Made by a program: the position numbers and the translations under genes. A DNA stretch of 64,000 nucleotides from the human T2T-CHM13v2.0 reference genome, Homo sapiens, in the NCBI RefSeq assembly GCF_009914755.1, contig NC_060938.1; one strand, written 5' to 3'. The notes beneath the pieces are model-generated. The model was not told the DNA's origin. It ran no database searches and saw only the letters and a program-made list of their open reading frames with translations. Of this stretch, positions 1-64,000 are shown piece by piece; within the stretch, counting starts at the first letter, position 1, and the number at the start of each line of letters is the position of its first letter.

Positions 1-105
1 CTATCGCGGGAGGATCGCTTGAGCCTAGGAATTTGAGACCAACCTGGGCAACATAGCTAGACCTACCTTGTCTCTAAAAAAATTAAAATGAACAAAAAAG
101 AAAGA
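1..105 (+). mobile_element. Alu/FLAM fragment (truncated by window edge)
   Basis: gggaggatcgcttgagcc..gagaccaacctgggcaacatagc followed by A-rich tail. Confidence 0.75.
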
Positions 106-421
106 ATGAAGTCAGTAAACTGTACTAGAGATCAGGATGACCTTTGGGGGTATATTAGAAAATGGAAATTTGAACAACCCAAAGTGTATTCACATTTGAT
201 TCTGGATTACCTTAGAGGGGGAATATAAACATATTCAAAATAAGAACCATTAGTTCTTATAGGGCACCCCAAGGGGAGACTTCTTAATCTAATCTATTCC
301 TGCTTCATGAGGAGGGGACTACAGGCTCAACTCAGACATCCCAGCCAGGGACACACAGTGAGTGGCCCGTGGGCTAGAACACACAGCCAGCATGCGGGCC
401 AGAGAAGCCTGTCGTGTTTTT

Positions 422-1036
<615 letters not shown>

Positions 1037-1059
1037 TGCAGTGTCTTTAGGTGGCTTAC

Positions 1060-1239
1060 CTCCCGCAGCTCCAGCCTCTGGGCCACGGCCTCGAGGCTTT
1101 CCTGGCCAGTGCTCTCCACGGACAGGGTGAACTCCACAAACTCGTTATTAAGCAGTTGGATCCGGGCAACCAGGCAACTCTTGCTGGACACCGTGTAGCG
1201 CCGGGTGCGTTTCAGTTTCAACCCAAATGGCAGTGGCAT
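1060..1239 (-). CDS. PTPN21: PTPN21 (PTPD1) first coding exon, aa 1-60, start of FERM domain
   Basis: [60 protein letters not shown] ends at GAG|gtaagc donor (phase 0); recognised N-terminus of PTPN21. Confidence 0.96.
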
Positions 1240-1441
1240 CTTCTTCTTTCTTCAAGAATGGAGGAGCAAAGAGGGAAAAGCTACCCCCACCAACCCAGCG
1301 CTGGTGACGCCAGGAGAAAGCGATCCTCTCCGTATGGGACGAACACTGTCCGGCCTCCAGCTGCTCACCCAGCAGCCGCTGCCGCCATTAAAAAGCAACG
1401 GAGTCTCCAATGGCCCGAGGAAGGGAGCATTGACGCCAGCG
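1240..1441 (-). other. PTPN21: PTPN21 exon 2, 5' UTR part
   Basis: Minus strand branch point ctaac (plus gttag 1461-1465), pyrimidine tract and cag acceptor: ttcctctttccccag|C at 1441. Confidence 0.85.
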
Positions 1442-2460
1442 CTGGGGAAAGAGGAACGCCGTTAGTTAAGCAAACGTAACGCTGGGCTTTGCTTATATAA
1501 AGAAAAGCCAGTCAAGCTGTGGCCAAAGAACAAGCCGTCCCTCTCCACTGGAAAAAAGGCACTAACAGGACCCGGAAGGCAGGGTGGAATTTTATCTCAG
1601 AGTTGTGCTAGGCTCAGGGTCAGACTCCACCCTTCACTGTATCCTACAAATAGGGATAGCAAACTGGGCCATCCTCAGGATTAAATGAGATAATAGCCAG
1701 CACTACTATAATCCCAAATTTTGTAGTTAGTAATTGTGATCCTCTTCCTATTTTGGATAAGGTGTTGTTTTTTCATAGGTAACTCTTTCAGGTTGTAATA
1801 CTCCAAATGTCAGAGTTCTTTAGTCCTTAAGTGAGAAAAGTGCCAAATGGCCCCAAAAGAGCTAGGTTTCAGTCCCAATCCCTTTAGAAAATTAACCCTG
1901 AAGGCAAATGGGAGGAATAATCCCCACTAAGAAAGGCAGGTGTGTGATTCAAACCCGGTGAGGTGCCTAACAAGCGCTTGTGGAAGTATTTACGTCATCA
2001 AATTGATTTACTGATAAACATCATAAAAGACCCTACAAATGCTCGTTATCCATTTACCACTAGAAGAGTGGCAGTTCTGAAAATCCAGACCCCGGCCCCT
2101 CTCCAGGATGGGGACGCCCAAACAGGCCTTCACCTAAGCGGAGCCGCGGCCCAGAAGGGGAGGCGGGCGAGGTCTTCCACGCCATCCTGAGTTAATGAGC
2201 GGCCGGAGGCAACAAACCCAAGAAGCCCACGGGGCCTTGGAGCACTCAGGCCCCGGCTTCTCCCGCGTCCTCCCCTTGGGAAGAGCACGCGGCGTTGCCA
2301 GGCCAACCAGTAGACTCGGAGGCCCCGGAACCCTCTTTCTGCAGCCGCGTTTCTGGACGGACGCGCTCTAAAAGGACCGGTCCCTCGGCTCCCGAAGGGA
2401 ACATTTAAAGGGACCAGCGCGTGCCCTACTGGCGGTGGAGAGGCTGGGCGGGCCCCATAG

Positions 2461-2664
<204 letters not shown>

Positions 2665-5289
2665 TAACAGTTTTTAACCAGACCTGTTGATGGTTTCTGG
2701 GGCGAGCACTAGCTGGGGATTTTTATATCAGCTGGATTAGTTTTTTCCCCCTAAACGAGTCTACAAAATCCCGGACATTTCCAGGGTCCTGAGACGGTTC
2801 CCTACCTTCCTTCTGCGCAGAGATTGCCTGTTGGGGATGAATCGCTTAGCGAGACCCAGCCATAGCTGGCTACGCTGAGTTCCGGCCCGGGACCGCGCGG
2901 AGAGGCAAGATCTATTCCCGACCCTCTCATCTGGCAGACAGAACCCAGGCTTCAGGAAGAGAAGCGGCTTTCGCAGTTTCACGCTAGGACGGGCTGAGCT
3001 GGGAATCGATCCCAAATTCCACAGTCCCAGTCCTCTCCTGGGTCCTGCTCTCCTGACTGCGTCTCAGGCCCAGAGGTGATGGGGCACTTAGGGTTAGGGA
3101 ATGGCAGACCTGGAGAAAAGGGTTCCGCTACTACCCTCGGCTTTGCCAAACTTAACATTTTGAAATTCCATTCCACAAATGTGTACTGCGTCTCTGGGAA
3201 CAAGACAGCGTAATGAGCATCGTGAGAAATCTAAGACGAATCCCTAAACCGTCGCTGTCTTTAAAGAGATTACAACCATGCTATAATTACATACAGAGCT
3301 GTATCTCTAATAAGGACCCAACCACGGTTTTATCTGGCTAGTTTTTTTGTTTGTTTTGAGCTCTGGTTATTTCCCATAGCCAGGAAAATCAAAATATTAA
3401 AAACAAGGGATAGGGGAAGGCCAGAAGAAAAAAACAACGCTGCAACTACCTAAAGCACTGTGTTAATTAACCGCATTTGCTGAGTGCCTTCTGTAGGTAA
3501 AAGCACCATACTATGGAGGGAAACAGAAAATAAGTATTAAAAGATATGGTTTCCACTTCCAGTAGTTTTCAATGCTCTTTGCTGTTTCAGGGGTATAAAC
3601 TAAATAAGTAAAGCAAGATGGAAAAAAATTAGCAAATGACAACTTTAAATAATAAGCTTTTAACTAGAAAATTGATAAACCAAGAGTAAATATTTAAGGA
3701 TTATAAATATGCATACTAAACACCCTTTCATGAGATCAGATGGTGGGTTTCAATTTTACATAAAAATTATGGTAACTGGAAACCGGGCGGATTAAGTAGT
3801 GTAGATGAACAGACAAGATATTGCATATGTGTAGAGGAAAGATAAATATTTGTATTAGGTGCCATTCAAATATGGTAGTCTTTTCACTACATAGAACTAT
3901 GCCTTGAAAGCAATAGATACTACACTGTATAACTTAATTATTAACTTAAGCTCTGATTAAGCAAACTCAGTAAAACTTTCAATTGTCCCTCAGACTTGAA
4001 ATGTATTACTGCATCAGGGATAAAGGAAAAGTCAAAATTATCTCTTATTTTGGTAGATGAAATTGAAAAAGTTGCAGTGTGTGTGTACATGGTGCATCCC
4101 CCCAAGATCTATCCATAAGAATGGCTTGCTTTTTGCTTATTTATATAAAACCCACTATGTTAAAACAATGATTTTGTTTAATAATTTACAAATTTATCAA
4201 TGATTTATACATCTTAATTTTCAGTAATATGCAGTATTTGTTGCCAAATGGTGTAATACAATTATGAATGTCTGAAGATAATAAAACCAAGATGAGTAGA
4301 AATTTAAGAGTTCTTTGGGGAGGTCTGTTTCAGGTATAAAATAATATGCAATAATATGAAAGTGATTGGGTCTGGAATTATAATTTACTAAAGTAAACAT
4401 AATTTATAAATAGCTATTAAAGGAAAACTAGGATATAATTTTTTCTCTACAAAATCTTTCCGTTTTGTGGTAAGTAAACAGATACATACTAGATTCTGCT
4501 TCAGTACAAGTTTACAAAAGGCAGTCTGAACTATTTGTGAATTCATTTTAATTTTCCCTCTCTACAACCCTTTCCAAAAGTTCCTCAAATACACTTTACC
4601 TCTCAATCTTACAGCGTTTCCCCTTTCCTATTAAGGTCCTTACCACATGTAATTTTGCCAAAGTTGCTTTAAAATAAAATAAGCACTAAAAGGAGAGAGT
4701 ATGTGACATTTTTAGAGTAATATCTATAGCTATAGCATTAAACCCATGTTTCTCACGGAGAAAACATCTGTGCGTAGATGCTCCAGAATAAAATGCCCTA
4801 GAAACGAAACGGACTATATTCAGAGTAAAATTACTGTCGTGTCCCAAACTTAAAAAAATAAATAAACTGTCAGCAACTATTAGGCATACAGCAGTTGTCA
4901 CTTGGAGCACACGAATGTTCTGAATGTGTTTGTGAGCATACGCTATTAGTATAAGGCTTTCTCAGCAAAAAAGAAAATAGGACGAGCATGCCAAGAGCGG
5001 CCAATCTAATCAGGATTTGCAGAAATCACAAGTCGGAATTTGCAGATCCAAGAATTCTTGTTTCCAGAGTAAATACTCTACTCCAAAAACAAACCCAGGC
5101 GTTACCAAACAGTCCTTCCCTGCGCCCCTTCTCGCCAAAGTTATCTGGCGAATTTCACGTTTATATATTCTGAGAGGCACAAATATGCCTAACACATTTA
5201 AAACCCTGATCCAGAATTAACCCGCAACAATCGGCCAGGGCGTTCGGAATAGAAGTTCAAGACTCCTTTTAGAAATTACTCAAGTATAT

Positions 5290-5965
5290 GAGAGCGAACC
5301 TGAAAAACAAGACTTTTCTCTTTGTTACGCTCCCGCTACGGGTCTGGCCGCCGCGCCCCATTCTCCGGGATTCCGGGGCCGCGGGCGCGCTCCGGGGTCC
5401 GGGCGAGTGGACACACCCCACCGCTCGGGCCAGCCGCCCGCCCCTCCCGCCGGCCGGGGACCGCGCCCTCACCTGCTCCCGCTCCCGCTCCCGCATCCTC
5501 GGGGCCGCGCGCCCCGCTCAGCGACCCGCCTCCCGGGGCCCCGCCGCGCGGCCGCCGCAGCCGCACCCGCACGCCAGCCCGGGCCGCGGCGCGCTCATGG
5601 GGCTCGCACGCCTCACTTCCTGTCTCCAAAAACCCGGCTCGCAGACCATTCCCCTGGGCAGAGTCCGGCGGTGGCGACGGCGAGGGGCGAGGCCTGGAGG
5701 TGGGACCGGCCGGCGAGGAGCGCCACACAAAGAAGCCCCGTGGGGGCGGGGGGTGGCAGGAGGACGGACAGACCGTCGGACCGACGCGGGACGCGCGGCC
5801 GGAGCAGCGGGGCGGCCGGGCCCAGGCGTCCCTCCCCCTGAGCCGGGCGGGCGGATCCGGGGAGGCGGCGGCGGCCCGTGACCTCAGAGAGTTGGAATGC
5901 GGGCAGCCGCGCGGGGGAGGCGCGGACAGCTGCGCCCGGCCGCCGGGGAGGGGGCGCGCCGCTGC
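5290..5965. promoter_or_regulatory. PTPN21: CpG island / PTPN21 promoter
   Basis: Very GC- and CpG-rich block with GC boxes, abruptly flanked by AT-rich DNA. Confidence 0.9.
5473..5830 (-). other. PTPN21: PTPN21 non-coding exon 1 (5' boundary approximate)
   Basis: Consensus donor CAG|gtgagg on minus strand (plus cctcac|ctg, exon edge 5473) inside the CpG island; TSS cannot be fixed from sequence. Confidence 0.65.
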
Positions 5966-6339
5966 TTTTTTTAATCGTATGACCACTTATTTTAAGAGTT
6001 TCCAAATAAAGCAAGGCTTTTAATAAAATGAGTGGAGGGGGTATTATTTAGGTTCCAGATAAAGGGTTTTATTCCTGTGTTATTAGGTAGGCTGTAAAAT
6101 GCTGTTATTGATGGTTATTCGTTTACTCTGGTATATTTCTGAACACTATTGGAATACATTTCTTCTTTTCCTGCTTGCTCCTAAGGTTATGCCCCATATA
6201 ACTAGACACTTCCAGTACTGGGTGGGAAAGCCCCCCCACCAAAAATGGTTCATATGCCTCAAATAACCTGTCAGTCCCCAAAAGGGAGCTGTCTGCTTAT
6301 GCAATATAGAGCAGAACTGTTAAGGATGGAGACTTGACA

Positions 6340-6450
6340 AAGTTGTCAAATCCCAGCTCCAACATTTACTAGCTGGATGACCTTGTGCAAGTTTCTTAAC
6401 TTCTCTTTACCTGTTTCCTCTCCTATAAAAGAGGGATATTAATATCTTTG
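6340..6450. mobile_element. MIR fragment
   Basis: aaatcccagctcc..actagctggatgaccttgtgcaagtttcttaacttctct..gtttcctc core MIR motif. Confidence 0.7.
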
Positions 6451-7129
6451 CACAGCAGGGGTGGGGGAAATAAATACTAAGCAATATCCAATAACTTGTG
6501 TAAAGTATATATGAAGTGTTTCGTTTAACGTTTATTATACAGTATTCTTGTACTGCATTATTACTGTATTGCAGCACTTAAGCTGAGGAATAAAACTGTG
6601 TGACCCTACCACTATTACAATAGTGTAAGATCTTTTCTTGGCATGTGGAACACAGAACCTTTTAATTTATGTAAATTTTAATTTCAGTGATTTTGTTTTA
6701 ATGCTGTTGTTTCTGGAAAGCTTTTTAAAGTATTGTTTCATGTAAATCTCATTTTCTTAAACAATTAACAAAAACTTTTGAATACTTAACTCTGCATGAG
6801 ACGTGGTCCCTGCACAACACGGACTTTTGGTTTAGTGGGTGATAAACGCACCTGCACACCACACACGCAGTACAAGGCCAAAGTGGGGAGCATTGTCATA
6901 GAGGTATGAGTGCTATCCAAGAGCAAAGCCCAGCAAGGTGCATCTTGGGTCGTTTAGCTAAAGGCAAATAAGATTACCTGTGTTTCTAAGGGAAAAAAAA
7001 TAGATCAATTCTGTTTGTAATTGATATTTCAACTGAACTCTATGAGGGGGTCAATTTGTGTGTGAGCAAAGAAAAGAGATCTAAAAAGAAGTCACTTTGC
7101 TGGCTTCCCAAGGTAGAAAAACTGGAATC

Positions 7130-7700
7130 ATGTGTGACTTCTCCCATTATCATCTCCAGCCTGTCATCAAGACCTGGTATTTCCTCCTTTGAAATGTCTC
7201 ATGAATTCTTTGTTTCCTTTCTGTTCCCCCTGGAACATTCTAAATCCAAACCCTCATCATTTTACATCCGGATTATTGCAACAAGGGTGGTCTCCTGGCA
7301 TCTGGTTTCTCAGTTCTCTCTTATTTCCTTGCTAATACCAGGCTTCCTTCTCTTATCACTCTTAATGGACTCCCAAGGTTAAGTTCTTCTGCCTGACCTA
7401 TAGGGACTTTCCAAACGGGCCTCTCTGACCACCTATATCGCTTTCTGCCCCTGTCAAGCTTTGCCCCTGGCCAGCAGCCCCTCCTGCCCTCTTTCCACTT
7501 GTCTAAGCCTTCTGCTTCTCTGCAAGTAAGACTCTGCTTCCAGGATGACTTTCTAGCCACACCATTCCACAGTGATCTCCACACTTGGCAAGAACTGTAA
7601 AAGTTGTTTCATGACGGCTTCTTTTATATCTCCTAGGATTCCTAGGACAGTACTGGGCAAAGAGTAGGCACTAAATAAAAACTTGTTAATTGAATCAGGA
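7130..7700. mobile_element. Degenerate L2-like fragments
   Basis: Pyrimidine-rich L2-like tract ending in L2 3' end-like agtaggcactaaataaaaacttgttaattgaat. Confidence 0.45.
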
Positions 7701-8250
7701 AGAAAATAAAAGAATTTTAAAAATAGAAAATGACCATAAAACCCAAGAGATGTTAGACAACTGAGTTGAACTTCCTCCCTCACAGTCCACAGATGTCATT
7801 TACTGACCAAGTACCTAAGCCCTATTTTCCCTCAGCTATGTTAATTTGGCAGGAACATTCATGGGAAGGCACTTGAATAACACCTTCAAAATATTAGACA
7901 TAAAATTATTAGCTTGTGTTGCATATCTAAGGAAGTGAGATAATTTATATGGTGCCACCCCCAAAGATACAAAAGGGTGTAAGTAAAAAGTCCCCTTCTC
8001 ACCCTGCCTGCTAGACACCCAGCTCTTCTCCTGGGAGGTAACCAGTGTTCCCTCATTCCTCTGTATCCTTACAAAGATGTTCTGCAGAGTTACAAGAAAC
8101 TACATATAAGTATCTTTACCCCCTCTTGTTATCCAGAAGGTGGCATACTTACACATACTTTTACACTGGAAGTTATTTCTTACTAAAATAAATAAAATGT
8201 AAAAAGAAAGCCCAGCACATAAAATGATGAAAGACAAAAAGATGAAAGAA

Positions 8251-8595
<345 letters not shown>

Positions 8596-8714
8596 TTAGA
8601 AGTTCAAAAGTTAATCTGTTTTGATAGCATGGTGAATACCCACCGTATAAATTATCATCATCTGCAAAAATCCAAATTGAATGAATGCCCTGCCACGCAA
8701 AGATAATGATTCCT

Positions 8715-9723
<1,009 letters not shown>

Positions 9724-10164
9724 TCACATGCAACACCTTTTCAGTTGCAAAAGAGCAACCATTTTATGGATAGATTCCCCTGGACATCAGAGAAATGATT
9801 ATCTTGGCAGTGTGTTTGTTGAAATGGAGAAGCATGTCTGCCTCAGTAGCAAGTGGCTGCTGTGACTGTAATTCCCAACACTTAGGGCCTTTGATCCAAG
9901 TATGTCTATGCCATGTGATAATCACTATTGGAAAACACTTGTCCATTCAGCCCACATATATTTAGAAGCCAGGTGCTGCAAGGAGAAAGGTAAATAGATG
10001 CATACCCCTGTCCTCAAAGACTCACCATGTGAACAACAGATGAATATGTAATTGTAGTAGGTGAGGAAATTTATACATGGTTATACTTTATAGTCTGAAT
10101 GGACTGGTAATGTCTCGTTAATCACTGTGATCAGCTTCTGCTTGAGTCTGGAAAAGCAGACTCA

Positions 10165-10520
<356 letters not shown>

Positions 10521-11479
10521 TCAAGCAGGAAGACACCCCCACTCCCACCCCACCTTCCCCCATCCCCTAGTGCTTCTACACACTCACACACGCACACACG
10601 TGCAAAGGATGTGCAACATCCAGCTGAAATACAACCTGAGAAGAGATTGCAGACGTGGTTGGGGGGCAATGTTAGAAGACTCATGGCTCCATGGAGATGG
10701 GGTTGGTACTCAGCCCTTCTGACTTCAAAGCCAATGCTCTTTTCAGTCATCTTCTCTTTTTGGAAGACAGCCCAGAGCCCTCTTAGCTGGCACTTTGGGT
10801 TTGTTGAAATCTGGTCTTCACACTGTCCCCTAGAGGAAAACATGTTGTTTCCCCTAAATCAGAGAACATTTCCAAGCTGGGAAAAAAAAAAAAATACTGT
10901 CCAGTATAGTCTTTTTCAAGCCTAGCACTCCTACTCCCTCTAATGGCTTCTCTTAGGGCATTATCATGAACATCTTCTTCGAGATGTGATGTAGTTTGTG
11001 AAGCTGCAGTTTACAGGGAAGTGCCTGGAACTGCACTGGAACACCAAATGAACCATTGGTTTAGTGGGTTTGCCCCTCCTGTGATCGAGACATCATAACA
11101 TCTTAGATCTAAATGTGGGAGGTCTCAAGCAGCCTTTCAGTCTCTTTTCCACAGTTGTCCTAAAAGTTAGCTCATGGTCCTAAAAGTTAACGCTTTCTTG
11201 AATATATTTTAATAAGTTTCCCTACTCTGAATATGTTTTAATGAAAACATTACTTTTTATTAAATGTTATTCTCAATATTATGTTAATATTGACTGAGAA
11301 TTGGGTACCCAGTAATGGTAAAACATGTTTTTGTTCTTAGTTCTGAAATGGTTGGTAAAGGAATAAAAGTAATTCATCTGTCTTTTGTATTGTGAGTGTC
11401 ATGAAAGCAGGGAGTTGGTCTTGCTCCTCTTTGTGCTCTGGCTCCTAGCACTGTATCCCAGTGCAGGTACTTAATTTTT

Positions 11480-11720
11480 AATCAGCAAGCATAGTACTGC
11501 TATAAGCCAGGCACAGTTCAATATACTTCACAAATATTAACTTATTTCATCCTTATAGTAACCCTTTGCAGGTGAAACTAGTATACCTATATCACAGATA
11601 AGGAAACTGAGGCACAGAGATGAGAAGCAATTTGCCGAAGGTCTCAGAGGGAGTGGCAGAGCCAGGATTCAGACCCAGACGGTCTGGCTGCAGTGCCCTT
11701 GTTCTGTGTCATTCTGCTCT
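11480..11720. mobile_element. MIR
   Basis: acagataaggaaactgaggcacagaga..ggcagagccaggattcagacccagacggtctggct. Confidence 0.8.
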
Positions 11721-12024
11721 GCTGCCTGTCATCAATGCTGAATGAGTGTATGATCACTGGATTTATCCTTGAGGAATGCTTTTGTAAATTAGGTCTTTAA
11801 TTTCTTTTACCCTATTAATATTTAATGAGTGCTTACTATGTGTCCAGCATCCTGAAAGGTTGGAGAAATATAAAGCCCTACAGAGAGTTTATAATTTTGT
11901 TAGGGAAGACACACACACACACACGAAATAACATTGCACAGAATATATTATTATACTAATAGCTTCCATATAGATGCCATAGGAATTCACAAGAAAGGAT
12001 TATATGAGATTATTAAAGGACCAC

Positions 12025-12960
12025 GTGACAGACCCTAGGTAGCCCCACAACTCCTGCTTCTGCTGTCCCCACAACCCACTCCTGACCCCTAGTGTGGATT
12101 GCTTAGGTAATAAACATGGCAAAAATAAGAGGTTTGGCAGATGTAATTGAGGTCGTGAATCAGCTGATTTTGGGGTCAGGTCCTGGGTGGGCCTAACTTA
12201 ATTAAATGAAAGCCCTTGGCTGGTCTCAAACTTCTGGTCTCAAGTGATCCTCCCACCTCTACTTCACTGAGCTGAAATTACAGGCATGAGCCACTGTGCC
12301 TGGCTTTTACTGGCGTAAGTGAACAGACATGTTAGTGAACCCTTTGGCAAAGAACTGTGGGCAGCCTCTACGACTTGAGAGTGGCTTCCAGATGATAGCC
12401 AGAAAAAAATCTGGGTCCTTACTCATAAAGCCACAAGGAAATGAATTATTTTTTTTTTTCCTGAGACAGGGTCTCACTCTCTCATCAAGGCTGTAGTGGC
12501 ATGATCTTGGCTCACTGCAACCTCTGCCTCCCAGGCTCAAGCAATCCTCCCCTCTCGGCTTCCCAACTAGCTGAGACTAGAAGTGCATGCCACCACGCCC
12601 AGCTAATTTTTTGTACTTTTGAAGAGACATGTTTTTGCCATGTTGCCCAGGCTGGTCACGAACTCCTGGTCTCAAGTGATCCGCCAGCCTAAGCCTCCCA
12701 AACTGCTGGGATTACAGGCATGAGCCACCGCACTCAGCCAGAAATGAATTCTTGCTAACAACCTGAATGAGCCTGAACATAGATTCCTCCTCAGTCAAGC
12801 CTCCAGATGAGAATACAGCCTGCCTGACACGATTGTAGCCTTGTGAGACCCTGAGCAGAGGACCCAGTGAGGTTGACCCACGGAAACCATGAGATGATAA
12901 ACGTTTGTGTTTTAAGCTGCTAAATTTGTGGTCATCTGTTATGCAGCAATGGATAACAGA
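12025..12960 (+). mobile_element. MLT1-type MaLR LTR interrupted by Alu sequences
   Basis: ttggcagatgtaattgagg; 3' end tgtgttttaagctgctaaatttgtggtcatctgttatgcagcaatggataacaga. Confidence 0.75.
12448..12740 (-). mobile_element. AluJ-like
   Basis: Full antisense dimer; TSD-like gaaatgaatt. Confidence 0.88.
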
Positions 12961-13659
12961 GACCACTCTCAGGAATTAGTGGATATGAGGGAGAAAGGAG
13001 ACCTCTCTGTGCTTCCTCTGTTTCCCAGGTTTTGTGATCAGGGATAGGGAGAATTCGGCTATTGATACAAATAGGGGAATCAACAGTAGTAACCTATTGA
13101 GTGGAGGAAGGGGAGATGAAGGCGACTTCTGTCTAAGCGCTGAGTTGGGAGAAAATAAGAGTAGTTACTTAGAATTTGGGAGTGGGGTTTGTGTGAGAAT
13201 TCAAGGCTGATGGAAAATTCGGTCATTATCAGCACAGAGTTGACAACTTAAGTCCTAAGAACAAAAGTGTTGTCCCACGGAGGGTGTTCAGAGAAGCAGG
13301 AGGATGGGATTCGTCTCGGGGAGAGGCCACGGGTGGCCCTGGAAGAAGGAAGGCAGAACCAAACCCAGGAGGGCCAGTGTACTGCAGAGTCAAAGAGTTG
13401 ACGGATTGGCTCTGTTGCTCTGGATAGTCCATTTTCCCTTCAAGGGTAATTGCAGTGCAACCTCTAATGGGCAGACTCCATTTTACAGGTAAGAAAAGTT
13501 GAAATACCTGGACCGATACCATACTGACAGTAAGTGAGGGCTGGATTTGAACTCGCGTCTCATATCACAGCCCAAGATCTTTCTGCTACACATTTAATTC
13601 ATTCTTACCATCCAAGAGAGAATAAAATGAATAAGCGGAGGGCCAGCAGAGAGACTAAC

Positions 13660-14420
13660 GAAAGGTCCCCGAGGTGCCCGGGAGGCGGAGCTGCAAGACC
13701 ACCCGCACGCGCACGCCGCCGCCCTCCTTGCCTGAGCACAGGTTTCGCGGGTAGAAGGCGTGCGCAGGCGCGGACACGGGCGCATGCGCGTTCACTCCGG
13801 CGCGCAGTGCCGGCCGGGGCGGGGATACGCCGTGTGCGCGGCCGGGGGCGGAACGGAGGAGGAGGCGGTGGTGTCCCGGCTGCGGGGTAGGAGTCCGCGG
13901 CAGCCTCCGGGTAAGCCAAGCGCCGCGCAGTGCTGAGTTCCCGCACGCCGCAGAGCCATGGAGATCGGCACCGAGATCAGCCGCAAGATCCGGGTGAGGC
14001 CCGTGCCGGTCGGGGGTGGGAAGCCAGGTCTCGGCGAGCGGGCGGTTGTCAGGAGTAACGGGGACTGTGGGCCCGGGTGGACGCCGCGGCCTGGCCTCCG
14101 CTGGACGCTCCTGGCGGGCTGCGGCTCCTCCTCGTCCAGGCCGCCTCGGCCCTGGGGACATTTGCGGCCTCGGAGCGTGGCTGCGGCTGAAGTAGCCGCC
14201 GGGAAATGGAAGGACAGGCGCAGGCCCGGCTGGAGCCACCACCGCGGCGCACGGCGCCGCTTTGGATCCGCTGCGGGAGGTGGGCGCCGCGGGGCTGGGG
14301 CTGGAGCTGGAGTGGGGTGCGGGGTGGGGGGCGGTGCAGGCGAGGCTCCTCCCAGCCCCCGCCCGGGGGATCCGAGGTGCGCGCACCAGCAAAGTGGCCT
14401 CAGCCGCTGCAGAGTCCGGT
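13660..14420. promoter_or_regulatory. ZC3H14: CpG island / ZC3H14 promoter with NRF1 and Sp1 motifs
   Basis: NRF1 palindrome GCGCATGCGC 13780-13789, NRF1-like TGCGCAGGCGC 13761-13771, GC box GGGGCGGGG 13816-13824; TATA-less. Confidence 0.88.
13958..13993 (+). CDS. ZC3H14: ZC3H14 exon 1 CDS (MEIGTEISRKIR)
   Basis: Kozak gccATGG; donor CGG|gtgagg; 36 nt. Confidence 0.96.
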
Positions 14421-14474
14421 CTTGTTTTCCTAGAGCCGCCTTTCTCACATGCACGTTTGCTCTTTTTCTCTCAG

Positions 14475-14517
14475 AGTGCCATTAAGGGGAAATTACAAGA
14501 ATTAGGAGCTTATGTTG
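14475..14517 (+). CDS. ZC3H14: ZC3H14 exon 2 (SAIKGKLQELGAYV), PWI-like domain
   Basis: tttttctctcag| ... G|gtaagt; 43 nt, frame continuous. Confidence 0.95.
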
Positions 14518-15954
14518 GTAAGTGTTTTTTTGGTTGTTAGTCTTACAGAATTTAGAGTTTGCAGCTAATAGAATTTTAGTGAATGCGTATTTCTCACCGT
14601 ACTTTGGACATTGGGAGAGACTCCCTTCTACCTTCTTCAAATCTTATACTCCCTGGTTACTTCTTTATCATCTTTTTGCAACCTTGTTTTTTTTCTCCCA
14701 AACCTCCTTCTGTTATGGTGTTTTGAAATTTAGTTTCCTCCGTTAAGGCTCTGTTTGACCGAATTTTATTTTATGTTTTTCCTATTCTCTCTCTCTCTCA
14801 TTTTAAATTCTAGGGACGGGTCTCGCTACGTTGCCCAGGCTGGTCTTAACTCCTGGGCTCAAGCAATTATCTGACCTTAGCCTCCCTAGGTGCTGGGAGT
14901 GCGGGGATTACTGGTGTGAGCCACCATGCCTGTTTAAAGTTTCCTATTCTTGTTACTTTCCTCTTGACATTTGTTTTTAGAACTCTGATGTTGGATGTGA
15001 ATGTTTGATGCTTTCTGGCATTTGCTTCTGTAATGGTTCAGTGAGTTTTATTTTCCGATCTCTTTATGTTTTCCCTCTCTCTCTGAAACAGTAAGGCTTT
15101 TTCCGTCTCTTTATTCTTTTATAATTTGAGTGTTTACTCTGGGTCAGGTACTGTGCTTAACTATTGTATATGTATTAACTCAGGATAATCCCTACGAGAA
15201 TCCTGGAAGGTAAGTGGCAGTATCTTTGACTGTGTAAACAAGGAAACTGAGGCTTTGCCTACTTGAGCAAGGTTTTATGGTTTGCCCCCAAAGCTGGTGC
15301 CTCCTATAAAAATAATAGCTACCACTAATGACAGTGGTTCTCAAAGTGTGGGAGACTCCAAGGGCCTCTGAAGTCAAAACTGTTTTCATATTAATACTAA
15401 GATGGTATTTGTTATTTTTCACTGTGGTGGTGGTGTTTGGATTGTGTAAAACTAATGGTTGATAAAACTTGTCAGCATAGTAACACCATAATGAAATCAT
15501 ATTCAAATCACTCCCCCCTTGTAGTTTTTTTCTTTTTGAGCCAATTACACTTAAAATGTCATTAATGAAGATGTGAAGTCCAGGGTTTACAAAATATTTT
15601 TTATCTTCTTAGTATTCAGTGCGAGGAAATAGAAATGCTCATAAAACATTTTTATTGTATACTGAAATACGATTGTTCTGAGGAAAATCATTTTAGTTGA
15701 GAACTAAGCTAGCCACCTCTTTCAGGGAACATCATTTTTAACTTCAAAGTACTGACAAACTGGTTACATACACTAGGATATTTGGCAGATATTTACTTGA
15801 AAGTGAGCAAAGAAAAGAATCCATAGTCTTTGTTGCCAATCACATGTGAGCTTTCAAATGAAAATTAGAATTTTGGAAAATCTGAGCCTGCCTCCATGAA
15901 TTTCACAGCTTCCCAGTACTTAAAAAATTTCTGATTAAATAAATGGTGATTTAA

Positions 15955-16287
<333 letters not shown>

Positions 16288-16665
16288 TAATTATTTTATA
16301 CTGCATAATGAAATATATCAACGTGTCAGTGGTTTTTGTAGCTAAGTGAACCAATCTTTTCTAAATAACCAATGCATAATATTACAAAATTATGCAGTGG
16401 ATTAAAGATTTATTTAAACTCTGGGGTGGGTCAGTGGATTTTTGTGCAACAGTTCAAAAAGGTCATTGACGTATTTGACATTCCACGTTGCTTTAACATT
16501 TAATAAGCTACCACTTGTTTAGTTTTGGTGTAGTGTCACAGAAGAATATCCACCTTATCTGAAAAGACTATCAGAATACTCCTTTTTCAACTGCATATCT
16601 GTGAGACCAGATTTTTTCATATTCTTCAGTCATAAGCACATAGAACAAGATATATAAAAATATGA

Positions 16666-17085
<420 letters not shown>

Positions 17086-17479
17086 TGATGGATTTATTTT
17101 TTAATGAATTAATAAATACTTTTTAATTAAAAATGATCAGTTCTAATTTTGAACACCATAAATAATAGAACCTGCATAAACCAAAGAAGGGGCCCAAGAC
17201 CAAACAGTTTGAGAATTGGTAATTTATGGAGTACTTACCACCATTTGCTGGGCACTTTCATAAACGATTTGTTGTCAGGATTGTTGGAAGACTAACAGAT
17301 GAGAGAATTGAGGCTCAGAGAAAATAAAGCTGAACCAAGATTTATTTATTCTTTTATTCTTTCAACACTTGAACTGCATTTTTTATAGTTTTCTTTGAAA
17401 CAAAAAAAGTACTTCTGAAATGAACCTTTCTGCCTGCATAGAAATATTACAAGTATTTAAGGTATTAAAGAAATTTGTC

Positions 17480-17802
<323 letters not shown>

Positions 17803-17941
17803 TCAGAGATTAGAGTTCCTGATAACAGCTTTTGCTTCCTTATCTTCTTAGTGAGGTTTTTGTTTTTTTGTTCTTTTAAATCCTAGACCTCACTCTCATA
17901 ATCACTGTAGGATTACCACTAGGAGGGTGTTTTTTGGCTTC

Positions 17942-18260
17942 TTTTATTTATTTTATTTATTTATTTATTTTTTTTTTTTGAGACAGAGTCTTGCTCTGTT
18001 GCCCAGGCTGGAGTGCAGTGGCAGGATCTGAGCGCACTGCAAGCTCCGCCTCCTGGGTTCACACCATTCTCCTGCCTCGGCCTCCCGAGTAGCTGAGACT
18101 ATAGGCGCTCACCACCACACCCGGCTAATTTTTTGTATTTTTAGTAGAGACAGGGTTTCACTGTGTTAGCCAGGATGGTCTCGATCTCCTAACCTTGTGA
18201 TCTGCCCACCTTGGCCTCCCAAAGTGCTGGGATTACAGGCATGAGCCACCGCGCCTGGCC
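17942..18260 (-). mobile_element. AluY-like
   Basis: gcaagctccgcc, gttagccaggatggtctcgatctcc diagnostics. Confidence 0.9.
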
Positions 18261-18884
18261 TTTTTTCTTTTTTTTTTTTTTTTATCCTAGACCTCACCCT
18301 TATAATCATTGTAGGATTACCACTGTGAGGGTAAAACCGTGCATTGAGTTGACATTATTTAATGTTAAAATTGATTTTTTTAAATGATGTGGAGCTTTTG
18401 GGTCTATTTGTTTATTCGATGTTGCTACAAGTTTGTTACTGTGAGTAATTGAAACCTGCCTTTAGCAAGGGTAAAGATGTTCACTTGAGAAATGAGTGTT
18501 ATTTTGAAACTTTGCAAATTAAAACTAAACAAAACTCAATTCTTTTTCTTGGGGAATGTTCAAATATTTCCCATAAGCTTCTTTGAAATTAATAAGCATT
18601 ATTAAAAAGATTCAAGGAAGTGAATGCATGCTCAAGTTTGACCCTATAATTCAGAATGTTTAGTTTTGTAAGTATCAATTATTCTTAATTTCCATTCTTC
18701 TAGTATTTGAAATACCTGTGGAATGAAGAGAAAAAAATTAAAGCTAAGCCATCTTGTCCAATGTAATTCCAGTAGAGCTCTGCGACTCTAAAGCTTAGAG
18801 CTACATCTATATTTTCAAGCACATCAACTTTAAGAAGAAAGTTTTGAGGAAACAAAGTTTTGATCTACCTTTCCTTTTAAATAG

Positions 18885-18999
18885 ATGAAGAACTTCCTGA
18901 TTACATTATGGTGATGGTGGCCAACAAGAAAAGTCAGGACCAAATGACAGAGGATCTGTCCCTGTTTCTAGGGAACAACACAATTCGATTCACCGTATG
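18885..18999 (+). CDS. ZC3H14: ZC3H14 exon 3 (DEELPDYIMVMVANKKSQDQMTEDLSLFLGNNTIRFTVW), PWI-like
   Basis: ttttaaatag| ... TG|gtatgt; 115 nt. Confidence 0.95.
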
Positions 19000-19137
19000 G
19001 TATGTTTCTGAATTTTTGTGCCTCAGACCAAAGTTTGGCACAAGCCTGAGTTGATATTCTGTCCAAAGAGAGGTTCTTGACACTTGAGTTAGGTTTACTT
19101 TGGAGAGGCAGTTTGTGAGTGATGAGAGCACAGCCTC

Positions 19138-19513
19138 TGTATTAGTCCATTTTCACAGTGCTATGAAGAAATACCCGAGACTGGGTAATTTCTAAAAGAA
19201 AGAGGTTTAATTGACTCAGAGTTCCACATGGCTGGGGAGGCCCCAGGAAGGGGAAGCAAGCACCTTCTTCACAAGTCGACAGGAAAGAGAAGAGTGAAGG
19301 AGGAACTTCCAGAGACTTATATAAAATCATCAGATCTTGTGAGAACTCACTGTCTCTTGAGAACTCGGGAACTCACTGTCTCTTGAGAACTCACTATCAT
19401 GAGAACATCATGGGGGAAACCACCCCCATGACCCAGTCACCTCCCTCCCTTGACAGGTGGGGATTACAATTCAATATAAGATTTGGGTGGGGACACAGAG
19501 CCAAACCTTATCA
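19138..19513 (-). mobile_element. THE1/MST MaLR solo LTR
   Basis: TG..CA ends (tgtattagtccatttt..ccaaaccttatca) with 5-bp TSD gcctc. Confidence 0.9.
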
Positions 19514-19737
19514 GCCTCTGAAGCCAGACAGCCAAAGTTGAATCCTGGCTGTGTCTTGCCTTGGTTTCTCTAGCTATAAAATGGAAATAGTACAGCCACT
19601 TGCTTTATAAAATTATTATTGAGGATCAAATGGGCTAATATGTGTAAAGTACTTATAGGTGTCCCTAGCATTTTCCTAAGGAATTCTTAGTATATGTCGG
19701 CTATACTTAATATGTTTCTTTTGTAAACTTCTATATC

Positions 19738-20013
19738 TTTTTTTTTGAGACAGGGTCTTGCTCTGTCACCAGGCTGGAGCACAGTGGTACAATCATGGCT
19801 CGCTGCAGCCTCGATCTCCTGGTTTCAAGTGATCATCCCATTGCAGTCCCCTCCTTCCTGCACTCCCATGCCTGACTAATTTTTAAATTTTTTGTTCAGA
19901 CAGGGTCTTAGTATGTTGCCCTGGATGCTCTTGAACTCCTGGGCTCAAGCAGTCCTCCTGCCTTGGCCTTCAGAAGTCTTGGGGTTATAGGTATGAGCCA
20001 CTGCACCTGGCCA
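19738..20013 (-). mobile_element. AluJ-like
   Basis: Diverged antisense dimer. Confidence 0.82.
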
Positions 20014-21681
20014 GCTTCTGTATCTTATAGTTCCTTTTCCCCCACCAAAACCAGTTACAGATGTTTTTTTGAACTGGGTTGGCTTCTTACATTGCCTTTT
20101 ACAATGAGTTACCTTTAGAGGGCAAGGTTTTCTGTTTCTCACTTTTCTGTTTCTTACTTTTTAAGCTTTTTGTTAAACTCACACCTTCATTTTGAGTAAT
20201 AATTGTAGTGTAATGTTACAGCATATTTTGAGATTATAAGTTTTTTTAAGTTTGGAATTTTAAAATAGGCAACTTTGCTTTTATACATAAATTACTGTTA
20301 TATGCCTTTAGTTGAGAATACTGACTAGAAGAGTAAGATTCAACTTAAGATGCTAGGTCCTGGTACCAGGTTTGAGGTAAAGTGAGGATGAGGGCTGGAG
20401 GATAATGATGTAGCTGAGAATAGACAGACGAAATACTTTATTAGGCTTCTCAGGCTAGGAACTACCAGTTACCGTGAAAGGTGATGATGTAGCAGAAGTG
20501 AGCAAGTGGCCTGCCGAATTTGAGTGCAAGAGGAGGCACTGAGTGGGGAGATGAGCCTGGTTAAGTTCTTGCGTTTATACCAAAGGTCGTCTTCAAGGTG
20601 TTTTTGCCCAAGTAGGCAACTGTATGCTTATCAACCGTCTTGAAATTGTGCACAGAATTCTCTGGGTTTATACATTGCACAAATTTGAAGAACATTGTAT
20701 AGTGGTCATCAGTTGTTATGATACACTGCTGCCTCACTGTGGGTGACCCAACCCATTTGTTACAATTTGTCCCCAGAGGTTATTCCCTCCCAGCCCCCCG
20801 CAAAAAAAGACTGTGGGTCTTTTGACTGGGAAAATTACCATTATTGTGAGTACTATTTTTTTTTCTAAAGCGACCGAGTAGATCCTTTTCTCCGATAACT
20901 TGATAGAATACTTAGATTTTTAAAACAGACTACCAAATGAATTTAAAACCAAATTAATTCAACATTCTCATCTGGCCATAAATTGAGTTCTTTAACATGT
21001 AGTGAAGCAAAGGGTGATGTCCCCATTTTGGCACTTTGCTTTCTTAAGTTAGTGTTCATTAACACCAGCCCCAAACAGACTATTGTGATTATTTGGAGCC
21101 TTGAAGTAATTGTGTCCGTGGGGACAGTAGCATGTGACTAGGGTTCTCATTGAAACATGAGGTTTCTGGCATATTTTGAGAGGTACTGGGAAGGGATGTA
21201 AGGCAAAGTACCTCATTTATAACTACCAAAACAGGTTATGTTACAAGCAAGATTACAGCCTTACAGCATCAGTTTTGAAAGTAATAGAGTGAAATGATAT
21301 AGCATAGTTTGAGATTATAACTTGTTTTAACCTCTCAGAATTAAGTTGTCCAAGACACCATCTAGTTTAAGCAGTTAATATAAGCTGCTTAAATGATGGT
21401 AATAATAAGCAATATTACATGTTTATGATACTTGTTTTACTGTAAGCTACAGTAAATCTTTAGTACTTACAAACAGGGTGACATATTTTGTAGACTAAGA
21501 CTGGTCAGATGATATTCTTTCCCATATTTTTGCAGAGGCTAGATGTTGAAAACAGTGAAGAAAAAAATACAATTTTTTATTGACTTCTGTAGGATTTATA
21601 CAAAGCCCTTTTTTAAAAATGTGAAGTTTGAAAGTTAATACCATTTATTCACTAAATACAGTTTATCAGTATTTATCTCAG

Positions 21682-21830
21682 CTAGGTGCGGTGGCTCACG
21701 CCCGTAATCTCAACACTTTGGGAGGCTGAGGCAGGTGGTTCTCTCAAGTCCAGGACTTCAAGACCAGCCTGGACAACACAGTGAAACCCCATCTCTATTT
21801 AAAAATAATAAAAATATAAAAAAATTTAAA
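21682..21830 (+). mobile_element. Alu left monomer/FLAM
   Basis: ggtgcggtggctcacgcccgtaatc.. followed by A-rich tail. Confidence 0.8.
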
Positions 21831-21929
21831 AAATTATCTCTGAATATAATGTCATAAATTTAGAGTGACAGTTGAAATGAGATCTTTCTTAACAGAAGGT
21901 TTATTTTTGTTTTTTGTTTTTTTCCTCAG

Positions 21930-21970
21930 GCTTCATGGTGTATTAGATAAACTTCGCTCTGTTACAACTG
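21930..21970 (+). CDS. ZC3H14: ZC3H14 exon 4 (LHGVLDKLRSVTT)
   Basis: tttttcctcag| ... G|gtaaga; 41 nt. Confidence 0.95.
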
Positions 21971-22527
21971 GTAAGATTCATAACATTTTTTTTTTTAATT
22001 TCTGCTTGCTATGGCATATGATTTGTTTCTTTCTAAAGTCATAGTGCTTTGGGAAAAACCCATCAATTTCAAAACGGTTCATTTGAACTTTTTTAGAAAG
22101 CACATACTTTTATGAACTTAAGAGCAGTAAATTTAACATAATTCAAAGATAATTTAAGTGTGGGAGAGGGAGCAGTGCACTTTATCCGAAGGAAATAATT
22201 ACATATATGTGCAAAGATTTAGCCTCAAGGATATTTCAGTATTTTATAATTGAAAACAATTTAAAAGTTCAGTCATAATAAACGAAATTGTTGTATTACC
22301 ATGTGTGGAATAATATTTAACTATTAAAAATAATGTTGTGGAAGAATAACAGAATATACACGCATAAGATACATGTTTTAAAAAATGTGTATATATGCTC
22401 TTCCCCCGAAAAATCACCTTTGAGATAATTGGTGATTTTTATTATATTTTTAAAATTTTCTACAATAAACATACTGCTTTTGAATTGGTGATGAGGAAGG
22501 AAACGACTTAAAGTAATAAAAATAGAT

Positions 22528-22873
<346 letters not shown>

Positions 22874-22877
22874 TCAG

Positions 22878-23073
22878 AACCCTCTAGTCTGAAGTCTTCT
22901 GATACCAACATCTTTGATAGTAACGTGCCTTCAAACAAGAGCAATTTCAGTCGGGGAGATGAGAGGAGGCATGAAGCTGCAGTGCCACCACTTGCCATTC
23001 CTAGCGCGAGACCTGAAAAAAGAGATTCCAGAGTTTCTACAAGTTCGCAGGAGTCAAAAACCACAAATGTCAG
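22878..23073 (+). CDS. ZC3H14: ZC3H14 exon 5
   Basis: tttttcttttcag| EPSSLKSSDTNIFD..SKTTNV AG|gtaaga; 196 nt. Confidence 0.95.
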
Positions 23074-23425
23074 GTAAGAGTCTGGTGTAGACCTGCTGGG
23101 GGCAGATGGCTCTGTGTATGTGACATTTATATTAGTTTTTATATCTTTCAGTTTGCTGTTCTCAGCAATTTTTAGAAACAATGAAGTGATCGTGAGTAGT
23201 TTTTTGAATAAAATAATGGATAAGATCTAAGTATGATTATCTTTTATCACAAATTTAGTAAATCAAAGTTGAAAGAAAGTGCAATTTCAAAGCAGTTTTG
23301 AATGGAATATGTAAAGGGAGTATCCTCAGTTTTTTCATTGAAATTTTTCAAGTAAACATTCTTTAAAGATTTGGTGATAATTGCCCTAATTTGGCTGTAA
23401 TACATTTTGTTGTTCTTTTAAATAG

Positions 23426-23855
23426 ACAGACTTACGATGATGGAGCTGCAACCCGACTAATGTCAACAGTGAAACCTTTGAGGGAGCCAGCACCCTCTGA
23501 AGATGTGATTGATATTAAGCCAGAACCAGATGATCTCATTGACGAAGACCTCAACTTTGTGCAGGAGAATCCCTTATCTCAGAAAAAACCTACAGTGACA
23601 CTTACATATGGTTCTTCTCGCCCTTCTATTGAAATTTATCGACCACCTGCAAGTAGAAATGCAGATAGTGGTGTTCATTTAAACAGGTTGCAATTTCAAC
23701 AGCAGCAGAATAGTATTCATGCTGCCAAGCAGCTTGATATGCAGAGTAGTTGGGTATATGAAACAGGACGTTTGTGTGAACCAGAGGTGCTTAACAGCTT
23801 AGAAGAAACGTATAGTCCGTTCTTTAGAAACAACTCGGAGAAAATGAGTATGGAG
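23426..23855 (+). CDS. ZC3H14: ZC3H14 exon 6
   Basis: ttttaaatag| QTYDDGAATRLMS..EKMSME GAG|gtttgt; 430 nt; codon 154 is CGA at 23454-23456. Confidence 0.95.
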
Positions 23856-23946
23856 GTTTGTATGTACTTTTAAATTCTGGCTTAGGCTAAAAATCGGCAG
23901 TTCTTGATACCAAATAATATATGAAGTAACTAAACACATATTCCAA

Positions 23947-24764
<818 letters not shown>

Positions 24765-25087
24765 CCAAGTTTATTTTTAAATTGTTTTATCTGCTGTTTC
24801 TCATGCTATACCAGATTTTCCTCCCCATGGCTTGCTCCTAGAGTTCTTTTGTATCACATCTGTATACCTTTTTGGGATTTCCAGCATTTGAGATATTAAT
24901 CTTAAATTAATTTGGGGGGTTTCAATCAATTTTAGATTGTTCATGGTAATTGCTAGTGAGCAACCAATTAACTCTGTTTTATTAGTTTCCTCAATAGCAC
25001 TATATGCAGCTGTTGATAAAATAAATGTAAAGTTCTAATTTTTGTTTTAGCTAAAGGTTGACTGTTAGGGATAATATTTATATTTAT

Positions 25088-25390
25088 AGTATTTATTTAT
25101 TTATTTATTTTGATACGGTGTCTCACTCTGTCGCCCAGGCTGGAGTGCAGTGGCATGATCTTGGCTCCCTACATCCTCCACCTCCCGGGTTCAAGTGAGT
25201 CTTCTGCCTCAGCCTCCCGAGTAGCTCGGACTACAGGCACATGCCGCCACGCTCAGCTAATTTTTGTATTTTTATAGAGACAGGGTTTCACCATATTGGC
25301 CAGGCTGGTCTCGAAATCCTGACCTTGTGATCCGCCCACTTCGGCCTTCCAAAGTGCTAGGATTACAGATGTGAGCCACCACACCCAGCC
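25088..25390 (-). mobile_element. Alu (S-type)
   Basis: Full antisense dimer. Confidence 0.9.
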
Positions 25391-25540
25391 TCATATTTAT
25401 ATTTTTACATAAAACCAAGAAATACTCTGTGAATTTCTCATATTACTGTGTACTGTTTTTTTCTTAAAATGGAAACATTTTGTGGTAGAACTCTTGTTAT
25501 TTTCTGAGATTAGGTAAGCATAAATTTTATCTGATTGCAG

Positions 25541-25701
25541 GATGAAAACTTTCGGAAGAGAAAGTTGCCTGTGGTAAGTTCAGTTGTTAAAGTAAAAAAA
25601 TTCAATCATGATGGAGAAGAGGAGGAAGAAGATGATGATTACGGGTCTCGAACAGGAAGCATCTCCAGCAGTGTGTCTGTGCCTGCAAAGCCTGAAAGGA
25701 G
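25541..25701 (+). CDS. ZC3H14: ZC3H14 exon 7 (basic NLS-like RKRK/KVKK, acidic run)
   Basis: gattgcag| DENFRKRKLPVV..KPER AG|gtacct; 161 nt. Confidence 0.95.
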
Positions 25702-25785
25702 GTACCTTGAACATGGCTGTAAATTAATCTTTAACTGCCTTGGTGGAGTCTTCCTGATTTATTGAAGAGAATAATCACGAAAATA

Positions 25786-26084
25786 ATTTTTGTTTGTTTT
25801 TTGAGACGGAGTCTCGCTCTGTCAACCAGGCTGGAGTGCAGTGCCACGATCTCGGCTCACTGCAACCTCTGCCTCCCAGGTTCAAGTGATTCTCCTGATT
25901 GAGCCTCCTGAATAGCTGGGATTATAGGTGTGCACTACCATGACCAGCTAATTTTTGTATTTTTAGTAGAGATGGTGTTTCACCATGTTGGACCAGGCTG
26001 GTCTCGAACTCCTGACCTCAGGTGATCTGCCCTCCTCAGCTTCCCAAAGTGTTGGGATTACAGGCATGAGCCACCGCACCTGAC
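25786..26084 (-). mobile_element. Alu (Sx-like)
   Basis: Full antisense dimer. Confidence 0.9.
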
Positions 26085-26259
26085 ATAAATATTTAATGTA
26101 ATACCGTGTAAGACTTTTCCATTGGGTTTTGAGAAACACGTTAATGAGAGAAATTGCTTAACATTGGAGAGGATTGCAGAGAATATTGACTAATATGGTG
26201 GGGTGAGGAGGAACAACATCAATTAAGATTCAGATTTATTATTTAAAAAAACTAAAAGG

Positions 26260-26540
26260 GGCCTAGGCATGGTGGCTCATGCCTGTACCTAGCACTTTGG
26301 GAGGCTGAGGCAGGAGGATTGCTTGAGACCAGGAGTTCGAGACCAGCCTGGGCGATGTAATGAGTCTTTGTCTCTTAAAAAAAATTAAAATAAATTAGTT
26401 GGTCATTGTGGCAGGCACCTGTAGTCCTGGACTGGAGAGGTGGATGTGGAAGCATTGCTTGAGCCTAGAAGTTTAAGGCTGCAGTGACATCACACTCCAT
26501 CCTGGGTGAGAGAGTAAGAGTCTGTCTAAAAAAAAAAATA
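26260..26540 (+). mobile_element. AluJ-like
   Basis: Diverged dimer with A tail. Confidence 0.82.
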
Positions 26541-26687
26541 AGGTTCCAGTGTAGTTGGCATTTTCTAAAAACTGCAGCTAGTCTGTTTAAAACCTAGAGA
26601 AGGTTGTGGTAAAGGCATAATAGATGGCTGGCCTGTGAGGAACTGAAATTTAAAGTTTAATAAAAATACCTTTCTTAACTCTTGTAG

Positions 26688-26788
26688 ACCTTCTCTTCCA
26701 CCTTCTAAACAAGCTAACAAGAATCTGATTTTGAAGGCTATATCTGAAGCTCAAGAATCCGTAACAAAAACAACTAACTACTCTACAG
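26688..26788 (+). CDS. ZC3H14: ZC3H14 exon 8 (PSLPPSKQANKNLILKAISEAQESVTKTTNYST)
   Basis: ctcttgtag| ... CAG|gtaatt; 101 nt. Confidence 0.95.
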
Positions 26789-27608
26789 GTAATTTAAATG
26801 TATTATGTTTACACTTGGTAAGACATTTCTGTAATTCTTGAGTAAGGTGAAAATGATTGCTCCTTAAATTGTAAAATAAAGGTGCCTGTCAGATGTCAAG
26901 ACCAAGATGAGGTTCCCATATAGAAAAATGGCTTTAAAAGGAAATTGACAAGTTTGAGAAACTTCGCCAACTGTTATTGGACTGTAGTTTTTCAAGCACC
27001 ATATAATGCCTTTTATATCTTTCCAATGTGTGTAAAATATATAGTACGTAAATATTTTGAAGAGAATTTTGATGAAGTAGGACTTTCATATTAGTAGCAT
27101 TAGATTCAACATTAGATATGAATTTACGATGTGTAAAGGGGAGTACAATTGGACAATGATAGGTATCTGAAGTTATAGAAATTTGTTAAACAGTAGTATA
27201 TAAACAAGGTTGGTTTCTTCCCTTTTGGCGGAACTCATTAGTAGAATATAAGGCAGAGAATTGACTCATTTGTGATGTTCCTGCTCCAATTCTAGTGGAA
27301 GTACTGAATAATTTTATGAGAGAATATAAAAGTATTACGTTTTCAAAACAGGAGATGAATCAGCTGTAAGCTGGTCTTACGGAAAGCTGATTCTGAAATG
27401 CAAACAACTGATGGGTGTCATTTTGTGTTGTCAAATTCTGTACTCTCTGGCCGACCTGTTGTAGCCAATGTGTAAACTTGTGTTAAGAAGCTGATGGTAA
27501 TGAGCTACTCTAAAAAGATTTAAGTTTTGCTGTGGATTTGGTGGGTGTACTTACAGCATTGCCCTGCTTATCCACTCTCTCGCTTTTTTTTGTGACCCCC
27601 CTTCCTAA

Positions 27609-27942
<334 letters not shown>

Positions 27943-28402
27943 CCATCAGTTTTTGATCCTGATACTTGTCTGTCCTCTTGGTTCTCCTCATCCCTAATTT
28001 AACCTTGAACACAAAATTCAACAGGTTTTGGCATATAGAATAAAGATTATCAGGCAAAGGCGCACTCTTGACCTAATGATATATCTACATTTCATTTCCT
28101 GATCTATCAGCAATATTAATTGTCTAGAATGATGAGAAGTTTAGAGAAGTTCCATGACTTTGAAATTTTCTTTCTTTACCTAGGTTATCTAAATTACAAT
28201 TTGAAACTCATATAAGATCATGAAGCTAAGCTTAAATAAACCGCATTTTGTTGAAAATGAATACATATGTACTATATTGTATTCATGGTATGTGGTTGTA
28301 TGGATATTGTTTACATATGTTTGGATAAATAGGTTCAGGTATCTATCTCAGTAACGTAAGAAAAAATGAATGGTATCTATGGATTGAACTCCTCATATAT
28401 AT

Positions 28403-28716
28403 GTTCTTTTCTTTTCTTTTTCTTTTTTTTTTGGAGACAGAGTCTCACTCTGTTGCCCAGGCTGGAGTGCACAGTGGTGCAATCTCGGCTCACTGCAACC
28501 TCCGCCTTCCGGGTTTAAGCAATTCTCCTGCCTCAGCCTCCTGAGTAGTTGGGATTACAGGTGTGTGCCACTATGCCCGGCTAGTGTTTGTATTTTTAGT
28601 AGAAACGAGGTTTTACCATGTTGGCCAGGCTGGTCTCAAACTCCTGACCTCAAGTGATCCACCCACCTTGCCTCCCAAAGTGCTGAGATTACAGGCATGA
28701 GCCACTGCGCCCAGCC
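28403..28716 (-). mobile_element. Alu (S-type)
   Basis: Full antisense dimer. Confidence 0.9.
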
Positions 28717-28832
28717 TGAACTCATATGTCCTAAACCAAAGGAGGCATTTATATTTAATATGACATAGTCACTGTGGAGTTTTGACGTATTACTGCATTT
28801 GTATTTCTATCTTTTTTGCTTTTATGTGAAAG

Positions 28833-28988
28833 TTCCACAGAAACAGACACTTCCAGTTGCTCCCAGAACTCGAACTTCTCAAGAAGAATTGCTAGCAGAA
28901 GTGGTCCAGGGACAAAGTAGGACCCCCAGAATAAGTCCCCCCATTAAAGAAGAGGAAACAAAAGGAGATTCTGTAGAAAAAAATCAAG
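28833..28988 (+). CDS. ZC3H14: ZC3H14 exon 9
   Basis: ttttatgtgaaag| VPQKQTLPVAPRT..VEKNQ G|gtaata; 156 nt, phase 1-1. Confidence 0.94.
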
Positions 28989-29159
28989 GTAATAACTTAA
29001 ATGATGTTTCACTCTTTACTACAGTTTTTTCATGAGGCATTGAATATTTTCCAATGGATTTTTATGAAATATTACACTATGAAAAAAGTGATGATTAAGC
29101 CCAGAAATAGAATGAGAAGAATACCATGAGGAAGGTTCATACCAACACTTCAGAAAAAA

Positions 29160-29293
29160 ATTTTTTTTTTAAAGAGGTAGGGTCTTGCTGTGTTGCCCAG
29201 GCAGTCCTCAAACTCCTGGGCTCAAGCAGTCCTCCTGCCTCAGCATCCTTAGTAGCTGGAGGTGTGTACAAGTGTGTGCCACTGCACCCAGCC
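29160..29293 (-). mobile_element. FLAM/Alu monomer
   Basis: gggtcttgctgtgttgcccagg..ctcctgggctcaagcagtcctcc. Confidence 0.75.
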
Positions 29294-30729
29294 CTTTCTA
29301 GAAATTTTTGAAAGTCTTTTTATTGTGGAAATTTTTAATATTCTCAAAAATGGAAAGGCTAGTACAGTGAACTCTCATGAACCCAGTCATTAAGCCTTAG
29401 TTATTATCAGAATTTTGCTGGTCTTTAGATAGCTCCTTCTTAAAGATATATTTATTTCTGCATTCTTTCTTTTTCTCTTTTTGTTGATCCTACCCGTTTA
29501 CCTGAACTTGAAATTTTAGTTACCTTTAAATCTCCCGTCTCTTAAGCATCCTGTCTCTGACCTCCCATATGTGTCCCAGCAACCCTAATTTATCCCCTCG
29601 TGCCTAACATACTTCAGTTTGCTTCCAGGTTTTTTTTTTTTTTTTTTTTTTTTGCTTTTTTCTCAGCTTTCTCCCCCAATTCCTATACAATCTTTTGACT
29701 TTGAAAGTGTGTCTCTCATCTTCTGACTCCTTTGTGAAAGTATCTCTCCCCTCCTCCTCATTACCCAGAACTAACGCTATTAGTTTGGACTTTTGGTGTC
29801 TGTTATCTGACCCCTGGGCCTGCACAGCCCTTCTCCATGACTCTTCAGACCTTTTGTCTCTTTTGTCGTCAAGAAGGATTCTTTTTTCTTCTGTTTCTTT
29901 TTCTACTAAGATTTGAATTTTAAGACCCCACCAAAAAAATCTATATGCTTATTATGTTATTTCTCACATACTTTTCAAGAACCTTGGAATATATTTTTTC
30001 ATTTCTTCAAAACTGTCCTTTAAATTGTTCCAGGTTTCATGAAACCTTATGATTTCAGAATTGTCAATTCTGTATTTGTTTCCTCATTGTGTCTCTTTAA
30101 AAATTTTTGACTGTATTGTTCAGTTTGCCATGACAGCGTTATATACTATTCTGATAATTGATAGGCCTGAGGACAAGACCTGTTTGGTCCCCAAACAGCA
30201 GATAGGTACCAATTGGAAAATGTGAATGGGCCAAATTGAGAAGAGGAGCTGAAACTGAGGAGGGATTTTGCTCAGTGCAGTGGCAGATGAGGCTGATCTA
30301 AAAGGACTGCAGTGGTCTACTCCCTGTGGAGTCTGTAGTGTGTTGCACCAAGGTTTTCTTCAAACACAGGACTCTACGTGAGAGTCTTGGAGTGGAATCA
30401 GATGGAGCAGGGAAACAGACAATAGAGAAAAGGAAAGAATGTCAGATAAAAATAGGAGAGGAAAACAATAGGAAATCTCAAAGCAAGGTGCCATATTTTT
30501 TAACATCACAAAATCAACAGAAGAAGGTTGTTGATTCTGAAGTTAGAATAGCTATCCAAAGCAAACTTTCCCCTAAAATGAACAACAGAAAAGTATCAAG
30601 GTCAAGTCCTGTGCCGAATTAAAAGATAAAAGGGAATAAAAGACAAAACAGCATTGTTTCAATGAAAGCATGCTGAAAGGTATACCAAAAAGAAATACAA
30701 TTTCAAAGTGAGCTAGAAGACATTATTTA

Positions 30730-31191
<462 letters not shown>

Positions 31192-31339
31192 TTAGTGCGT
31201 CTTAATAAAATAAAACATGCGTGTAATCCCAGCAATTTGGGAGGCCAAGGCGGGAGGATCACTTGAGGCCAGGAGTTGAAGATCAGCCAGGGCAACATAG
31301 CAAAACCTTATGGCTACAGAAAACAGCAATTTAAAAATA

Positions 31340-31950
31340 AATAAAATTAAAACATCTTCAGAGAAATTGAAGATAAAAGACAAGAACATTTTAAAAGTCT
31401 AAAAGAAAGGGCTCATGAGAAAGTGGCAAATATTGATAATAGGCAATAGAAATACAGTGTTTTTATAGTAGGAATCTCCAAAGAAACAATATTCAGAGGA
31501 ACAGAGCAAACATTAACTGTCTTTCAAGAAAACTTTCATGAAGTGAAAACATGTTTGAAACTGTTGTCTGAAAAATTGTACAGTATACCTGAGAATATTT
31601 ACCCAGAACCATAACACTAAGATGTATTATATAATTAATGAAATTTTAAAAAGAAAAAAAATGATTTGGACATTCAGGCAAAAGGGGCACATGACTTAGA
31701 AGAAAAGGAAAGGTAGATTATCATCAAACTTTTCAACAGCATCACTTTTGTGCTGGAAGAAAATGGACTAGCATATTTAAGATACTCCAGAAAAGAAAAT
31801 GTGAGCCAAGAATTTAATGTCCAGCAAAAGTGACCTTTAGAAGTGATCCAGCACCAACTGTTATCTATATGCAGAAATTCAGAGACTCATTCCCATGAAC
31901 TTTTCTTAGGAAATCTAATGGAGGATGAGCTTCAGACAAGTAAAAGCCTG
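31340..31950 (+). mobile_element. Ancient L1/HAL1 ORF1-region fossil
   Basis: Decayed ORF1 C-terminal motifs (agattatcatcaaacttttcaacagca; atatttaagatactc; tgtgagccaagaatt..ccagcaaaa); frameshifted. Confidence 0.65.
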
Positions 31951-32128
31951 TTGTCCTGAATTTACATTGGAAATGTTTCGGAACTCACAGTGTATTTTAT
32001 ATATAAATACATTTTTTTCTAGTTCTGTCTACTAGAAGGCATAGAAACATTCATCAACCCTTAGCATCATCTGTAGTTCCCAGATTGTGGTCTTGGAATA
32101 CTTCCTATTTAAAAAACTAGGCTTCTTG

Positions 32129-32489
<361 letters not shown>

Positions 32490-32824
32490 TTAACATGATC
32501 CTGGAATGGCTCAACATCCCAGATAGCAAAGAAGCTGTCAATGAATGGTAGACCACGTCCAAAGGATGCAGGCGCCAACTTAGAGGTTTCCATTGGCCAA
32601 AAATGGAATTATTTGAGATTCAGTAGGTGTAAATATCGCGGTGAATTAAAGCCCATTTAAATCCACAATTTCATAATGACATTTAAAAAAAATAAGCTCT
32701 AACTAGTCACCTTCTGGAAGGTAGTAGATAATCATTCATTGTCTTGAAAACTGGGTAAATAAAATAATTGAACATTTATGCTGTCTTTTCTGTGAGAACG
32801 ATACCACTGGGTAACCCCATAGGA

Positions 32825-32973
32825 CAGGAGTTGGCATCTGTTGGAACCAAACCGTGCCTATTCATGTATGTATTGTCCGTGGCTACTTTCATACTACAGC
32901 CTTAGTTGAATAGTTGCAACAGACCATATAGCTTGCATAGCCTAAAATAGCCTAAAAGATTTGCCAACCTCTG
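32825..32973. mobile_element. MER58-like hAT MITE
   Basis: Inverted ends caggagttggca..tttgccaacctctg. Confidence 0.6.
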
Positions 32974-33989
32974 ATACAGTAGATGAGAGAAACATTTTCT
33001 TTTAAAATGATTTCAGCTGATAAGAGAACAAGATGGTAGGATTAGAGTTATGCTTTTAAGAGTGAAAACCAGTTGTTTTGTGCCTCTTGATACAAAAGAA
33101 CAGAACTTTTGTCTTGCCAAAAATGTAAACCTAAGTCATCAAGCTCCCAGTCCAGCAGTCAGTTTGCAAGAAGTTGCAGAGGCCAGAGGAGTATGTTGGT
33201 TGAGCTTCACCATGAGTGTGCAGCCGGAAAAATAGTGTTTGGGACACTGTGGGTTGAATAGCCTGAGAAATTGAGATTAAAAGGCAAATCAAAGGAAAAT
33301 AAAAGGAGCAGGATTAAATTGTAGTGGCTAGGGATACCCAGTGTGTGTGAAATTATAAAGAACCTCTAGGCGTTAATATAAAAAGCACATAGTGGTTGCT
33401 TTTGAAGAGGACTGATAAAGATGGAGCACACAGAGAGGCTTCTGGGGTGGCAGATGACGTTCTCTCTTTTGACTTGGATGGTAGTCAGAAGGGTGTTTTG
33501 CCTTACAAAAATTCATTAAGCTATATGTTTGTGTGGTTTTCTATACTGTGTTTTAAAAGGGGATAATTGAAATGGTGTCAGGTACCTTTGCTGATGAGGA
33601 GTTTGGTATTACTAGATATATTCACAAGTGTGAAGTGATACTGCAAGCAACTGTTATCTGTTAATGTGGTTACTCACTGTTGTACGGTATAATCTGGGGC
33701 AGGTTTTTAAAATATAAACATGCACTCGTATTGGCATAAGTTGTTAATTTTTTTTCTTCTTTTGTTTGAGCAGATAGCATTCTCTCATTTCTCTGGTGTC
33801 TTTATTTTTACTAGCGCACCCACCTCATAATATGTGTACTTTTTGCTTTTTGTCTTGCCATCAGTCTGTCACTAGAAGTTTATTTTGCCGATCTTTTCAA
33901 AGACTTAACAACATTATTCTGGCTTTATTGATTTTTTTTTTTTTTTTGGTGTTTTTGTTTTCTATTTCATTGACTTGTGCTTTTTTTTT

Positions 33990-34270
33990 ATTTTTTTTTT
34001 TTAAGAGGCGAGGTCTCACTGTCACCTAGGCTAGAGTACAGTGGCACAATTGTAGCTCACTGCAACCTCAAATGCCTGGGCTCAAATGATCCTCCCACCT
34101 CAGGGACCATAGGCACACGCCACCACGCCCAGCTAATGTTTAAGTTTTTTTGTAAAGATGGAGTCTCACTATGTTGCCCAGGCTGGTCTGGAACTCCTGA
34201 GCTCAAGCAGCCCTCTTGCCTCAGCCTCCCAAAGTGCTAGGTTTACAGGTGTGAGCCACTGCACCTGGCC
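33990..34270 (-). mobile_element. AluJ-like
   Basis: Antisense dimer. Confidence 0.85.
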
Positions 34271-35047
34271 CGACTTCTCTTTTAATTTATCCTTCCATAT
34301 TTTAAAAATTATTTACCTCAGGCTGTCTTCTTCTCAAATGTAAGCATTTGAGAAGAATACATATGACAGGTTTTAATTCATCATGTTTTCATTATCAGAG
34401 TGTCTTTAATTTCCATTATAATTTTCATCATTGAAAGTGTGTTTTCTATACAGTATTTGGAAGTGGTGTGTGTTTTTGTCTTTTAATCCTTTTTATTATA
34501 GACACCTGACTTAATTGCATTGTGGTTAGATAATGTAATTTTTACAATGCATAGTTTTTGAAAATTGTTAACACTTGCTTAGTGCATAATCAAGTTTATG
34601 CATCTTCCACATGCATTTTGGAAGAAAGTGGACTAATTATTGGATGGGGAATTTTACATTTATTCAGTAGATAAAGCTCTACTGTTAACATTATTCAAAT
34701 CTTGACCTTGCTGAGTTTTTGTGCTGCTTGACTTACCACTTGAGAAAGGGTGTTGAAATTGCCCAACATGATGACAGATTTATCTTAATTTCTCTTGTAC
34801 TTATATCAAGTTTTTGCTTTATTTTTAGGCTGTTATATACTATTAGGTGCATACATATTTAAATTTGTTATATCTTCTCTGCAAATTGAATCCCTTATCT
34901 TGATTTATGACCCTCTGCAGCAAAAGATGTTTTTATCTCAAAGTCAGTTTTGCCTGATATTAATATAGCCATTTAATTATATTTGCTTTATATATCTGGT
35001 TTCCCTGCCTTTGTTTTCAGTTTTCTCTCTCATGCTTTAGGTATATA

Positions 35048-35964
35048 CAGTTGACCCTTGAACCAGACAAGTTTGAACTGTGTGGGTCCACTCATACACT
35101 TATATGTGGATTTTTGAAAATAAATATATTGGAAATATTTTTTGAGATGTGGCAATTTGAAAAAACTTGTAGATAAACTATATAGCCTAGAAATAGTGAC
35201 AAAATTAAGAAAAATTTAGGTATGTCATGAACACATAAAATATATGTAGCTACTAGACTAACATTTACTATCTTAAAACATACACATCTATTATGAAGTT
35301 TAATTTATCAAAATATATGCACACAAACACAGACTTTACATGATACCGCTTGTAGTTGAGAGAAATGTAAGCAAACATAAAGATGCAGTAATAGCTACAT
35401 AAGATTTACTATAGTACATACTGTACTACTGTAATAATTTTGTAGTTACCTCCTGTTGCTTTATGGTAAGCTAAGGTGTTTTGAGTGTCCACTTAAAATG
35501 CTGTGTGATGCAACCATCTCTGCGACAGTTCAGCTCTCCAGTAAATTGTGAATTGCAGTGAAAGGTGATCTCGCAGTTCTTGCATATTTTTCATCATGTT
35601 TAGTGCAATACTGTAAACCTTGAATAACACCAGGGGACCCATAATGTGCTACTGGTGATGCTGGACATGCTCCCAAGAAGTAGAGAAAAGTCATGACATT
35701 ACAAGAAACCATTGCTCAGTATGTACCAAAGATACATGTTACAACTGTGGCTGCAGTTATTCACCATTTCTGGATAAATGAATTTAACATAAGAACCATG
35801 GTTAAAAAAAAAAGAAAAAGAAAAAAATGTATGAAGCTGCCACTGCAGCTACGTTGGCAACAGTAAGTAGTTAAATGTTTGGGAAGTCAAAAGTTGTATG
35901 TGGGTTTTCAACTGTTGTTGGGGGATTGGTTCCCTTAGCCCTCATATTGTTTAAGGGTCAACTA
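35048..35964. mobile_element. Tigger2-like Tc1/mariner DNA transposon derivative
   Basis: TIRs cagttgacccttgaac / gtttaagggtcaact with TA flanks. Confidence 0.85.
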
Positions 35965-36200
35965 TATATTATATCTTAAATATTATAAAGCTGGATTTTG
36001 TTTTTTAATCTCATCTGAGTTTGCCTTTTATTGGAGAGTTTAGACCAGTCACATTTATTACAATTACTGGTATAGTTGGATTACTTTCTGTCATCATTGC
36101 TGATTTGCATTTGCCTGCTTTTCTGTTTTTTCTCATGTTTTTTAAGGTTCATTAATTACTGTTATTGTTGACAACCCTAACCCTGGTTCTACAATTTTAA

Positions 36201-36557
<357 letters not shown>

Positions 36558-36739
36558 TAGTCGTTACCAGTGAAATTTTACCACACAAATTTAATTTAGT
36601 ATTCTAAAAGTTAATATCCTGACCCCACTCTCAAACAGTAAAAGGACTTTTGAATACCTATGAAGAGCTTCAGTCTTTATCCTCCTGATTTACTTGTTTC
36701 CAGTGTTTCAATTTGATCTTTTTTAAAATGCACAAGTTG

Positions 36740-37040
<301 letters not shown>

Positions 37041-37834
37041 AATACACAAGTTGGACAACATTTTTGTAATTTTTTCCAGGCAATGTTTTTTGAGGTTTAC
37101 CTCCTGTTTATCATTTTACTTATTCTTAACATCTCTGAGTGTTATTTGGGGATCATTATTTTCCAATATTTTGAAGTATTTTTGAAGTATTTTTTTGGAA
37201 GTTTCACTGAAACATGTCTGTTGGCAATATATTTTCCAAGAGTCTATTCACCTGTGAGTGTTTTCTTTCTTTGTGTTCTTGTGCAGTAGTTTTGCTGGAT
37301 ACCCAAATCTAGGTTGTTAGTTATTTGCTCTCCACACCTTATATATATTATTATCCCACTGTCTTCTGCTTTCCATTGTTGAGTGGACTTCTATCATTCT
37401 AATTGTCTGTCGTTCCTTTGTAGGTGATCTGTCCTTTCTCTCTGGCTGCTTTCAAGATCTTCTCTTTGTGTTTGATGTTCTGCAGTTTCACTACGATGTG
37501 TCTAGGCGTGGATTTCCTTTTATTTTTCCTGTTTGGTATAATGTATGGAAGCATCCCATATATTTGAAATAAAATGCATTATGAAATACATGCTCACCAT
37601 AGAAAATCTGGAAAAAGAAAGCATATCAATGTAATATCTCCTGATAGATGAGAAAATAATCAAATAGTATAAAAAAGATTAAAAATAAAAAGCAACATTC
37701 CTTACTTCATTCTTCTCTATACTAGTCCCACTCCGCAGAATCCCCCACTTTTAAATGCTTCTGTTTCTTTCTCCGTGTTGTAATAATATGCTTTATACTG
37801 TTTCTTCATTGACCAACTAGATAGTACCTGTTGA

Positions 37835-38416
<582 letters not shown>

Positions 38417-38513
38417 TGATCAAATTTACATTTTGTTCCCTACTTTAGTTAAGACTTAGTCAATTGACTCTAAGTTGAGAAACAGTAAGCATTTACACTG
38501 TTAAGACTATTTA

Positions 38514-38800
38514 GTCTGGGCATGGTTGGTGGCTCACACCTGTAATCCCAGCACTTTAGGAGGCTGAGGTGGGAGATTTGCTTGAGCCTAGGAATTTGAG
38601 GCCAGCGTGGGCAACATAGCGAGACCCTCATCTATATATATATTTTAATGTTTTTTAATTAGCTGGGTGTGATGATGTGCACCTATAGTCATGGCTACTC
38701 TGGAGAATTGCTTGAGCCCAGGAGTTCGAGGTTACAGTGAGCTGTGATTGTGCCAGCCTGGGTGACAGACCAAGACCCTGTCTCTAAAAATAAAAAAAAA
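38514..38800 (+). mobile_element. AluJ-like
   Basis: Diverged dimer; TSD taagactat-like. Confidence 0.82.
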
Positions 38801-39199
38801 ATTTTAAAGACTATATAAATATTACAAGGCCAAATTTACATTCTGTTTCTTGTACAGTTTTGTGTGGGAACTCTCTAGAGTTTTTTTAATTTTTCCCCCT
38901 TTTTTGTTTCCCTTAGGTTCTTCTTTTTTCCCTTCTTTCATTGCCTACCTGTACTGTAGCCTAAAAGTCTTATCACTCTGTGCTTTGAAATCTTTGGGTT
39001 TCCCACTTTTTCTTAGGTACCTTCCTCCTGGAGCCTCTCTCCTCCTTTTCTGACCTCACTGCTTGCTCTAGGCCTGCTCAAGGCCATCATCCCGAGGCGC
39101 CCTCCTCCCCTGAGTCGGCTCTGCAATTCCTGAATTCCATTTTGTCTTCTCAGTGCATTTCTCCGTTTTGTAATCACGTCACAAAGAAACTCCTTAAGA

Positions 39200-39850
39200 A
39201 AGTATAGAAGGTAAATTTTCTGAGTTCTTGGAAATCTGAAGCTATCCTTGTACTTGTTTGATACTTTGACTAGGTACAGAATTATAGGTTGAAGTCATTT
39301 TCTTCAGAACTTTGAAGGCATAGTTTCATTATCTTGAGGCTTCAGTGTTGATGCTGAGAACTTGGTTGCCCATCTTATTCCATTGTGTAATACCTGGGAT
39401 TTTTTTCTCCGGGAACTTTTTTTTTTCTATGTTCCTGGTGTCTGAAATTTCACTGTGGTATGTCTAGATGCTAGTTAGGTACATTAGGTACCCTTTTAAT
39501 TTGAAAATTCATTCTCTTCCGTGTGGGAAATACTCTTGCATTATTTGTTTTAAAATTTGTTGTCCTTGTTTTCATTGTTCTCTGGTGGAAATTCTGTTAG
39601 TTGGATGATAAGCCCTTACTTTAATCTGTCAGTTGTATATTTTTTCTCTCTTGATTTTTGACTTGATCTTGTTGGTCTACTCTTGAATACTTGCTTGACT
39701 TGATCTTTAGTCTCCTTACTGAACATTTTAAAAATGTAGGCAAGCATATTTTTTAATTTCCACAAACTTTTTCTTGTTCTATTTTTCATAGTATCTTACT
39801 TTGTGGATACAGAATCATCTCAACTGTCTGAAGATCCTAATTAAAGGGAT
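39200..39850 (-). mobile_element. Ancient L1/HAL1 ORF1-region fossil
   Basis: Antisense decayed motif ttttcttcagaactttgaaggcatagtttcattatcttgaggcttcagtgttg. Confidence 0.5.
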
Positions 39851-40199
39851 TTTTTTTTTCTTTTCAAGGAATTCACTCTTGTCTTCTAATTAATGGAGTC
39901 AGAGTCAGATTTTATGCTTTTTTTCTTGCTCTTTCGATTATGGAATTTTTTTCAAAAACATCTGCAGATAGTGGTTCCTAGTTTAAGGAAAGGTAGTGCA
40001 GAGGCTTACCTAGAATTGTGCTGTGGGCTGAGCTTTTCTGCAGGCAGGTTTAGCTTTCATTGAAGCAGACAAGGAGCTGCAATTGGCCTTGCAGTTGTAG
40101 AGGAATTTCTTGGGGGAGCAGGTTGGTATGCTTACACTCCTACTGGTTGTCTATTAAAAATATTAAAATTTTGTCTTTTAAATGTCTGTCTCTGGCAGT

Positions 40200-41730
<1,531 letters not shown>

Positions 41731-42011
41731 TTGCATCTAACCTGCAGTTTTCACAGGGGCTCATTTGTGGTTTTGCCTGCTGTGCCTTACAGCCAGTATT
41801 TGTCCATATATTTTCTATTACCCAGAGATTGTTGACATCTCATCTGCTGCACCTTGTAACCCCCATCTCTAAACCAGTGATCTCCATCATATTTTTGACC
41901 TGAAAATTTTTGTACAGTAGCCATTTTTAAGTATGTATACCAATATATGTATTTTACTTACGTACACATGCTGTATTGATATGAATATTAGAAAACATAA
42001 GAATAGAAATC

Positions 42012-42380
<369 letters not shown>

Positions 42381-42709
42381 TCAGAAGGAGAGATTATAAT
42401 TGTATATGCTTGATACATTGTGTTGGACTGGAAGCACTGTGAAAGATTCTTAGTCAAGGGGAGATTTTACATTCAAAGAAAATGGAAAATCCCCCTGCTT
42501 TGCTCGGAGGGAAGAACTGCACTTAAAAGTTTGATGTGTATTGGTGTCGTCTTCTAGGCATTTCTTATATCTGTGAACATGTGCACCCTTTGTATATAAA
42601 GTGGAATTATATGTTTACTTACGCACACACACACATGTACATATAAAGCAGGAATTATACTACCCAGAGTTCTCTGTGACATTTTTGTTCCACTTAATGT
42701 ATCATGGGA

Positions 42710-42880
42710 GAGTCCTTGAGTGTGGACCTAGGAGCCAGACTACCGAAGGTGCAGACCCTGCAGTTTACTAGTTGATTTAACCTTTCTGTACCCTAGTTTC
42801 CTAATCTATAAATGAAGAATAACGGTAGCATTTACTTCAGAGTTCTTGGTAGGAGTAAATGTTAAAATACATAAGCTTTC
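42710..42880. mobile_element. MIR fragment
   Basis: ggagccagact..ttaacctttctgtaccctagtttcctaatctataaatgaagaata. Confidence 0.6.
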
Positions 42881-43340
42881 TCTGCTGATGAATATTTACA
42901 CTGGAGTCTTAGGAAGGGTCCTTGCTTATTTTCTATTCTAAAGTTGGGCTGGACATAGTGGGCCATATGGGTGCCATCAGATGGGCTCTTGTTTCTCTGT
43001 GACCCGTTCTGTTAGACCTCTTTCCTGCTTTTTTCCTTGAGGTTATCTGTCCTCTAGTGAACCAGCTGGTTTGCAGGTGGTGCTTTTCTGAGAGTGTCTT
43101 GCTGTTAACAGTTACTATGGATGTCATATGCCAGCTGGTTCTGTTAAAAAAAAGTCTGTGAATCCAAAGCCTTGAATTTTGAACATTATTTTCTGTCTGG
43201 AATTTTGAAGAACTGATTCATAAAGTGGAGAAATGAATAAAGATTTTTATTTTACAAATTCCAGCACTTAGCATTTTCTTTATTCTGTTACTGTGACATC
43301 TATTTGGGAAACCAAAGACTACCATTCTTTATAAGGATTC

Positions 43341-43647
43341 TTTTTTTTTTTTTTTTTTTTTTTTTGAGACAGATTCTCACTCTGTCACCCAGGCTGCAGT
43401 GCAGTGGCGCAGTCTCACTCACCGCAGCCTCTGCCTTCCCAGGTTCAGGTGATTCTCATGCCTCAGCCTCCCGAGTAGCTGGAATTACAGGCATATGCCA
43501 CCACGCCTGGCTAATTTTTGTATTTTTAGTGGAGACAGGGTTTTGCCATGTTGGCCAGGCTGGTCTTGAACTCCTGACCTCAAGTGATCCACCTGCCTTG
43601 GCCTCCCAAAGTGCTGGAATGACAGGTGTGGGCCTCTGTGCCAGGCC
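43341..43647 (-). mobile_element. Alu (S-type)
   Basis: Full dimer; TSD aggattctt. Confidence 0.9.
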
Positions 43648-43774
43648 AGGATTCTTCTTTTAAGAGACTATAGTGAGCAGCATCTACCAACTTGCATCCT
43701 TGTATGTTGCATATCTTATTTGTTTGCTTGGGGAGTAAACCAAAGTAAAAACGTCCTTTGTCAAATTAAGGACC

Positions 43775-44810
43775 TTACAAGATTTTCTGTGTTAATGGAT
43801 TGGAAGTCTTTACTATTCTTTTTTTTTTTTTTTTGAGATGGAGTCTCCCTCTGTCGCCTAGGCTGGAGTGCAGTGGCACGATCTCTGCTTATTCAGTCTC
43901 TGCCTCCCGGGTTCAAGCGATTCTCCTGCCTCAGCCTCCTGAGTAGCTGGGATAACAGGCGTGCGCCACCACACCTGGCTGATTTTTGTATTTTTAGCAG
44001 AGACGGGATTTCGCCACATTGGTCAGGCTGGTCTCGAACTCCTGACCTCATAATCCGCCCACCTTGGCCTCCCAAAATGCTGGGATTACAGGCATGAGTC
44101 ACCACGCCCAGCCTAGATGTCTTTACTATTCTTAAGATGGCAGTAGTCCCCAAGTTGATCTATGGATTCAACTCAATCCCTGTTTAAACCCCAAATTGCT
44201 TTTTTTTGTAGAAATCGGCAGGCTGATCCTAAAATTCATATGGAAATAAAAAGGGACTGAGAATAGCCAAAACTATTGAAAAAGAGTAACGTTGGCAAGG
44301 TTATGTTGCTTGATTTCAAAACTTACTACAAAGCTAGAGTAATGAAGACTGTGTGGTACTGGCATAAGGATGACCATACAGACCCGTGGACCGGAATTGA
44401 GAATCCAGAAATAAATGCATACTTTCACAACCCATCAATTTTTGGCAGCGGTGTTAAGACAGTTTATTGGCAAAAGAATAGGTTTTTCCACAGGTGATGC
44501 TGGGACAACTGAATATCCACATGAAAAGAATGAAGTTGGAACCTTATCTTATGTCATAAACAAAAATAACTCAAAATGGATCAAAAACCTAAACTTCAAA
44601 ACTCTTAGGGAAAAAAATAGATATGTCTTGGATTCCAGAATGATTTCTTAAATATGACACCAAAAGCACAAGCAACCAAAGGAAAAAAGATAACTCGGAC
44701 TTCATCAAAATTTAGTATTTTTGTGTTTCAAAAGATACTATCAAAAAAAAAAAGACAACAAAATGGGAGAGAATATTTAAGAAACACCTGTCTAATAATG
44801 GTCTAGTATT
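43775..44810 (+). mobile_element. L1M ORF2 3'-region fossil
   Basis: Translation DFKTYYKARVMKTVWYWHKD..IENPEIN matches L1 ORF2p; frameshifts and stops. Confidence 0.88.
43818..44113 (-). mobile_element. Alu (S-type) inserted in L1
   Basis: Full dimer; TSD gtctttactattctt. Confidence 0.9.
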
Positions 44811-45206
44811 AAGCCAAGGCTGAGTTCTTATTTCCCCATCCTTAAGTTTACACGATACTATATTAGTGAAGTTGAATTCTGTCATTACCACATGTATCTT
44901 GAAAGAAGTTTGTGTGGATCACGGGTCCAGTTACTTTCTCCGCCCTTTCCCTCCAGAGGATTTGTCACTCTCAATAATGTTATATACTAATTTCAAGGGG
45001 AAATACAACTCAAAACAAATCAGAAATCTGAAGCTTAAAAATGTTATGGTTTAGATGATGAAAAGGGAAAAGTACATTTAATTCATATCATATTTAGATG
45101 TAAAGCACTTAATGTTATATTGCTTAACCTATAAAGTAGCGCTTCAGTGCTCTCATCATATGAAGTAAATAATAGAAAATTCTTTGTGTGACACATGTCT
45201 GTTTTC

Positions 45207-45216
45207 AGCCAATCAG
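45207..45216 (+). promoter_or_regulatory. ZC3H14: CCAAT (NF-Y) box, candidate internal promoter
   Basis: AGCCAATCAG consensus ~360 nt upstream of the alternative exon ATG in repeat-free DNA. Confidence 0.4.
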
Positions 45217-45573
45217 AAACCAGGATTATTTTGTATGTAATAATAGGGTTTACTGGAAGAGGAGCTATACAGATGGTACTTAGAGGATGTAGGGCCCTAC
45301 GTATTAGGGCTTCTTAGTTGTAGCGAAGAGCAATTGGTCTGGTACGTTTAGCTTTTTCACATTTAGTTTTGAATTCTGACTCTAGAAATGTACAACCCCA
45401 TCTTTTGAATTACAGGTTTTAAGATGTTATTTGCTCTTAATACGTCTTAAGGTAACAGCCTTGATCACTGCTTTTACTTTCGATGAAATAACTTAATGAG
45501 CTGTGAAGAAAAAATTATCAGATTTTAAGGGAGAGAATTTTATGAAAATGTCTTTGAGGTTCCTGTCACCTTT

Positions 45574-45958
45574 ATGAGAATGTCTTCAAAGTTTCCATCA
45601 CCACCTCTACCAATTTTTCTTCCACCGGAGCCAGTGGACTTAGGTTCCATAACAAGCTCCTCTTGTTCACTGAATGAGCTAGACAATATTTCCCACCTTT
45701 TAAGGAAAATATCAGCTGATATCAATGAAATTAAAGGAATGAAAGCAGCTATTTTGACAGTGGAAGCAAATCTTTTTGATCTAAATGTTAGAGTGTCCAA
45801 GAATGAAGCAAAAATTTCATCTTTGGAGGTTAAAATGAATGAATATTCAACAACATATGAATGCAACAGACAGTTTGAAGATCAAGAAGAAGATACTGAA
45901 TCACAGTCAAGAACTACTGATGTAAAAATAATCGGCTTCCTTAGAAACGTTGAGAAAG
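45574..45958 (+). CDS. ZC3H14: ZC3H14 alternative first coding exon (short isoform lacking PWI), coiled-coil peptide
   Basis: Open 128 codons MRMSSKFPSPP..FLRNVEK ending AAAG|gtaaac, phase 1, in frame with exon 10; with exons 10 and 13-17 gives 306-307 aa, matching the size I recall for the short isoform. Confidence 0.85.
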
Positions 45959-47580
45959 GTAAACTCTTAATATATGATATGTTCTAGGTACCCATCCTTT
46001 GATCTGTATCTTTCCACGTATGTTGACTGTAGCTCTGATGTGGAGGGAGCAAGTTACAGAGAACTTGAATTTTTCATGGACCTTTAATGACAAATTTGGA
46101 TTCTGCTTGATTTAGCTTAGCAATCTAGAATTGATCAGAATTCCATCCTCTTTAATGGAGCTCTCTAAAACGATGTTTTGAAAAGACAGATGAACCTAGA
46201 GCAATGAAGCAAAACTTGAAATGTGGAAGTGTGGTCTTTCATGTGTCTTGTGAAATTATTTTAAAATGTCTCATTCTTTCATCATGTACTGTTGATGTGA
46301 AGGAGACCTGTTGCAGTATTTGGATGGAAAGAGCATTCTTCCTGTAACTTTTCACCTCAGTTTTCCAAGCTTCCCACAGGAATGCAACTTGACCTAAGTG
46401 TCATCTTCGTTACAGTTCCTCAGAATGTGTGTTTTTTTATGGTAATAATTCTGGAAGGAATTGACTTTTTTGGGACGCACCAGTAAAATTTCATATAACT
46501 TATGTTTTAAAGGAAACTAACTGATACAATTTCAAATCGAGTATAGGTTTTAAAATTTAAAAACACCTTTTAATGAAATGTGGTGCTTGGTGGGAGATGG
46601 CCCACTTAACATCTTTGCACTGAGTAAGCAAAGCCTGTCCTTGTGAAGCCACCTGTAATGGATATACCCAAAATCAGCATGTGGGCATCTTAGTAAGATT
46701 TCAGTATTTGCAACCCTATCAGTTACATCCCTTTGTACACTGTAGTGCAGTACCTTATAATGAGCAAGTGAGTGCCTGATGTCTGCTAAGCGCTGTGGGG
46801 GCTACAGAAAAGTGTGACATTCTCCCATCCTCAAGGAGCTTAACATCAAATCGAGGATGGAAAAAAATCAGTTCTTTGTCCCTATTTTGTGCAGTCAGAC
46901 TGCTGGGCATATTATTGTTAGGAATAGTGAACCTAATAGGAATTAATGTTAGGAGCCTATTTTAGAAGAAATAAGTAGTTGAACATCTTTTCTTGTGGAA
47001 GAGGCAAAGAATTATTATCATGCTTTGCTAACATAGGGTGTGGATTGTAGAGCTGAGTGTCTTATTGTTTTCTTTGCATGCATCGAAGCCCAGAGTTTGT
47101 CTTTTAGGAACTCTTGTTTAGATGATGAGAGTGTTTTGTTTTGCTATTTCGATTATCTTCAAAGGTCATGAGTGAGTCGTGATGGTAAGAGCTCAGGTGA
47201 TGGAGGGAGGTGCTTGCCATGCTTATTGTGCAGTTGGCTGTGATGCGAGCTGCTGGGCCACAAGGTGCCTTTTCCTGGATTTTCCACCCGTTTGCCACCT
47301 TTACTTTCCCCGCAGAATTCAAATTCAGGAAAACTGATGTCCTCATAGAGGGAGAACCAGGAGTGTTTTAAATTGGCATTTGTGGTTTAACCCTGAGTAC
47401 AGCCTTTTTTGTCTTACAGGATATGTCTTTGGTCTATAAATACTATTAAATTGAATTGTTGAAGCTTTAAGTTACTTTTAAGACTTCAAGTTAAGAACCC
47501 AGAAGGATTGATTTTTGGGAACCACATGCTGGTATTGTCTGTGTTGTAAGCTTAGTGAAGTTTTAAAATTTATATTCTAG

Positions 47581-47655
47581 GAACTCAACAGAGGCAATTA
47601 TTATCCCGACTGCAAATCGACCCAGTAATGGCAGAAACTCTGCAGATGAGTCAAG
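47581..47655 (+). CDS. ZC3H14: ZC3H14 exon 10 (cassette; TQQRQLLSRLQIDPVMAETLQMSQ)
   Basis: tatattctag| ... AAG|gttggt; 75 nt, phase 1-1. Confidence 0.93.
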
Positions 47656-49651
47656 GTTGGTAATGTTTCGAGTTGTACTGTAATCCAGCCATTTCAGTTG
47701 CCATTTCCATTTCTTACACCCCATTTAACGTATCTCGGATCTCTTAGATCCTGCCCTAAGATGTTATATTTAGATCTGTGAAAATATTTTAGGGCCAGGA
47801 GATAAGATCTGCATTTCTTTCATGTTATATAGTGTTATAATTTTTTGCCTCATTGGAAAACTTTGTTCCTTTCACACCATTCCAAGTGTGTCCCTAGCAC
47901 TGTCGGCTGTCACTCTCCTGCTGTCAGGAGTGACCTGCGTTTCTGATTTACCCTCCCACTCTACCCAGCTTTTGTCATTGCCATGAGTGGCTTTTGTATC
48001 CTGTTTTTCACCTGGTTAGCCTTATCCTCTTGTACTTCATTTTGGAGTCTTATCACCAGGGCCACACCTGGAACTTGTTGTTCTAGTGTTCTAGAGCCAC
48101 TCTAGTTTGCCTGTCTCCTTTCCTCTCCCCACAGACACACATGCCAGGGGCTACTCCAGGACTGGAGCTGACGCCTTCATTTTTATTATCTCTGTCCTCA
48201 GTGCCCAGCCCCTGCCAGATGCATGTTCAATGTCTTAAAAATGACTGCAGGATAAACACAGGCAACCATGAGAGACCCGGAATCATCTCAGTCCTTCTGT
48301 TTCCCCTAAGTCTGTCTTTTGTGGGAAGCTCTGGTCCCTAGACCCCTCTCAGTCAGGACTCCACAGTCAGTCACTCTGTTCCCCGACCCTCCCCCAGCTT
48401 TCCAGCTCAGAAAGTGTGCTTTTCCTCCCTAAGGGTCAGCCTCCACCAGAGGCCAGATCCCACTGGGTTGGTGAGCCACTGGCATGTCACCCACTCCTCC
48501 AACTTCATTCTCTGCCTCCTGTCTTCTCTCTGTAGAGGTGTTCAGACATTCTCTGCCCGTGATTTTGCTCTCTCATCTCCCAGCAGTCCGTCCTGCTTCC
48601 TCCACAGGAGTATTTGAAAAGGTTGACAGCCGAGATCTGTGTGTGGGATCCACTTCATCAGCTCTTGTGCATGTTTTCTCTTCTGCCTCCTTCAGCTTTT
48701 CATTGTACCCATGGTGCACGCAGTTTGAAATAGCAAGTAGTTCTGTGAGGCTTATGAATGACTGCAGTCCTTAGCTCCTATCACATTTTTTATTCTAAGA
48801 TCCCTTTGTTTCTGCATATTCTATTAATTTTCTAAAAACATACTGATTTTGTGTACACAATACTCTTTGTTATTTCTCTGTGGTCTGAAAGGTGGTTTTG
48901 ACATTTTTCCCCTCCCTGCTTCGTCTTGTTTTCTCTAAGTGGTCTGTTTTGGCTGTCTTTTATGCTGGAGGTTCCCCTCTGATGTCTGGGGATCCTAGGT
49001 GGTCTTACATTTAAGAGTGGAGCACTCAGAAGGTCACTGGTATTCTGGGTTCATGAGTTGGGGCATGGGGCACTTTGACTTTCTGTTTGAAACTAGACCC
49101 TGTGGTGGAAAGTGATTTGTCCTGCCTGTCTGGTTTGTGGGCACCCTGATGTCACTGCCTTCAAGACTTTCCTCTCAGGCTGGTCAGCTTCTCCAAAACA
49201 AAGTTTTTCAAGTAATAGCCTGGTAGTCAGAGTTCTGCGAGCTTAAGTGGGGAAAGAAGGCTGGGGGAGGCACCTCACCATTAATTATTATGTAATGTTT
49301 ATTTAACCCTCCCCCAACCATTGTCAGTCCAGTACTTCTTTCATCATGGCTGGTGTCTCTTGGTCCAGGGACTCTGTTCTTATCCTCTGGAGAGTCTAAA
49401 GCTCCACTTTCTCCAAGGGAGAATGCATGCAGTGGGTAAAGATTTATCAGGAAATCTAATTGCCTTTAAAAATTTTTAACAGTGTACCTTCAGGTGATTT
49501 TGTCGTAGCATCTTTCTGGCAGAGACCCTAATGCTTCATCCATAGGCCTCTCCGAAGATTATCTACAGGAAAGCACATCACCAGTCGTCCCAGGTGTCTT
49601 CAGTGTAGAGGTCGGGATTGGTGTGGCAAGCATCAAAACCAAGAAAACAGT

Positions 49652-50048
<397 letters not shown>

Positions 50049-51280
50049 TTACTGCCAGTTCCTGAGCCTTTGGAGAATCTTGTGGTCTGAATTGGATTGC
50101 TTCATTATTGCCTTAGAATTCAGCTTTTACAGATCCCCTGAGTTCTTAATCATCTGTTTTCCACTTTGAAAATTTCTTTTTACACTTATTTTCTTTGTGA
50201 GTTTATGCTTTCAAAACAAAAACAAAACCCTTATTGACATTTCTGTGGGCTTTCAGGAGGGAACAAAAAGTAAATGCATGGGGTCAGCCTGTGGTCTCTA
50301 CTCAGAAGATGTTACTTACTCCCCCGTCTGTCTGGTCTCCATGTGACCTGGGCTGCTAACGTTCCGCTTGCAGAGAGGTGTGCGGGAGGGACCGGTGCAC
50401 GCTTTCCTCAACCCTGGAGCATGTTACACTTGGGTTCCCATACTTTCTCCAAGCTTTGACCTTTCGGCTTCCAGTTCACTCTGTCTTTATTCTTCTCATT
50501 CCCTTTCATTCTCATGTGTCAGCGCATCTCCTCCATTCCTCCTCAAAAGGTTAGCTTTGCTCTCTCCCACCTTCAGCATTATTTTCATCTCTTCTGTGTT
50601 CACCCAACCTATGAACTGGTAGAACTCCTTCGTCTCAGAAAGTGCAGAGTGGTGGGAAGGAGTGAAGCAGCCCCTGGGCCACTGTTGGGACCCACCTTTG
50701 ACAGTTGTGAGACCTCGGTGAATCATTTAATAACTTGGAGCTGCAAACAGTCATCTGTAACATGGGAGGAAACCGACTTTGTAGGCTTTGAGTGAGGATT
50801 CAGTGAGAGACGGCCACCCTGAATATGTTAAACACTTCTGTCACCTTCGGTTTTGACTCAGCATCTTATTTCTGTCCCCCCACCTACAGGTCAAATCTGA
50901 ATTTTCTACTTCCTCTTAAACATGGGAGAGTCCCACAAAGACTTTAAATCTAACATGGAAATGTATCTTTGCCCCTTTTAACTTTGCTCTTTTTCTTTTG
51001 CTAAGTTTCTCATCCCAGCTTTCTCTTCCGCCTGTCTCCCTTTACCATCTGTACTGCCCTTGCTGGGGAAGGCGGGCACGCCCCTTCCCAGGATGGAGCA
51101 TGTCTTCTCTTCCTGTCAGGTGTGTGAGACCAGGACAGACAGCAGAGAATCTTTTCATTCAGAGCCTCACCCTCTGTCCCGGGCAACAGCAGGTCGAGAA
51201 CTCTGGTTCTTCCTTAACACTGTTTTTCTAAAAACCAGTTTGATCAGGCCACTTCCTTCCTTAGGAACCTCTCTTGATTT

Positions 51281-51598
51281 CTTTTCTCTTTTTTTTTTTT
51301 TTGGTTTGAGATGGAGTCTCCCTCTGTCACTCGTGCTGGAGTGCAGTGGCACAATCCTGCTCATTGCAGCCTTGACCTCCTGGGCCCAAGCACTTCTCCC
51401 ACCTCAGCCTCCCAAGTAGCTGGGACTGCGGGCATGTGCTCCCACGCCTGGCTAATTTTATTTATTTATTTATTTTCTGGTTGATGGGAGGTCTCACTAT
51501 GTTGCCTAGGCCGGTCTCAAACTCCTGGGCTTATGGAATCCTTGTGCCTTGGCCTCCCAGAATGTTGGGATTACAGACATGAACCGCCACACCAGGCC
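51281..51598 (-). mobile_element. AluJ-like
   Basis: Antisense dimer; TSD cttgatttctt. Confidence 0.85.
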
Positions 51599-52770
51599 AC
51601 TTGATTTCTTACTAATTATAGACCAGAATCGAGAGTCACTGAGACATAGAAGAACCTTTATTATATGTGTCAGCCTTCCTTGGTATGTACTGCTGAGCCC
51701 ACCACACACACCCTTCCAGCCATTCCACATTCTAACCTTTCTCAGATGCCTTCGGCCTTGTGAAAGCCCCTTTCCTTCTACGTGCGTTTTCCTCTGCCTG
51801 AAGTGCTGTGTTCGTTTCTCCGAGTCTCTCTCCTTGTTTATTCCTGCTTGTTCCTTTACTGCTGACTTCAGATGTTCCTCCTTGCTAAGCTTTTCGTTGG
51901 TTCTTGGCTGGAGTGGGCTGTTCTGTATTCTCAGCACCTTGTTCACATCCCTTTTGGGTCATGCTATTCTGAAATTGTATATGTGTCTGTTTTTCTTTTT
52001 TTCTTTGTGTATCTAGCTCAGTTCTCTTAGTTGTTCAGTAAATACTCAGTGAATGAACATAAATGAATACCCTGTAAATTTTGGTCTCTAAGCTTTAAAA
52101 GAAGTGTATTAACTTCAGTCCGTTGATGGCGTATTGATAGGTCAGCCATTCTGGGTTGTAGGTCTTGGCATATTTTATAAAATAGTAGATGATGTGAGCT
52201 TATGGTTATTTGCATTAAAGGCCAGTGTTTTTCTTGATACATATGTTTAAGTGTCCATTCACCTTTCAGTTACCTTTTAAAGTAGTCCTCGGTTTATAAC
52301 CAACTGGAAATTATACCACTTGAATTCTTTTTATCAGGACATGATTCTAAGTGGTACTGTGCGAAGTGAACAAACCAGATTTTGGAAAAGTGGTTCAGCA
52401 GTCTGTGTATTCTAATTATAGGGAGCATTAGGACTCAAATTCTCCAGGTTTTTAGAAAAGATTTTTGTACTTTAAGGGTATATTGTTAATATCTGTTGAG
52501 ATGCCTCACCTGAGAACCTTTCTCTGCTGTGGTTAGGGAGTGTTAATCAGAATCACTTGTGCCGTGCCCTACGTGAGAAGGACTCCTTGAGTTCTTTGAA
52601 AACATGTTTGGAATAGAATTATAGCCCTGTTTTCCTGAGTGGAACCAGTTGTGATTTTCCTTTGAAATAATTTGAATATATAAAAGATTGACATTCTTCT
52701 CACATATATAATGTTGGGAATGTAAGGTATATTCAAAAGTAAACATTTGTGGCCAATTTTTTTGGCTCAG

Positions 52771-52930
52771 ATTACTATGACATGGAATCCATGGTCCATG
52801 CAGACACAAGATCATTTATTCTGAAGAAGCCAAAGCTGTCTGAGGAAGTAGTAGTGGCACCAAACCAAGAGTCGGGGATGAAGACTGCAGATTCCCTTCG
52901 GGTACTTTCAGGACACCTTATGCAGACACG
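52771..52930 (+). CDS. ZC3H14: ZC3H14 exon 11 (cassette with exon 12)
   Basis: ttttttggctcag| DYYDMESMVHADTRSFILKKPKL..MQT CG|gtagat; 160 nt. Confidence 0.93.
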
Positions 52931-53674
52931 GTAGATGGTTTCTTTTTCTTGTGTAGTTAATTTGTGTGATTAGATAGTAAAGGTTAACCATTCGTTTGCA
53001 GCTTCCCTCCTCCCCGCCCTAACCGCTAGCGTAGAGTGCTTTCATTGATTCAGTAGCTAGCCCATGAATAGTTAGCCAAATTCAGTTTTCAAGAATTCCA
53101 GTTCATCTTTCTTGTTCAGAAATCCATTAACCTACAAATTACAACTCAGTGTATGATTTAACTCTATTAAAGATTCTTTTCTTTATGCAAATTCAGGAAA
53201 TGCAAGTTTAAAAGCCAGCTGACCATAATCAGGTCAGCTCTAAAGAGAGTTGGCAGATCAGGTTTGGGTGATTTTTCCCTTAGAAAATTGACTGTTTCTA
53301 TAAAAGAAGAAACATACAGATAATTAGCATAAATGCTGCTGGCCCTTGTGTTCTGAGCATTGATGCTAATTTTTTGGTTTGTTTCCATGTTGACCCTATG
53401 AAGATCGAATGGGTGATGGGGTCAGGCTTGAGGGGAGATTGTCCTTAGTAAGTACAGGCTGGAGGGTCACTGGTGATGCCACTGTGACTGTTCATGGCCA
53501 TCGTGTGTTAGCAGAGAACCCACCAGTGCTGCACCTGGAAGCCCTACCTAGTCTTTTTTTATTGAACCAAACGCAAAGCCAAGGGAGTGATAGTTCTGCT
53601 GAAGAGCACTTTAGGGGGCTCAGCGTTTTGTGTTTGTTTCCCTAATTCTATGGTATTTTTTATCTGTCTGGCAG

Positions 53675-53907
53675 AGATCTTGTACAACCAGATAAACCTG
53701 CAAGTCCCAAGTTTATAGTGACGCTGGATGGTGTCCCCAGCCCCCCAGGATACATGTCAGATCAAGAGGAGGACATGTGCTTTGAAGGAATGAAACCCGT
53801 AAACCAAACTGCAGCCTCAAACAAGGGACTCAGAGGTCTCCTCCACCCACAGCAGTTGCACTTGCTGAGCAGGCAGCTTGAGGACCCAAATGGTAGCTTT
53901 TCTAACG
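53675..53907 (+). CDS. ZC3H14: ZC3H14 exon 12
   Basis: tctgtctggcag| DLVQPDKPASPKFIVTLDGVPSPPGY..GSFSN G|gtgtgt; 233 nt (exons 11+12 = 393 nt, frame preserving). Confidence 0.92.
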
Positions 53908-55439
53908 GTGTGTTGAGAGCTCAGATTTTCAGGGTGCTGTCATTGTGAAGGGAATCTTTGACTTGTTTCTCTACCTTGAATGAATATTGGTTAAAGGCCT
54001 TGCTTTTATTTATATTCAGTAATGGCCTTTTTTCTTCTTTCAGACAAACCCACCAAGTACATTTCAGACTCTTTTTCCTGTGTCTTTTTCATAGGTGGGC
54101 TGTTACTCCAGTTTGAAAACGGAGTTCAGCCATGGAACCTGAGAGACCTCTTCCGCTTATGCTGGCTAAAGGATGAACCACCATTCTTGTTGCCTTCTTT
54201 ACCTTTGTATTTTCTTCAGAAACTGTACTGCCACTTTGCCCTTTTATCAGCAATAGTCTCTTGCAATTAACTTGAGAGAAAAATTTAGATTTGATGCTAT
54301 TTCTACCTCAGTGAAATTTCTTTGAAAGGAGTTTCTCACCTAATCTATCAAGATCTTGGAACTGTTTAAATTAATGTTGAAGAGTAATATTTAGCAGAAC
54401 TCAGATGAACTCATTTCAGATAGCACCATAGTTTTTGGCAGGTGACAGTTTCTTATCACCGTTTCTTTCACTGGGTATCAGTGGTAGCTGCAACGCCACT
54501 GATCATTTCCATTCATGATAGAGAATGGTAATTATGTTCCTTATATCTTCTAAAATATTTAGAAGCACCTCTTCATTGGCAGGAGGGATAATTACTCAAT
54601 CTTAAAAGCGTACAGATTCAAAGGAAAAACAGTAATGGATTTTGAAACATTTCCTTGAGTAATCCTCTTCTTGGAAGAGATATGAAAATGTATTGAATAC
54701 CTTTCTCGATCATTAAAAATAGAATAGACTTCAGAGGGAAATCATATGTTAGTGGAGCAATAACACTTAGCTTTATTTTAATTGGTTGCGTTTCCTACTG
54801 TGAATCAATGACGTAGTGTCGTGGTTTTGATTAGTGGAGGGAGTTGAAAATCTGACCCTATCAACAGGAAGAAAAACTTAAAAAATAGTAAAAGCTGCAG
54901 TAGGCAGTCCCGATTTATTGACTCTGTATGTTTTGTCTAAAGAGAAGACTCCAGTGTTTTCACTACTCTTGATTTTCAATTTGGTACCTTAATTTTTTGG
55001 TCTATTAGGATCTGGTTTCATTTAAATGTAGGTGTCCATATGAGGCTTTATGGGGTATACATGTAGCAGCAGTGACACCATAAATAATATGTTAGTAAAA
55101 ATTCTTGCCAGTGCTGTGGCCATTGTGCTGACAGCCATGATGAGTGGTGAGCCTCCTTTCCCATTGCTTTGACTGGGGACTCAGTGTTTCCCTGCTGCTC
55201 AAGGATGAAGCTTTGTAAGATTAGCATAGGGGTGTGGCTGGAGAGACTCCTGCAGAACAGTTCTCAGGAGTCTCTAGTCTCTGCACCACTTCCCCTGTGA
55301 GCAGGGAGTTTGAAACTGCAATTGCTTCTGGTTGGTTTTATGTTGGGTTGTTTCAAGGATGCTACCAACAACAACATCTGTTTTAACCTGCTGTCTTTTC
55401 ACTCACTGTCATATGGCAGCACAGATTTTATAGCTTGCT

Positions 55440-55760
<321 letters not shown>

Positions 55761-56105
55761 TGAATTTGCCTCTTAAAATTTGAACAGAAAGTTTTAATAG
55801 TTTACAAAGTCGGTGTCAGCCAGTGAAGACTAGGGGCATGACCTTCGTATGACTTAATGTTTTTAAAAGAAAGATAAAGTTTCTTTGTAAGGTATTATTG
55901 TAATAATCACATTTCTTTGTAAAGTATTATATTGTTCCTGAGTATCTAGCTACTTTGCTTTCCAGCTAGGCTTCTCTTGGGTATTCTCTTAATCTTTTAT
56001 TTGTACTGGGTTCTTGTGTATATATTATAGTCTGCTGTGTGTAATTTATTATAGGAAAAGGGTAAGACACATTTACTTTGCGGGGATGACACAAAAAACC
56101 TGTAA

Positions 56106-56478
<373 letters not shown>

Positions 56479-56699
56479 ATTTAAAGCTTAAATAGGACTT
56501 TTACTATTTTTAAAGTAGCATAGAAAACTGTTTGTATCAGGCATAGTCATAATTGCTCTTTGATGCTGCTCCTATCTGGGCTGCATGACTACATTTGTGT
56601 GCCTTGTTCTCCTGTAGTGAGGACAGAATGTGGGTCACTGGAACAGTAAGTACTCATAGAACTAGCTGCTGCTGCTATTACGACTGGTTGCCTGTTTTG

Positions 56700-56860
56700 C
56701 ATTTTTTCCGTTTAATCATCAGACTCTAAGGAAGACATTATTTTCTCTTTGTATAGATGAGGAAACAGAATTCCAAAAAGTTAGCTAACATTTGCACAGA
56801 GTGTCTGGCTGAGCAACTAAGTGGCAGAGTCAGATTTTAACTGACCTCTGGCAAGAGGAC
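56700..56860. mobile_element. MIR fragment
   Basis: tagatgaggaaacagaa..aagtggcagagtcagatttt. Confidence 0.6.
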
Positions 56861-57253
56861 TAGAGGAATACAGTTGAAGTGATACTTGCTTTCATGAACA
56901 TGAATGTGAACCATAATACATAATACCCATGATGCTATTTTGTGGGGAGTTTAAGGTGTCTCAGTCCAGAAATTAGCAGCTGATTATTGCCTGTAGCTGT
57001 AATTTTACTTATTCAGTGTTATTTAATAAATTGCCAGCATTACAATTTCGATGAAGGCAGATTTTTGGCTTACTGAAACAGGATAAAAATCTGGCAACAG
57101 GGGTCCCACTTTGCCCTGTCATAGTAATCGAAGCTGTGATTGGATGTGGCACAGGGAGTGGAGTGGATGGGTGTGCACTTGCTTTCCAGGCTGCTGCTCC
57201 CCGTCTGTCCCTTATTGCATTTATCATCTTCAGCCCAGTCAGTCTTGCTGTTA

Positions 57254-57619
<366 letters not shown>

Positions 57620-58091
57620 GTAAAAGACATTGCTGAGTTTCGCACCTGGACTTACAGCTCAGCAGGTGGGAATCCTTTTGTATTTGGGCCACTCATCATC
57701 TTGCTGGCGTGTGAGGATTCACATCTCCTTATCACCTTACCTGTTTTCAGTTTTTATTTAATTTTATTAGTTCCCCACTTGACGTCCTTCTCTATTTTTA
57801 ATTCAGCTATGAATTAGTATTGAGAATTAGAATTTTTGGTGAAAAATTTGGCCGTAGTTGCAGAGTCACTGTCCTCTTTCCTTTTCACAGTGAGAACTGT
57901 TGTCTTCTTCCTGGCAACCTTTTATAGGATTCTATGGCCAGTGTTAATCCCATAATTTGAGCTCACTTATTTTATATGACTGTACATTTAACAGAAGATT
58001 CTAAGACAGGTTTGAGGGAAATATGTTAAAGGTGCTGTGTACTGAATTGATCATAATGAATGAAATACTTTTATTTCCTTTCCCTTTGTAG

Positions 58092-58212
58092 CTGAGATGA
58101 GTGAACTGAGTGTGGCACAGAAACCAGAAAAACTTTTGGAGCGCTGCAAGTACTGGCCTGCTTGTAAAAATGGGGATGAGTGTGCCTACCATCACCCCAT
58201 CTCACCCTGCAA
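58092..58212 (+). CDS. ZC3H14: ZC3H14 exon 13 (CCCH finger 1: CKYWPACKNGDECAYHH)
   Basis: ttccctttgtag| ... TGC AA|gtgagt; 121 nt. Confidence 0.96.
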
Positions 58213-59242
58213 GTGAGTACCATCCCCCCATCTCACCCTGCAAGTGAGTACCATCCCCCCATCTCACCCTGCAAGTACCATCCCCCATCTCACCTGGCAA
58301 GTACCATCCCATCTCACCCAGCAAGTACCATCCCCCACATCTCAACCCTCAAGTGAGTACCATCCCATCTCACCCTGCAAGTACCATCCCATTTCACCCT
58401 GCAAGTACCATCCCCCATCTCACCCTGCAAGTACCATCTCCCCATCTCACCCTGTAACTACCATCCCATCTCACCCTGCAAGTGAGTACCATCCCTGCAT
58501 TTCACCCTGCAAGTACCATCTCATCTCACCCTGCAAGTACCACCCCCTTATCTCACCCTGCAAGTATCATCCCCCATCTAGCCCTGTAAGTGCGAGTACC
58601 ATCCCCCATCTTACCCTGCAAGTACCATCACCCACTTCACCCTGCAAGTACCATCCCCCACCTCAGCCTGCAAGTACCATCCCCCACCTCAGCCTGCAAG
58701 TACCATCCCCTATCTCACCCTGCAAGTACCATCCCCATCTCACCCTGCAAGTATCATCCCCCACCTCACCCTGCAAGTACCATCCCCCATCTCACCCTGC
58801 AATTGAGTACCATCCCCCATCTCACCCTGCAAGTACCATCCCCCATCTCACCCTGCAAGTGAGTACCATCCCCCATCTCACCTTGCAAGTACCATCCCCC
58901 ATCTCACCTTGCAAGTACCATCCCCCATCTCACCCTGCAAGTACCATCCCCCATCTCACCCTGCAAGTATCATCTCACCCTGCAAGTGAGTACCATCCCC
59001 CCATCTCATCCTGCAAGTACCATCCCCCATCTCACCCTGCAAGTACCATCCCCCATCTCACCCTGCAAGTACCATCCCCCATCTTACCCTGCAAGTGAAT
59101 ACCATCCCCATCTCACCCTGCAAGTGAATACCATCCCCATCTCACCCTGCAAGTGAATACCATCCCCCATCTCACCCTGCAAGTGAATACCATCCCCATC
59201 TCATCCTGCAAGTGAATACCATCCCCATCTCACCCTGCAAGT
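58187..59242 (+). repeat. Minisatellite, ~39 units of ~23-32 bp, consensus TACCATCCCCCATCTCACCCTGCAAG(TGAG)
   Basis: Direct head-to-tail units counted by eye; first unit is the last 26 nt of exon 13 plus its donor. Confidence 0.97.
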
Positions 59243-60141
59243 CATAGCCAGCTGATTTTGGCTTTCAGTTTAGTGTCTGTATCTTACACCTTATTTTGTT
59301 TTTGTTTTTCTGTGGACAAGTTTTTAGTTTTATAACTAAATGGAGTGACAATTACCATGGCCCTCTCCAGAGTAGCGTATTTCTTGTTCATGTATGTTTG
59401 TTGAGAGGCAAGGGTGGGGGGGCTTTGTTTGTGCCTCGGACCTGTGAGATACTGAAATACCTGGGGTTCCTTAAGAATTCTGTACGTTTAAGCAGATGGG
59501 TATATGGTAACTGCCCCAGTTTGTATGCATTTTGGCCACACGCAGTATACACAGATTTTGAGGAGTTGAGGGAAAAGTTAGTTATGGGTAATGAAAACAT
59601 TTTGGACTTGGGTTAAATTTTTCCTTACAAGCTGGCTGGCTCAATGTAATGAGCTTTATGAGATGGCTTTTTGGGGCTTCTTTTTTTTGCCGGGGGTAGG
59701 TCCTATGGATGGAATCTTCATTTTTAATTCTTTTAAGGAAATGATGTGGGAATAATACAGCTGTACATATAAGGAGAGTATGGGATGAGTCTTTTTGTAT
59801 CACAAAGCCTTGCATAGAGGATGTGTTTATTGTATTAATGAGTTCACTGCATAAAATATATACCTTTTTTATTAAGTGGTGTGATTTTTATCACAAAAGC
59901 TTGTCTTTCTTGGTGGCTTGGCTTGAGTTAAAAGCCTGTGTTTGTGTTATCCCAAGCTTTGGAATAAATGATTGTGTCCTATTTTGATATATGGTCTTAT
60001 TTTAAAATATTCTTTTTGTTGCTGTTTTTTTTGCATTTCTCAAAACAAGTAGTGATGGGGAGTGTAAAGAGCCCTTATACACAGAACTAATAATGCATTG
60101 AGAAGATTGAATATGAAATATGCTTTTTTTTTGTTTTGTAG

Positions 60142-60278
60142 AGCCTTCCCCAATTGTAAATTTGCTGAAAAATGTTTGTTTGTTCACCCAAATTGTAAAT
60201 ATGATGCAAAGTGTACTAAACCAGATTGTCCCTTCACTCATGTGAGTAGAAGAATTCCAGTACTGTCTCCAAAACCAG
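60142..60278 (+). CDS. ZC3H14: ZC3H14 exon 14 (CCCH fingers 2-3)
   Basis: ttttgtag| AFPNCKFAEKCLFVHPNCKYDAKCTKPDCPFTH..PKP G|gtgagt; 137 nt. Confidence 0.96.
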
Positions 60279-60586
60279 GTGAGTGAGTGACTGTGCTACT
60301 ACATTTGGGTAAAAAATATAAAATGGCATTTTGTGACTGTAAATGGAATTGAACAAACAAAAGATGGTTTCAGAAATAATTTTGGCAGGATCAGTTAATC
60401 CAACCAGTCTTTAAAGAGCAAGTGTGCCTATCTGTAGTATTCCGAAGTATTTTGACTAGTGAATATATAAACCTTACCATTCTAATTTAAAAATGGTTTT
60501 CACTTTCAAAAAAAACATCAGTAGACTGCATTAAAAATGGGTTTTCCAAACAGATTGGAGATCAGTCCTGGTTTTTATTTTGTTAG

Positions 60587-60678
60587 CAGTTGCACCACCA
60601 GCACCACCTTCCAGTAGTCAGCTCTGCCGTTACTTCCCTGCTTGTAAGAAGATGGAATGTCCCTTCTATCATCCAAAA
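60587..60678 (+). CDS. ZC3H14: ZC3H14 exon 15 (CCCH finger 4)
   Basis: NAGNAG acceptor tag|cag|; CRYFPACKKMECPFYHPK|gtaaga; 92 nt. Confidence 0.95.
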
Positions 60679-60761
60679 GTAAGAACTTCTATTTTCTCAA
60701 ATCAATTTAGTGACAACATCTCAATTTCCTCATTTAACTTCTTTTTTGTCAGAGTTACTAC

Positions 60762-60797
60762 ATTGGTGCAAAAGTAATTGCGATTTTTGCCAGTAAA
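60762..60797. mobile_element. MADE1-like mariner MITE half
   Basis: ttggtgcaaaagtaattgcgatttttgcca matches the Hsmar1/MADE1 TIR. Confidence 0.7.
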
Positions 60798-61395
60798 ACT
60801 ATTAAGTTGTTCCTCGTCACTGAACCTCCATCTGGCCCCTTAGGCCAAGTGGTCTGAAACTGTTCAATGTTAGTATCCCAAGCACTCAGTGGGGGGAAGC
60901 ATATCTTTGCTAGTCACATTTTCCATTATTCCCTGCATTTAAGTATATGGATGGGTTTTAGCGGGGGCTGGGGGGCAGTTTGAACCTAATGTCAGAACTG
61001 AGATGAAGAAATCCAGTAGGTACTGCTTAAAACCATCCAAACTTGTACTGATGATGGTTGATGAATCTCCAGATGTTTAGTTGGTCAAAATGAATTATCT
61101 CCTTCTTGCCCCGGTAGCTTGAGGACCATATGAAGGCCTTCACTTGCCCCCATCTGTAACTGGGCGTAGATGAGGGTACTCAGTGAAGAGTGTAAGGGAT
61201 AATTAGAAGTTTTTGTGGTATGCTAAACTACCTTTTGAAATTGTACTTGCTGTGATTCTTTGACTAGAATTTTGTGTCTCAAGGTTAAGTCCATTTTTCA
61301 AGGCTTCACTAGTATTAAAATGGTCCTTATAGATGGAATCTCTTACTCTGTTAATGGTTAGGGTGGGCTGGTTATTGTCTCCTAAGTTGTATGTT

Positions 61396-61652
61396 GGCCA
61401 GGTGAGGTGGGTCAGGCCTGCTATCCTAGTACTTTGGGAGGTAGAGGCAGAAGTGGAAGGATCGTTTGAGCCCGGGAGTTTGAAACCAGCCTAGGCAACA
61501 TTTAAGAGACCCCATCTCTTAAAAAAAAAAAAAAAACAGGCTTGGTAGCACACGCCTGTAGTCCCAGCTACTCGGGAGACTGAGGCAAGAGGTCATGCCA
61601 CTTCACTCCAGCCTGGGTGACAGAGTGAGACCCTGTCTCAAATAATAAAATA
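61396..61652 (+). mobile_element. AluJ-like
   Basis: Diverged dimer with internal deletion. Confidence 0.82.
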
Positions 61653-61710
61653 ATGTGTTTACTTATATTAGCCTTGTGGATATTGTTGAAGCTCTGTTAT
61701 CTCTATTCAG

Positions 61711-61817
61711 CATTGTAGGTTTAACACTCAATGTACAAGACCGGACTGCACATTCTACCATCCCACCATTAATGTCCCACCACGACATGCCTTGAAATGG
61801 ATTCGACCTCAAACCAG
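61711..61817 (+). CDS. ZC3H14: ZC3H14 exon 16 (CCCH finger 5)
   Basis: ctctattcag| HCRFNTQCTRPDCTFYHPTINVPPRHALKWIRPQT AG|gtaaac; 107 nt. Confidence 0.96.
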
Positions 61818-62024
61818 GTAAACATTCAAATTCGTTTTTCTCATGTCAGTTCAAATTCTTTTTTCTAATTTGCAGTTTCTAAATTTATAAGCACACAAAA
61901 TTGGAAACTAGACTGTTACTTTGAATTTTTTTCTTTGCTGTTTAATTATAGAAGGCTCCTTTGGCAAAATAATTTACTACATGGGCTAAATTTTACATTA
62001 TCCAGTGGTTACTTTTTTAACCTA

Positions 62025-62284
62025 GATTATCTTGCTCTGTTGCCCAGGTTGGAGTGCAGTCACACTATCATAGCTCACTGCAGCCTCAAACCCCTGGGTT
62101 CAATCCATCCTCCCACCTCAGCCTCCCACTTGTAGCTGAGACTACAAGCGTGTGCCTCTATACCTGGCTAATTTTTTTTATTTTAAGTAGAGATGGGGTC
62201 TTGAACTCCTGAGCTGAAGCGATATCCTTCCACCGTGGCCTTCCAAAGTACCAGGATTACAGGCATGAGCCACCACACCCAGCC
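62025..62284 (-). mobile_element. AluJ-like
   Basis: Diverged antisense dimer in the terminal intron. Confidence 0.82.
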
Positions 62285-62634
62285 AGATTTTAACTTCTCA
62301 TTATATACTACGCAAACATATACTAAGGCCAGCAGGAGTATATATATGTGTACTGTACTTGAATTTCACATCCATTTTCTTCGACATTAGCAACTGGGAA
62401 ATACTGAAAGGAAGTTTCAAAATATTTTAGTGTGGCCAGAAAATTTAATTACATATGGTATTATCTTTTATCTACCTGACATAATTGAATTATTTTTAAA
62501 AATCTGCCATTTATATTGTAATCTTATGACCAAATATTTATTGCTTAAAACTAGTCAACTTTTTAAACTGAGATATATGGTATATATGGATACAAAGCAG
62601 ATAATTAAAACAATTTTTGGTTCTGTTCATTCAG

Positions 62635-62641
62635 CGAATAG
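62635..62641 (+). CDS. ZC3H14: ZC3H14 exon 17 coding part (C GAA TAG)
   Basis: ttctgttcattcag|CGAATAG; brings total CDS to 2211 nt = 736 aa. Confidence 0.9.
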
Positions 62642-63890
62642 CACCCAGTCCTGCCTGGCAGAAGATCATGCAGTTTGGAAGTTTTCATGTACTGATGAAA
62701 GATACTCTACAGAACTTGTCAAATCTTTGAAACTTGGAATATATTGCTTTCATAATATGAAGTTTTATTGCCTATCTATCTGAAGTGTCTAATTTTTCAA
62801 GTTTGTAAGTTTATTATGTGGTTTTAACATTGGGTGTTTTTGTTTTGTTTTTACTATGAAAAGACAGCTTAAGGAAGAGCTAAATTCTGTTAAAATATTT
62901 GGGGCATGTTTGTGCACTGCTGTTGTGAGGATCAGCATATGAAATTGACATCATGGTTAGTCATGGTACTGCAGCTTAGGGGGCTACACGGTTGCTGTGT
63001 GAGTGGAGAGATGCAGTGAGGCAGTTGTCATTATTCTAAAAATTGTACTACTTTCACTTTTCCCAAAGATTATATAATGTTCATAATCCACCATGAAAAC
63101 AGCATTGGCCAAAGGTACTGAGGCTGCTTAAAATATTCAATTCTGCTTTTTAATTTTTAAGTGAATTTAGTTTGAAAAGCATGATTATACAGGCCTCTCA
63201 GGCTGAGTGCTACTTTGGTAAAGTTCCCAGTTTTCCTGCCTTCTGTGACAGGATGAATGAGGTGGGTATGGACAGTGGAGGCAGCTGGAATGGCAAGTGC
63301 AGAAAATAGGAACAGTTCTATACAGTGCTCTCATTTACTAATAACATAATGCCTTCTAAATAATTTTTTTGGGAAACTACATTATCACAAAATTATACAA
63401 ATTTTTTTACAAGTATTTACATACTGTATCTGAAAACAGACTTTAAAGTCACAAGATTATAAATGTACATATGTATTCTCACATTCTGAAAAATAACATT
63501 CTCAGAATCCACAGAAAATATACTTAGTTACTACTGAAGATAATTTTTGAAATGTAAAAATTAGATTTAAATAGTATATTTTAAATGACAGAACTATAAT
63601 TACAGAGATCAGATCAGATAGGTAAACTGCAAGATAGATAGGATGAAACTTTTGGCCTACTGTATTACTTACAGAGTTTTTTTGTGTGTGGTTTTTAAAA
63701 CTGTTAAGGCAAGAAGTGTCAAATGCTTTAGAGTTAAATAACAGATCACTGATTTCAAAGACTTGGTGTATAGTGTTAAAAATTAAAGCTTAAAAGGTGG
63801 TTAGAAAAGTGGATTAATGCAAAAGGGGTAATAAAGACTGCAACATTCTCAGGACCAAATTAAACTGCTAAAAAAAAAAAAAAAAGTTCA
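62642..63890 (+). other. ZC3H14: ZC3H14 3' UTR (end approximate)
   Basis: AT-rich, repeat-free sequence after the stop codon. Confidence 0.75.
63782..63864 (+). terminator. ZC3H14: Candidate poly(A) signals ATTAAA (63782-63787, 63859-63864)
   Basis: Two variant hexamers ahead of a templated A17 tract. Confidence 0.5.
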
Positions 63891-64000
63891 TTGACTTGCT
63901 TAGTCGTATACTCAAATGATGATAAACCTACATGTGCAAAGGCTCACGTTTAAGATTGTCAAGCCAGCAGTCTACTGTTGTGTTGCCATTGCTTTTCCAT

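What the first reader, a model, noticed from the sequence alone, without database searches (positions are those of the whole stretch)
58187..59242. Minisatellite made of the exon 13 end plus its 5' splice site: an array of decoy 'poison' donors
Seen: unit 1 is the last 26 coding nt of exon 13 plus GTGAG, amplified to ~39 units. Copies of the native donor CAA|GTGAGT recur with the intronic G at 58244, 58353, 58482, 58859 and 58986. CAA|GTGAAT variants lie at 59095, 59124, 59153, 59183 and 59212, and a GTAAGT at 58586. Most units have lost TGAG, leaving weak CAA|GTACCA. Reading through the true donor gives TGC AAG TGA (stop 58214-58216), so any downstream donor yields a premature stop upstream of further exon junctions. 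Established: such transcripts are NMD substrates, and competing identical donors often favour the intron-proximal site. Inference: unit number and composition could act as a polymorphic rheostat on ZC3H14/MSUT2 dosage for all isoforms, or strong silencing must protect the first donor.
Basis: partly seen in the sequence, partly recalled or inferred. Interest (0 to 1): 0.8.

Follow-up and report, generated by a model that had tools for sequence, protein, structure and literature searches.

The report
Intronic minisatellite repeating ZC3H14's splice donor
A 39-unit tandem repeat starts inside ZC3H14 exon 13 and copies its splice donor into the intron; the same layout is already described in F7, CBS, IFI6 and ABCA7, where the extra donors are silent or used in only a small share of transcripts.

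Summary
TRF finds one array at 58187-59242: period 26, 39 copies, score 1168. Its first unit is the last 26 nt of exon 13 plus GTGAG. The first copy, 31 nt downstream, is identical to the native site from -18 to +33. Any array donor leaves the in-frame TGA at 58214-58216 in the mRNA.

This is a known kind of element, a minisatellite whose first monomer spans an exon-intron boundary: IFI6, CBS, LMNB2, PDGF and F7, and ABCA7. In F7 only the most upstream donor is used. In ABCA7 the one-unit isoform is about 2% of transcripts and does not depend on repeat length.

For ZC3H14, no exon end that the gene table lists for other transcripts lies in the array. One old retrocopy carries the canonical exon 13-14 junction.

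Most likely this is an intronic minisatellite with silent decoys and at most low use of the +31 site. I found no paper on this repeat. I file it as a new member of a known kind, of modest interest.

The parts
58092..58212 (+). ZC3H14 exon 13 (121 nt). It encodes a CCCH zinc finger. The last 26 nt (58187-58212, YHHPISPCK) form the first monomer of the array.
   Evidence: Gene table supplied with the finding; sequence. A PDB search aligns the finger and the residues after it with fungal Nab2 fingers, weakly (E 0.037-0.075 for a 40-aa query).
58213..58218 (+). Authentic donor of intron 13, CAA|GTGAGT. It matches 8 of 9 consensus positions, with a U1 duplex of -7.1 kcal/mol.
   Evidence: Among the 16 annotated donors of the gene in the window, U1 duplex energies range from -4.5 to -13.0 kcal/mol.
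58214..58216 (+). In-frame TGA that remains in the mRNA whenever any downstream donor is used.
   Evidence: plus the hand sum of coding lengths (1747 nt before exon 13).
58187..59242 (+). Minisatellite of 39 units of 19-32 nt (mode 26). It is C-rich (45% C, GC skew about -0.65). The intronic part, 58213-59242, is 1030 of the 1929 nt of intron 13.
58241..58249 (+). First decoy donor, +31 nt. It is identical to the native site from -18 to +33 and would give a 152-nt exon.
58350..58358 (+). Decoy donor CAA|GTGAGT, +140 nt (261-nt exon).
58479..58487 (+). Decoy donor CAA|GTGAGT, +269 nt.
58583..58591 (+). CCT|GTAAGT: perfect intronic hexamer with a poor exonic side. U1 duplex -6.5 kcal/mol.
58856..58864 (+). 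Decoy donor CAA|GTGAGT, +646 nt.
58983..58991 (+). Decoy donor CAA|GTGAGT, +773 nt.
59092..59241 (+). Distal block of five 29-30-nt units carrying CAA|GTGAAT (+5 G to A). These are weak sites, with a U1 duplex of -2.2 kcal/mol.
60142..60278 (+). Exon 14, the acceptor shared by the native and all decoy donors. It is preceded by a T-rich tract.
   Evidence: Gene table

Best explanation
This is an intronic minisatellite whose first monomer spans the exon 13-intron 13 boundary of ZC3H14.

Origin. A 31-nt segment (the last 26 coding nt plus GTGAG) was duplicated in tandem. The array then grew mainly as a 26-nt derivative that lacks four bases of the donor core. The growth mechanism, slippage or unequal exchange, is inferred.

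Content. The array holds five exact copies of the donor 9-mer, one GTAAGT and five weakened GTGAAT sites.

Behaviour (inferred). By analogy with the same architecture in F7, LMNB2 and PDGF, the splicing machinery uses the most upstream site, the authentic donor, almost exclusively. That choice follows from position, not from silencing of the copies. As in CBS, IFI6 and ABCA7, the nearest copy (+31 nt) may be used in a small share of transcripts. Such transcripts would carry the TGA at 58214-58216 and would be expected to undergo nonsense-mediated decay. The distant copies would give exons of 390-894 nt and are expected to be essentially unused.

Status of the steps. The anatomy and the premature stop are shown. 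The origin from coding sequence is shown only weakly. Splice-site choice, decay and polymorphism are inferred.
For: Anatomy.

Direction of origin. Unit 1 encodes the last His ligand of a CCCH finger, the linker and the first Cys of the next finger. This segment aligns with fungal Nab2 fingers at weak E-values (0.037-0.075). A roughly 79%-identical processed pseudogene on contig 6 carries the same exon end. The coding sequence therefore predates the array.

Precedents (PMC1557585; abstract, introduction, one results section and discussion read).
- Boundary-spanning minisatellites are listed for IFI6, CBS, LMNB2, PDGF and F7.
- In F7 only the most upstream of five to nine identical sites is used.
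- The pseudo-sites are functional only when the upstream ones are inactivated.
- Sites raised to a consensus value of 91 still do not compete.
- No intronic regulatory element was found.

ABCA7 (PMC5954066; passages and one section read).
- A C-rich 25-bp repeat includes the exon 18 donor.
- The one-unit retention isoform is about 2% of transcripts, rises with cycloheximide and is independent of repeat size.

Locus-specific evidence.
- The gene table names no exon end of another ZC3H14 transcript inside the array, although it lists 15-nt and 3-nt variants elsewhere.
- The one informative retrocopy of two found (contig 6) joins exon 13 to exon 14 at the native donor.
- Predicted accessibility does not separate the native site (0.229 unpaired) from the first decoy (0.221). 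That is consistent with choice by position.
Against: No RNA data for this locus were available, so silence of the decoys is inferred from annotation and analogy. Decay-sensitive isoforms are under-represented in curated transcript sets.

The ZC3H14 donor matches more of the MAG|GURAGU consensus (8 of 9) than the F7 sequence UGG|GUGGGU printed (6 of 9 by my hand count, no call). In model substrates with strong duplicated sites the intron-proximal one wins once the separation exceeds about 30-45 nt. The decoys here lie at +31 to +773 nt.

In IFI6, CBS and ABCA7 the nearest pseudo-sites are in fact used.

The retrocopy is about 21% diverged and may predate the array, so it says little about present splicing.
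Confidence: 0.68

Rival explanations
1. The reiterated donors compete effectively with the authentic one and divert a sizeable share of transcripts to decay. The number and composition of units would then set ZC3H14 (MSUT2) dosage as a polymorphic rheostat.
For: Five exact copies of the donor exist, the first in a 51-nt identical context. Every decoy use leaves the TGA 363 nt or more upstream of the last exon junction (hand sum from the gene table; stop position). Strong duplicated sites favour the intron-proximal one in model substrates. Pseudo-sites are used in IFI6, CBS and ABCA7. Exon 13 is common to all protein isoforms.
Against: No exon end listed for other transcripts in the supplied gene table lies in the array. 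In F7 the upstream site wins absolutely. In ABCA7 the decoy isoform is about 2% of transcripts and does not change with repeat size. Twenty-six of 39 units lack the donor core, and five more carry the weak +5 A. Four of the five exact decoys would give exons of 261-894 nt. Poor definition of such long exons is my recalled knowledge.
Confidence: 0.1
2. An ABCA7-like length effect without decoy use. The roughly 1-kb C-rich RNA (67 runs of three or more C) would act as a platform for poly(C)- or pyrimidine-binding proteins, or simply lengthen the intron. Long alleles would then lower intron 13 removal efficiency or raise skipping of exon 13 or 14.
For: C3+ runs occur at 6.5 per 100 nt against 1.1 in the window, and there are 31 TCTC/CTCT motifs. 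The array is 53% of the intron. In ABCA7, skipping of the exon downstream of a similar C-rich boundary repeat rose 3.2-4.1-fold with length.
Against: No binding or splicing data exist for this locus. The gene table shows no exon 13 or 14 skipping among the listed alternative exons. The assignment of binding proteins is recalled knowledge, not a test.
Confidence: 0.15
3. The array, or its size, is an assembly artefact.
For: None found. Repeats are the usual place for such errors.
Against: The array has many diagnostic unit variants in an ordered arrangement: 31-nt units at the 5' end, 26-nt units in the middle and 29-nt units at the 3' end. It lies in a telomere-to-telomere assembly according to the supplied annotation.
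Confidence: 0.01

Closest known systems
F7 intron 7 37-bp minisatellite (Borensztajn et al. 2006, PMC1557585)
   Same: The first monomer spans the exon-intron boundary, and the authentic donor is followed by identical pseudo-donors in the intron. It is the experimentally dissected model for how the first site is chosen.
   Different: F7 has 5-9 units of 37 bp, only 4 exonic nt in the monomer, and a weaker donor (UGG|GUGGGU). ZC3H14 has 39 units and 26 exonic nt. Most of its units have lost the donor core, and its exact decoys are irregularly spaced (+31 to +773 nt).
ABCA7 intron 18 25-bp VNTR (De Roeck et al. 2018, PMC5954066)
   Same: It is a C-rich repeat of about 25 bp that includes the exon's donor. 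Use of the next unit's donor adds one unit, shifts the frame and gives a cycloheximide-sensitive transcript.
   Different: In ABCA7 the repeat starts at the GT, not inside the exon. The decoy isoform is about 2% of transcripts and independent of length. The length-dependent effect there is exon 19 skipping. Nothing is measured for ZC3H14.
CBS intron 13 minisatellite and IFI6 (6-16) intron 2 minisatellite
   Same: [quoted passage not shown]
   Different: I know these only through that introduction and did not read the primary papers. That the IFI6 units are 12 nt and in frame, and that CBS repeat number was associated with enzyme activity, is my recollection and comes from no call.
Duplicated strong 5' splice sites in model pre-mRNAs (Hodson et al. 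2012, PMC3413131, and work cited there)
   Same: Two identical donors compete for one acceptor.
   Different: Those are artificial globin or adenovirus substrates with near-consensus sites and short introns. Natural boundary minisatellites behave the opposite way.

Membership tests
Boundary-spanning minisatellite with reiterated 5' splice sites (IFI6, CBS, LMNB2, PDGF, F7, ABCA7 class) | Head-to-tail array of units of roughly 10-100 bp | tested here: met
   TRF: period 26, 39 copies, score 1168; 39 units segmented.
Boundary-spanning minisatellite with reiterated 5' splice sites (IFI6, CBS, LMNB2, PDGF, F7, ABCA7 class) | The first monomer contains the exon-intron junction | tested here: met
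   Unit 1 is 58187-58217. The annotated exon end is 58212 (gene table).
Boundary-spanning minisatellite with reiterated 5' splice sites (IFI6, CBS, LMNB2, PDGF, F7, ABCA7 class) | The exact sequence of the authentic donor recurs in the intron | tested here: met
   There are five exact 9-mer copies. The first is identical from -18 to +33.
Boundary-spanning minisatellite with reiterated 5' splice sites (IFI6, CBS, LMNB2, PDGF, F7, ABCA7 class) | Copy number varies between individuals | not testable with these tools
   Only one human assembly is held. Five pairs of identical neighbouring units suggest recent duplication but do not show polymorphism.
Boundary-spanning minisatellite with reiterated 5' splice sites (IFI6, CBS, LMNB2, PDGF, F7, ABCA7 class) | The authentic, most upstream donor dominates; pseudo-sites are silent or minor | tested here: inconclusive
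   Evidence is indirect only. No exon end listed for other transcripts in the supplied gene table lies in the array, and one old retrocopy has the canonical junction. No RNA data were available.
Splicing coupled to nonsense-mediated decay ('poison' splice site) | The alternative site introduces a stop more than 50-55 nt upstream of the last exon junction | tested here: met
   The TGA at 58214-58216 is retained for all six candidate donors. It lies at least 363 nt before the exon 16/17 junction (hand sum from the gene table).
Splicing coupled to nonsense-mediated decay ('poison' splice site) | The alternative junction is actually made and rises when decay is blocked | not testable with these tools
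   No transcript data. Four literature searches found nothing on this locus.

The most novel reading that the evidence does not exclude
The array is length- and composition-polymorphic in people. Its alleles would measurably tune ZC3H14/MSUT2 output in one of two ways: through the +31 or +140 decoy donors feeding nonsense-mediated decay, or, as in ABCA7, through length-dependent mis-splicing of the flanking exons. That would provide a common natural dosage series for a gene whose loss causes intellectual disability and whose reduction suppresses tau pathology in models.
Probability: 0.1. Interest if true: 0.7.

Novelty: new member of a known kind. Interest (0 to 1): 0.3.

Why it matters
ZC3H14 (MSUT2) dosage matters. 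Homozygous loss causes intellectual disability, and loss suppresses tau pathology in worms, cells and mice. A 2026 review states that no human data exist on whether reduced dosage affects tauopathy (passages of PMC13730566).

A repeat sitting on the donor of the first exon common to all isoforms is an obvious place to look for natural dosage variation. The ABCA7 repeat shows that such an element can carry disease risk.

The locus would also be a natural test between two published rules for choosing among identical donors. One is that the first site wins by 5'-to-3' scanning. The other is that the intron-proximal site wins under double U1 occupancy. The first decoy lies at 31 nt, close to the reported threshold.

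The architecture itself is already described in six genes, and the default expectation is that the decoys are nearly silent.

Tried and rejected
- Literature: 'ZC3H14' with 'VNTR' gave 2 irrelevant papers. With 'tandem repeat' and 'splicing' it gave 12 irrelevant papers. With 'minisatellite' it gave none. With 'sQTL' it gave 1 irrelevant paper. Papers holding 'ZC3H14' and 'exon 13' gave isoform context only.
- The genome-wide catalogue of splicing-associated tandem repeats (PMC10078293) does not mention ZC3H14 in its main text. [quoted passage not shown] Supplements of other repeat-expression catalogues were not examined and may list this repeat.
- The paper on ZC3H14 splice variants (PMC2680464) is not held.
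- RNA structure as the discriminator is rejected. Every GUGAG can pair with the CUCAC in each unit. The local hairpin is -4.5 kcal/mol, and 15 of 200 shuffles fold as well. Native and first-decoy sites have the same predicted accessibility, 0.229 against 0.221.
- Array units acting as acceptors is rejected as unlikely. There are only 4 YAG in 1030 nt, and 36 of 48 AG are AAG.
- Known RNA family: 0 Rfam matches at E up to 1 in 57500-60600.
- Recombination-hotspot 13-mer CCNCCNTNNCCNC (recalled motif): no exact match inside the array. Of 9 in the window, the nearest is at 59405-59417 on the minus strand.
- Selection against donors: of the 12 intronic units that carry the insert, 5 keep an intact donor and 7 carry a weakening change, from three apparent events (G+1 to T at 58803, a CG insertion at 58590-58596, and +5 G to A in five units). 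With 84% unit identity, roughly 0.84^9 or about 0.2 of 9-mers would stay intact by chance (hand estimate). There is therefore no sign that donors are preferentially destroyed. Concerted evolution makes this test weak.
- Age of the expansion could not be addressed, because no primate or other mammalian genomes are held.

Full report
**What is in the sequence**

Tandem Repeats Finder reports one array at 58187-59242 with period 26, 39.0 copies, 84% matches and score 1168. Its 3' part (58971-59242) also reads as a 29-nt period.

Splitting at the recurrent ...CAAG boundary gives 39 units of 19-32 nt, with 16 of exactly 26 nt. Unit 1 (58187-58212) is the last 26 nt of ZC3H14 exon 13, which ends at 58212 according to the gene table supplied with the finding. 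It is followed by GTGAG. The next 31 nt repeat this with a single difference.

Of the 39 units, 26 lack the 4-5-nt insert, 7 begin with TGAG, 5 with TGAA and 1 with TGCGAG. The array is ordered: 31-nt units at the exon end, mostly 26-nt units in the middle, and a block of five 29-30-nt TGAA units at the far end. Five pairs of neighbouring units are identical.

The intronic part is 1030 of the 1929 nt of intron 13. It is 45% C and 10% G, with GC skew near -0.65. In the window's own genome, all 11 of 11 matches to a 114-nt piece of the array lie within the array. The tool warns that repeat counts are lower bounds.

**The donors**

The native site is CAA|GTGAGT with G at 58213. The same 9-mer occurs 8 times in the 64-kb window against 0.78 expected, and 0 of 100 shuffles reach 8. 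Six of the eight are here: the native site and copies with G at 58244, 58353, 58482, 58859 and 58986.

- The copy at 58244 is identical to the native site from -18 to +33.
- The others share 3-18 nt upstream and 14-23 nt downstream.
- CAA|GTGAAT lies at 59095, 59124, 59153, 59183 and 59212.
- CCT|GTAAGT lies at 58586.
- There are 21 CAA|GTACCA and 3 CAA|GTATCA.

I computed a U1 duplex energy with a recalled 11-nt U1 5' end. It gives -7.1 kcal/mol for the native 9-mer and its copies, -6.5 for the GTAAGT site, -2.2 for GTGAAT and -2.8 for GTACCA. The 16 annotated donors of the gene in the window range from -4.5 to -13.0. This is a crude score. No maximum-entropy or neural splice predictor was available.

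**The stop**

Coding parts before exon 13 sum to 1747 nt (hand sum from the gene table), which places codons at AAG 58211-58213 and TGA 58214-58216. Translation of exon 13 extended to each of six candidate donors gives the first stop at 58214 in every case.

With the nearest decoy, the stop would lie 27+137+92+107 = 363 nt before the last exon junction (hand sum). Such transcripts would meet the usual rule for nonsense-mediated decay, which is established knowledge and was not tested here.

**Which came first**

Unit 1 encodes YHHPISPCK: the last His of a CCCH finger, a short linker and the first Cys of the next finger. A 40-residue translation of exon 13 aligns with fungal Nab2 zinc fingers through this segment. 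The E-values are weak, 0.037-0.075, as expected for so short a query.

A processed pseudogene on contig 6 (locus L010, 77-86% identical over 12 of the 17 exons) carries the same exon end joined directly to exon 14.

The 26-nt unit differs from the 31-nt one mainly by loss of four bases of the donor core. Whether its spread reflects selection or drift cannot be told. Of the 12 intronic insert-bearing units, 5 keep an intact donor, no fewer than the array's 84% unit identity would predict (hand estimate).

**This is a known kind of element**

A search for intronic repeats with cryptic donors led to Borensztajn et al. 2006 (PMC1557585). I read its abstract, introduction, one results section and discussion.

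[quoted passage not shown] It lists five genes:
- IFI6 (6-16): 25 pseudo-sites, with the two nearest used.
- CBS intron 13: 15-20 repeats, with two pseudo-sites used.
- LMNB2: only the authentic site used.
- PDGF: only the authentic site used.
- F7 intron 7: 37-bp units, five to nine copies.

The F7 minigene results were:
- The wild type used only the authentic site.
- Inactivating sites one after another always activated the next most upstream one, with more exon skipping as the distance grew.
- Pseudo-sites strengthened to a consensus value of 91 did not compete.
- No intronic regulatory element or distinguishing secondary structure was found.

De Roeck et al. [quoted passage not shown] Use of the next unit's donor adds 25 nt, shifts the frame, makes up about 2% of transcripts and rises with cycloheximide. 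[quoted passage not shown] What rose with length was skipping of the downstream exon, by 3.2-4.1-fold.

**The opposing rule**

It holds for strong duplicated sites in model substrates. There the proximal site is used almost exclusively, and its use rises beyond about 30 nt separation to about 100% at 45 nt or more (passages of Hodson et al. 2012, PMC3413131).

The ZC3H14 native site and its first copy are 31 nt apart, near that threshold. The other exact copies lie 140-773 nt away. The two rules make opposite predictions here, which is the most interesting aspect of the locus.

**Evidence at this locus**

No RNA data were available, and what exists is indirect.
- The supplied gene table lists alternative exon ends as subtle as a 15-nt alternative donor (53892) and a 3-nt alternative acceptor (60590), but none in the array.
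- The contig 6 retrocopy has the canonical junction. The contig 5 retrocopy has a deletion across the junction and is uninformative. The contig 6 copy is old and may predate the array.
- Predicted RNA structure does not separate the sites. Each GUGAG can pair with the CUCAC present in every unit. The local hairpin is -4.5 kcal/mol, and 15 of 200 shuffles fold as well. The mean unpaired probability over the 9-mer is 0.229 for the native site and 0.221 for the first copy.
- Four of the five exact copies would make exons of 261-894 nt. That such long internal exons are poorly defined is recalled knowledge.

**Verdict**

My confidences are:
- About 0.68: an intronic boundary-spanning minisatellite whose extra donors are silent or nearly so because the most upstream site is chosen. 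The +31 copy may be used in a small share of decay-prone transcripts.
- About 0.15: an ABCA7-like length effect through the C-rich RNA, which has 67 runs of three or more C, or 6.5 per 100 nt against 1.1 in the window.

I found no paper that mentions a repeat in ZC3H14, and no entry in the supplements of one splicing-repeat catalogue that could be searched (one file not searched). This instance therefore appears undescribed in the library I could search, but the kind is well described.

Exon 13 is described as the first exon common to all isoforms. ZC3H14 dosage is of interest for intellectual disability and tau pathology (passages of PMC13730566). The locus deserves a look in junction and long-read population data, but the expected result is ordinary.

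Noticed in passing
L010 (own genome contig 6, about 95,656,480-95,659,575, minus strand): Processed pseudogene of ZC3H14, 77-86% identical. It matches exons 2-8 and 13-17 without introns and has no match to exons 9-12. Exon 13 is joined to exon 14 at the native donor.
   Followed up: partly
L011 (own genome contig 5, about 23,368,967-23,372,046, minus strand): Older and more decayed ZC3H14 retrocopy (69-86% identity over exons 11-17). A deletion removes the end of exon 13 and the start of exon 14.
   Followed up: partly
window 58217-59098 (+): Directly after the in-frame TGA, the coding frame stays open for 293 codons through the array. The 26-nt unit has no stop in any frame, and it gives a repeating peptide such as ISPCKYHPPSHPASTIPHLTLQV. 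This is a by-product of the C-rich repeat, and nothing suggests it is translated.
   Followed up: no
window 58201-58248 (+): Every unit carries CUCAC, the exact complement of the donor core GUGAG, and the palindrome UGCA. The native donor and the first decoy can therefore be drawn into one nested helix. A 141-nt fold gives -34.7 kcal/mol, z -3.18, and 1 of 200 shuffles folds as well. It masks both sites alike.
   Followed up: partly
window 58170-58182 against the array units: In the 141-nt fold, the exonic G-rich stretch (AUGGGGAUGA) pairs with the C-rich exon end (UCACCCCAU, part of unit 1). By eye, the similar CCAUCCCCCAU of every unit could make the same pairing, so 39 units could compete for one exonic partner. 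The significance is unknown.
   Followed up: no
window 59405-59417 (-): One exact match to the 13-mer CCNCCNTNNCCNC (a hotspot motif recalled from memory) lies about 165 nt beyond the end of the array. There is none inside the array.
   Followed up: no
window 59963: A single AATAAA lies in the unique, T-rich 3' part of intron 13.
   Followed up: no
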